Part shown: in pieces, positions 1-64,000 of the stretch
How the letters are laid out: each line of letters opens with the position of its first letter
How positions within the stretch are numbered: the first letter of the stretch is position 1
Assembly (NCBI RefSeq): GCF_041146345.1
Contig: NW_027191406.1
Span: 1,054,001 to 1,118,000 of the forward strand
From: Neodothiora populina
Taxonomy: Eukaryota
Length of the DNA stretch: 64,000 nucleotides
Direction of reading: 5' to 3'
Position numbers and translations under genes: made by a program
The notes under the pieces: model-generated
The model's input: the letters and a program-made list of their open reading frames with translations, nothing else
What the model was told of the DNA's origin: nothing
Databases searched by the model: none

Positions 1-1267
1 AGCGAGACTGATCCAAACTATCCATCCCTTGCTTCCAGTCTCCCAGTCACCGACAGGACCGGGTGCCCAGTGTTTCGCTTTCGCAAGTGGCGACAGTACG
101 CCCCATCCGATGACTGCGCCAAGTAACATGTGTAGTGTGGTAGCAGGACCCATGATAATGCCTTGTCCGACGTACGCAGGTGACGGGTTCAGCGTCCACA
201 GCCAAGACTCTGCTATGTACATTCCAAAAATTGGCAAATCGTGAAGACGCGGTATAAAGTATGAAACAACAGTCTGAGATTGGTAAGCTATAATTCAGGC
301 AGGAGCCTGCAGTAATGGAGTTGGAGTCCAATTCTTTCGAGACCGATATACGTACATATAAAGCGGAAAGGCCAAAAGATAGTGTCAGCAACCTAATTCT
401 TGCTCTCCAATCAGCGTGATCGTCTATACTCGACGCATCGAGATCAGCTTGAGATAGTTCTCCTGTATTCTGTCTGTCACTTGTGGAGTCGGGAGCATCT
501 GCCATGAGCCGCTGCTCGTCCTCGGCCGCACGCTCCCCCTCGTGCTCACCGTCACCTTGGTCATTGATGGTGTTCTTCTCGCCACCGTGAAGTACACCGA
601 TCATCAAAGCTGTGGCCGTACCAGATGGAAACTTCAATTTTTCTCTGATAATGAACTGCTTCCTCAGCGGCACTGCAAACACGACTCCAAAGAAACATAG
701 GCCCAAAGCCCAAACAATCAATTTCCAAAGACTGAGGTGGAGTCCGGTACTGCCATCCGGCGTCTCATCAGGCTTCAGAAGGAACTCCAACGCGGGAATG
801 ACCCCCACAAATCCACATCCGAGAGGCATCGTTCCTACTGAACCTGCCACTGTCTGGACCAGTACGTTCTCGATAGGCGTAAATGGGAAAGCTAGGTGCT
901 TGGATACTGCCTTGAACCAAGCAAATCCCATCAACGCACTTGGCATGGCCATACTGGATACCCATCCTGTTTGGAGCCCAAAGTACGTGTTGGAGAAACA
1001 GATCACAACTCCGATAAGAGTGCCGAGTATCACGGATCTGACTGTGAAGTGATGTCCTTGTTCAGCCCGTTCAGCGAGCAGTGTCTCGGCATCTTCGCGG
1101 CTTCGTCGGTTTGAGTATGAATCGCTCAACAGCGAAGTCTCGTCGCTATCTCTGCCCGACATACCCCTGTCTGGAGCTCTGTCGTCCAGTTCGCAGGGCG
1201 AGGGCGAGTAGGGTCGCATTTGTAGAGGTTGTGATGGGGGATCCTGATGTCGTGCTCGAGTGGTCAT
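1..1267 (-). CDS. OPT-family oligopeptide transporter (YGL114W-like), 3' end runs off the window
   Basis: Motifs 'NTYFGLQTGW', 'PFTPIENVLVQT', 'KLKFPSGTATA'. Intron 274-355 (GTACGT...CAG) restores the frame to 'WLWTLNPSPAYVGQGIIMGP...KGWIVWISLA'. Confidence 0.92.
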
Positions 1268-1456
1268 AGCTTCGGCGATAGGCAGGAGATAGACGGGTCG
1301 ATAGGCCTTTTTCGAGGGTTCTCCTTCCCAAAACGGGGAAATCTTGGCGCCTGGCTGGCAACTGCGCAGCTTCAGTTGACAAATTATTAGTGACGAGCCA
1401 ATCGAACTACCACCTCAGCCTACCTCTTGATTATATCATGAAGATTAAAGAGACAA

Positions 1457-3200
1457 TGGTCCGTCCTGAGGATGATTTAAGCAGTGTTAGTAGTGAAGAG
1501 TCAATTGTACGACCTGACAGTGAAGGTTGGGAGGATGCAGAGCCTGACGAGGAAGTCATTCAAGTCAAAGACTTTTTCAGTGACAAGACTTTCCCTGATG
1601 CAGCCTCTATGATCAAATTTTGTGCGACTGAACATGACTTTGATTTTTTGAAGGTCGCCAAAAACTTTGGTGTGTATGTTTGGAAACCTCCGAAATATGA
1701 AGAATAGTCGCTTATGCATTGACATTAGATCTTGACTTTCTTGGTGGCATCAAGCTTGTCAACTACATCCGTAGTGAGGCAAAGAACGGAAACAAAAAGC
1801 CAGATGTATCTTCCAAGGATCTTTTCGAGGATGACAAGTACATGCAGCCCGCCCTCGAGGACGATGCTTTACTCTTCTCTCTAGATGATGTTCTCGATGG
1901 ACAAGAAGGTGATGAGGTCTCGTCCAATGAGGTGCCAGCCGGCAGTTCAACAGACAAGGTCACAGCCCTCGAGGAGGAATTAGCGGCTCTTCGCGCTCAA
2001 TTTTCAGAATACAGACTTGCTGTCGAGAAGACGCTTGATGACCGATGGACCGAGCCTGGAAAGGACGAGGTTGATTCTGGCAAATCTGGCAAGGACGAGA
2101 ACCACCAGGACCCTGGCTATTTTGACTCGTATTCTTACAATGGTAACGTTGATCATTATGCTAGCAAAAATAATAACTGACAGACATCAGATATCCACCA
2201 GACAATGCTTCAAGACACTGTCCGCACTGACTCATACAGAGATTTTGTCTATGGCAACAAGCATTTGTTCGCCGGAAAGACGGTGCTCGATGTAGGCTGC
2301 GGAACCGGCATTTTGTCCATGTTCTGCGCCAAAGCCGGTGCAGCGCGTGTGATTGCCGTCGACAATTCCAACATCATCGACAAAGCTCGTGCTAACATCT
2401 ACACCAACGGCTTTTCGGACCAGATCACCTTGGTCAGGGGTAAGATTGAAGAAGTCACCCTTCCAGTCGACAAAGTAGACATCATCATCAGTGAATGGAT
2501 GGGCTACACGCTTCTCTACGAGGCTATGCTGGACTCTGTCTTGTATGCCAGAGACAGGTACCTTCAACCCGATGGTCTGATGGTCCCGAGCCACTGCACT
2601 CTGCACATGGCACCAATCGCAGACCCAGACCATGTCGCGGACAACATCTCCTTCTGGAAGGACGTGTACGGCTTCGACATGACAGCCATGCAAGAAAAGA
2701 TCTACGAGGACACTCTCGTGCGCTACCCCGTCAAGGACATCATCGTCGGTCGCACAGAGGACGAAATGCCCTTCAAGGTCCTCGATCTGCACACCGTCAC
2801 AACCGCAGAACTCGACTTCAAGGCGTCGTTCAAGTCTCAGCTCGGAAAGGACATCGATGAGCTCGACGGTTTCTGTATCTGGTTCGATACCATCTTTATG
2901 CAATCTCGCACGCAGGAGGTGCCGCAGAGCATGTTGCAGGGTACCCCACCCAAGAAGGCCGACTCTGGTCCTGTTTTCTTCACTACTGGACCTTTCGGAC
3001 CCGAGACTCATTGGAGATCAAGCATCGTTATGATCGATCACTCCGAAAGGACTGGTCCCGCTTTGAAGAAAGGGCAGGCCATCGAAGGAAGCATTCAGTT
3101 CAAGAAGAACAAGGACGCGAAGAGAGATTTGAACATCACGATAGCGTGGGAGGCTGAGAGTACCGAGGAGAAGTCTAAGCAACTCTGGTACACCCGATAG
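1457..3200 (+). CDS. rmt3: Protein arginine N-methyltransferase 3 (PRMT3/RmtB type)
   Basis: SAM motif 'VLDVGCGTGILSMF', 'DIIISEWMGY', THW loop 'ETHWRS', acidic N-terminus with 'DFLGGIKLVNYIR'. Introns 1670-1728 and 2143-2190. The start could instead be ATG 1438, which would need checking. Confidence 0.9.
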
Positions 3201-3354
3201 AGGATTCATGGACTCATGTAGCTCGCTTTCGAGGTAGATGAAATGCATCGCAATCAAAAGTTATAACAAGTCCACCGTATCGCCAAGACGCCGTCCTGTC
3301 GTTTCCTGCTCGAGTGCACAGTCTGCACAAATTTCCCTACATGAAGTAAATCAA

Positions 3355-4989
3355 TTACCCGACCATCATTCTCCGAAGCCATCTTGACTCCAAGACATCA
3401 GCCGCCGAGATCCGCTCTCGAGGATCAAATCTCATCAGCATCCGCAGTGAATCTCCCACATCATCTATCTCACGAAAATCATCTGGTTTAGACTCGTCGA
3501 AGTAAACCTCCTCGAGCCATCCCTGAAGACTAAACCCCTGCTCCTCTGTACAATGTCAATAACCAAGAAGCTAATAACGAAGGCAGGACCTTGACAGACA
3601 TACCAATACTCTGTATATCAGACACCCGAAGCCGCCAGTTCGCAGGAAGGTTACCGATTGACTGGATCATCTGACGGATGAGAACGGGTTTGTCACCCAG
3701 GATACTGTCGAAGGGCGGTTGGCCAGTGACGAGCTCGAAGATCTGGATGTTCGGGACTTCGTAAGTTTGATAGGCACCGTGTATCCATGTTTTTGTACGA
3801 GCGATGTCAATGTCTACTTACCGTGCACCCGAAAATCCAGAGATCGACCCTGTTGTCCCATTCACCAGCGAACAGGACCTCCGGCACGTGGAGTGCTAAA
3901 GGCGTGCGCAAGGTACCGGTTGGTGTTCGGCGTTCGGTTGATTGAAGAACAGACACTCCAAAGTCCATGATCTTTACATCATCAAAGATAGTCGGTGCAC
4001 GCTGAGAGAGTGAAGCTGGCCAGACTAGATAGCGAGGGACGTGTGCGCTCGCCGTGAGTGGTTTACCGTATGGAGCTAGGACTGGACTTGTCTGTGGTAG
4101 ACCGAGTTTGTTGATGACTGATTCTTCGGATAACTGATCCAAAGGAGTTTTGTTGGTAAAGGCAATGTTCCCTGTGTGTAGATCTGGCATACCGGGTTAG
4201 TATTGTCTGGTATATAATCCAGCGTCTCTCGCGGAGCAGAAGAAAGTTGTGACAGTGATGAGGCACGTAGAAGAACACACCTCCATGCCCGACATCATTC
4301 TCATGCAACAATCGCAGTCCCTGTGCAAGCTGGCATGTTAATCTCCTCGCGACAGCACCAGGAAGCCTGCCATCTGGTGCATGAGCAGCAATGGAAACTG
4401 GAATGCTGGGCCCAAGCAGTTCGAGAACCAGGAAAACATGTGTCCCGTTCGGCCCAGGAGACTGAAAATGATCTAGCAATTGTGCAATGTATTGCGCGTT
4501 TGTTGAGCCGTGAGTGTTCTGGTCAAGGACCTGCATTACCTGTATCTCTCGACGAGCTCCCTGCGTGCTGTCGGACGTGGCTATCTTCACAGCCACGTGT
4601 TTATGCAGCCTGACGTGGTCAGCCCAAGGCTTTACCTCTAGATATAGATGATAGAAGAAGCACTTTACATAGTATCAGTAGCCAACCGAACAGTTGAGAA
4701 CCACCCAATGACCTAGCTTCTGGGTTACTTTGTAACGATCGCCCTTGAACGTGTCTCCTAGGTGCATTGGATGGTAGCCTCCGGGGCAGTATCGCTCTAT
4801 AGGCTCGGCATCAACAGCACAGTAATGCGGAAATTTTTGTATCTCGGGAGATACCTGAGTGCTGGTCTCAGGTAGACGCGGAATAGACGACGCATATCGA
4901 ATCTTGCTGAGCAAAGGCTGCATATGAATACGGCTGCCTATAGTGAGGCGTAGCCGACGAGAGCTCATGTTTACCACGATCCAACGCAT
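3355..4989 (-). pseudogene. SRPK-like (CMGC) Ser/Thr kinase with a +1 frameshift in the Gly-rich loop
   Basis: 'EPIERYCPGGYHPMHLGD', 'VAVKI', 'HG|DLHTGNI', 'DFG', 'IFELVTGQPPF', 'FDPRERISAADVL' across 5 exons. An extra T at ~4707 breaks 'KLGH-GWFSTVRLA'. Confidence 0.75.
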
Positions 4990-5406
4990 AGAGCAACGGT
5001 TGAGGTGATAGGTTTCTCTGATGACAGGATAGACCTGTCATAGACCTTCATGCTAGACTGTCAGATAAATCACATGCCCAAAATTACTTTCGTCCGTCGT
5101 GCATGCTTCGCTGTAATCGAAACTTGCTGCCCTGAGATATATGATCAAGACAGTAACGACCAATATCACTCATGTCTTTGCTAAATCATCTCGAGTTATC
5201 TTCACTCATCAAGGCACACGTGAATGATTGTAATTGTGGTAAGACTTGAAGTGGCCTGCATATCTGTTACCTTCTCGGGGAGATGATGCTAAGACACACA
5301 ATTGATGGTTGCAGCGATTATGCAGTGCAGCCACCTGCAGCGATTCCTTGTATGAAAGAAGCTAAACTTTCAAACGAGCGGATTCAAAGTGTTTCCGCGT
5401 GCTTGT

Positions 5407-6720
5407 TCACTTGCCTCCCCCAAGGTAATCCCACCCTGTGCCCGCCAACACTTTGATCAGAGCCAGATAATCACGAAGATCAATACACTCGTCTCGCCTC
5501 GCCATACCCTCTGGAGAAACGCCAAAGCTATAGCCCGGAACACCCAGGTATCTGAAATGCTTGACGTCCGTGGCACCCATACTGGGGATGCCCAGCGGTC
5601 GGTTACCTTCCCCTAGCACAGCCTCTGCATTGTCGGCAATCGCAATCGCCAATGGATGCTCTGGCGCACATGCATTGGCTGGGTTCGACGCGGCTTCGTG
5701 CACCGAGTACTTGGCTTGGGGGAAGTCTGTCGACAGCAGCTTGTCGATCTGTATCAAGATTGTGCTGGCGGTGAGGCCAATTGGCAGGCGGATGTCGACT
5801 TCGAACACGCATTCGTTGGGGATCACGTTTACTTTGCTTCCGCCGCTTATGGTGCCGATATTCACGGTTGGTTTGCTCATGATGGCTGCTGCGCCTGTAC
5901 CCATGATGGTGTCGATCGTTGCCATCACGTCTGGTCGACGGAGGTGTTTCTCGATGTCAGGAGGCGTGTGAAAGTCAGTGGAGTTTTCGATCAGCGATAT
6001 GAGACTGGTGATCAAACGCGTAGAGATGCGTATCGCGCCTTCGTCTAGATGCAGAAAGGCGCCGTGACCCCCTGGGGTTTGCACGGTGAATGTCATTCGA
6101 AGCGTGCCTTTTTCGCCGAAGCGGTAACTCTGAAAGCCAGAGGGTTCGGCGTTCAGCACGGCGCCTTCGCGCCATAGCTCGCTGTCTTCATCCTCGTTGA
6201 GGAGGTACGCCGTGCCCCACTTGCCGCCTGTCTCTTCGTCACTTACTGTCTGGAGGAGGCAGGTCCCGTGAAGTTGGTTCTTGAATCGAAAGAGATATGC
6301 ATACGCGGCTGCGAGAGCGGCTGTCCCGGCTTTCATGTCCACAACGCCTCGACCGTATATCTTGTTTGTTGAGGTATCGATTTCGCCGGCCCATGGATCG
6401 TGAGTCCATTGGTCACCATCTGAGACGGGAAAGACATCGAGATGGCCATTCATGATTAGTTTCGGAAGAGCATGCTCATTCTCGATATTGGAGCTTGTGC
6501 AGACGAAGTGTGAAACTACGTTTGGTGCATCGACCTTGGGGGAAATGATTGATGACTCGATGTCTTGGTGGGCGAGAAAGTTGGTCACTACGCGTGCTGC
6601 AGCTACTGTATCACCTGGTGGGTTAGGCGACGCGGCACGTAGGAAAGACTGAAGGAAGTGGATCTGCAGGTCTTTCTCTGCGTCTGAGTCGATCAGTGCA
6701 AGGAGTCCTGCTTTAGACAT
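5407..6720 (-). CDS. M20 family ArgE/DapE-like amidohydrolase, intronless
   Basis: 'NGHLDVFP', 'GRGVVDMKAG', 'SDEETGG', 'NAEP', 'GGSKVNVIP'. Likely start MSKAG at 6720; the ORF is open further upstream. Confidence 0.88.
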   Translation of the reverse strand: MSKAGLLALIDSDAEKDLQIHFLQSFLRAASPNPPGDTVAAARVVTNFLAHQDIESSIISPKVDAPNVVSHFVCTSSNIENEHALPKLIMNGHLDVFPVSDGDQWTHDPWAGEIDTSTNKIYGRGVVDMKAGTAALAAAYAYLFRFKNQLHGTCLLQTVSDEETGGKWGTAYLLNEDEDSELWREGAVLNAEPSGFQSYRFGEKGTLRMTFTVQTPGGHGAFLHLDEGAIRISTRLITSLISLIENSTDFHTPPDIEKHLRRPDVMATIDTIMGTGAAAIMSKPTVNIGTISGGSKVNVIPNECVFEVDIRLPIGLTASTILIQIDKLLSTDFPQAKYSVHEAASNPANACAPEHPLAIAIADNAEAVLGEGNRPLGIPSMGATDVKHFRYLGVPGYSFGVSPEGMARRDECIDLRDYLALIKVLAGTGWDYLGGGK

Positions 6721-7460
6721 GCTTGATCCTTGGTGATAGATAGCAGTTGTAGAGGCAGAGTCATAAATGAAATAGAGGTAGCAAATGAAGGTGAGCATTG
6801 CAGACCTGACCGCCGACTACAGCTGGTTTTATATCAAGCAGAGGCAGTCGGTCCCTTCACCTTCGCCTGGTTGTCACAAGTCAATTCCGACGAGGAACCT
6901 ACCTTGGAAGTAATGGTGTCACAAGTGTGGTACCCATTGTGGAAGGTGATTCTAGTGAGTCACATTGCAGAAACAACGAGGCATGGATGAATGATGTTTC
7001 TGTAGCGGGTCCACGCCGACCGTTGAGGGGTATGAAAAAGCTATGGGATACGTTCTGGTTCAATTGAGCGACACCCCAATAGGATTGCATGCATAGTATC
7101 AAAGAATCGACTGTACTGGCAGGTCCTTGTCGGCAATATCACGAAAGTGACTGGACAGGTAAGCGTGGCCGACGAGCGTACAGTATAGGATCAAACAGGA
7201 GGAGGTCGCCGAGCCGCGTTGACCATGACTCGAGAGCTTGATATGAGGTTAGCCTCATGATTCGTGTCTATCAGCCAATCGTGTCTTACATTGGAATTGG
7301 AATGCTTCCATTCATCTCTACACATATCTGTCACTGCCACTCAATCAACTCTGCTACACCATCTTCTTGCGCTTTATCGAGAGTCCCTTGACTCAGCCCT
7401 CCATTTGGAACAAACCCGTCACTATACTGAGGGCACCCCGCTCTCCCGACCCCTCTCAAG

Positions 7461-8624
7461 ATGCAAGGCTTCAACATGGGGCGGTACATACCGCCCGAGC
7501 ACGAAGGCAGGACAAGCGCCAACAAACTAGCGGGCAAGCACGCTCTGGGCGCGCGAGCAAACAAGTTAAAGTCCGAGGGCATCCTGACCGTACGCTTCGA
7601 GATGCCGTACGCCGTGTGGTGCAATCACTGTCCCAAGCCGACCATCATAGGCCAGGGCGTGCGGTTCAACGCAGAGAAGAAGAAAGTGGGCAATTACTAC
7701 TCGACGCCGATATGGAGCTTTCGTATGAAACACGTCGCGTGCGGGGGCGTTATTGAGATTCGCACGGATCCGAAGAACACGGCCTATGTTGTTACGGAAG
7801 GTGGAAAGGCGAGGGATACGGGCGAGGATAAAGTGCGCGAGGGAGAGGAGGGGTTGGAGATTCTGAGCCCGGAGGAAAGAGAGAAGAGGAGGGCCGACGC
7901 TTTCGCTTCGCTCGAGGGGAAGAAACAGGACGAGGTGCAGCAGAAAGAGCAAGGAAGGAGGATCAGAGAGCTCTACGAGGCAAAGAGTCGTGACTGGGAG
8001 GATCCAGATGATGCGAACCGCCGGTTGAGAGGAGACTTCCGCGTGGGCAGGAAAGAGCGAGATCAAGCAGCGAAAGCCGACGAGAAACTCGTTGACAAAA
8101 TGAGCCTGCACGTCGAACTTTTACCTGAAAACGAAGACGACAAGCGCCGCGCAGAATTCATTGACTTTGGCGCATTCCATGACGCGGACGAGAGCGCGAG
8201 AAAAGCAGCCTCGAAGCCCTTGTTCTTGCTAGACGACAAGAGCGCCACGACCAGACACATCGATGGCGACAACACACGCATCGAAAAGAAACCCAAGAAA
8301 ATATCCACCTCCGCAAAGCGCGCAGCAGAAGCCGAGCGCAGACGCACCGCTCTACAGCAGGAGATCCGAGACAACACGCGCGCCGCGAAAGATCCTTTCC
8401 TTACATTCGCCTCCGTGGCTCCCACGGGCGATACTGCAAGCGTGTTTCAACCCATCTCCGGCATCAAGAGGAAACGCAACGCGACCGAGGGGTCTCTGTC
8501 CGATGAACATTCGACTCTTCTGCCTACGTCGTCTGGTGCGACTATGAAGCAACTGACAACGACGACGACGACGACGATAACGAAACCTGCCCTGGTGGCC
8601 TATGACTCCGAAGACTCCGAGTAG
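7461..8624 (+). CDS. CWC16/Yju2-family splicing factor (CCDC130/Saf4-like)
   Basis: 'MQGFNMGRY', 'VRFEMPYAVWC', 'GVRFNAEKKKVGNYYSTPIW', 'IEIRTDPKN'. Confidence 0.92.
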   Translation: MQGFNMGRYIPPEHEGRTSANKLAGKHALGARANKLKSEGILTVRFEMPYAVWCNHCPKPTIIGQGVRFNAEKKKVGNYYSTPIWSFRMKHVACGGVIEIRTDPKNTAYVVTEGGKARDTGEDKVREGEEGLEILSPEEREKRRADAFASLEGKKQDEVQQKEQGRRIRELYEAKSRDWEDPDDANRRLRGDFRVGRKERDQAAKADEKLVDKMSLHVELLPENEDDKRRAEFIDFGAFHDADESARKAASKPLFLLDDKSATTRHIDGDNTRIEKKPKKISTSAKRAAEAERRRTALQQEIRDNTRAAKDPFLTFASVAPTGDTASVFQPISGIKRKRNATEGSLSDEHSTLLPTSSGATMKQLTTTTTTTITKPALVAYDSEDSE

Positions 8625-8976
8625 TCTTTTGCTGGCTTAATGAATTGTGTAACGACCTTCTTCTTGATTTTTTGGCGCTCTATACCCCCATAGCATTTGA
8701 TTATTTGACATTCTTCTTAATTGAGCCGTCGAGCTCCATATTGTCTGCAAGCAAAGCAACCTCTGACTACGTCGCATATGAACGCGATTCCTATATTTGA
8801 TCAGAGGAAGACACACCTCGTCTGGTGCAAGTAAATGTGTAAGCAAAAACAAGTCTGGGTATAACGCCGTAGACTCCACCTTCCTAATGCCTCGCAAATC
8901 GATTCCCCTCTCAAACACAAAATCCACCATTCGACAAAACCCTAGGATGCATTGCGTACTCTCTTGTTCACGTCTT

Positions 8977-11264
8977 CTAGAGCGACAGCTTCTCCACAGG
9001 AACCGGCTTGCTGCTCTCCTTGTACATTTCGTCGATGAACTCACGGTAGTGTCTGCCAGCTTGTTGGCGCTTGAGTTTAAGGCTGTACGAGGATCATGAA
9101 ACGTCAGCAGAGTTCTTTTCCGGTTCTCAAAATCACGCTGAGGTGCAAAGGAAGAAAGTCACTTACGTCGGAGTCAGAAGCTCGTTTCCAACAGTAAAAG
9201 GCTCAATCATCAACCTGATAGCCTTGACCCGCTCGAACCCATTGAGTCCGTTCTTCTTACCCACAGTCTCCAGCTCCTTCAGCAGCGCTTTCTGAACCGC
9301 CGGCTCGGCGCCCGCGCGAAGCAGTTCCTGGTTCTCCATCAGCACATCGCGGCCCAGGACTTCTTTGGCGATGGCGCAGAATTTATCCGGTACGATGCCG
9401 AAGATGGAGACCAGAGACGCCTTTTCGCTGTCGCCGTGCACGAGAGCCTGCGAGGCCCAGGTGATGTTCGCGAGGTAGATGTTCTCGATGCGCTCGGGTG
9501 AGACGTATTCGCCTTGGGCCAGCTTGAGGATGTTCTTCTTGCGATCGATGACTTTGAAGCGGCCCCTATCGTCGACCGAGCAGATGTCGCCTGTCCTGAA
9601 CCACCCGTCTGAGGTCATGGCGTTTTTCGTCTCTTCTGGGTTGAGGTAGTATTCTTGGAACAGAGTCGTCGAGCGGATGAGGAGTTCTCCTCGTGAGTTT
9701 GGCGAATCGCTCGTGTAGTAGTCTAGGTCCGGAACATCTTCGAGACACAGCTCTGCTGCTGGCAGCACGGCTCCGCAGTTGCCTGCGCTCATATCGCCCT
9801 GCATCTGCGCCAGTGCGATCGAATATGATTCTGTGAGCCCGTAGCCTTGGCTGAAGGTGTTGCCGAAGACTGCGCGGAGGTACTGGTGCAGAGATGCGTC
9901 GAGGGGCGCGGATCCCGTCACCATTACTCGGCATCTATCGAGGCCCAGGGAGGCGGCTACTTTGCTGCCCCAGATGTAGTCGTAGAGCATGTTCTTGTTG
10001 GATGGGTTGACTGGATCCTCGATGGCTGCGAGCTTGGATGATGTGATCCAGCGAGACATGGTGCCCATGAAACCTGGAGCTTCGAGAGTGGCGGCTTTGA
10101 TGGCTGCGCCGAAGCGGCTGTAGAGACGAGGCACGTTGACCATGTTCGTCGGTCGGAGCTCCTTGAGGTCGGAGACCAATTCGAACATGTTGCCGTGGTA
10201 GTAGCCTATGGCTGTGCCGGCCCACATAGCGCCTGCTTCGGCCGCACGCTCGAAGATATGTGCGAGTGGGAGGTAGGAGCAGATGATGTCTTCTCGCTTG
10301 AGCTGTAAGATGATGATCATACACGATGCTGCCGCCACATGGTTCGCGTGAGTAAGAAGCACACCCTTGGGGAAGCCGGTCGTGCCTGACGTGTAGTTCA
10401 CAGTGATGATGTCTTGCGGTCCAGGAACGTGGTATGGACGGGGGTTGTGTTTACCCATGGCCTCGACTTCATCAATCGTGTAAGTTTTGATACCCGAGTT
10501 TGCGAGCGGGGACATCATAGCCTTGGAATCTCTTCTGTTCCATGAGTCTCGGGCCGCGGTGTCCAGAGACACGATCATCTTCAAGGTGGGACATCTTGGT
10601 GCCATCTCTACAAGCTTGGGAATGTGTTCTGCGGAACAGCAGATGACGTGCAGCGAAGCGTGGTTTATGATGTATTCTGTAGATTCGGGACCTAATGTGT
10701 CGTACAACGATACCGTGTAGTATGACTGTGACATGCATCCGAGATCTAGGCATAAGTCAGCAATGAATCACCCAATTTGTTGTAAGCAGAACATACCAAC
10801 AACTTGCCACTCCGGGCGATTCATGCACCACAGGCCGACCGCTTCCTGCTTCTTCATGATACCCAAGTTCTCATGTAGAAGGGCAATGCCTGCACCAAAG
10901 TTCTTCCGCCTCTCCTGGACCTGAGCATAGGTCTGCCATTGATAAGGACCATAGGTCTTGCTGACAGGGTCAAATGGCCTGTAACCCAAGAAGTTCAAAT
11001 CGGGTACTTCGGAAGCTTCGCTGATGGTCAGATCGCGTTCATATACATACTAGTGGGTTGAGCGAACATACCACTTTGCTCAAAGATCTCATGTGCAGTT
11101 GTAACCTGTGGATCCAAAGTTTTAAGGAGACTTTCCTGATGATTGAAGTTCCTATAAGTTTTACTCCTTCCTGATTGTTCTGAGCCGGGTTGAGCTACAC
11201 TGTAGGGCTCGTTTGCTGGAGGAGGCCGTTCCAACTCTTCAGCCTTTGCTAATGCGGCACTCAT
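8977..11264 (-). CDS. Long-chain fatty acid-CoA ligase
   Basis: AMP-binding 'YTSGTTGFPKG', 'QGYGLTE', 'GWFRTGD', 'IDRKKNILKLAQGEYVSPE'. Four exons, ending 'PT|LKLKR...EKLSL*'. Confidence 0.92.
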
Positions 11265-12918
11265 TCTTCGTATCTGACAGATATGTAGATGTAATTTTGC
11301 TAATCTCTGAATTGATAGAAGGACGCAAGATTGCAATTAGATACAAGAATAGAGCAGGGAGGAATAATCACGATGCGGAGATAGCTGCGATGCCACGATT
11401 ATGTCATTCCCATGAGCTGCACAGAAGAGACCGGCTGGAAAAGAAAGTTGAGACATTGTTTAAGGATGTGTAGCCATCGTGGTTGATATAGCTTGAGATT
11501 CCACATGTATACGGCGACATGGCATTGGCCTGGACCGGCTTAGTCGACCTCAATCAGGTAAGATCTATTGGGCGGAAACAGTATGCACAGCTTCCTTCAA
11601 CGGCGGTTTACAGATGTCCAATGCCCAAGACAGCAAAATCAAAGGAAAAAAGAAATGGCTGGTCGTAGGTTAACTTGTTACTATCAGACGTTGCGATAAA
11701 CGTTTAACTAAGATCCGTAGTTGTGGAGTAGAATTCTAGAGTCCTGCAATGTCCATCTGCAGACGATCAAGAGTGGCGTCCGGCCCTGTCACGCTTAACA
11801 GACTCGTGTCATATCTCTGTATCGTTCGCACAGAGCCGAGTGGTATTATGTCAAGGTAGGCACCCAGAGATACTTGCAGGAAGGTGGTATCATTTTGGCC
11901 GGTTATTCGGCTAAGAGTATCAACTGCGATCGCTTCACCTCGATCTAGTGAAGCTTGAGTTCAACGGCTCCGGCCCGAGAGGTTCGCCCGCAACCAGGAC
12001 TAGCCCACGTTAATTTTTTTTATGGCGTTCTGCTCACTTCGAGGAACACGTTCTCATCAATGCTTGTCGTAATACGATTAGTTTCTGTATCGAATTAGCA
12101 CATTAAGCTCTTAGTCTCGATATCCTTTCCATCTTCGATAGTGATCTGTATCGTCGCTATCGCCAGAAAGGCTTGCTTATCACCTGAACTAGCATATTCA
12201 TAGTATACCTCATGTTTCCTACAATCGTTGCGATACACTGGACAGCCCTTTCCGTTTGCGGTACATCCGTTTGAGGTCAACATCACCCTCCGGAGTCTCG
12301 ACTCTGTGCTGAAACGAGCGAGTCTACACATCCGGTACGGGAGCTATATCGACAGTGCAATTAGAAACGTTATTGGTTGCCTTAAGGCAATGTCCCCGTC
12401 GTTGGAATCTGCAATGCCTGCGGTTTGTCCTCGCCTGTCAACAATCCAGAAGGCTCATGGCGCCCTGATGAGTTAGGCAATGACTCCATTGTCTCACCTC
12501 GCCGAATCGGTGGAGCTTTGGCCTTCGTGTTCACATGTCAGCTCCCTTTCGGTCCATTGACTTTGTCTATTCTGGACTGTCCCTTTTGCTAGGTACTTTA
12601 CATGTGTGTCTGGGGCGGCCGAAATGTCTTGCTTAGGCATTCTTGGACTTCGAGAGACAAACGTCCGGTAAGAGCGACTAGTCTCAGCATTATCTCCCTT
12701 TTGACGAAACGAGTAAATGTTCTAAGGTGAACGATCACCTTTCCATCTCTCTCTTCCTATATAGTCGATGACCTTGGACTCCACTGCGGCCAGTTCTGCG
12801 TCCTCTCCTTCGTTGGAAATCAACTGTTCTGCTTACGTATAGTCGCGAGATAGGAGTCGCCTCAGCAATCTGAATCCACTATCATACAGCAGACTCTCTG
12901 TCCAGTCAGACTACCAAA

Positions 12919-14041
12919 ATGAAGTTTGAACCTTTCCTAGTTGACGAAGCCGCATCGAGTTTCATGCGGCGAAAGTCCTCGTATCTTTTCTCGCAAAGAG
13001 ATCTTCCAGAGCCAAATGCAGATGCGTCATCCGCGTTCCGTAGAGGATCTGTGTTGGCAGCCGAATTCGGTACACCTTTAAGGCGAGCATCCGTGCTGGT
13101 AGCTGAACAACAGCATCTCGTCCAGGAAAAGAGGCTGCATCCTCTAATCACCGAGGTCGATTATTTCTCGGAGTCCGAGCCAGAGTCGCCGGAGTCGCCA
13201 GCTGGCCCGGTCAAGATATTGATGTTACATGGTAAGAAATGTTGATCACACGTATGTTGCCAGGAAATTGAATACTCACCATGAGCTAGGTTACACACAA
13301 TCGGGAGACTTTTTCAGCGCAAAAACTCGTCGTATCCGAGAAGGCATCAAACAAACCATAGAATCAGATCTACGAGAGCAATATCCTGAAGGTGTGGAGT
13401 TCTTCTATCCCGATGCTCCATTATTGAATGCCTCCGGTATCCCAGGATACGAAGGTGTTGGCGAGAAGAACGAAGATCTCAGAGGATGGTTCGACATTAA
13501 CGATATGTCTTTCCGTGGTCTCGAAGAGTCTCTCCGCTGGGTCATGGAGTACATGCGTGGCATTGGTCCTATCCATGGTATCGTTGGCTTTTCCCAAGGA
13601 GCCGCGCTGGCAGTCATGATTGCGTCACTTCTTGAAGCACGACAAAATCCCGCACGCCTCTCATCCATCTCCAGTCAGCAAGTTGCAATGGACTTGCAGC
13701 CCCCTCAAGGACCTTTAAAGTTTGTGGTATCTATGTCTGGATTCAGAGGCACCTCAGATCACTACTTGGGTTTCTACAATCCCATCATTGCCACACCCGG
13801 CATGTGTATCATCGCCGAGCTCGACACCATGATCAGTGAGGACATCAGTCTCATGCTGGTAGGATCGATGTTCGCCCCAGAGGTGATTCGTCATAAGGGA
13901 GGCCATTACGTTCCTACGGACAAAAAGACCATTGCCGCTATCATTGACTTCATACGTGAGCGTCTCACGAACGAACCTCGGCGAGAAGATTCTATACAGG
14001 GAGACAACTCCCACTCCCACTTCAGGAAGATCGAGTACTGA
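12919..14041 (+). CDS. FSH1/OVCA2-family serine hydrolase (esterase) with N-terminal extension
   Basis: 'KILMLHG|YTQSG' (intron 13232-13289), nucleophile 'GFSQGA', 'ELDTMI', 'GGHYVP'. Confidence 0.9.
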
Positions 14042-14642
14042 GCTTCGCCCATTGTTTCACAACACGGCGCCTGAAACTTGGGAGCAATGTACGATTTACG
14101 ACATGAGCATGTTGCGTTAGAGCTGCGGTGTCAGCTTTGTTCTGTCTGAATATTCAGATGTATACAATTTCTTCGATCATCATTTATTACCACCTCAGTT
14201 AGATGATAACAAAAACTTCTATCAATCTACATCTCTAATTCAACAACCACTTCGATGTTCATGAACTTCCCTAATCGGAATAAGGTTTGAGTGTCGTTTC
14301 AACGGGGTGGATTGGCGCATCGAAACGTCAGGGTCGAGAACCACATGTCGGTAAGAAATAGGGTTTTGCTTATTCGAAGATTGAGATATTATGACATATG
14401 ATGGTTTTCATTGTCTTGATTTCTGAGTGTTATGACCGCTCTCAGTTATGCATGACAGGCAGTAATCTTCTGAATACGAGTCAGAATGGTTGTCGTAACC
14501 CTCAAGACGTGCCAACATTGGTTCGTTGTTCATTTAGACCTACGACGTCCAAAGTCAGCCAGCTGGTTACATCAGATAATTGGCATGTCCACTAACTTAC
14601 TATGCGATCGTTGGGTGACAATTAGTCTCTTTCACGACACAC

Positions 14643-16597
14643 TTATGATCCTGACTTCCTCCACTCGGAGAGTAATTCTTGAACATCTTCAGCGTCCGCC
14701 TCATCAGCCAATTCTCCCTTGATGATATCCGCTGCTTTTTCCGCCACAGCATATACGCTTGACTGGATGTTTCCTCTTGGTATCAGTGGGAAAACACTTG
14801 CATCCACCACGCGTAGACCCTTCGTTCCATATACTTTCAGCTTGCTATCAACCACGCCCCCTTTCCTCTCTGGCATCATCGCGCAAGTGCCGCAGAGGTG
14901 GTAATGTGGCACAACTCGATCAGTGGCTATCTGCTTTGCCTGCTCCAGAGTCATCTTTCCTGGCTCTGAAGGCATGGGCGGCAAACGCTTACCGCCTGGT
15001 TTGAGCAACTTCGAGAGAGGGTCTGCCGAGACTAGGTTCTCGGTCCAGAGGATATGATGTGCGATAAGTTCAAGATCAAGGGGATGCTCCAGTAATCCGG
15101 TGTCCAGCGAAGGTTTCGCGAGTGGGTCGGACGAGGCAATGTGGACCGAACCGCGTGAGAATGGATGATTCAAAACGCTAACGACAGAGATAAACTGTCC
15201 TTCCTCGCTCATCCCGTAGACGTCTTTGAGCAACACACCTTTGTCCGGTGTTATTTGGAAGTGAGCAAAGGTGTATTGGCCTGAAGCCTCCTCGGGATCA
15301 TGTAAGATCTTGCGTAACAGCCTGTACTGGGACTCCTTGCCTGGAAAGTCTTTGTATAGATGCTCAGGGGTATCTAGGTACCTCTCCAATAATGCCTCCA
15401 ACTCGTTCTGGCCTTCTTCGCTGGCGAAATCAACGATCGGCATGTATGAAGAAGCTATAGTGCATACGCCGAGGGGCCCAGCTCCTCTATTCTCTGAATA
15501 GTAATCAATCAGCTGCTTGGCGACAGCAGGATCACGCAGCATATCTCCCGATACGAGGCCATCCGCGACTTCGTAGCTCATAGGCACATAGCCATGCTCC
15601 TGCAGGTTCTCGCCCACGTTTGGATTGTCGACTTTGACTTCAATACCCTTGGATTGAAGGATACTAGCATCGCCGATCCCAGAGAGCTCTAGTATTTGAG
15701 GGGATTTGACAGCACCAGCTGCAAGTATCACTTCAGCAGCGCTGAGAGTCTGTCTCTCCCCATGTTTTGTCATTATCTCAACACCGACTGCTACGAATGA
15801 GCCAGCGAAGTCATCTTCGAGTAGGATCCTCGTCACTACTGTCTCTGTCATGATCTGCAAATTGCTTCTGCTAGCGACTTCTTCATTCAGATAAGCATTG
15901 CCTGCATGACTGCGTTGACGTGTCTTCGGATCGATGGTTCCTGTATTCGAGAATGCACCAATGGCGTTTCCTGTCAACGGATCACGTGTGGTCATTTGAT
16001 GCAACTCCTTGAAGGCCTTAGGCCAGGCTTCATTGTATGGCGTATATGATAAGATGTCCTCGCCGAAGCAGGTTTGGATCGGACCCGAGGTGCCGTGCAA
16101 CGCCTGATCGATATAATCGAGACTAAGAAGATTCTTGATGCCGTCGCTGGGAGGATGAAAAGTATGAAATTTACGAAAGTATGGGGCCATGCCATCCCAA
16201 CCCCAATCCGGGTTACCTAAATTCTCCCACGAATTGAAACCGGACAGCGATGGGTATATCATGAGGCCCAGGTTTATTGCTGAAGAGCCCCCGAGGCCTT
16301 TACCAGCAGGTTGATGCAGCTGCCGGCCATTAAGTCCACGCTACATCACTCCCTCAGTATACTTGGCTAAACATGACCACGAAATGTCCAACATACCTGT
16401 GGTGCTGAGATATAGGTCCAGTCAAAGTCAGGGTCTCCGTAGACTTGGCTTGCCAGTCCAGGGACCACAATCCGTGGATCAGAACGATGATCGGCTCCAG
16501 CTTCTATCACAAGCACTCGAAGAGATGGGTCTTCTGTTAATCTGGAAGCGACTACCAGGCCTGCAGTACCCCCTCCGATAATGATATAATCGGCCAT
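14643..16597 (-). CDS. GMC oxidoreductase (AA3), no signal peptide
   Basis: 'DYIIIGGGTAGLVVASRL', intron 16341-16396, 'GKGLGGSSAIN', 'LELSGIG', 'HYHLCGTCAM', 'LRVVDASVFP', 'GNIQSSVYAVAEKAAD'. Confidence 0.93.
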
Positions 16598-17772
16598 GAT
16601 CTCGTCCGAATATGTGTTTCTAAAGCTAGGCCCACCGACGGAAGGCTCAGGAAGCGGAAGTTTTGCTTGAAGAGAGGCTTACATTATATTTGCTGCGGCA
16701 CCCACCACGGTGCATGCCCCACAGTACTAACTCTAGTTGACATCCGCATGCCAGAAGGTCATCACTGCAGGGTGATGTGACCGGCATCCTCGTCTGAGCA
16801 CTACCGAAGATGCGCTACAGCACGCCGATGAGGGTGAGGGTAGAGCTCGCCAGACCATAATCATGTGCCCTCAATAGCTATGCGATAAGCAATCGCTGCG
16901 CCACCACTGATGTCGAATGGTCGAACTCATGCCACAGATCGAGGACATCGTGAGACCATATGGTAAGTGTGCCCCGCTCCCATCATCGTATTACTACCCC
17001 ACTGCATGACTCGTGGTGGGAAGTGTATGGCGAGATGTGGGATAATGCGGATATGCTCTAGACCCCGGTGCTCGAATGATCAGCGCGCTACACCTCTCAA
17101 ATGTCGCTCAGCGAAATTTAACACACCTCTGCTTACTTCTCCGAACATTCCGCACCATAAGCTGCTTGGCAGTGTGAGTAGTGACAAGAACACAAGATTA
17201 CTCCCTTATCAACGAGCTGGTGGCAAGCTAGGTGATTGGTTATTGAGCCTCTACTCGATACTATCTTATACCTGCTGGTCAGCCTTATCAATATCACAAT
17301 CTCGGATAGATCTAAATCGGAAGTTGGGGCATCGACTACTGAAAGAGCGGTCTTGGTGCCATATTCCTCAGCCATACCAGTGCTGAGTGGGGCTTGAAAG
17401 CCTCTTTCTTACCTGCATGACCCTTTCTCGACTAATGGGACTGTACTCGGATGGAATTCGTGTAGTGAGTAGAACATTGGACAAAAGCGTTACAGGCAAG
17501 TGACTCTCAGCTAAAGAAATACGCCCCCCTTCGCACTACTGTCTTTACAATTTGAGCAGCAGTAGTAGCATCTAGATGGATAGGGTGAGCAAGGCATGAT
17601 TGACGTGTCTCGGCCCTCAAGCCCGAGACTTTTGAATTTGACAAGATACAGCAAGCTATACTTTTATGCATCCCTTATCCATGGACATCCTCATCGGAAT
17701 CATGACTCGACGAATATCTTCCTTTCGTGTTCCCAGATCTCGTATGTGGCTCCTCTCTGCAGTTGAGGCCAT

Positions 17773-18225
17773 CTATTTGCAGCTGCTCGAGCCAGAAATG
17801 AACTCTCCGTCGGAGTTCTCACATCCGCACTCGCCGTTGTTGGGGTCCTTGATGCATCCTGCGCCCTCTCCGCTGCTCTCTCCCTTGCCGGTCCAGAAGA
17901 AAGTCCAGCAGTCCTCGTTGGACTCGGTCATGTCAGCGCTGGTGGGAGCGGTGGAGGTGAAAGCCTCGCAAGTGCCGTAAGGAGCACCGTGGGACTTGTC
18001 GTACTTGTGGTCGGTGGTGAAGACAGCGTAGGTCTGCTGGCCAGACACTCTGGTGTTGTGGCTGCACTCGGCGGCCTGGATGGCCTTGGAGGTCTTGACA
18101 GGCGAAGAAGTAAACTTGGACGAGGGGCATTTGCCCTTGGTGTTGGAGGTGGCAGGGTCGAGGGTGGCGCTGACGGCGGTCATGGCCATGGCCAGAGAGA
18201 CAAGAGTAGAGATCTGGAACTGCAT
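17773..18225 (-). CDS. Small secreted cysteine-rich protein (150 aa, 8 Cys)
   Basis: Hydrophobic signal peptide 'MQFQISTLVSLAMAMTAVSA', intronless, strongly biased codons, 8 Cys in the mature part. Confidence 0.85.
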   Translation of the reverse strand: MQFQISTLVSLAMAMTAVSATLDPATSNTKGKCPSSKFTSSPVKTSKAIQAAECSHNTRVSGQQTYAVFTTDHKYDKSHGAPYGTCEAFTSTAPTSADMTESNEDCWTFFWTGKGESSGEGAGCIKDPNNGECGCENSDGEFISGSSSCK

Positions 18226-21200
18226 TTTGACGGTTTTTGCTAATACAAGATAATCGACGATTTTCTGTTTTCTATTGAAAAGAACGATTGTTTGGTTCGT
18301 TGAAAGTAGGCCTGCCTGACTGTATAGAAAGAATGGATGGGAAATGGAACTCGAATCGAAAAGGAAAAGCGAAGAAACTACTTATACTTGCACTTTCTGC
18401 ATATTCGCAATACTATGGCTGGGATCGAGAGTTGGCGTCACAGATGAGTAGATCAAACGACAAGGGGTCGTTTGCAATCCTGCATCACAAAAGCACCGAC
18501 GTAGGAGATATATTTATTGAACTCGTGTTTCGCCATGTACAGTAAGGTGTACAATGCGGGCCGTCCCTACCTAGGGAGCACATAGCCACATGTTCATATA
18601 TGTAAATGTAGATATATATATATTATTCTCGCGATACGGAGAAAGAGCATATAAAGTCAAGAGTTCGAGGAGATCTATCGCGAAGAGGTTATACAGTACG
18701 GCAGAAGCGCTGCAGTAGTCAGACTCGAACTGGACTGGAAAGAGCACTGAGCGATCGTCGGGGAAGTGCTGTGCCATCACCCGACGTTCCACATCCATGG
18801 CGCACATACCACGACTGCGACTTCAGCTGTCATCTCCGCCCTTTCTCAATGATACTCTTACCGAGTTGGCTCTTCTACTTGCCTTACCCTTGTCATGGGG
18901 TGGAGCAAAATGTGCAGGTAGAGTGAACGACGTTTCACACCCTTCGTGCTCTTTGCAAGCAGAGAAACGCACTCAGGCCCTGATGAGGAGTGGAAGCCAC
19001 GTCAATGTCAGCCCATCCATCCATGGGGTCTAGAGGCTTCCAGACGTTGATCAACGATTCCGTCTCAATTCCCGTCTCAGGATGGGCGACTTCGCAATAT
19101 TCACAAGGCTTGGCAAGCATGGAGCGCCACACGCGTCTCTCGTGGGGCATAGCGTGTTATACTGCACACCCGGAGGTCGTCGGTCGTCGGTCAAAGTCGT
19201 ATATTTGTTGCTGTATAATATACCTTATGGATAGGAGTATCGCTCGCAGATTTAAACTATTCATCTACAAGGGGCAGTGTCACTTCTAATTACTATCCTC
19301 CTTAAATGGATCAGTTTACGAGTTGCCGGAAGCTGATGCTGAAGGGAGACTATGGCTGTGCTTAAAGTGTTTACTCCCGTGCACGACTGCTCATCGATAC
19401 TTCACAGCATCGTATGTAGCAATATATTGCTCAGTCGAGTCCGATGCCTTCCTTCTCTCCTGCACGGACTAACATGTTATCTACACCCTAGGCCACATAT
19501 TCTCAAACGTGCAAACCGACCCGGTACCAGCGAATGATTCCTTCCATTCACACCCCGATCTAGTACCAGTCTCGGACTAGGTGGGTGCGTCGTATACTCG
19601 CATTACTCCGGCAGACTTTCTCCCTGCAAGTTTCCCTAATTTCAACGAGTGAGATGACCATGACATCTCGAAGCAAATCTTCAGTCGATCCGAAGAGTTC
19701 AGGATCTACCGCCAAACACTTCGTTATTTTCTTCAACAACGGCTTTGCGTGTGTCCTTGTACACAGTGATATTGCTTTTCTATGTCATGGTAGGTGGTAT
19801 TGGCCAAAATGGTCAGTTCGACTTGCTAAAGGCATTGCTTCGACTGGTGCCGGCGGTGTTCATGTCTACTGTTCCTCATGATTATATGGCCATCACAACG
19901 GCTAAGTAACCTCCTGTAAACCGATGTCGAATGGAAGCTTGTGGTGGCCTCGATGAGCTACATCAGTCTAGCGTTTAGTCAAATGAGACAGGCAACGTTC
20001 ACTCTGCTTTTCGCATTCTTTGCCAACACGTCAGTTGAGATCTGGTGTCAGAAGAGCAAGGTAGCCGAAACAAAGACGTTGTAGGTCGACGCGCTGTCAG
20101 TCCGCACTGCGACTCATGATTCGCTTGAAACCCATCGCTAGTTATTCTTTGATAGTTGCTCGTGAATACAGAAAGAACATTTTCAATACTAAGCTTCCTA
20201 AACGTCGTTCTCACACGATCATCATGAACGTTCTCGACAGTCCGAGTCATCATATCCGGAACCCTTTCTCTTCTGGTCAGCGATATGTGAAAGCCGTTGC
20301 AGTGATAAGATTACCCGCCATTTACCCCCTAACATCCACCATATCATGTCTTCGGCGTTTCTTGACACTCGACTCTTCTCTGTCGTCACACTCAATGACC
20401 AGTGCAGTCTACCAGTTTTCTGTTCATCGTTGGAAGAGGGGGCGATGACGGCGATCGCGACGGATTGGTTCGATGTCTATTCAGTGAGCCTCACGCAATC
20501 ATCGTTGAATAGCACTCGTTTTTCGAAAATGATGGAGTATACCATGCAACACGACTCTTTAGCAGTGTAGCCAGATATTGTGGCCATCAAGCCACTGCTA
20601 CGTCGAGTCGAACTAATTAACCAACAACAACTCTCATGTCATTCTCTTAAGACGCATACTTTGTGCAGTGATGAGGACATCAATAGAAAAGGTCAAAAAG
20701 AATGATATAACAGCAAGAGCACGTTACCACCACCGCAGCAGCCAGCCATCTACATCCCATTCATTTAGCAGTACAGTACAGTAGATCTCAAAAGCTCGGC
20801 ACACAAAAATAAAGTAACGGTTCCTTAGGCACGCCCGTTGCATAATCAGCCCCTTGAATGTCATCTACACGTCCAGGTACCTGACCTTACCTCACCTTGC
20901 CTAAGGTACAAGTAGCGTTGATATGCACCGCCGTTTGCGTCATTGTAAACATCGAAGCCATTGTTGTCAACATGCTTATGATTCATTTCATCATCGTCGT
21001 TGTCGTCATTGTTGGTTGATTCTACATACATCATACCATTAGGACCGGTTGTGATCACAAGATAGGTACTGCAGGGGAGGTGGTAGACTAAGGTAGATAT
21101 GAGATAGGCTGGATAAACAATGTGGAAAGATAGATGCAGTACAAGGGAATCAGCATGTACGCTTTCATAAGTAATGTAAGATGTGAACAATGCAAGATGG

Positions 21201-22485
21201 GGTGTGCTATAAGTACCTACTTTACTATACCTTACTAAGAAGAGAAGGCGGGAAGGCACCATAGTGTGTGTAATGCTTCACAATCCATACCTCCGTAGTA
21301 TCATATACTAGAAGAGATCAGTATCAGCCCTTTTTATTCCTCTGTTAATTTTCAGCGGGATTTAGAGGACAGTAGTAGATCAGATCTGAGATAATGCTCT
21401 ATTGTACTATCGACGATAATGACAATCATAGTATTAATGAGATAAGTATAGATTGCGCTTCGATAATCGCATCAATCGCATCCCTACATATTCGTTATAA
21501 GCGCGCAATGAACATGTAAACTGGAGTCAAGCGACGACGAGCCTGCCAGGATATCTTGTTCTTTGTTTCATGTTACCATACGTCTGCCCTCAAACAAGAC
21601 ACGGCAAGACAGTGAGAGATCTTCCCGACGGAGACAGACGCAATATAGTCACATAGTACCACACTTTAATGAGAACGAGGACTAATCAAGAAGGAAAGAA
21701 GAGAAGAATCGTGCTTTGTTTTCCCGAAAATGACGTCTTTCTAGATCGATATTCTGAATCGATAATACTACTAATCTAATGGTAAAAAGAGCACGGTAAG
21801 GTAAGGTAAAGACACCGGGAATTTCTTACGCTAGCTAGCCAGCCAGCTCCGGATTTCTTCCTTTTTGCTTCCTTCCTCCCTTCCTTCCTTTCTTCCTTAC
21901 ACAAGTGAATGAAGTGTATTGCGTATTTAGATTCGACAGAAAGACCAACTTCGGAAAGGCAAAAAACAAGAATAAGGAGAGCGATGGGGGTGAGAGAATA
22001 ATAAGAAAAGCCAACAAGGGAGCAAAGACTGCACGATAGCACAACTGATAGCTAACCTCCGAGTCAAGCGCCTTGAAAGACGACGACATCTGTCGAGGAA
22101 TGGTAAATCTGCATGTGTATCGGCAGAGTTGCGAGAAAACAAAAAACTTGTGGCGTGAATAAAGGTGGGGGGATATCAATAGAAGTGAAGTATAATGGTC
22201 GTCAAAAGCCACAGTCCAATGTGGGGGGAAAAGTGACAACAAAGGGAGTCGTCCCGTCTCCTTTCCCCAGTGTTTTGTTCCGAATCATCAAGCCGTAGAG
22301 AATAAAATGGAGACCAGCCACCGAAGAAGGTGTGCTTGGGTCTATTGAAGAAAGAATAATACAAGAAGTGAAGTTTGGTTTTTGGGCAGGGGCAGCAAAC
22401 ATAGGAAACATCTTTTTGCGAGGGTGGGTGACTTGTATGACTGATGTTGGGTTTGATCAGTCATTCACCCGGTCTGCATTTGCAT

Positions 22486-23058
22486 TTAGAGAAGTTGAGC
22501 AAATGAGATGATGGCGGCGATGGCAGCGGCACCGCTAAGAGAAGCGGCGAGGCCAGAGGCGGCGCCAGTGTAGGAGGAAGCAGTAGGCTTGGAGATGCCA
22601 CTCAGGGTGGAGGTACCGTTAGAGGCTGGGGCTGGGACGACGCCAGTGCTGGTGCTCCAAGGTGCAGATGCAGATGCAGAAGCAGAGCTTGCGGCGGTGG
22701 CATTTACCGCTTGAGGTACCCAAGATGATGAGCTGACCACGGAAGTAGACCAAGAAGAGCTTGCGGTCGAGGTGGACCAGGCACTGCTCGAAGAAGTAGT
22801 GTTGACGGGCGCCACGATAGAGCTTGAGCTGCTAGAAGAGGCAGAGTCCATTGCTGCTCTCAGAACAGAGGGGACAACAGTAGGATAGGTGGTGACCGAG
22901 GATGAAGAAGACCAGGCCGTCGAAGTCGAGGTGCAAGTGGTAGTCTCGACAACGTGGTTCACAGTGAACGTGGTGTAGTAAGTAGACACCGAGGTGAGAT
23001 CCGCAGCCGAGGCGGTCAGCGCAAGGGCTGAGGCAAGGAGGATGTTGCTAATCTGCAT
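22486..23058 (-). CDS. Ser/Thr-rich GPI-anchored cell-wall protein
   Basis: Signal peptide 'MQISNILLASALALTASA', S/T-rich body, C-terminal 'YTGAA' omega-like site followed by a hydrophobic tail. Confidence 0.85.
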   Translation of the reverse strand: MQISNILLASALALTASAADLTSVSTYYTTFTVNHVVETTTCTSTSTAWSSSSSVTTYPTVVPSVLRAAMDSASSSSSSSIVAPVNTTSSSSAWSTSTASSSWSTSVVSSSSWVPQAVNATAASSASASASAPWSTSTGVVPAPASNGTSTLSGISKPTASSYTGAASGLAASLSGAAAIAAIISFAQLL

Positions 23059-24912
23059 TGTGTCGAGTCTGAACAAGAAAGCTGGTGTACTAGTGTAAAG
23101 ATGTCTGTCGATATAAAGCAATCGTGAGGTGTCAGGTATGACTAATGTGTATATAATCGCAACCGGAAGGAGTGGCTGAAGCTATCGTGGGTTTCGTGAA
23201 AACGAATGTGGTGCAGAGCGCTGCTCGCAAAGGATTGAGACTCTGAAAAGAGCGTGGGTGCAGTATAGCTTACTGTATAGACTGTAGAGAGGGAAGAGGA
23301 AGCCATCGGACGAGGTGACGGGTAGGTAGTGCAGATATAGCGAGTTTCCCAATTGGCGACCCAGATTGTGCATGGTCACTCGGAGCGAGATGCAGACCTG
23401 ATCTTGGGTCAGTCGCCCGACTATTGAAAACCATGAAAAGGTGCCTTGGGTCCATTGTCCAATCATTGATGGAGCGCATCGCTACAGCAATTTCCGGTAG
23501 ACAACCAGAGGCTGGATGAGGTTTAGCTCGCTCATTTCATGCAGGTTCCATGTGGGTTCGTTTTGAGGAACCAGAGCGGAAACTAACCTCGTCCGGGATC
23601 GCGTGATTGCTTAAGTGTGGTCAGTGTGCAGCGACCGAGGGAATCTGCGCCTATCCTGCTTTTACCCTTTGATGGAAACCTGGGGTGGTAATCAAAAGAC
23701 CCAAGAGCATGTAATCAATCAGCCAAAACGTCTGTCCGACAATCGCGCAAGATTGCACCGGCCGAACTATTGACAGATGACAACAGCGAAGCATGAAGAA
23801 ATTGATACTGTGTCCTCCTGAACTCGCAGAATCTCTCTCTCTCTGCAGTCACGCGACGGAAGAAGTCCAGGCCAAAATCAAGGTTGGGCCCAACCACACC
23901 AAGAGACGGCAGATCGAAAAGAAAACATGAGGGAAAAACCCCTCCCATCGGCTATAGCACGCCGGTGAATTATTGACCTGTAGTGAGACCTTCTGAAGCG
24001 GTGGGCCGGCGAAGTGCCAAGTGAATGAAAGATCAATCTCCAGCTTTGATGAGTGTGGCGATCTCGTCTTTCTGCACGCGCAGAATCCTCGGTGAAAGGT
24101 GGTTGAGGAAGATGAACAGGGATGTGCAATGTAAGTCACAAATCACCAGCAATGTCCAGCAATGTCGTGAGATTTGCTGCGAACCCTTGTAGTTCCTGAC
24201 GATCCGATCGCCTCTGCCCGCAGCAGGCCCCCACCACGAACCGCTGTCCGTAGCCGCTTGTGTCATTGCGTGAATACGAGGAGTTTCCGACTACCCAATA
24301 TGTTAAGTGGGTGTTGCTCTAATCGATATGCTTTTACGATAGGCAAGTCTTCGCTTCGGCAAGTCTGGTCAACAGGGTCAACAGACCGCATGATGGCTTC
24401 TGTTCTCTCGCGTTGTTTGCACAACGGGTTTATACTCTTGAGAAGTTGCAAATAGTGGCTGACAGCGAGAGGTTGCCTGGACGAGGGCGTGGCGGCAACT
24501 ATAGAAAGTCTGGAAATAGTCGATGGTTAAAATTGCCGAAATACTCGGGCTTCTGTTTAAAAGTGCCTTGGTGTATCACAGTGTGACACTTTTGAGGAGA
24601 GAATAGTAAAAGTCACTATGTACGGACGCTCAATTTGCAAGATCGGTTATATTCGATATTAATGCTAGTAGTAAACCCATCATCCCTCAATGCTTCACTG
24701 TCGGGTATGCATCTATGTACACTGGTAATTCATAGCTGTATGCCTCGCTCGGACTCGTTAGAGTTCGACAAAAAGCCTCCTTCGTGGACAGAGTTGGAAT
24801 TGAAATGAGAACATAATATGCAAAACGCTCATCCACCAACGCCTTGCAGAGTGCACAGCAACCTATCCCATAAGCCCAGCATGAACAATTGTCCAAACTA
24901 TGGAGCAGCAGA

Positions 24913-26024
24913 TCAAGCTGCCGCGGCGGTTAGACCAACATCGCTTTCCCATATTCTCCTTGCAATGTCCGCAGCAGTGAGGGGTCTCTCCGTCGCCAGA
25001 TTAGGACGACCATCGTCTTCTTCATCGTCCTCTTCGTCGTCCACAGGGCTCTGCCTGCCGCTTTCGGGACTGGCCCCAGTGTGGAAGCTTACTTTGGCTC
25101 TCTGACTCGCAGAGCTTCGGTGGCTCCTCTCGGCCATGCTGGCCGAGCATTTGACAGACCTCATGCTTCTTGCGGTGCCCGGTCTCTTGCCGTTGACGGT
25201 GGTTGTGGGGGCCGACGAACCAAGCGGTCTTTTGGGTTTGCCTGGCAGGCTTCCTCCATTCAAGACTCTGATTCTCTCCACGCCCTGCAATAGAGTATTG
25301 TGAAAGCGGCGGACGACAGCATATTCTTTGTCAACAAACTCGAATTGCATGCCCCTTTGCGGGATGCGCATGGCTTGTGCCCTTCCTGTGGGTAGCAGCG
25401 CTGGGAGGTGCGGCTGACTGCTTGCCTCGATATTGCTGAGACCCCTCTGTAACCATAACTTCTGCTGTGTCCGACTGTTATTCATCAGTGTATCGGGAGT
25501 GCGTGCGCCTGAAGGGGTTGTCGGCGACCGGAATCCTCTCTCCTGAGCTGCAAAATCGGGCGCCGACTTATTGCGCTGCAGGTTAGTATCTTGTTGGACG
25601 TGCGAATGCGATATGGATGAATGCCGTGAACTACTGCGTAGAAAGCCAGAGTGTGTTCTAGGTGTAGCGTCTTTGCTGTCAGTTCCATCTTCGGGCCCGA
25701 CGAAGCGTGAGACGATAGGTGTGTTGTTGGCGCCGGTGGGAGCCAGGTTACCGTTCTGCGACTGAGACAGAGACTTGGGGTCGGCCGAGGCTGCGTTCGC
25801 GAGGGCAGAAATCGAAGAGACGCGGGGTGGTGCAGGCGAGTTTTTCTCGAGGAGACGTTTGGCGATGAGATCGGTGTCCAAGGGACGTGAGTGGTGGCTA
25901 GAGAGAGAGGGTGAATTCAGCTCTCGTGACGGGGCTCGCTGGGTGTGTTTCTGCGACGAAACATCCGAGTCTTTGTCATGTCTCCCATTCTCTTGACTCT
26001 CGCTCATCTGTGCTTCTTGTTGTG

Positions 26025-26061
<37 letters not shown>

Positions 26062-27348
26062 CTCCCGCTCCTGTTCTTGCTGTTCTTGCCGTTGCTTCTG
26101 TTTCAGCTCCCGCTCTTGTTGTTTCAGTTGCTTGTCCTGCTCCTCCTGTTGCTCGTACTGTTTGCGCAAAAGCTGCTGACGCTCATGCTGGAGCTGACGA
26201 AGCTGCTGATGCCTCTCGTCGAGCTCCTCGGCCTCCTGGTCAGCGTCTTCCGCATCGGCGTCGTCTCCCTCGCCGGCTGCCTCCTGCTGCTGTTGAGGCA
26301 GATGGTGGAGCTGAGCATTTTTGTGAGAAGCCTCCTGCGCTTCATCTTGTGTGGCAAAATCTCTCGTGCGTGTGCTGGAGGCGTGAAGAGGGGCCGCTAT
26401 TGCAGGAGGGGCATTGCCGGTATCCGTGTCGTCGTCGTCGTCTTCGTCTTCCTCGTCGTCATCATCATTATAGTTATTGCTATCCGGCGGCTTCTCCTCG
26501 GGTCTCGGATGTGCGCTCTGGGCGTAGGGGTTGTGTACGGGATCGAGGACAATGGAGTTCTGACGGGTGTTGTTGCGGGTATTGTCTCTTGTGGTATTGG
26601 GCGAGGCGGATGCGCTGTCTTCGGTCCATTGATCGTCCACACCTTCCATCTCTTGTGCCTGGTCGTCGTCGTCGTCGTCGCTTCCCACATTGAAGTGAAC
26701 CGAGGTTTGCCGGCGATGGTCGGGTGCGGGAGCGGGACTCTTATGGCGTTTGTGTGGTTGGGTGTGTGCTCTTCGCAGATCGGGGCGCTCCTGTCGCGAG
26801 CCCTTGTGGGCGTGAATGACATTTCGAGAAGAGCCGAGTCTGGTCAATTGACCGCTAGAGTGGTTTTTCTTGAGCGTGGTCTGCGATGATGTACGAGGCA
26901 GGGCGAGACTGGTGTTGGTCCTCTTCATGGCGTGGCCGGGTCTGTGTCCAGGACTGGGAGGGGCGGCAGAGGTGGGGGTGGCGCCAGAGAGGGCACCAGA
27001 GAGAGCGGCAGAAAGAGCACCGGAACTGTGGGTTCTGTTGTGGTGTCGTGCCTTGGGAGTCGGCGGGCCAGAGTCGTCGTCAATTACGGCAACGGCAGAG
27101 TTTGGGATCTTGAGTTTGCTCAGGCTGCGATGGAAGGAGGGATTGCGACCCTGTCGACCGACGACATGTTTGTGTGGCCGCGCTGGACCAGGCCGAGGTA
27201 GAGGAGGACCGGCGGGTGATTGGGCGACATGGGTCGAGGATGAATGTCGAGAGACCAACGATGGCCGCTTCGGGGGGGCTACTGCTGCTCCTGCCGCACC
27301 ACCAGGACCGAGTGGTGCCGGATTGGGAGACGACTGTGCGGAGGGCAT
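24913..27348 (-). CDS. Tco89-like (TORC1 subunit) low-complexity protein with polyQ and acidic tracts
   Basis: Conserved-looking blocks 'SRTQQKLWLQR' and 'EYAVVRRFHNTLLQGVERI'. The first ATG (MPSAQ) is at 27348; the ORF-track start at 27501 is TTG. Confidence 0.7.
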
Positions 27349-27420
27349 TTTTGCCTCTTCCTGATTATTATTATTAGGATTAATGGAAACCTGCCTGCCT
27401 GCCTTGGCTGGACTTGCTGC

Positions 27421-27453
27421 GACAAGCGCTGTGACAAGCGCTGTGACAAGCGC
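27421..27453. repeat. Tandem 12-mer (GACAAGCGCTGT) x ~2.7 upstream of the Tco89-like ATG
   Basis: gacaagcgctgt gacaagcgctgt gacaagcgc. Confidence 0.85.
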
Positions 27454-28942
27454 CGCCTTCTGTTCGCTGATCTGATCAGATCGAGTGGACAAGATGGGCA
27501 AAGGGTAAAAATGATTGGAATTGTGGCTGCAACTATCGGCTGCGGCACCAGTAGAGTGATTGGGATCGGAGAAGGTACGCGGGCCGCCTGTGCAGTGACA
27601 GTACGGTAGGTAAGGTACTCAGTACTGCCTGGACGGTGAGGTACTGTGCAGCGGATACCTGCTTCGTACTCTTAATGCTGAGACTGCGATGTACCTCGAG
27701 GTGACAAGGCCAGGTAGATAAATGTAGTAGAAGGGGCAGGACAGTGCTTGCGGAGAGCCCGTAGTACAATTATTGGCATGCGTGGCGGGCGCCCTGATCA
27801 ATATCAAACCAGAGGTCCGCGACAGATAGACCAAATGGTTGCTTCAGGATGGAAAAACAAACACCATACAGCAATGGCTAAACGGGTCAGGCGCTGTACA
27901 AACAAGGTAGGTATATTTTGGAATGTCGGTGTCCTTTGCTTGCAAAAGCGTGTTAACTCTTCCACTCATGAAATGCTAGACCATCAACGTTGCACTCAAT
28001 GGCTGCTCAACATTGGTGACTTCACTGCGCCTTGTGCGAGTCTGAGTCCAGCCTCAAGCTGTATGGAGATAAGACTATGGATAAATGCTTGCGAATTGAT
28101 TGAACGATTTTGATGGACGATTTGCATGGGTGGACGGATGCGTATGCGTTGTCAGAACAGACATGTGCTTCCTCGCTCTGTGCATACCACTACTGTATTT
28201 TAGCTACGCACTACGGTATTTACTGTACATCCAGAAGCAGTATACACATACTACTGTATTACTACTGCACTATAATCCCGTACGCCTCACCTCATCCCAT
28301 CCTGCCCGCCATCTCCATTTTTCCCCAATCATGCAGCTCCGAAAAGCCTCAACTCGTCATACCTGCAGCTTCGCCTATTGGTTGTAGCCAAGACTCACGG
28401 CCAACATCTGTCCGGCCCGCTTTCACCGACCACAGACTGTCACCCTTGCCCCCAGAGTTGTCATCTTAGTAGTATGTTTCAGGGATCATCCTGATCACAT
28501 CTCATTTACTGCGTCAGATGTTTAGCAGGCATGTGACAGAGCAGTGACCAGACTCCGGTAGGACTGCCTAACAGGTCTACCTGCCTATCAGATTCGTATG
28601 GCCTTCTACAACTGACTCGCCACATACTGCTCGGGAGGTCTTAGTTGCGGAGCATGTTTCGGCAACACTAAAACTCTTCGTATACAAGGCGTTGGTGATG
28701 CGCTATCTTTTTCGACTGTCGGGCGATTGTCCAGCGAGCGTACATGCTATCTTGGTCCACTTGTCGTTCTGCCATGTTGCCGGCAAGCTACCCTACCGTG
28801 CTCTGATCAATTATGCTATTTTTGCCGCTGACCCGCTGCTGTCATGCTCTTCTGAATCTTCCAGAAATCGGACGACAGGCTATCACCTTGGTCTCATGCA
28901 ATACTTGACGAATAGGGCAATACAAAAGTTAACGCGTAAATA

Positions 28943-30189
28943 CTAGAAGCCCAGGCGCACCCTCAAGTCTTCTGCCACATCTCTAAACGCTTTCGCTCGA
29001 AGACTGTCTGGTTCTGCCACCACTGTAGGCTTACCGTTGTCCGCATCCTCACATATACGCGGATGCAGCGGTATATCGGTGAGCAGATCGATATCTAGCT
29101 CCTTGCACTTGCGCGTCACTCCTTCAGTCCCGAAGATCGAGTGCGTGCTCGAGCAGGTAGGACATGTGAATGCAGACATGTTCTGGACCATACCAAGAAT
29201 CTGTACTCGTAAGTCTCGGTGCCATATCAGGTCACGATGAAGGCTGTGAGAGAAAAGAGTGACTTACCGGTACGTTGACCTTTCTAAACATCTCGACACC
29301 CCTGACTACATCTTTGAGTGCGATGTCCTGAGGGGTGCTCACAATCACGGCTCCTGGAAACGCTGTTAGCGGATTCTTTTGGATTCATGTAGCAAAGGCG
29401 TTCAACTGCTTACCATCGAGCTGTATTTGCTGTGTGATAGTCAATTGTACATCTCCTGTGCCGGGCGGTAAATCCAAGACAAGAACATCAAGACCTCCCC
29501 ATTCGACTTCGTGCAGCAGCTGTTGAAGAGCTTTCATCACCATTAGTCCTCGCCAAACGATGGCAGAGGTCTCGGGCACAAGATAGCCCATAGACATGGA
29601 TTTCAATCCATAGTTTGTGAGGGGAATAAGTTGGTTGTCTGGAGCTTGTATAAGCAGAACGTTTCGATGGGCCACGCTCTGTGCTGTGATACTTACTGCT
29701 TGAGAGCCTTGGTTCGTTGCCTTCGAGATTCAGTAGAGTAGGAACTGAGGGCCCGAAGATATCAGTATCCAGGATCCCGCTCTTGAGACCACTCCTGGCG
29801 AAAGCGAGTGCCAGGTTCACTGTTACAAATTAGCCACTTTTGTTTTGAATGAGTTGGTGCTCGTCCCTTGTCGAACCAAACATACCAGCGATCGTAGATT
29901 TGCCCACGCCACCCTTCGCGGAGGACACAGCGATGACTTTCTTAACATCTTGGATTGATCGTTTCTCCGGCAGGCCTCGCTTCATGCGTGCCGCGAGGTT
30001 CGGCGGAGTGCCTGATCTCGGCAGGCCCTGAAGAGCGTCATCGATGTTAGAACATGATCTCGAAGATTACTTGAACGTAGAGACATGAGATTCGACGTGT
30101 TGTCATGTGCCGGGAAGGAGGGTTTAGCGTACAAGAGGATTCTCATGGCCTCGTAGATGCCGGAACGCTGAAAAAGTCCGTCTTTGCAT
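28943..30189 (-). CDS. IND1: Mitochondrial Fe-S assembly P-loop NTPase Ind1/NUBPL (Mrp/NBP35 family)
   Basis: Presequence-like '[28 protein letters not shown]', '[12 protein letters not shown]', 'LDTDIFGPS', 'WRGLMVMKA', 'DLPPGTGD', CxxC 'FTCPTC'. Multi-exon. Confidence 0.9.
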
Positions 30190-30701
30190 TTCACATTACT
30201 GAAGGTCATGAGATTGACAGACTATCCGAGTAGGACGGTATCCAGTATTACTGTATCTCGTACACCGAACTACCGGATCAAAGATTTTCCGTACACAGCT
30301 ATGTCACTTATCCTATACCAAAGGGGATATCGAACCGATTCGATTCACGGCGCAGTGTCTTTGATCAAATTAAAGTCATGTATACGTTATGAATGACTCG
30401 TTTTACTCTAGATCTCGAGCCATTGTCTTTGATATTCCATGTATAATGTACAGCCTTTTCATGTGCCGTATCCATTGCCAAGTGCTCGGATTTACCCGGC
30501 CTTTACCGGCGCGTAGGCTTGGCCCAATCAACGACGCGACTGGACCCAACCGCGACTATCTCAGCTCATTCCTGCCGAGCATCTCGCCAGATCATCAGGG
30601 AGGCTGTTGATATCGATGCTGCAAACCGATTGAACATTGCTATATCGCTACTCGATCCCATGTTCCTTGCCGTCAAGCAATGCTAGCATCAGCAGCCGGT
30701 G

Positions 30702-33700
30702 ATGGAGACGGATTGGGATGAGGTAATATAACCCCCCTCCTGCGTAGGGGGACTGTCGCGATATCACGATAGTCTGCCAAACATTGCGGAATGCTGATTG
30801 GAAACAGGTCAGCCGGATACTGCTGCCTCCTCCGGGTCCAAATGCTGTACATACACCAGTGACTGCTTTCTCTTTCGACTCGGTGCAGGAGTTGTTATGG
30901 GCTGGCAATGAATATGTAAGCTTCTATTACCACGACAACATTTGATACTTTCGTCTTATGCATGTCCATTCAGGGACGCGTGACTTCATTCTATGGCCCA
31001 GAACTGCAGAGGTATACCTCATATAGAGGTCACGCATCTAGCGAAGGTGCTATTAGGCAGATCTTGCTCTGCGACAAGGGCGTGTTATCGATATCCTCGA
31101 AAAGTGTTCATTTTGCCCATCGAAGGGGCTTGACACAATGGCATATTCAGTATGTCATCCTACGCAGATGTGCTTGATTGGTATCCTGACTTCTTCAGCG
31201 TCGAATCCATGACGGACCTTTCGTGCATGAGTTTCACGTCCAAAGGCACGAACGAGGTCCTTGTGGCTGGACGGCAGTCGACTATGTATAAGCTTGACAT
31301 CGAAAAGGGAGTTATTACGTCCACAGCAAGTACTCCTACCTCTATACGCAGGAAAGCTATTAACCTGTGGTCAGATCGCTGCAGAAGCGCCATATACTCT
31401 AATGAAGCGTGGAAGCCAGCATATATGTGCGGCAACTGAGGACGGACATGTCCATTTCCTGGATCCGGGATCATGCAAGGTGTTAAGAAACTGGAGAGCA
31501 CATTCCGGATGGATTAATGACATGGATGTACGCTCGGATCTGCTTGTGACTTGCGGTTACTCTCAGCGACAACATAGTGGGTATGCGCTGGATCACCTTG
31601 TCAATGTCTTTAACCTTAAGATTCTCCACCCTTTACCACCAGTACCATTCCCTCCAGGCGCGGCTTTCGTTCGAATGCATCCACGAATGTCCACGACTTG
31701 TCTAGTAGCATCATCTGCTGGTCTGATATATGCTATCGACATAATGAACCCAGACTCTCCCGCCATGCGTCATGCCAACATTTTCGACACTCACTTATTG
31801 GGCATGGATCTGGCCCCTTCTGGAGAGGCATTGGCCCTCGCAGACGCGCAGTGTATCATACATCTCTGGGGCTCTCCAGCGAAGATACAATTCACCGAAT
31901 ACGCCAGCCCCACTGAGTTTCCTGACACTGCCGCTCCGATTCCTACTTTAGACTTCTCTCCTGAGGTGTAAGTGTTTGCTTCTACATTCTGTAGTTATAT
32001 ACTCACTTTGCTATAGACCACTCAGTGTTGTAGGCATGCCGTTCTATCGAGATAAGCTACTCTCGTCTTGGCCAAGTCACGTTATTTCTGAGGTTGGAGC
32101 ACCTCCTGCAAAGATTGATCCTAATATTCTTACTACAATGAAGCGGTCGGACATCGGTGGCTTTGCGCCATTCCCACGCAAAACTCGGCGGTATCAATTC
32201 GAGGACACGAGAGCGGTTCAAAGAGCTGCAGACACGCTGGCAGCTCCACGCTTCATCAGCGAACGTGCGAAGGACGACCGAATTGAGGGTGAAGGGCACC
32301 GCCGAATGAGCGAGGCGCTCGAAGCACTCGGTGACCTGGCGCTCGACGGTACTACGAGGAAGGAAGTACCAGTAATGTATAGAAATGTCGAGATCAAATA
32401 CAGCAAATTCGGCGTTGATGACTTTGACTTTGAGTAAGTTTTGACTAGTGTGGTACAACACAAACTCCGCTAAATCTGTACAGGTACTACAACAAAACCA
32501 AATACTCTGGCCTGGAGACTCATATAGCGAATTCCTACGCGAATCCGCTGCTTCAGCTGCTACGGTTCACGCCTATCATTCGTAACCTTGCACTTCATCA
32601 CACAGCCACGTCTTGCCATTACGACAACTGCATACTTTGTGAGATGGGTTTCCTCACAGATATGTTAGAAAAGGCCGCCGGGCTCAACTGTCAGGCGAGT
32701 AACTTCTTGAAGACGTTGAGCAGTCTGTCCGAAGGTAAGTCCGTCACTGATCTCCGTATGGTATCTATCTGACCTTTCTGCAGCCGCAACTCTTGGCCTT
32801 TTGGAGCAACACTTCACCAGTAACCCCTTGACGGTGACTATCCAAGCAGCCAATAGATTCCTCCTTAGGACGTTCGCAGACAACTACAGGCTGCGGCAAG
32901 CAAGACACATGGAGCAAGCCTTAAACACCGGCGCCATCACAGCTATCAGATGTCAACATTGTGCTAATGAAATGCTGAAACCGGGCGAAACACTTGTGCA
33001 TGATTTGGTCTATCCTCCAAAGGTATGTGTAGGACTGACAATGCAGCATCCTTCGCTGACTTATACAGACGGTGAAGCATCATCCTAGAGCTCCGAAGCC
33101 CTCCTTCTCCCAGGTCTTGAAACAAAGTGTGGAGAGGCAAGATCAGACGCGAGGCTGGTGCGATAGATGCAAACGCTATCAACAACTCAATACTCGTAAA
33201 ACGATAAACAGCATCCCGAAGGTCATGATGATCAACGCCGCGATTCACAGCCCTGACCATAAGCAACTATGGGGAACGCCTGGCTGGCTTCCGGCAGAAA
33301 TTGGCGTCATCATCGTTGGAGGACAATTCTTCTGTTACGAAGGGCAAGACTTGAAGCTGCATCTTCAACGAGGAGTCTACGACATTATGGTGTACGAGCT
33401 TGTGGGTGTTGTGGCTGATATCAATAGCGGTGAGAATCAAAAGTCGCATCTTGTTTCAATGATAAATGGTAAGTCCGACCAGTCATATCCACATGCGAAA
33501 TCATTCTTACTTTGTACAGTGGCAATCTCCAACAGAGATCCTACCAATACTCCCAATTGGCACTTGTTCAACGACTTCCTCGTCAGACGGACCAGTCCCG
33601 AGGAAGCTTTGCGATTTGACGCAAATTGGAAACTCCCTTCTGTTCTGACATACCAAGCGAAAGCTGCTTCACACGTTATTGACGACTCTTGGAAGGAAAA

Positions 33701-34592
33701 TTTGGATCCTTCTCTGCTTTATCATCTACCAAAAGGTCCTCATAAGCAGCCCGATCCATCAGTCCTCAGACCATTGCAACCGAGCACCGAGGCACCACGT
33801 CCAGGCACTCCAGTTGCCATTGATGCCGAGTTCGTCGCGTTGTCTAGGGCTGAGATCGATATCAAAGCAGATGGCACGCGTGAGACTGTGCGACCTCCAC
33901 GACTAGGCTTAGCACGCGTCTCCGTCCTTCGAGGTTCCGGACCTCATGAAGAATTACCTTTCATTGATGATTATATTGCGGCATCAGAGCCTGTCATCGA
34001 CTATCTCACAGCGTACTCGGGCATTTCTCCGGGTGACCTCGACCGAGCAGTCAGCAAGCACAACCTCGTGAGTCTCAAGACCGCGTACAAAAAGCTCTGG
34101 CTTCTCCTCAACCTTGGTGTCGTGTTTGTTGGCCACGGTTTGCCCAAGGACTTCCGCACCATCAACATCCATGTGCCTCGCGCTCAAGTGGTGGATACGG
34201 TCGATCTCTTTTCGCATCGTCTGCGTAGTCAACGCCGTCTGTCTTTGCGATTTTTGGCATGGTACCTGCTCAAGGAAGAGATTCAACAAGACGGTGAGAA
34301 GGGCCACGATTCAGTCGAGGATGCGCGAACGGCATTGAAGCTATGGCGCAAGTACGAGGAGTTCGTTGATGCGGGTATCTTTGAGAGTATACTCGAGGAG
34401 ATATTCGACCGGGGTAGAGAAACCAACTTCAAGCCTCCTAGCGCGATCAAGATCGACGACGGTATCTGGAGACCTGAGACGCCAGGCAACGGGCAGAAGA
34501 GCGCACCTGGCACGCCTGTCAGACGGGTGGTCGGATTGGCTACGGGGACCAGCACACCGATTCGAGGTGCTTATGGCAGTCCACTGAGGTGA
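30702..34592 (+). CDS. PAN2: PAN2 poly(A) deadenylase catalytic subunit (WD40, UCH-like, DEDD exonuclease)
   Basis: 'METDWDE', '[10 protein letters not shown]', '[13 protein letters not shown]', '[12 protein letters not shown]', 'AIDAEFV', 'VGHGLPKDF', 'GHDSVEDA'. Many short introns. Confidence 0.95.
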
Positions 34593-35533
34593 ACGGATCG
34601 AGTAGCGCGCCTTGCTTGATGGATGAAGAAGCAGGCGGTGAGGGGTTAGAGGGCTTGTTTCAACAATGACTCGAGCAAAGGGGAGGGGGTTAGTGGTGGA
34701 AAGATAAAAGATAGATGACACAGTAAATGCATTTCCAACATCTCTGATCTACACGGTGGTGCATGCACGGCATGTTTCTTGTGTGATGCGTTTAGACCGC
34801 ACACAAGATGTCGTTCACATACAGCAACAACGTACTCGCAGCAATTGCTGCATACGGGCAAATCTAGTCCCCATCTGACATACGATAAGAAATGGACACA
34901 GGCGTACACTACACGTATGGTACGCGCATCTTGCATAGGTGAATGTAGATGTACATCTCCACAACACCTTTCAAAGTCTCACTCCAAAAAATAGCCGGGG
35001 ACAGACGCATACTTGCAACAAGTGCGACAGAACAACCAACCCGATTCTCGCCACTCAGTCAGCAGCACAGGACAAAATTCCAAATCACACAGCCCCCGAG
35101 TACGTGCAGTATACTCCATCCCCGCGATAAAATATATACGAAGCCCTCCCCTGCCGTCCGGCCTTATCCATTTACGAGGGGATTTAGTAATGTATTGATT
35201 ACACTGCATTACAGAATGTTGATGTCAAAGGACAGGGTCGCGGTCCGAGCGGCTCCGCTGCACGACACGACACGACTCGACTCGGGGGCAGACTCGAAGT
35301 CCAAAACTCTCCGCTTGCGATATGAAGTACAAAGGTACTGTACCTAGACATGCCGCACCGTCCGTTGATTACAATTTCTCGTTTCCTGTAGGATGCGACG
35401 CGCAACGGTGATGAAGAACAATAAGGACGATGACGACGACGACAGCGACGATTGGATTGGGCACAGCGCGGGAGCGGTTCCAGAACAGACGACGAATGGG
35501 AATCGCAAAAGTGTCTCTGAATCTGATGCAATA

Positions 35534-35577
35534 GCATGGCATGGCATGGCAAGGCATGGCAAGGCATGGCATGGCAT
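35534..35577. repeat. Pentanucleotide microsatellite (GGCAT/GGCAA)n
   Basis: gcatggcatggcatggcaaggcatggcaaggcatggcatggcat. Confidence 0.9.
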
Positions 35578-37846
35578 TCCATCATTTACGTACAAAGTGC
35601 GTGCCAGTTTCGCGCGAAGGGACAGACGACCGGTATGTCCATCCATCCAACGTTCGGGGAGTCCCACATGATCGGCGCATGCGAGCAGCAGACCCTTTTT
35701 TTCTTTTCTTTTCGGTCTTGTCTTTAGGTCAGGGAAAATGAGGCACGATGAGGCTGATTGGGTCGAAGTCCGATCGTCCCTTTATCGGTCTCATCTATCC
35801 GTTTCGCTCGCATTGTAGCGAGGCCGGAGCGAGCGGCGGACGCTGGAGTGTTTACAGACATTACAGTACAGCGATGATGTGGAGGGAGGGCCTTAGGGGA
35901 AAGGGGGAAACAGCATAGAGTGGGAAGTGAATGTCGTTCTGCGAGAGCTTTGCCCGGAGTTACAGTTTCTTGTGAGGCTGTGTACATTCAAGTACTATAC
36001 ATACAACGACGCCCGCGTACACCGACAAAAGACGAAACAGTGTGGACGCTCGAATCTCAAGTAAGGGCTCGAGTGGTGATTGCTACATTCTTACACTCAA
36101 GCTACTGCTGTATTACCTGGGTGTACTGCAGGTTAAAACGAACGTAACGACATCTCCTCGGAAGAGATCGACTGCCGAGTAGCTGTCATGCCACACACCA
36201 TTCTCGCGCTAGGTAAAGCTTTGCGACGAGCCAGAACCCACGAGCCAATCAGACACTGTCGACTGCAGCACATATACATATTCATGACGTAGATCACTAG
36301 CCACAATGTAACGGTCGGCCAGCGACGAAGCAAGCCACACTGTGCATCATCATCACTGCATCGGAGTGTGGCTCAGCAGAACGTGAGAAGGGTATCGTTC
36401 CTTCCCGCACTTCTCCGCGTGGGGCGATCAAGCCACAGAACCTCAAGCAAGCCACACAGCCCTACGCAGCCTGCAGGTCGGTGGGCTCCGAGTGGGCCAG
36501 AACCTCGAAGATTGTACGGCTGTTACCAAAATATCCTTTCGCTACGGGGCTGCATGATACAGACTTTACAGCACAACACATGTTTCGAGGTTACACGCAT
36601 GCAAAAAGGGCCGGTACCTGCAGAGACAGGGAGAGGCTGGCACATATGCATCGGGCTCGAACAGGAAAACAGACAATGCCAGGTTCGAGGTAGTGTCGAA
36701 ACAAGGAGCAAAAGCCTCAAGCCGAGGCGGTTGGCAGCACGATGTGGGTCGGCCTCTGTCGATTGTGACCGGTGCGGTGTCAGATAGGCAGCAGAATTGT
36801 ATCGACACGAGCGGGTGGGCATAATGCTGATACTATAGCGTGTAAACATGAGTCACGGGGTCTGTTGGACGGTGGCTATAGAAGTCGTGTGGTGAGGAAG
36901 ATAGAGGTGCTTGGCGGGGTGCGTAACATGGAGGCTGGAGTACAGTAGGTACCTGGTCAAGAACTGTTGACGCCAGCGGACGTTGCCGTCATAGAAGGGC
37001 AAATCTTGTTATTGTACAGCTGGTGTGTGTATGCAATGTATGCGGCTATGGGCTATCTATGAATTGCACCTGTACCAATCACTGGACGAGGTGCTATAGC
37101 AAGTCCACGACAGACCGGTGTCGCGAGTCTCACGACGCGTGCTAGCTTTTCTTTTTAGCTGTCGGCGGGTCGGGGAAAGTCGACAAGCGTCAGATCAGAT
37201 CTGGCGTGGGCTCGTGGCTGTCGAGCGACCCAAGCGCTGGATGGACCCCTTGCTTGGGGGCTGCCCGGGACGACACTAGACGACGGAGCCAAGACTGGTA
37301 AACGATTCGATGATTATTCATAGACACGAAGTGCTTTGATCTTCCGGGATAGGCGCAGGTCCGCCTTGCAGCAAGCGGCGGCAGCAGCATGGGTACAGGC
37401 GGCATTAGATGGAATTAATCCGACATGAATTACACAGGACCGAGGTAAGCGGGAAATGCGCAGTAAGATGCACTGTCGTTCCGTACCTCGTAGGGTTGCA
37501 AAGCATGTTGCATTATCAAGCACAGAAGCGCGAATCTGTGGGCTTCCACGCATGGAAGAAGCGCGAATCGGCAAGCCGGCATCTAGACCCTGTAGGAATA
37601 CAAATACTCGCACAGCCACAGGTCAGGTTGAGTAAGGTAGTAGCCCAAGCATAGGTAGGTCTGTATGGATAAGCGGAGTTCCCTGCGAATTTCGCCGCGA
37701 CAAGCGATGAGAATGGAATTGATAAAACCGGTCATCTCGCTCTCCCATCTTCTGTCTTTGAATTTGTGGTACGGTATCTCTCTCTAAAGAACTCGAACAC
37801 ATCCACCACGTCAGCATTCAGGCAGCTGAATAAAGGGGAATATCGT

Positions 37847-37998
37847 TGACTCATTCCGCCCGCGAAAGACGGACCAAATATACCCTCGTGATCTATTTCT
37901 GCAACGGACATCCGAGGCCGAAGACCGATTCGGGAATAGCGCAGCAGGACGCGATAGACTCGACTCGAAGGGGTCTCTCTGGAGTTTATTGTTATAAA
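37847..37998 (+). promoter_or_regulatory. Candidate Rpn4 core promoter: TGACTCA (Gcn4/CpcA/AP-1 type) and TATAAA
   Basis: TGACTCAT at 37847-37854 and TATAAA at 37993-37998, ~60 nt before ATG 38057. Confidence 0.45.
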
Positions 37999-38056
37999 GC
38001 GGATAGAAGAAGTGGATACAGGCGTTTTGGTACAGAAGTACCCTGGTCTTTCCGCC

Positions 38057-38612
38057 ATGATCTCTCATGCTCCATCACGTCATACAATTACAAGCAGAAG
38101 CAAAAGCCACAGCAGAAGTCGAGCTGCAGGATATACAACTCTCGACGATAATTCGAAAAACCTTGTACGGAAACAGACTTGCTACTACGACGATTACATT
38201 GACGACCAGAGGCTTCCATTGTCTTCTCTCCGTTCTTCTTTCTCTGATCAAAGTCGACTCTGTCACCACCAACAACACTCGGACCCGACACACACACACA
38301 CACACACAGACACAGACACACACACAGACACAGACACAGACACGACCACAACCCCTCGTCGTACGATATACAACAACTCTAGCAACCAATCACGACAATT
38401 GATGTTTGACGATACCGTAACAGCATCGTCTTCTTCCAATTCTTCTGCTGTTAATCCTCAGCCGTCGACTATTACATACCACAACAGCGACGAGGCAGGA
38501 GTCCCTTACCCTCCGTGGAGTCACCAGCCACAGGCAGTGTCGTCATCGTCGTCGGCTTCTTTCCTTTTTGATTCCGCCTTTCTACTTCCAGATTGGGGGA
38601 TGCAGTTCCAAG

Positions 38613-38644
<32 letters not shown>

Positions 38645-38831
38645 AACTCACCAAGGAAGAGCGGCCATCAGAGAAACATCTCAGCATCCACGGTGAACTC
38701 GTCGACGGGACCATCGTCGCCCTTCGGCGGTAGTGCCTCGTTCGCCAACAACAACGCTCCATACATTGTCAGCAGCGAGCATTCGCCCCGTTCGCAGTCG
38801 AACCAATTCGACGACAAGCGCTTCTTCGGCT

Positions 38832-38885
<54 letters not shown>

Positions 38886-40855
38886 GCATCGAGCACACGC
38901 CGTCCCAGCTCTCGCACACTCCAGCCGTGCACTTCGACATGGCGGTCATGGCCATGGACCAGCATAATGCAGCAGCCGATGTCATGCCCGACTTCTCACA
39001 TTCATCTCGGCAGTCGGTGTCCAGCAGAGGCCACGACTCACCGTCGACGCCACCGGTGACCAACGATGACGACAACGACAAGTCAGAGTCAGAGGACACC
39101 AAGACGACGGAAGAGAGGCCGGGATTGTTCAAGATCAACACGAATGGTGAGAAGACGCAGGACAAAGACCCTGACATTGTAGACGTTTACTTACACCTCG
39201 ACCGAATGACAGACTACCGATCAACCGCTCCCAGAGTCGAGCTGGTCAGGACCGAGTCTGCTGCCGCCGCCGACGAGCTATACAATCCCGAATTCTCTCA
39301 GCCCTCGCTTTCCTCCACTCCCTCGTCGACGCATCTGCAGCCCAGACGCCGGGAGAAGACGACGGACCCCAGCCACCTCTCGCCGAGTCGCAACCTCGTT
39401 CAGGACCGCATCCGATCAGCCAACGACATGCGCTCCCGTTCGCCCACGCATTCTCAACGCGAGAAGTCACCCTTCCGACCCGGCTCACCGCTCGCTCCAC
39501 CCGTTGACGCGTCCCGTCGCTCCGACGCCTTCAAGTCGCCCAGCGCTTTCTTCACCAGCGCCGCCGACGCAAGGAGGCAACAGATCGAAGAGGCCAGCGC
39601 CAGAGAAATGGACAGACACATGCCCAAGCCGAGTCTGACGAGAGAGGCCACAAAGACCATGTCGCCGAGGGACGCCGTGCTCGACTACGACATCGACGCC
39701 ACGACGGATATGCCGCTGTTTCCAGATGCACTACCCGCCGGCTACCAGAAGCACGTCGGTCCCTCCGAGTACTACACCAACAACTTCCTCGATGCCTCGA
39801 CCCAAGGCTTCGGCGGTTCGCTTGCATCGCAAACTTCGAATATGGGCGCCTTCAGGCCGCAGCAGCAGCAGGTCACGGATGTGCCGACAAGCTCTGGTGG
39901 CTTTGACTTTTTGCAGATGCAGCAGCAGCAACAATTACAGCAGCAGTTGCAGCAACAACAGCAGCAAGAGCAACAGAGGCAACAGCTTCAACAGCAACAG
40001 CAGCAGCAACAGCAGGCTCAGGCTCAAGCGCAGGCCCAACAGCGGCAACAACAGCGGCAACAACAGCAGCAACAACAACAACGGCAACAGCAGCAGCAAG
40101 CTCAACAACAGCAATATCAACAGTCTGCCGCTCAAAGTCAACCCTCCAACAACCCTTACACCGCTCCCCAATACCGTCCGACGTCTTCTCTCAACATGGA
40201 CAAGACCCCCGACTTCCCTGCCCATCTGACTTCCATGGAGTCCAGCATCAGCGATGCACCAATGTCAAGTCAAGGCAGCGCGCAGTCAGAGGCCGTCATC
40301 CAGCGTCCTGCCGACACATCGGCCGCCACGGGAGGCTACACTTGCACTTTTCACAATTGCACGCAGCGTTTCGACTCGCCCGTAAAGCTGCAGAAGCACA
40401 AGCGCGAAGTCCACAGGACACAGAGAGACATTTCTACCTCTCTGTCATCCGCCCCACCTACGACAGCCACTTCCTCGGTCAACAACTCCGTTTCGCCAGA
40501 TCCGTCACACGACGGCAGCGAAGGCAGCGTGGGCAGCGTTGGAAGTGTCGGATCGGGCATGACGTCCGCCGCCCTCGCCGCCCGCAACTCTCAAGCCGGT
40601 CCTCACAAGTGCACGCGCATCAACCCGTCGACAGGCAAGCCCTGCAACACCATCTTCTCGCGGCCCTATGATCTCACCCGCCACGAAGACACGATCCACA
40701 ACCGTCAAAAGGTCAAGGTGCGATGCGAGTACTGCAGAGAAGAAAAGACGTTTTCGAGAAATGACGCTCTGACTAGGCATATGAGGGTCGTGCATCCCGA
40801 GATCCAGTGGGATGTCAAGAGAGGTGGAAGGGGACGAGCGAGCGATTCGTATTGA
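38057..40855 (+). CDS. RPN4: C2H2 zinc-finger transcription factor Rpn4 (proteasome regulator); start uncertain (38057 or 38402)
   Basis: 'HKCTRINPSTGKPCNTIFSRPYDLTRHEDTIH...CEYC...FSRNDALTRHMRVVH' is Rpn4-type. Extra finger 'CTFHNC...HKREVH', polyQ/polyN tracts, probable intron 39147-39212. Confidence 0.85.
38288..38342. repeat. (CA)n/(GACACA)n microsatellite within the Rpn4 5' ORF
   Basis: acacacacacacacacacacagacacagacacacacacagacacagacacagaca. Confidence 0.95.
38832..38885. repeat. (AAC)n coding microsatellite (poly-Asn) in Rpn4
   Basis: Uninterrupted aac run. Confidence 0.95.
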
Positions 40856-41796
40856 GAGGAGTTTCCTTTGCTGTATTGTTTCTTTTGATGATTATCACGA
40901 TGAAAAAGGGAAACGGTCTGAACTGACGGCATGATGCTTTTTGTTTTTGTCTCTTTTCCTATTCTTGCAATTGATTTTGAAAATGGACGAATCTCCTTTC
41001 TTGTCTCATTACCACTAGCATTTACTTATCTGGGAGGAGTCCTTGTTTTTATTTGCTCTTTTGCTCTGTGGCGCCTGCATCATTCCGAGGGTAGCGTTGG
41101 AGAAATGGAAAAATGGCATCTTTTAGGCGAGGAGACTACTCTTGCTACTTATACAACCTTGTTTCATCCCTTTCCACTGCTCTTCATTCTGTGTGCATTT
41201 CATATTGCCAGTGATTTCTGATTCGGGGAACACAGACAGACAGTTGGGTTGGGAGCAACCAGAAGTGGAGTAAGTGACCCGGACTGGCCAAGTATTTTTT
41301 TGTCTCCATCTTTATTCCTTCCTCCCCTTCGATTAGTTCAATATCGAGTCTACCTCTGCATGTTCTTGGTTCTCTGATCTCTACACGTGGCTCCGTCTTG
41401 TATTCCTGACATCCGCATCCATCATTCTTCGATCTCTACATCTCTCCATATCGATATCCATCTCTCTTGCCCGTCCTCTCTTGGCATATCTGTATCGAGC
41501 CAAGTACATCGAATGGTCACTCTGTTGACGATGTCATCGCAGCTATGGAAAAAAGTCGTTGTTTTGATATTGTATCATCATTACTGTTAGTGTTCGCATC
41601 GTTATCATTATCTTTTTTTTATCGTCGTTAGTTGGTCCCCGAGTCTAGTATATTTACAATCAATCGCCAATCGCCTCCACACCAGTACAGAAGGAACATG
41701 AAAAGATCAGAGCTTCGAGAACTGCCCCTTTACTCGGGACCAGTCGATTCTCACGAATCTGCGTTTCTAGCTCTTGCTCTTGTTTCTTTGATCTCA

Positions 41797-42663
41797 TCAT
41801 CCAAAGGCTTGAGTAAGGCTGTACGACACGACCAGCTCGTCGTTGATCTTGAAACACTGTATAGAAGTCAGTCGTCTATCGGACAGCAAAAGAGATTGAA
41901 CAGAGAAAAAGAAAAATCTCACCCTCCATAAATTCCCAATCCCCTCATCGAGCCCCGGAGCGAAGACACTATTGATATAACAACAGACCGACTCGTCGTC
42001 CTTGACCTATTTGCCTATCAGACCAACCCTCGTTTTCCTTTTTGTTACTTACCAGCAAGAAAAGGGGGGTTAAAATTGACAAAAAGAAGGGGGAAAAAAA
42101 GAGGTGAACAATACCTTCAACCTCCGCCTCAGGAACAAAACGACATACTCGAAATTGCGCAAACTATCGCACTTGAACCGCGGCTGTTTCATCGCAGGCG
42201 TGTTGGGTAGGGATTTGAGATGAATCGTGACTGTTTTTCTCTCTCACGTCAATACCCATCCCACTCCCACAACCATTCCCAATCCCCATGTCCACCCTGT
42301 CCAACAACAACTAGAAAACACCAAGAAAGAAAAGGCACGACACGTACTACGTTCAGGCACGCCCGCCCTGCCCGCCTCGCTCAGCACCCGATGCGTATCA
42401 AGCGGCAAATGATCCAGGATCAGCGACGCGGCCATGGTCATTGGCATTTCGGTTTCTTGCTGCCTTGCTGCTGGGCCGCTTGCGGCGTCGTCGAGCAGGA
42501 GTTCCGCCGAGGGCGAGTCGGCCACCATGTCTGGTGCTGATGCTGATTGCTGCAGCGGAGAAGATTGAGATGATGTGGACGAGGCATGTTGGTCTTGGTC
42601 TCGAAGATGGGGATGATGGGGATGATGCAGAGGGAGGTGCTGGCTTTTCTTGCTGGGATCCAT
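41797..42663 (-). CDS. ATG12: Ubiquitin-like autophagy protein Atg12 (4 exons)
   Basis: '[13 protein letters not shown]', '[15 protein letters not shown]...FLRRRLK', '[26 protein letters not shown]', '[19 protein letters not shown]' with terminal Gly. An alternative start lies at 42528. Confidence 0.9.
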
Positions 42664-43451
42664 GTTTTGCTTGTTCCGTGGGCCGTAGGGCCAGATGATG
42701 GGTAGGGCAGTATTCCTTCTTGTTTTTTTGGTGCTTATAATCCGGTCTGGGAAGTGTGTGTTGTGTACTACATGTATAACAACTACAAATAGGTGGAGGT
42801 GGAGTACTACCGCAAGACAGGCAGAGGCCACAGACAGACAGGTCTTGGCGCTTGCCTGACTACCTACAACAAGAAACCCGCCGATATACTGTAACACCTG
42901 CGCTCAAGTCATGTCAAAACGGTTATTAGAAAAGTACAGTGGTTATACAACAATCGCTCGATAGTAAGAGGGGTGTATCATTCGCTAGCATAGAAAACAA
43001 GAAAAGAAAAGAAAAAACCACTAATCCTGCTGAAAACACACCCCCGCTGTGACGGCAAAGGTCTATCCTCGGATCTAATCAACTGTAAACGTACAGAGAG
43101 GTGCATGGCTACGATAAAAAGGCGTTTCCTTTTTCGTAGACACTCCAACGCCATTCGCATTTGCCCGCCTAGACCATCCTGTTGTGCCTGTGTGCGCCTG
43201 ATAATCACCCAATGTTCTTTCTCTTCGTCACTTTGCCCAGAAACGAATGATATCACGCCACGCGTGACTGATGTCTCCCTCCGAACCTTGTCATGCTCCG
43301 TTGATCGATAGAAAAAAACGCCCACGAAGAACGCCCGCTGTGGTGTGTATTGATTAATCCTTAACATCATATTATGCCAAAGATAAAAGCTCAAGCTTTG
43401 TTCTCTTGCCACTGCAGCAGTTGGGAAATATCTGCATTGTTTGACTTGTGC

Positions 43452-45837
43452 TCAATCTCCTTGTTGCTGTAATGTCCACCTCCGCTTGTGGACTCCCCTC
43501 TCTCTTGACACAAGCCCAGACGGAGCCGAGCCCCACAAGCCCTTCTGCGAAAGGCTCCTGTTCAAGCTGTTCGGCACTGCTGAACCAACAGCAGGCAAGT
43601 CGCTGATGGCGCTGTCGCTCTCGAGTTCCACTTCTCTCGCCTCGGCGGCAGCTTTGTGCTCGTTGGGTGTCAAACTACCAGATGTGTTCCTTGGCGAGAC
43701 GTTGTCCGTAGCTCTTTGTGCATCCAGAGCGAGTCGAGACCTGGACGAAGGTCGAGATGTCGGTCGTGACGTCGGTCGCGATGTTGGCTGAGACGCCGGA
43801 CGCGACGAGGGCCTAGATGCATCGGGAGAAATGGAGGAGTCCAGAGCGAAGTCGTGGCCAGGCGAGGGCGGCTTCTCGACACTTGGAGAAGACCACAATC
43901 CGGTGGGGCTGTTCGTGTTGACCTTCATCTCTTCGAGTGCCGACTGAACTTGTGCCGCCGCGGCCAAGCTATAAGTTCTCATTCGCTCCGGCCGTGCAGT
44001 TGCAACTGATCCTCGGCGCATACCGCTTGGTCCGATGGTAGAAGCCGATCTGCCAAGTCCGACTGGCTCGCCAATATTGACACCCGCGTCGGCAGCTGGG
44101 GAAGAATCGACACCGGTGAACAATTGAGGCCCGAAGCGTCGCCTCGAATCCGGCTTCTTCTGCGAAGACAGCAGAGGCGAGGAGGATCCTTGCGAAGTCT
44201 GGGCGGGGTCAACACCAGGACGTAAATGCTCAGAGGATGCGATGACTCTGAGATCGTAGGCGTTTCCGAGGCCATGGTCGGTCGAGTTGCGACGAACGGG
44301 AGGGCGAGCACGACCAAGCGGATCAGTATCCTCGGCGGCAGGCGTGGCCACAGCGCTGGGAGGCAAAGAAAAGTCGGCGTCCTCCTTGCGCACGGCGACT
44401 GTCAGAGATGCCATGCCCACATCTAATAGCACAGGCTGGTTGGTCAAGGCACCGATGAGGGCATTGCAGCCTGCACCGTGGGTGACAAGAATCAGCACCT
44501 CATCCACGTCTTCATCCTCTTCCGTCGGCGTGTGTCCTCTGGCGACCTCTTCGTCGTGATGGCGGCCGTACCAGTCAATCATGCTGTTTATTCCCCTCCT
44601 GAAGCGTCTGTGCATGGCGCTCCATTCCTCGCCATAGGAACCTCCGTCGCCCCAATAAAGAGGTTCGCGCATGCTGTCCCAGTGAATGTCGACGTCCACG
44701 CAAGAGTCCTTGGCATGCGCAACATAGCCACCGGGAATGGGGTCGGCAGGCGACATTGCATAAGTCGGCGTGGGAGGCACATATCCGGTGGAGCCATCGT
44801 GTTTGTCTGCGGGGATGCGGAAGGGACTCGATCGGCCGTGGGAGGATTTTCCGTGGTTGATCGAAGTGGGAGCGGTGCCGGAGCTGTTGGAGCGGTCTCT
44901 TCTGGTCGGGGCGGCATGATGACCTGTTTGGTCGGCGGAAGAGTGCCTGCCGGCTGCCCACATGCCCACTGCCTTGGGGGGCGTGGGGGTATAGTTCGCA
45001 ATCTCCTCGCTCTTCCTCATCAGATTCGCCTTTGCGCCTGCCAGCATCATGGCGCTGTTCGGCGGAGGCGTGATGGACTCGAAATAGTCGGGGGAAAGCC
45101 ACTCGCCCAGGAAGGCGTCGACGCGCAGAGTGACCCTGTCGGGCTGGGGAGGCAGCTCTGAGGTCGGCGACTTGAGAGCCTGCTGCTGGTGCTGGTGCTG
45201 CTGGTGATCCTTGTCGTCCTTGAGGTCTGGGATATGATGAAGGGGCTCGGGGATGGGCTCGAGTCTCGGCGAGTCGACAGCGTACAGTCTAGGCGACGAA
45301 GAGCGCAACTGACTCACGGCCTTGACTCTGGCATCACTGCCCTTTCTCGCCAGCGGGGGCAGTCCCTCGTACTGCGAGATACCGGCGCTGATGCCTATGC
45401 TGGTCTGGACACATCGTCGGAATGGTGATGAGTGTACGAAGATCTTGTGCTTTCTCTTCTTCTGTTTTGAGCTGCTGCCGTTCTGCTGCGCACTGTTGCT
45501 GTTGAATGATTCACCATTGCCATTGGGCTTGGGCGAGTTGGCGGGAGAACTGCTGGCGCTCTCGCTCTGCTGCTCGCGCGCCTGCAACAGACTGGCGATG
45601 CGCAGACCTAGAGCTCTCGACTGGATCCAGCCTCCGTATGTGAGCGGCGGGTCATAGGGTGTCGGAGAAGTGAGATGCCAGCTTCTGTCGGCTGCATCCA
45701 AGCGAGCTCCATGTCTACATGGCACAGTCAATTTCCTGGTTGATGCTGTTGCTGCTGCTGCATGATAAAACACGATCAGAGATGGCGATAGACTTGACTT
45801 ACCTGACAATGATGACGACTGCGGGCGCTTTCGCCAT
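43452..45837 (-). CDS. Phosphoglycerate-mutase-like histidine phosphatase family protein
   Basis: 'MAKAPAVVIIV|RHGARLDAAD' (intron 45715-45802), 'HSSPFRRCVQT', 'LGEWLSPDYF', 'LVTHGAGCNALIGAL'. Confidence 0.88.
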
Positions 45838-47199
45838 GGTTGCGGGGACCGACTATGCACGATGGCTGACGGTATCGGAATGAAACAACTAAAGTAAATT
45901 CCTTCGGTTGGTAGACAGGACTCAAATAGGCCGAATTATGTTGGGTCTTGTGGTACCGCGGTCGATCGAGTTACACAACAGAAGAAAAGAAAAAGTGGGA
46001 GATTTGGTTCAATGCAAAGTGTGCTTGGGATGTTGCGATATAGGAAAGCACATGGCCGAGAACAGAGAGAAAGAGTGTGAAGGCGAAAGAGAGCGAGATG
46101 GAGAAAGAGACAGTTGAAACACTAAATGGTTACTTTCGGTCTTAGTGCAACATTTACAACAAGAGAGAATGATCTCCGGGAGAATCGCCTCTTCTTTCTC
46201 GTTTTCTTTTAATGATTGGAAAGAGGCTTGTGACTACCGACTACTTGAGACGACCGCTTGCTTGGGTTGGCCACTACATCTTCTGATTCCTGGTCTTCTT
46301 CTTCTTCTTCTGCCGCCTCTGCCTCTTGACCCTCTTCTTTTGAGGCGAATAACACCTGCTTTTCACCTTATTCGGGCGCATCTATCACCGATTCCACAAC
46401 ACAATGCCTGCCCGCCGCTCGATCGCTCTACTTGCTCCGGCCCCGCGCGACGCCAGAAACCTTGTCGGCGTCTGCATCACTTGCATCACTGTGCACAGGT
46501 GCCGCATTTCATCATCATAATCCCTTCCCTTCTCTCAAAAGCTCCCACACTCTCCCTGTTCGCATGTGACGATTATGTGACCGGGAATGCTATCCTGTGA
46601 AAGTACAAGTCCCTCTCGACCCCACTGCTTCACTATTTGTCTGTCAAGTCTGCCCTATCGATTGTACGACTTCTTTTGTGCTTCTTCTCCACCCTGTCTA
46701 CTCCCCGGGACATTGTTGCCCGGATATATTACTAGACGGGTAAATCGAACCCTTGGTCACACTACCTACCTACTGATCAACAGCAGATTTTGACGGACTT
46801 CATTTCACTTGCTTGGTCGCTCATGTGGTTTCTAGTCTGTTCAATATCCTCGCCACGGTAATGATCCACGCGCACATAAGCCGAGACAGTGATCCGTAGA
46901 CACAATCTCTCATCCTCTGATGCGAGGTGAGAAGTCTCGTCACAGGTACATGTCTCTCCATTGCCGCAGCTTCAAGCGGGGCATGAGGGGAGGGGCGAGG
47001 CCGACGCCATTTCATCGGTAGCTAACGCTCTGGTCTCGTTTCAGGAACGTCATGTTTCTTGATCCTGGACCATACAAGCTGGCCCTGTCGAACACGGCGA
47101 GCAAGACTTTTAGGATCTATGTTTCCGCTACAATCAGGCAATCCTTGATATGTCGTTGAATACTACCCTAAATAAGGTATGCATGCTTATGTGTGCTAT

Positions 47200-48143
47200 T
47201 TACTGCAGATAATCCTCTCCTGTCTCCTTGGCAATCACGTCAAAAAGTGGCTTGGCCGAGAAATACCCTGCGCTGGGCGTGCCGATGGCGTTATATGTAA
47301 ACTGCGCATCCTCTTCATCAATCTTGATCGTTTGACCTCCTCTGCCACCTGCTGCTGCATCTGCCATCAGCTGTGCGTGTGCACACTTCTCTGCGCTGAT
47401 GAACCAGAACACCGCTTCCTCGACCGTTCGACCGACCGTGAGAAGTCCGTGGTTCTGTAGAAGAGCCGCTTTCTTGCCACCGAGGCATCGCGCGATATTG
47501 TGCCCTTCCTCTGCTGCCAGTACGATGCCGTTGAACGACTCATACACGACGTGGTCATTGTGGAAGGCGCAAGAGTCTTGCGTGATGGTGTCGAGTAAAC
47601 GGCCAAGCGTGCAGAATGACCTGGCATACAGACTGTGGCTATGAGCTGCCGCCATCACGTCTGGTCGGGCCTGATGGATGGCCGAGTGGATCATGAAAGC
47701 TGCAGTATTCAAGAGCCTGTATGCTCCTCCCTCAATGACCTCGCCCTCCTCACTGACCCTAATCAGATCAGACTTGTTGATCAGAGAGAAGGCAAGACCA
47801 AAAGGATTGACCCAGAAGGTATCTGGCTCCACTGGATCACGGATAGTGATGTGCCCAGCTACTCCTTCGTCGAAGCCGTATTTGCCGAAGATACGGAAGG
47901 CTGCCGCCAGGCGACCCTTGAGATATTCGCGCTCCTCATGCTTGTCTTCGAACTTGGGAGGTCTGCGTTGGTCGTCAGCTTTGAACACCGATATCGTCCG
48001 AAACATAGAGGTCACCTTGGGAACTTGGCCTGTTTGCCCTTGGCCGATGACTTTGCGATGCCAGGCTCATTGGTGGCGGTCGAAGGCGTATGGTCGTCGT
48101 CCTCGCCTTCGTATCCGTTGGCAGTTACTGCATGAGGCGCCAT
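47200..48143 (-). CDS. Class II aldolase/adducin family protein
   Basis: 'FP|RPPKFEDK' (intron 47963-48015), 'FDEGVAGHITIRDP', 'IHSAIH', 'AAHSHS', 'LLQNHGLLT'. Confidence 0.92.
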
Positions 48144-48944
48144 ATTCACAGCTTTCTGTTTGGCGTACTTGGATAGTTCAATCGATAATGAACGATTCGA
48201 ACTTGACAATTATCAAACTATCAAGGTAAGTTAGATAGGACGATTCGATGGTCGATACGACAATTCACTCGCCCTTCCCTTTCCGGTCTGCCTATCACGG
48301 GCTACCGATTACAAGAGCGGGGCTTGCCTGCATGGAAATGCGGGGTGAATTCTACCTTATTCACTACTACTCGAACTTGTAGAGTCATGTCAACTTCCCG
48401 TTCTACAAGGGACCGAAGGTAGTGGATACACATGTACTATTTATCGTAAAACGAGTCAGATGGTGCCTCGGCTTTGTTATAGGCCATGTATATCGGTTCA
48501 TCCAGCTGATTCATTTCCTATCACACACACTTCTTACTGCTTGCTGATCATAGGATGTCGCATCGATCTATCACATTTTCACGCCTGCCTGACTTTTACT
48601 CCAATCACCCATCCTCCCTTTCCCCCTTATGTAACCTGTCTAAGTATACAAAGGAATTCATCCCTGGTCATTGTCGAAGTAGTCATTGAAGAATTGTTGA
48701 CAACTCATCGAGTAGTCATTACCTAGTCATTGAGAAATCATTGACTACCAATCGAAGACTTATCGACTCTCCAATAGACAGTCGTTGCCTGCTCATCGGG
48801 TGGTCACTGACTTGCAATGAGCTCCTTCGTGTACAATCTCTTACAATTGTCTCCTCAAGCTAAGCTGCCGAGGTTCATCAGGTCCTCGACATTGGTATCT
48901 AGAATATATTGTGTGAGTCGGAAGGAGAGATGGCATCACGTGAC

Positions 48945-49051
48945 GCAGCTTTAGCTCACTTGGGAGAGCGCCAGACTGAAGTTCCACTTTAGTCCAACAA
49001 GCATTTCTGTGCGGTATCTGGAGGTACTGTGTTCGATCCACAGAAGCTGCA
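48945..49051 (+). tRNA. tRNA-Phe(GAA) with 34-nt intron (48982-49015)
   Basis: GCAGCTTTAGCTCACTTGGGAGAGCGCCAGACTGAAG-intron-ATCTGGAGGTACTGTGTTCGATCCACAGAAGCTGCA. Stems pair and T-rich sequence follows. Confidence 0.93.
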
Positions 49052-49261
49052 ATCTTCTTTTGTCATTTTCTTCTTCTTGCCTTTGTTTTCCTTTTTGTGT
49101 GTTTGATTTTCCGCTTCACTGGATTATATTTTCGTTTGTGTAGGTGGATGGAGGAGATGATTATTGAGACTGATGTACTCATTCAGCTGAGGCATCCTGC
49201 CTCTACGGCCATTATGCTACCTAGTTTACCGTGATCTCAGGTCAGGTGCTATGACTCCAGA

Positions 49262-50769
49262 TCACTCTCCATCAAGATCGCCCTCATCTTCTGCATCAGC
49301 ATCGCCTAGTACAACATCCCCTTCCTCATCCTCATCTCCGCCCTTAGAAGCGACGACAGCAGCAGCACTGCCATTAGTCGCCATCTCAGTCTTGTCCAGA
49401 CTCTCCTGGTCAAGAACCACAAACCCCTCCCTGACACGCATGGTCTTAATCAGCCCAATCCTGATTTTACAACTCGCATGCGCATTCCAACTACTGTCCT
49501 GCCCCTGAGTAAGGTTTGCACCATCACGAACACGACGAGGACACGTGCGGCTGTGATGCATTCGGACATCTTCAGGGTGACTGAAGCCTGCGCCGCAGAG
49601 GGCGTGGATGTAGGGTTTGTTGGGTCTGGAGAGGATTGCGCGGCGAGTCGGGTAGATGGGCCCTACATGAGTGATGTTTGAAGCGGAGATGAGAGTTTGG
49701 TTGGAGGATTTTGGGGTTGGATGTTTTGCTTCTGGTGAGTCCTCTGCGACATCTTCCTGAATCTCCGGAATCGAGACGTAGAGCTCGGGATTGGTGCCCA
49801 ATTTCGCGAGAGCCTCGAGCGTCTCGTCTAGCTGTTGCTTGCTCAGTAGTGGGAGTTCGGATGCTGCTTCACCTGCGGCTAATGTTGCTTGATTGCCTAT
49901 CTTGGCTAGAGACGAGAACATCTCGCCCAGCCGCTCTTCGCTCAGTGGCGGGAATGTCGTAGCCGGTCTTGTCATGGTCTCGTCCGACTGTATCAGAGTG
50001 GCTTCATTTGAGCTGTTATCAGCAGCCGACACTGATTGCAGGTCTTCCATTTGTTGGAATGAAGTGACTCTGTTCTGAAGAGGGTGATCTGAGGTAGAGT
50101 GCTCGAAGTACGCATCGGTACCGGAGGCGACATTCTGATCACGCATCAATCGATGTATGCATTCCACGACTGCATCTCTCCCAGCAGTCATAGGCTGGGT
50201 AGACTCATTGGTAGAAGATGGAAGACTAGACATCGTCTCATGAACCACGTTAGCGCCTTGAGTTATCTGCGCAAGCAACGATCCGGGTTCAGCACCAATC
50301 GCTGCGCGGGAGCCTTGTTGCGGGCCACTCCTGACCCTCATCGTAGGCAGCCCACTAACAGGAAGTCCAATCCGAAGGCACAGCTGCAAGAAGTCGTCGG
50401 CATCGCCCAGTGCCTCTTCGACAGCAGCATGGACCCACTCAAGATCTTGTGTCTCGTACTGCGCAACGAAGACGCGGAAATTGGTAACGAGATGATGAGC
50501 CGCAGCCCCATGGAAAAGTGCAAGCACCAAGACGTAGAGCTGGAACTTGTTCACACGTCCCTCGTTGTAGCAGCGACACAGTGCTGCGAAGGTGTCACAG
50601 ATATCTGGTCTGCTGTGGAAGTGATCCTAATGCATCGTTAGCAACGCTTTTTGTACAGAAACGCAGGACCGGGACTCACGACGACTGTACGGTAGAAATG
50701 AAGCTGTGCTACTGGAGAAGTCGGGTTACCAATCGTGTTTCTCAGGTCGTCGAAGTTGATCAGTGCCAT
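49262..50769 (-). CDS. Hypothetical protein (~484 aa) with an N-terminal Sin3-like PAH domain and a C-terminal zinc-finger-like motif
   Basis: Exon 1 50680-50769 and intron 50627-50679 (GTGAGT...GCTAAC...TAG) join in frame to ORF 49262-50554. Confidence 0.7.
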
Positions 50770-51874
50770 GCTGGCGGCTTGTATCACATCAGGTCTTGGT
50801 TGGATGTAAAACGATAAGAAAATATTCACTTCGTTTGATGGTCGATGTAGCGAGCAATCCGGTGCCTTTGTCACGAAGTGACAGAACGATCACTTACGGC
50901 GGTCCCGTATGTCACACGCCTCTTCTACACAAGGTATGACATCGCCTCTTCCACGCTGCGTATGACATCGTGCTGTCGAAACCGGGGCAAGGAGACCAGC
51001 ATGGACAAAGCAGAGATCGACTCGTCTTACTGGCTCCTTGCAGTCCTCGGCATGTACTTCATAGTGTAGACTATTGCTGGTTCTCACGGTCTGTGGGAAA
51101 CGTGTTCGTGCCTCTATAGCTCATGCTTTGTTCTTGATAGAGCTTACAATAAGACACAGATGGCCATGTTAAACTATGATACTCCGCGGTCGTCCTACAC
51201 TAGGCAATATCAGAGCTTCGAGGAAAGATATCGAGAGTATGAGTTGTTGGCTCGATCGTTTTAAAGCTCACTATAGGTGCCTTTTCTACCTATCATTGTG
51301 AGTGTACGCAAGGACGGGACTGCTGGAACATTGAGTTGAACAGCAGTGCAGGCGTTTCATCTGTTTATAAACCGCTCTGTCTTGGTTCACCACACTAAGG
51401 CGGCATATGACGAATCGTTGTATCAGTCTCTAGAGACGTGCTCGAGTCGTGTATTACGCCGGTTATCGTGTGTTAAGGTCGTACGGCCACCAGTATCAAT
51501 ACCGTGTATCGCCCCAGTCAGTGTCGAGCACATACTCACTTTCACGTTCCAGAGGCCGCATCTCTCAACAGGCAAAAAGCATAATATCGTTCTTGTCATC
51601 GCCACCAAGCAAAACCAACTCCCATAGCCTGTTTCGTTATACGAATGGTCCAACAAGTAAAATAAGAGCGTCGGAGTATCTTCAAGGCCAAGACGTCCCA
51701 ACTTCCTTCCGCCGCTCCAGGTATTGCTTCAAACCAAAAACCGACCAAAAAGAAAACCCGAAACTCACAACTTCACATCCGTCGCCGTTCGGCCTACACT
51801 CTCAACCCCGCATCCATGACGTGAAGCAGAGCAACAAGGGAGCGAAAAGTGAGCAAAAAGTGAAAATAGAATAA

Positions 51875-51965
51875 TGGTCAGTACGGGGGTCGAACCCGCG
51901 ACCTTGGCGTGCCAGATAGGCAGAAGCTATTAGCACCACGCTCTAACCAACTGAGCTAACCGACC
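51875..51965 (-). tRNA. tRNA-Ile(AAT) with ~17-nt intron
   Basis: GGTCGGTTAGCTCAGTTGGTTAGAGCGTGGTGCTAATA-intron-ACGCCAAGGTCGCGGGTTCGACCCCCGTACTGACCA. Confidence 0.95.
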
Positions 51966-52758
51966 TGGTTTCGATGGAAGGCGGAAGGTCAGTAGGGTAT
52001 ATGATTCTTCAGAAAAAGCGTGTGCTATGCTTAGGAGGGAGATGGTGTGCTCAGGGTAAGGACTGCGATAGCTGCTGTAGTGTACATGAGTTCGCTTGTA
52101 TGACTGATCGTAATGATGAGCATTGTGTAGAAGTCCAGTGGAGTAGCGGCTCATGTCTTGTCGAAGGCTTTCATGCTGCTAAGATCAAGTGACGGCTTGC
52201 TGGGCTGATGGGTAGTCTATACGCCTTGGAGTGAGTGCAAGATCACTCGAGGGTCAGTCGACATGCTAGCAGCCTTTTCGGTGCATTTGGCGCCGTCTGT
52301 TCAGTAGTCTATTATCGATACGCACTTGAAGGTGTTCAGCTCTTGATTCTAAGGATAAGTAGGAAGAGTGGCGAACATGACACGCTGTCTGCGTCGCAAA
52401 AGGGAAGATTGCACAAGACACTGACCAAACAACGACAACACATCAAGGTCAACCATGTGTTAACCACAACGCGCCTTATCCACGTCGAACAACGAACGAG
52501 TATAAATACCGACGAATATAGACTCAACATCAGATCGAGACAATGACATCCCACAAGATTGACCACGACGAAGTCATAGATGGTATGAAACAAAATCATG
52601 AATCCAGAGTAGCTTAGGACCGGGTCGCCCTAGATTGTTTTGTAGTTCACACCAGGTGCCCCCCACGCTCGTTCATCTTGATCTCAAGCGATGCTAGAAT
52701 ATCATATTTGGCAATTTACACTTAGTGTATATCACGTGATGGAAACATCCTCTCTCCT

Positions 52759-52829
52759 GCTTCGGTGGTCCAACGGTAGGATAATCGCCTTCCAAGCGAT
52801 TGGCCCGGGTTCGACTCCCGGTCGATGCA
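52759..52829 (+). tRNA. tRNA-Gly(TCC), intronless
   Basis: GCTTCGGTGGTCCAACGGTAGGATAATCGCCTTCCAAGCGATTGGCCCGGGTTCGACTCCCGGTCGATGCA, then a T6 terminator. Confidence 0.9.
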
Positions 52830-53152
52830 AAAATATTTTTTGCCGTTTTTGGCCTTTTCTCTTCTTACCAGGTCTCTCATTGCGTGGCTGGCAGACCAAA
52901 TTTTCTTGGGGTTTTCTGCTTTTTTTTTATAAATTGAAAGGACAAAAGATCGAGCTGGAGATTGCAACATTACAGCCGAGTAGGTACTGTACAGTACTTT
53001 TACCTTGACAACTACCCTACATTTCGTATGAATGCGTGATTGGTCTGTTTCCAATTCCTCGATCGCAGTCCAGTGAGCAACACATGCAACCCCTACCAAC
53101 CACGGGCATAAACAGTATGTATTCATTCAAGAATTGACAATCTTCATCAATA

Positions 53153-53238
53153 GCACCATTGGGTTAGTGGTAAACTTGGTCGTTGCCAGCTTTCGCAGCA
53201 AGTTCGACCAGCCCCGTGTTCGATTCACGGATGGTGCA
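53153..53238 (+). tRNA. tRNA-Gly(GCC) with ~15-nt intron
   Basis: GCACCATTGGGTTAGTGGTAAACTTGGTCGTTGCCA-intron-TCGACCAGCCCCGTGTTCGATTCACGGATGGTGCA, then T-runs. Confidence 0.93.
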
Positions 53239-53565
53239 GTTCTTTTGTTTTTGTTTTGCTTCCCTCATCGCCATCGCTTCCGTGTTCCTTGTATGCACAC
53301 ATAGCCATTCTTGGTTGTCTTCTTTGTTTCTTTGGCGGTATTCACGTGATGTTGTTGTAGGACGAAGAGAGGGACTGCGAATGGCTTTTCTACTTCTTTG
53401 TTTAAAATGTTCGAGTGGTTTGAGCGTAAGTGGTATATACACCTATGTATGTACAACTGAGCATGAAAACGGTGATGGCTACTTGAAGTGTCATGTACTT
53501 TTGTGACATCTATCTTCCCCGAGTTCCATACATGACCAGTCCAGAACAGCAAGTGAGGCAAGGTA

Positions 53566-55296
53566 TCAGAACCCAGCCGTGACACTGGCGAGCACAGTGG
53601 CCGTGGGCATGACGCCTCCTGAACAAACACATGCGCCGCCATCAATACTGCTCAAGGGCGCTCCATTAGTGCACCACGCACTGCTTGTCCAAGGTACGGT
53701 AGTCGTTGTCGCAGCGCCACTACCAATCGCGACTGTCTCGGCCTTTACGAGAACAGGGATGATAGCGCCTGTGACGAGCGAAAAGACTCGATGACCCAAG
53801 ACTCGCAGAAGGGATGCCGCTTCGCCAGAGTGCGTGGTGATGGAGACGACGCGTGCGGCTTTGTCGGTTGCGAAGACGCTGTCGAGGGCGATCTTGGAGC
53901 GGTAGTCCTTGGCCGAGTCGGTCTCGGCCGTGATACCGTTCCAGATCTCGTCCGTCTCGGTCAATGTGTCCTCGATGCGGAATGTAGGGAACAAGTGCTC
54001 GATGTAGGTCTTGTTGCTTCGGTGGTCGCATGTGTGAGTGCTGATGGTTTCGCGGAAGAGTTCTTTGACTGTTGGGATGAAGGGGTCGTCTGCTGGTAAG
54101 TTGAGGTTCGAGTAGGTGTAGTTTGCCGTCTTCAAACAGCGCGTGAGTGGTGATACGTAGAAGGTCTGTGGAGCTACGATCTTCTGGCTCCTCATCAAGT
54201 CGGACCAGAAGGCGTTGGCTTTGAATGCTTGAGCGATGCCATCTGTAGTCAGGTCTGCATCATCCCATGTTGAGGTACCGTTTCCGTTCAATTCAGACCA
54301 ATAGCACTATGACGCGTCAGTATTCGCAGGAGAAGCTCGTGTCGAGGCGTTTGCTTACGTTCCATGCAGGAGTACCATAACCAATCTGAGCAGCATTATG
54401 ATAGCCTTCGCCGTGACGACCGATGAATAGCAGCTTGTAAGTGACATTACTGGCCGCTTGTTGATTGAGGTTCACAAGTAGTCTATCAAATCTCTGCCAT
54501 TGAGTAAGATCCACAGAAGCCTTGTTGTCGGTCGTATAAGTCTGGTTGATCAGACCAAAGTTGGTAGTAGTCTGCTTAACGTTAGCCCGGATCGTCACGA
54601 AGGACAGATCATCTCACGTACATAGTCAAAGCTGCTTGCAGCGGTAGTGTTCAAGTCCTGCAGAAAGTAACCTCCAACAGTGGAATATCTGATATACTCG
54701 GTACCATCACCAACAGTCGGCAAAGATGCCGTAGAGGGAGCTGCAGCCGAGGTTACTATAGAAAAGGTTGTGGCAGATGGTTTGGTTGTAGTCAGAGGTG
54801 CAGCGGTTGCCGATGAAGTGATCGAGGTAATTTTGCCGTTCAATACCATGCGGGCGGCTCTGCAGTGAGAGCACGCATGGGACGGGCCTGCCTTGCTTTT
54901 CAAGTAACATGCAGTACCTAAGTCTTCGTCAGAGATTTGTTATGTCCATCTCCAGTCCTCGAAAGTGTCTATTACCAGACATGGTGATGTCACTGCATCC
55001 TTCAGTCGCAACGCATTGCGCAATGCAGTCTGCAATCTTGTTGCTATAGATCTTGCATGAGCATTAGTCGACGATTGTACCGTGACGCTCCTATCTCAGT
55101 ATTGCTCTCATACCTGCACGTGTGTGATATCATTCCCAGCACGATCAAGACCACATTCTACCTCAAAGACCGCGCCGTTAGATGCTGTGTATTGCTTGCC
55201 ATTGGACTCTGGGCAAGTAGGGTTAGGCGATAATACAATGGCAGGAACGAATGCTGCAGAGGCAAGTGTAACGAGTGAAAGCCTGAACAGAGCCAT
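53566..55296 (-). CDS. Secreted Pmu1-like histidine phosphatase with an N-terminal PAN/Apple-like domain (5 exons)
   Basis: Signal peptide; 'CPESNG...VECGLDRAGND...DCIAQC...GC...CYLKS'; S/T linker; 'LFIGRHGEGYHN', 'VSPLTRCLKT', 'HTCDHRS', 'ITTHSG'. Confidence 0.85.
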
Positions 55297-56165
55297 GGTG
55301 GGCTTTACTTAGACAGAGTGTACTACAGAGTGACCAACCTGACCGAGTTTACTATGGGCAAAGGCATACGGGACCTACATATATATGGGTATGACGAATG
55401 CCCTCGCGTCGGCAACCACTCAATTACGGAAGGTCGCATACGGCAGCAGAAGGATACCATTTGGCGCCACATACAAATCTCATGTCAAAGACTGAAGACG
55501 TGGTTGGCGGGCGAATGCTATAACTTTCGTGGAGTTTGCGAAGATAGATGCTGTCGAGTGGGTTAGGGTGGGGTTAAATACACCTCAGCAAGCGGAACGG
55601 GGTTGCGAACCAATAATGCGGAGCACGTGGGTAGTGAGGTGGTTTATCCACCATCCACTTTTGCAAAGATAGCTCCATGTGGGTCCCATACTTTGTTCTA
55701 CGAGAAGAGCGCTTTGCAGCATGCCTTAAGCGATAGAGAAGCAGAATAACTTGAAGTGGGTATCATTCAATTGTCTACCAAGTTGGAGATCATTCGCTGG
55801 TAGCCTCAAACTTCTGTAGACTCGACCCGTGCCCTCGATCCTCCTAAGCCTGCCATCCTCCTGGCATTATCAATCATAGCCTGCTGCTGAGATTGGCCAT
55901 CATGCCGACAATACAAACTAATTACGGAAAGCGACAAGGGGTATTCATGGAAGAAAAATAGACAGATGGCAGGTGGCAGCTGCATACGGCCTTGAGCGTA
56001 AGTGATTCAAAAATTCGCCTACCTTTTGCGAGACATGTGTGATTGGGAACACTTTGTCTGCCAACCTCTCCGAGGTTTGTATAAAAAGCAAGAAGGGGCC
56101 CGAGCTATTGCACACAGTCGTGGCCGCGTGGCCTTTTGCTGAAGACCATAGGAGACTCTGGAAGC

Positions 56166-57227
56166 TCAGTCGTCTAACGTGTAATTGTGGCGAGTGCGAG
56201 CCACGTCCTTGCGCATAGCCTGACCAGATCCTGTGAAGCCCACTGCGAGGTGTGTTAGCTATGAGCTTATCATTGCAAGGTCACGCATGTTCTTTGACTG
56301 ACCTCGTGCTGTTGGCGCTTCTCCGGTGCGGAACATGCTGTCCTTCTTTGCGACCTTTGCAACTTTGCCAGTAGAAGCCTTGTTCTGCCAGGCCTGCCAG
56401 TTGTTCTTGCTACTCTCGAGTGCTTTTGACGTTCTGGCCTTTTTGGCGTTCTTGGGCTTATCATCGCCGGTGAGCATTTTGGCAGCCTCCTTCTTCAAGG
56501 CGCTGGCCTTCTCGGGATCGATGCTGGCCGCAGCGGATATCACGCCCGGGATCGGAGTCGCAGAGATAGGAGCAGCCGGAGCTGAGGCAAGCGGAGACCC
56601 ATCAGCCCTGCGCTTCTGACCAGCCGAAGATGCAGCATTCGTGGCAGACGCTAAGGGACGAATATCGTTCGCACGCACGGTCTCAGTGCCAGTGTAGCCG
56701 TCGAATTTGACCGTGTAGATGGGGTTGACCGAGGAACCAGTGATGGAAATGATGCGAGCCTCGTAGAACTGCTTGTCGCCAGCATACTTGGCTGAGACGG
56801 TGTCATTGACATTGAATGTGGCTTGGGGCTTCTTCTCGTCTGCGGGAGAGGGGTTTACTGAGTTTTTGCGACAGGCAGGATGGTCCTCCTTCTTCCACTT
56901 GTCACCACTTGCACTTGCACCTGCACTTGCACCTGCACTTGCACCTGCACTTGCAGCAGCAGGAGTCGGAGCGGCGGAGGCGGAGGCGGAATTGGACGCC
57001 GAGACGGCAGCTATTTTGGCATCGATATCAGCAAGCTGACCTATGACTTCGGATTTCATGTCAATGGCGTCTTGGTAGTCTGGCATCTCGGTGAGGATAT
57101 CCTCGACATCCTTGAGCTGTGTGGACGCTGTCAGCCAAAGCCCGCCGGCTCTTGGTTAGAGGAAGCATGCGCTTACGTTTGCGACATATTGTTCGCGTTC
57201 GAGCTGCAGTTGAGCTAAAGTTGCCAT
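56166..57227 (-). CDS. spf30: Tudor-domain splicing factor Spf30/SMNDC1
   Basis: N-terminal coiled coil, Tudor 'VSAKYAGDKQFYEARI...VKFDGY', 'KDSMFRT...R|VGFTGSG'. Introns 57117-57176 and 56243-56302. Confidence 0.85.
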
Positions 57228-57887
57228 GATGCAAGTTCAGTAGGCGATCTTGTCACAACGGATTGACGATTTACCAAAGAGCAAGCGTCTTCTTCCTGCG
57301 GGTGATCAAAACGCGATGAAGACGTGATACGGACGACGCGAGCGTGGAAATGAGGCTGGTGTTTCTGATGCGTCTAGCTGAACTGTATGTTTGCAGGCGA
57401 CGGCTTTGATGATTGTGTGATTGTCGCTATAGTGAACTATAGTGATGGGGGAAGAGTAGGTACCTAGTGATGATGTTGATGACGTTTGGGGGAGGGGGTA
57501 AATGTCGATGTGCAAGTAAGAGCTGCCTTACCTTAGCTCAGTATGTACGTGAGATACGCCTGAGCGCGAGTCTTGGCGTTGTTTCTTCTTCTTATTCCTC
57601 TTAGGTTCTTAATTATTTCTCTTCTTAATTATTCCTCCTGTTCTTGCTTCTTCCCTCTCCGGGAGAATACAGCACGGTCTGAGTAACTCACGGTGTGGCT
57701 TCTCGACGCGGGATGCCTGGATCGGTACGATCAAACGCCTTTGCCGACTAGCAGATGCAATAGCGTCGGCGTGTCGGAACCGCATGGAATTACAAGTACC
57801 GCGTACCTCTACTAGCTTTCGACCGCCTGTGCATCAGGTGCATTCGGTTCCCTCTTACAGCAAGATAGCTGTCTAGCGCGATTGAGG

Positions 57888-57906
57888 GGTGGCAAAAATC
57901 ACGTGA
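57888..57906 (+). promoter_or_regulatory. PACE-like element GGTGGCAAA next to E-box TCACGTGA
   Basis: Exact match to the yeast Rpn4 PACE consensus at 57888-57896, and TCACGTGA at 57899-57906, in the divergent spf30/yap1 intergenic region. Confidence 0.5.
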
Positions 57907-58545
57907 AACGGACCTACTTTCACATCACTGTAAGGCGGCGGGCCAGGGAATCTACCAAAAAGCATGGCAGCCTAAGGCAAGGCGAGGTTTCAGAGATGCG
58001 CGAAAAGTCCGATCCAGGGACCTCCGGGTGACCCTCTGATCCTCTGCAGCTCCCAGCTTGTGCACGTACCTTTGGTTCTCAGGGCGGGGGATCCGGCTGT
58101 GAGTCATTGCTCGCCGTCTATGCAGGCATGGCACAGTAAGGTAGTGGAGAGATGTACAGTACGGCACTCTATCTTCTCACTTCTCGCAGTGATGTAGATG
58201 CTTGCCTGTAGAGCAAGAAAACCACTAGACGAAAAAAAGTATCTAGCCAGGTCAGACACGAGCACAAAATTACAGGTACGTACCTGCATCTGCCGCAAGG
58301 CGCAACATTCCTCCGACCGGCTCTTGCGTGATCGGGCCAGTTTTACACTACTGGGGAATAGACTTCCAATCAACCTACAGTGGCCAGCCTTGGCACTGCG
58401 CAACCTCGAGAACTGCTTAGAAATCCTCTTTCTAGAAGATGACACGGCCGTGAAAAAAGGGTCCTAGGAAGGAGAAGAAACAGGAGAGGGAGGGGGACAC
58501 CACTAGCAGTCTAGTAGACTCCCAAGGTGGTTACCCTTACCGCGA

Positions 58546-58582
58546 AAGAGAGAGAGATAGAGAGAGAGAGAGAGAGTAGAGA
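58546..58582. repeat. (GA)n microsatellite upstream of yap1
   Basis: agagagagagatagagagagagagagagagtagaga. Confidence 0.9.
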
Positions 58583-58659
58583 GGCAGAAACGTTCGCTGT
58601 CTCTCCCTCTTCTTCCATACGATCCCTAGTGGCTGACTTGATCGTCTGGCACACATTAT

Positions 58660-58722
58660 TGGCACATTGGCACTCTGGCACTCTGACACTCTGACACTCT
58701 GACACTCTGACACTCTGACACT
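58660..58722. repeat. Octanucleotide tandem repeat (CTCTGACA)n with degenerate 5' copies
   Basis: tggcacattggcactctggcactctgacactctgacactctgacactctgacactctgacact. Confidence 0.9.
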
Positions 58723-59233
58723 ATTCCTTTCCGCCCTATCTGCCTGTTTGTCTTGCCTTGTGCTCAAGTCTTGTCATCCGAATCGTTACTTGTAGAGGTA
58801 CCCTTTCATTTTCAGAGTCTTACGTCTTTTCTCCACTACATCATATTTCCCACCACACATCACTCGCCCTGTGCTCGATACCTTACCCTGCCGTCACCTT
58901 TTTTGTTCTATTCTCCAGGAAAGAAAAGTCAACCAAGATATATCTCTTGACGGACCCACGTGCACTGTCTAGACTCTAGACCGGGGTGTTCCTGAATCTA
59001 TATCATTGTTCTCTCAGTCTCTGCCTGAGGTGTTTGGTGTGGCACGTCAGCTCACTCAGTCACCCCAACCCCGCCGGACAAGGTTAAACCTTGCGATCAA
59101 TCCTGTCGGCGACTGAGGTTCGAAAGGCATTTTCCTTTGATCCATCTGCCATCTCCATCTTTCCATCAGTCATCATCGACATCGCTATCGACGCGGTCCA
59201 GAACTTGTCAGATATCCACATCATCACGTCGCA

Positions 59234-61463
59234 ATGGCGGGCCAAACATCGCCCGATGACCAGTTCAACCCCTACCTCTCCTCGACCCAGCAAGACCTCC
59301 TCATGGCCGCTTTGACGTCCAACGACTACAGCAACAAGCACAATGCCGCCAAGTCCGACAACATCAACAACAACCCTCAGATCAAGAGGTCGAACAGTGA
59401 TCCTCGCCGGGAGAAAGCATTCGTCGCTCCAAGCTACATGGACAGCCTCAATTCCTTCGACGCCTCCAACGACAACACTGTCGACGCCTCAAGCTTTGCC
59501 AACTTCGACTTTGATGACACCAGTCCTTATCTAGACTACCTCGATGGCGACACAAGCCTCAACTTCGACAGCAATGACCTCGGTGGCGAGGACATGTTTG
59601 GCAGCGTCCCCGCCCCGCAGACCGACTCTTCTGAAAGCGACAAGGGCGACAGGTCAGACAAGCGCAAGAGTCCCGACGAAGCTGACGACGACGACGATGA
59701 TGGTGATGCGAAGAGGAGAGAAGGTGATGACAAGTCGGCCAAGAAGCCTGGTCGCAAGCCGCTTACTTCCGAGCCCACCACCGTACGTCTCTAATCAATA
59801 TCAAGTCCATCACAATACTGACAATCATATTCAGAAGCGCAAGGCTCAGAACCGCGCCGCTCAGCGCGCCTTCAGAGAGCGTAAAGAGAAGCACTTGAAG
59901 GACCTCGAGACCAAGGTCGAGTCGCTGAGCAAGGCCTCGGAAGCTGACCGTCAGGAAAACGGCGTCTTGCGCGCTCAAGTCGAGCGCCTGCAGGCCGAGC
60001 TCCGTGAGTACAAGAAGCGCATGTCCATGACCAGCACCGGCGTCAGCCAGTCGCCGCCTTCGGTCTCGCGCTTCGACTCTCGCAGCAACAGCAAGCCTGG
60101 CAGTGACTTCCAATTCGACTTCCCTGCCTTTGGCAACCTTCCAGGCTCGCATCTGTTCGATGCTCAGACGAAGCGCGACAATGTCAGCTCTGCAGCCGGC
60201 GCTGTCTCACAAAACAACCAGCCTGCACGCCAAGCTAGCCAAGGCAAATACCAGAGCCCGCGAACATCTGCTGCTCAACAACAGAACAGCTCCATCAGCC
60301 AGATCCCACCGTCTAACCATTCCTCGAGGCATGGCAGTATGAATGGCCAGAAGTCCGTGTCTCCGGTCGATGGCTTCAATAGCACTCTTCCTCAGATGAC
60401 GTCGAGCCTGTTCACGCCCAGCATCATGAACGACAGCAGCAACGACTACGGATTCTCCAAGAAGGTGACGGCCAGCCCTCAGCACATGGACCATGGCGGA
60501 GACAGCAACAGCGGCATATCCCGCGCCTTCCGTTTCAACAGTGGATCTGCTTCCTCCAACAATGCTTCTCCTTCAGTATCTTCTTTGTCGCAATTCAACC
60601 CCAACTCCTCATGCGGTACTTCGCCCGAGTCCTCACACGAGTCCCCACCGGCCGATGTTGGCAAGCCAAAGGACAACTTGGACACCTACTCGTTCAACTC
60701 CAATCCCACAAACTCCAACACCTTTGCCAACCTCAACTCAGGCAACACCAATCCCAGCACTGACTTCAACTTCGACTGGCTCGCGAATCAGAATGGCGGT
60801 CAGTTCGATCCCGTGCTTTTTGGTGATTATCGCGACAGCCAGGAAGCTGTTATCGGTGATGGCGACTTCAACAACGGTTTCTTCAACGACGCCTTCCCCT
60901 ATGACATCGGCAGCCCGCTCAACTTCGACCTCAACTCGCCAAAGGTGCAGACCCAGCAACCCATGTCCGCCAGCAAGAGCTTGCTCGCCGAGGTCGAAAA
61001 GGCACGCGATGGCGGTGATGACGACATGCTGCTACCGACCGATCCATCCTATATCCAGCAGGTTCAGCAAGTCTCACAGAAGGAGAAGGTGCCATATGAG
61101 ACAGCGGAGAAGATGCTGAACTGCAAGACCATCTGGTACGGTTCTTCCGACTTTCTGCCTGTACATAACAAGACTGACCATTTACTCTGCAGGACGCAAC
61201 TCCAGCAAAACCCCGACTTCCAAGATGGCAAGTTTGACCTTGACAGTCTCTGCGCCGAGCTCCGAGCAAAGGCAAAGTGCTCTGAGAGCGGTGTGACTGT
61301 GCCCTCTACCTACGTCGATGCTGCGTTCAAGAAACTCAGCAATGGCGCACAGGAGGCGAAGCAACAGGGCAAAGCCTTTCCCCAATTCACAGGCGGCGAC
61401 GACTATCTCTTCCAGCGCAACTCGGTCGACGAGGCGTTGAGAAAACTCGGAAGTGGCTTGTAA
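59234..61463 (+). CDS. YAP1: AP-1-like redox-sensing bZIP transcription factor Yap1/NapA/ChAP1
   Basis: 'KKPGRKPLTSEPT|KRKAQNRAAQRAFRERKE', 'SSCGTSPE', 'GGQFDPVLFGDYR', c-CRD 'CKTIW...LDSLCAELRAKAKCSE'. Introns 59783-59834 and 61136-61192. Confidence 0.95.
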
Positions 61464-62650
61464 AAGGGGTCTGAAAGAGAGAAGAAGTTTGATGAATGAC
61501 TGATAACGTTATTGCGCTATTATTGAGGGGGTTGGTCGGTGTTACTTTTTGCTTCGATATCTTTTTTTGCTTCTCAGGTTTTTCCCCTGGTGTCCAGTTC
61601 AATGGGTAAATCATGTCGTCGTTTCAGAAATTCGACAAAATTTGATCGGGAAGGAGGGGTTTTCAAACGGGGTCTTATGTCTTTTTTTTGTTTTTCAGTT
61701 CATGGTTCAAACATGGTTTCTACAAACCCCTCTCCTCTATAGGGCAAAGTTTGGGTGCAAATACACAAATCACTGGGCCGACAAGTAGCCAATATCTTCT
61801 TCACCACGTACTTTCTTCTTTTCTTTCGCACCATAAGAATAACAACAAGAAGAACAATTACAACGACAACAATAATAACGAAACATTTAAGGTCAAAACA
61901 GATGAGGAATATACCACCATATGTTTCATGGAACGAAAACACTCGAGGAACTGGCGCCTGTTTCTTTTCTTCTTTTTGCTTTACTTTTGTTTATGCCAAG
62001 AAGTATCGAATACTTTGCTTTACTGTCGTTCCATACCAACTCGTTCATACCCAAGAACATATCATGTATTCACATTAGTTTTCTCCTATTTAGCGTTTTG
62101 CTTAGTGGATCAAGTCTCTGTTGATAGTACCAGCTGATTCATATAGATTTGACTCGTTTCATACCAACCGACAAGCTCACTCAAGAATTGCTCGTTTGCC
62201 GCAGCCAACGGCTGTGTCTTTTATCCTCGCTTACTAACTCGTTCGTCACTAAGTCCACATACTCGTTCACTAGTCAAGGCAGGCAGCAAAGGCGCTCAAA
62301 GGAATCACAGGATCGAATGTAAAGGCCTCGTGCAAATGTAGAATTACGGCAAGCTATCTGACTTCAGCTATACACGTCCCCGCAACACCGCTCCATGTAA
62401 GAGCTCTGTGGGTGGGCTACTCCGTCATCGTTTTTCATTCATCTTTCGTTTCCCGTGGGATCCCTGTGTCCCCTTTCTATGGTTGCGTCCTTGTTGATAG
62501 GGAAATCAATCGTGGTCGTTATCGTCATTTTTGAGCTACGTTGTCAATCTCCCCTTGCTCAGGTCTGTCTGTCTCATTTCCTCTTCCTAGGAATAGCAAC
62601 GCATGTGCTGCTGACATGACTGTCGATCGGCATGATGGACCAGAAGAAGC

Positions 62651-63916
62651 CTAAGTCAAAGCCCTAGGACATCCCAAGTTATCCATCTGCGCGCCCAACT
62701 TATTCTCGACGAACGTCAGCGCCTCAACAGTAGGCGCGAGGATAGAGTTGAGATAGCTGGGGATACTCTGAGTGGTCAATTGATACAGCAAGCACTGGGT
62801 GTTATCCGCAGACAACAAACCATCAGAGGTAATAAAGTCGCTGCCCCAGACAGGAAGAGCATCAAATGCGCCATCACTGGTCTTGCCGCCGAACAGCACG
62901 GGCTTGATCAAGTACATGGCGAGGATCTCGCGCGTGACGTCGGTGTTGGTGTACGGCGCCACGCGGTTCGTCCAGTTATCGGGGATCTTCTCACCCGAGG
63001 TGGGCACCCAGTTCCCGTTGCTGTCCTGGGTTGTGCCGAAGAAGGACGAGATGGTCTCGACGTCGGGCGCGTAGTTGTGCGTGCCGGAGGGCATGAGCTC
63101 GTACAGGAAACTGGCGGCACCGAAGAGCAGAACCGACAAGGGCCCGAAGTAGAAGTTGGGGTTGTCGGACAGTGATTGCTGGTAGCGCTGGTAGCGGTAC
63201 TCGGCCAGGTTCTCGCGGTTGTACACGCCGCCGGTGGTGTCGGTCATCATGGTGAACAAGGTCTTATTGAAGGAGAAGTTGTCGCCGTTGGCGAGGAAGA
63301 AGTCGTTGCGGGTGAGCGAGGTGTCGGCTTCGAACTTGTTGTGGCCGTCGAGACCCGGTTCGCTGCCCGTGAGCACTGGGCTGTAGGATGTCCTGGTTGT
63401 GGCATCGCAACCGATGGACAGCTTCTCTGTAACGAGGTCACCGTCAGTGAGGGTGAGACCTAGCACAGCGAGCAAGTTTGCCAGGTCGTAGCCGACGTTG
63501 TAGACGTTCTGCTGCGCGTCTACAAGTTCGCTGTAGGTGACGATGCCGTCACGGGCGAGGAAGCCGTGGTTGGCTGCGGCGTTCAGACCCGGGCATGGGC
63601 CTCTGATGTCGTTGGGTCCAGGAGCGATGAACTTGTGTGCGTCGTCGCCGGGAGCTGGGACTTGGAAGCCACCGACTCCATTTCCTGCAGTGCCGTTGAA
63701 GGCGTGGTTGTAGGGGTAGTCGGGGCTGTATGGGGCTGCAGGCACATGGTTGGCATTGAAAGGGCAGGAGGCTGCACTGCCTGGTCCTGTGCCTGGTTGT
63801 TGACGCTTGGAGTGACGGGCCTTGAGGAGGGAAGAGTCGACTCCAGGCATTTTGGCCACGAAGGGGAAGGCCGAAGCCGTGGAGAGCAGACCCGTGAGAG
63901 CTATGATGAACTTCAT
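62651..63916 (-). CDS. Secreted heme-thiolate peroxidase (unspecific peroxygenase/chloroperoxidase family), intronless
   Basis: Signal peptide, KR cleavage site, heme-ligand motif 'RGPCPGLNAAANHGFL', 'HNKFEADTSLTRND'. Confidence 0.92.
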   Translation of the reverse strand: MKFIIALTGLLSTASAFPFVAKMPGVDSSLLKARHSKRQQPGTGPGSAASCPFNANHVPAAPYSPDYPYNHAFNGTAGNGVGGFQVPAPGDDAHKFIAPGPNDIRGPCPGLNAAANHGFLARDGIVTYSELVDAQQNVYNVGYDLANLLAVLGLTLTDGDLVTEKLSIGCDATTRTSYSPVLTGSEPGLDGHNKFEADTSLTRNDFFLANGDNFSFNKTLFTMMTDTTGGVYNRENLAEYRYQRYQQSLSDNPNFYFGPLSVLLFGAASFLYELMPSGTHNYAPDVETISSFFGTTQDSNGNWVPTSGEKIPDNWTNRVAPYTNTDVTREILAMYLIKPVLFGGKTSDGAFDALPVWGSDFITSDGLLSADNTQCLLYQLTTQSIPSYLNSILAPTVEALTFVENKLGAQMDNLGCPRALT

Positions 63917-64000
63917 GTTTGCTTCTACTTGATAGATGTCTTGATTGTGGAGGAGTTGTCTTGAATGATTCCTGATGATTAGGTAAAGTCACCTTGGCCT

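Follow-up and report, generated by a model that had tools for sequence, protein, structure and literature searches.

The window analysed here, a 64,000-nucleotide stretch of the Neodothiora populina genome, carries on its minus strand, at positions 49262..50769, what its sequence indicates is a real two-exon fungal gene, running from ATG to stop and encoding a protein of 484 amino acids. Exon 1 (50680..50769, minus strand) contributes 30 codons, residues 1-30, and with them the first helix of a paired amphipathic helix (PAH) domain. It is followed by an intron of 53 nt (50627..50679, minus strand; GTGAGT...GCTAAC...TAG) and by exon 2 (49262..50626, minus strand), which encodes residues 31-484 and the stop codon, its coding part (50626-49265) comprising 454 codons closed by a TGA at 49264-49262. 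The start codon, an ATG at 50769 with an A at -3 and a G at +4, is the first in-frame ATG past the upstream stop of the open reading frame 50638..50889.

An earlier note made from the DNA letters had proposed this intron, and it is borne out both by its signals, GT..CTAAC..AG, which have the typical fungal form, and by a comparison with database proteins, in which the spliced 484-residue product is identical, letter for letter, to one entry (P0003). NCBI names this entry hypothetical protein AAFC00_004278 of Neodothiora populina, and UniRef100 names it 'HNH nuclease domain-containing protein'. The N-terminal string that had been read across the splice is present as residues 22-84 of the product. 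With the intron retained, the exon-1 frame, read as an open reading frame, stops after 45 residues, and the unspliced long frame has no Met before residue 125. The best comparative support available for the splice comes from the relatives described below, whose N-terminal modules align to the protein with no gap at residues 30/31, where the two exons meet.

The gene is flanked, as had been pointed out, by a cluster of four tRNA genes. It sits between tRNA-Phe (GAA), which has an intron (48945-49051, plus strand), and tRNA-Ile (AAT) (51875-51965, minus strand), and beyond the latter lie tRNA-Gly (TCC) (52758-52830, plus strand) and a second, intron-containing tRNA-Gly (GCC) (53153-53238, plus strand); at its gathering threshold, Rfam reports two of these four. 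No link was seen between the tRNA neighbourhood and the gene. Open reading frames nearby encode a class II aldolase, a histidine-phosphatase-like protein, a weakly Tudor-like protein and an 827-residue product without any Pfam family, and these neighbours show no relation to the gene either.

A protein family and its taxonomic spread

The 484-residue sequence, run with phmmer against the whole of a set of 1.84 billion representative proteins, gave 64 matches at E<=1e-3, of which 60 reach E<=1e-10 and 8 reach E<=1e-30. The last of the 64 (P0067) is a PEP-CTERM repeat protein from a bacterium and was set aside as a chance match. On local re-alignment, most relatives align to the N. populina protein in two stretches, at about residues 16-105 and about 330-470, which correspond to the N-module and the C-module described below. 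At least 60 sequence clusters make up a family with the same plan of a PAH domain, a linker and a zinc module. The earlier description of a stand-alone PAH protein thus holds in that there is a single PAH, but not in the sense of an isolated oddity. An N-module scoring above 5 bits is found in 44 relatives, and many of the matches to the C-module only stem from very short contigs. The plan is also varied: one member (P0006) has four tandem C-modules and a DUF3716, and another, from Hortaea werneckii (P0072), has a kinase domain followed by a C-module.

All members that carry an organism name come from Dothideomycetes, namely from Neodothiora, Oleoguttula, Cladosporium, Recurvomyces, Hortaea, Elasticomyces, Septoria, Meristemomyces, Friedmanniomyces, Cercospora, a Teratosphaeriaceae sp. 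and 'Dothideomycetes sp. NU459', with several distinct clusters in Friedmanniomyces. As compared by sequence, the plan of PAH, linker and zinc module is conserved and, wherever a member is named, belongs to Dothideomycetes only. The annotations of the named members are all 'hypothetical' or mislabelled, and the family is uncharacterised.

Searches at greater distance added little to this picture. Two more distant proteins of Alternaria (P0083 and P0084) have in common with the family only the finger and a W..H.SC motif; a PAH-like N-terminus seen by eye in P0083 was set aside, being unsupported by the N-module HMM, Pfam and a PDB search. Two word-index searches, one from exon 2 and one from an alignment of three sequences, led to the same three proteins. 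The ESM Atlas yielded only C2H2-flavoured and unnamed clusters, and its model of the N. populina protein is poor (pLDDT 0.43). A scan of metagenome DNA with the single protein gave two loci, neither of which matches the family HMMs. In the first (L001) the match spans only 13 query residues, and the second (L002) is a chance 'HPEDVRMHH' string in an unrelated frame.

The N-terminal PAH domain

Taken as a single sequence and scanned against Pfam at E<=10, the whole protein matches no PAH, C2H2, Sin3, RING or HNH family, and phmmer against the PDB finds nothing better than E>0.7. Residues 1-130 taken alone likewise give no match to the PAH models PF02671 and PF23202 at E<=10, and the C-module gives none to the Pfam C2H2 models at the same threshold. 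As none of the Pfam models for PAH or C2H2 recognises the protein, the domain assignments that follow rest on family profiles and predicted models.

The N-module comprises residues 19-115 (50372..50715 with the intron included, minus strand) and is predicted to form a PAH four-helix bundle with two extra helices. A profile was built from 40 of the 45 N-modules recovered; a near copy (P0024, of P0021), two irregular modules (P0027 and P0061) and two truncated ones (P0053 and P0062) were left out. Searched against PDB chain sequences, this profile gave 20 matches at E<=10. Sin3 and Pst proteins or their isolated PAH domains fill the first 16 places, 12 of them at E<=1e-3 and the best being S. 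pombe Pst1 (2.6e-10) and yeast Sin3 (1.7e-9); the other four rows have E>=0.19. Within Sin3 the best stretch is PAH2 and the second PAH1, and the alignments span all four helices and show the PAH hallmarks, the closing 'LL..F..FLP' among them. Scored against a profile from which it had been left out, the N-terminus of the N. populina protein reaches 88.6 bits; its first 130 residues, shuffled 1000 times, give 3.8 bits at best.

Scanned one by one against Pfam at E<=10, 25 of the 40 N-modules match PAH_ZNF598 (PF23202, best 1.3e-6) and six match PAH (PF02671, best 5.7e-4); the N. populina protein itself matches neither model at this threshold. Among 62 full-length relatives, 8 match PAH_ZNF598 at E<=0.01, and two members (P0064, 25.6 bits; P0071, 25.8 bits) lie above the curated PF23202 cut-off of 25. 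Calling the protein Sin3-like is therefore apt as regards the best PDB matches, which are Sin3 PAH domains, and less so as regards Pfam, where the nearest model is the PAH of ZNF598.

The structural predictions lead to the same place. The AlphaFold2 model of the N-module, made from the 40-row alignment (mean pLDDT 83, pTM 0.75, core pLDDT >90), places the four helices at residues 19-32, 37-51, 57-70 and 74-87 and the extra helices at 93-103 and 106-115. In a Foldseek search of the PDB with this model, Sin3 PAH domains rank first to fourth, headed by 6xaw_A (TM 0.84 by target, rmsd 1.1 A over 64 columns) and followed by 2czy (TM 0.77). The E-values are weak (>=0.74), as is normal for a domain of 65 residues. 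Overall, profile search, predicted fold and fold comparison agree with the PAH call first made by eye, and the N-module, on these grounds, is a PAH domain homologous to those of Sin3 with one or two conserved helices added.

It is nevertheless a PAH domain of its own kind. Compared with the Sin3/Pst PAH domains (6xaw, 2cr7, 2czy and 8i03), the family N-modules carry two additional residues between helices 3 and 4 and, past helix 4, a further conserved helix with the pattern (W/Y)..DL.W(L/V)..A(I/V)E. Just past helix 4, the N. populina protein has Ala85 and Tyr87 where the family has a near-invariant Pro and Trp. Sin3 itself has three or four PAHs, whereas a single PAH-like segment is found here, and it is fused to a zinc module, unlike the PAHs of Sin3. 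In keeping with the first reading of the locus, no Sin3 family is present: both the Sin3_corepress HDAC-interaction domain and the Sin3 C-terminal domain are absent from the protein at Pfam E<=10. PAH domains are mainly known as docking sites of the Sin3 co-repressor, yet PAHs outside Sin3 are already known, and Pfam has a model for that of ZNF598. That model, PF23202, is the one matched by most N-modules, with the N. populina protein itself falling below it. ZNF598/Hel2 also has a RING, and ZNF598 carries C2H2 fingers; neither a RING nor any ZNF598 finger family is found in the protein at Pfam E<=10. As for the harmonin-homology domains (CCM2, harmonin, whirlin and the RTEL1 HHD), one of the 40 N-modules matches CCM2_C, at E 0.25, and the significant sequence matches of the N-module are all to PAH domains and none to harmonin-homology domains.

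The C-terminal module and its finger

The C-module, residues 344-459 (49340..49687, minus strand), is predicted to combine a strand, a finger of beta-beta-alpha type, the motif W-x2-H-x-S-C, a beta-hairpin and a long helix. The finger, residues 369-392 (49541..49612, minus strand), reads Y-I-H371-x2-C374-x12-H387-H388-x3-C392. Its putative ligand pattern, H371-x2-C374-x12-H387-x4-C392, departs from the canonical C-x2-4-C-x12-H-x3-5-H. A C2H2-like finger whose first Cys is exchanged for His had been noticed at the outset, and the profile search and a comparison of 66 well-aligned modules uphold it.

A profile of the C-module only, from a 17-row alignment, matched nothing but classical C2H2 fingers when searched against PDB sequences. 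The highest score is that of PRDM9 (1.1e-20), tandem-finger proteins coming out on top because their stretches add up; single-finger chains match at 4.7e-6 (8h9h_G), 4.1e-5 (2eps_A) and 4.9e-4 (2eos_A). In these alignments 'PYIHalCG..F.HP..V..H' falls on 'PY.C..CG..F.....L..H', with H371 on the first Cys of the classical finger, and the stretch (K/R)PY(I/V).x2.CG.xF.x5.(V/L).x2.H aligns residue for residue with classical fingers such as those of PRDM9, ZBTB7A and PATZ1. In an index of 5.8 billion proteins, ZBTB49 and ZNF8 of animals are the first matches to follow the family itself. Taken singly, 3 of 17 C-modules match Pfam zf-C2H2, below threshold (best E 0.058).

The column counts reveal how consistent the exchange is. 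Across the 66 modules, position 371 is His in 57 and Cys in 7, position 374 Cys in 64, position 387 His in all, position 388 His in 52 and position 392 Cys in 59. The first ligand of the family finger is thus His in 57 of 66 modules, and the likely fourth, in contrast to the classical C2H2 finger, is an invariant Cys lying 4 to about 12 residues past the His. Two members (P0054 and P0057) are fully canonical, with C-x2-C-x12-H-x3-H. Phe at position 388 goes only with Cys371: of the 7 modules with Cys371, 5 have it, whereas all 57 with His371 lack it. This exchange of His and Cys at 371, with canonical spacing, fits a metal ligand better than a catalytic His or general base. Variants of the C2H2 finger are common. 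On the aligned sequences, the core of the C-module is a finger derived from the C2H2 type with His for the first Cys, and the module would by the same token be expected to bind zinc.

The conservation extends beyond the finger. His is found at position 350 in 57 modules, at 380 in 61 and at 413 in 56, Trp at 410 in all 66 and Cys at 416 in 56, and all strongly conserved columns are intact in the N. populina protein. Unlike classical C2H2 fingers, the family finger is single and lies inside a larger conserved domain with H380, W410, H413 and C416, residues whose conservation may suggest a second metal or binding site. The AlphaFold2 model of the C-module (56 rows, mean pLDDT 82.7, core about 95) has a strand at 351-355, the finger hairpin with a helix at 381-391, a variable loop of low confidence at about 399-409, a hairpin at 425-428 and 431-434, and a long helix at 437-459. 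The putative beta-beta-alpha element of this model would be a point of likeness to classical C2H2 fingers. No structural relative of the whole module was found among PDB folds with Foldseek or VIA-align, and with neither a Pfam model nor such a relative, the C-module is a candidate for a new domain definition.

The linker and possible roles

Between the two modules lies a linker of about 230 residues (120-343), rich in S, T, Q, E and P. Two similar helices had been noticed in it by eye, and these stand out numerically as well. Predicted amphipathic helices at residues 258-274 (49895..49945, minus strand) and 291-307 (49796..49846, minus strand), 33 residues apart, form the best internal pair of 17-mers, with a BLOSUM62 score of 41 and 8 of 17 positions identical; none of 200 shuffles reached that score, the best being 38. 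Their hydrophobic moments (0.56 and 0.52) are among the three highest of the linker, together with that of residues 179-196 (0.62), against a linker baseline with mean 0.27 and sd 0.12. BLASTP gives no alignment between the two segments, no repeat links them at the DNA level, and neither helix is conserved in position among the six closest relatives; loosely similar '..(I/L)L.(A/S)L(A/K/E)..' segments occur in three members (P0010, P0061 and P0062). To the eye, the hydrophobic spacing of the helices resembles that of Mad-type Sin3-interaction helices (SIDs). Most relatives carry a linker motif KKKxPxNGFR that is degenerate in the N. populina protein, in which no obvious nuclear localisation signal was noted. 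The sole Pfam match of the single-sequence scan, a sub-threshold one to DUF2028, also falls in the linker. The protein ends, as originally described, in an acidic tail, residues 461-484 (49265..49336, minus strand), in which 14 of 24 residues are D or E, and such a tail recurs in many relatives.

What might such a protein do? The reading we favour, to which we give a probability of about one half, is that of a nuclear adaptor or regulator. Its zinc module would be the anchor on chromatin or nucleic acid, to which fingers of the beta-beta-alpha type usually bind. The PAH domains of Sin3 dock SID helices, and by analogy the cleft of the N-module is proposed to receive a short amphipathic helix. 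This helix could be supplied by a partner transcription factor, or by the linker itself, which would amount to self-gating or to self-association and oligomerisation. The acidic tail may serve as a further protein contact. A bolder version, to which we give a clearly lower probability, sees in the family class-specific regulators that join a PAH to an undescribed zinc domain of about 115 residues, with an H-C-H-C finger, another cluster of conserved His and Cys residues, a sheet of three strands and a long helix, and whose own SID-like linker helices would gate the protein or polymerise it through the PAH cleft.

Several other readings were weighed against the nuclear adaptor. The earlier note had leaned towards a Sin3 decoy or adaptor, and a decoy could work in two ways, the lone PAH soaking up SID-bearing factors without a deacetylase, or the protein's own SID-like helices plugging the PAHs of Sin3. 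Such a competitor would look much as the protein does in its best PDB matches (Sin3 PAH2 and PAH1), its lack of an HDAC-interaction domain and its amphipathic linker helices, whose hydrophobic pattern resembles by eye that of Mad-type SIDs. The closest Pfam model is nevertheless the ZNF598 PAH and not the Sin3 PAH, and a strongly conserved zinc module and many paralogues point to a function of their own, which makes a decoy unlikely. That same Pfam model raises the alternative of a RING-less relative of ZNF598/Hel2, acting with its PAH and finger on RNA or ribosomes in quality control, and the 25 of 40 N-modules matching PF23202 at E<=10, the two members above its curated cut-off and the C2H2 fingers of ZNF598 would all be in keeping with it. 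Against this, no RING or other ZNF598 family turns up in the protein at E<=10 or in 62 relatives at E<=0.01, and the significant matches of the N-module profile among PDB sequences are Sin3/Pst PAHs only; we regard a role of this sort as improbable.

The UniRef100 name would have the protein be an HNH (His-Me finger) nuclease, and a beta-beta-alpha element with a conserved His is indeed common to His-Me nucleases and C2H2 fingers. Yet no Pfam HNH family is matched at E<=10 by the protein or by 17 C-modules, the C-module profile matches only C2H2 fingers in the PDB, and the candidate His371 is replaced by Cys, at canonical C2H2 spacing, in 7 of 66 modules. A nuclease is on this comparison very improbable, and the database label is probably wrong. 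It is hardly credible, finally, that the frame is mis-annotated or decaying and without function. At two positions conserved in the family, A85 and Y87, the protein diverges more than any other member, as decay might have it, but the frame is open over 454 codons, the splice restores a complete domain, the strongly conserved C-module columns have all been kept, and the leave-one-out score is 88.6 bits.

The conserved pairing of a PAH with a zinc module, the finger with His for Cys inside a larger domain, and the restriction to Dothideomycetes all appear to be undescribed. A literature search, with subscription journals mostly outside it, found nothing on a paired amphipathic helix together with C2H2 in Dothideomycetes and nothing on the PAH domain of ZNF598; the portions of the Neodothiora populina literature that it yielded deal only with taxonomy and biosurfactants. 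Dothideomycetes include many plant pathogens and stress-tolerant black yeasts. With the predicted ligand, the C-module would be a natural case of the replacement of Cys by His in a C2H2-type finger. A conserved family of several paralogues that pairs one PAH with a zinc module of its own would be an instance of the PAH serving, apart from Sin3, as a portable unit for docking peptides, and if the linker helices do lie in the protein's own PAH cleft, it would be a self-contained, HDAC-free form of the docking logic of Sin3. Some 60 clusters of "hypothetical proteins" thereby become a testable family.

Genomic surroundings of the PAH gene

Among the four tRNA genes that flank the PAH gene (window 49262..50769, minus strand), tRNA-Ile(AAT) was placed by ARAGORN at window 51875-51965 on the minus strand, where it is drawn 91 bases long, its extra arm being long, and scores 51.8 bits with Rfam. 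The gene may in fact contain an intron that ARAGORN has assigned to the variable region. The intron-bearing tRNA-Phe and tRNA-Gly-GCC were both missed by Rfam at the gathering threshold.

Of the neighbouring open frames on the minus strand, 47200-48066 encodes a class II aldolase/adducin-type domain (E 2.1e-44) and 53566-54306 a histidine-phosphatase-like N-terminus (E 1.2e-5); 56259-57155 has a Crb2-type Tudor match that stays below threshold (E 6.4e-4). None of the three is evidently linked to the PAH gene. An open frame of 827 codons (43452-45935, minus strand) matched no Pfam family at E<=1e-3 and is possibly another lineage-specific gene.

The linker motif and the automatic name of the protein

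The linkers joining the N-terminal PAH bundle to the C-terminal zinc module (the C-module) carry a conserved basic motif, KKKxPxNGFR, in most relatives (alignments A2 and A4); it is a candidate nuclear localisation signal or docking motif. Residues about 124-137 of P0003, the 484-residue product of the PAH gene, align to this motif, which is degenerate there. UniRef100 automatically names P0003 an 'HNH nuclease domain-containing protein'. No Pfam HNH model matches the whole protein at E<=10 or any of 17 C-modules, and the name probably stems from a spurious signature match on the His-rich finger.

The zinc module in other architectures

Two proteins of Alternaria (Pleosporales), P0083 and P0084, resemble the C-module in its finger and W..H.SC motif only and lack its hairpin and helix; in a local search they match positions 33-85 of its HMM (E about 4e-15). 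A PAH-like N-terminus read by eye in P0083 was unsupported by the N-module HMM, Pfam and a PDB search.

In P0072 of Hortaea werneckii (1573 residues), a protein kinase domain (211-350) and a C-module (1252-1385) stand in one predicted protein, a pairing that may be a genuine fusion or may come from a gene model in which two genes were merged. P0006, a 1210-residue protein from an ENA contig, carries four C-modules in tandem (residues about 446-1007) with a DUF3716 domain behind them; no PAH was detectable in it by re-alignment of the family or by a Pfam scan of the relatives. This arrangement shows that the zinc module can occur on its own and as arrays.
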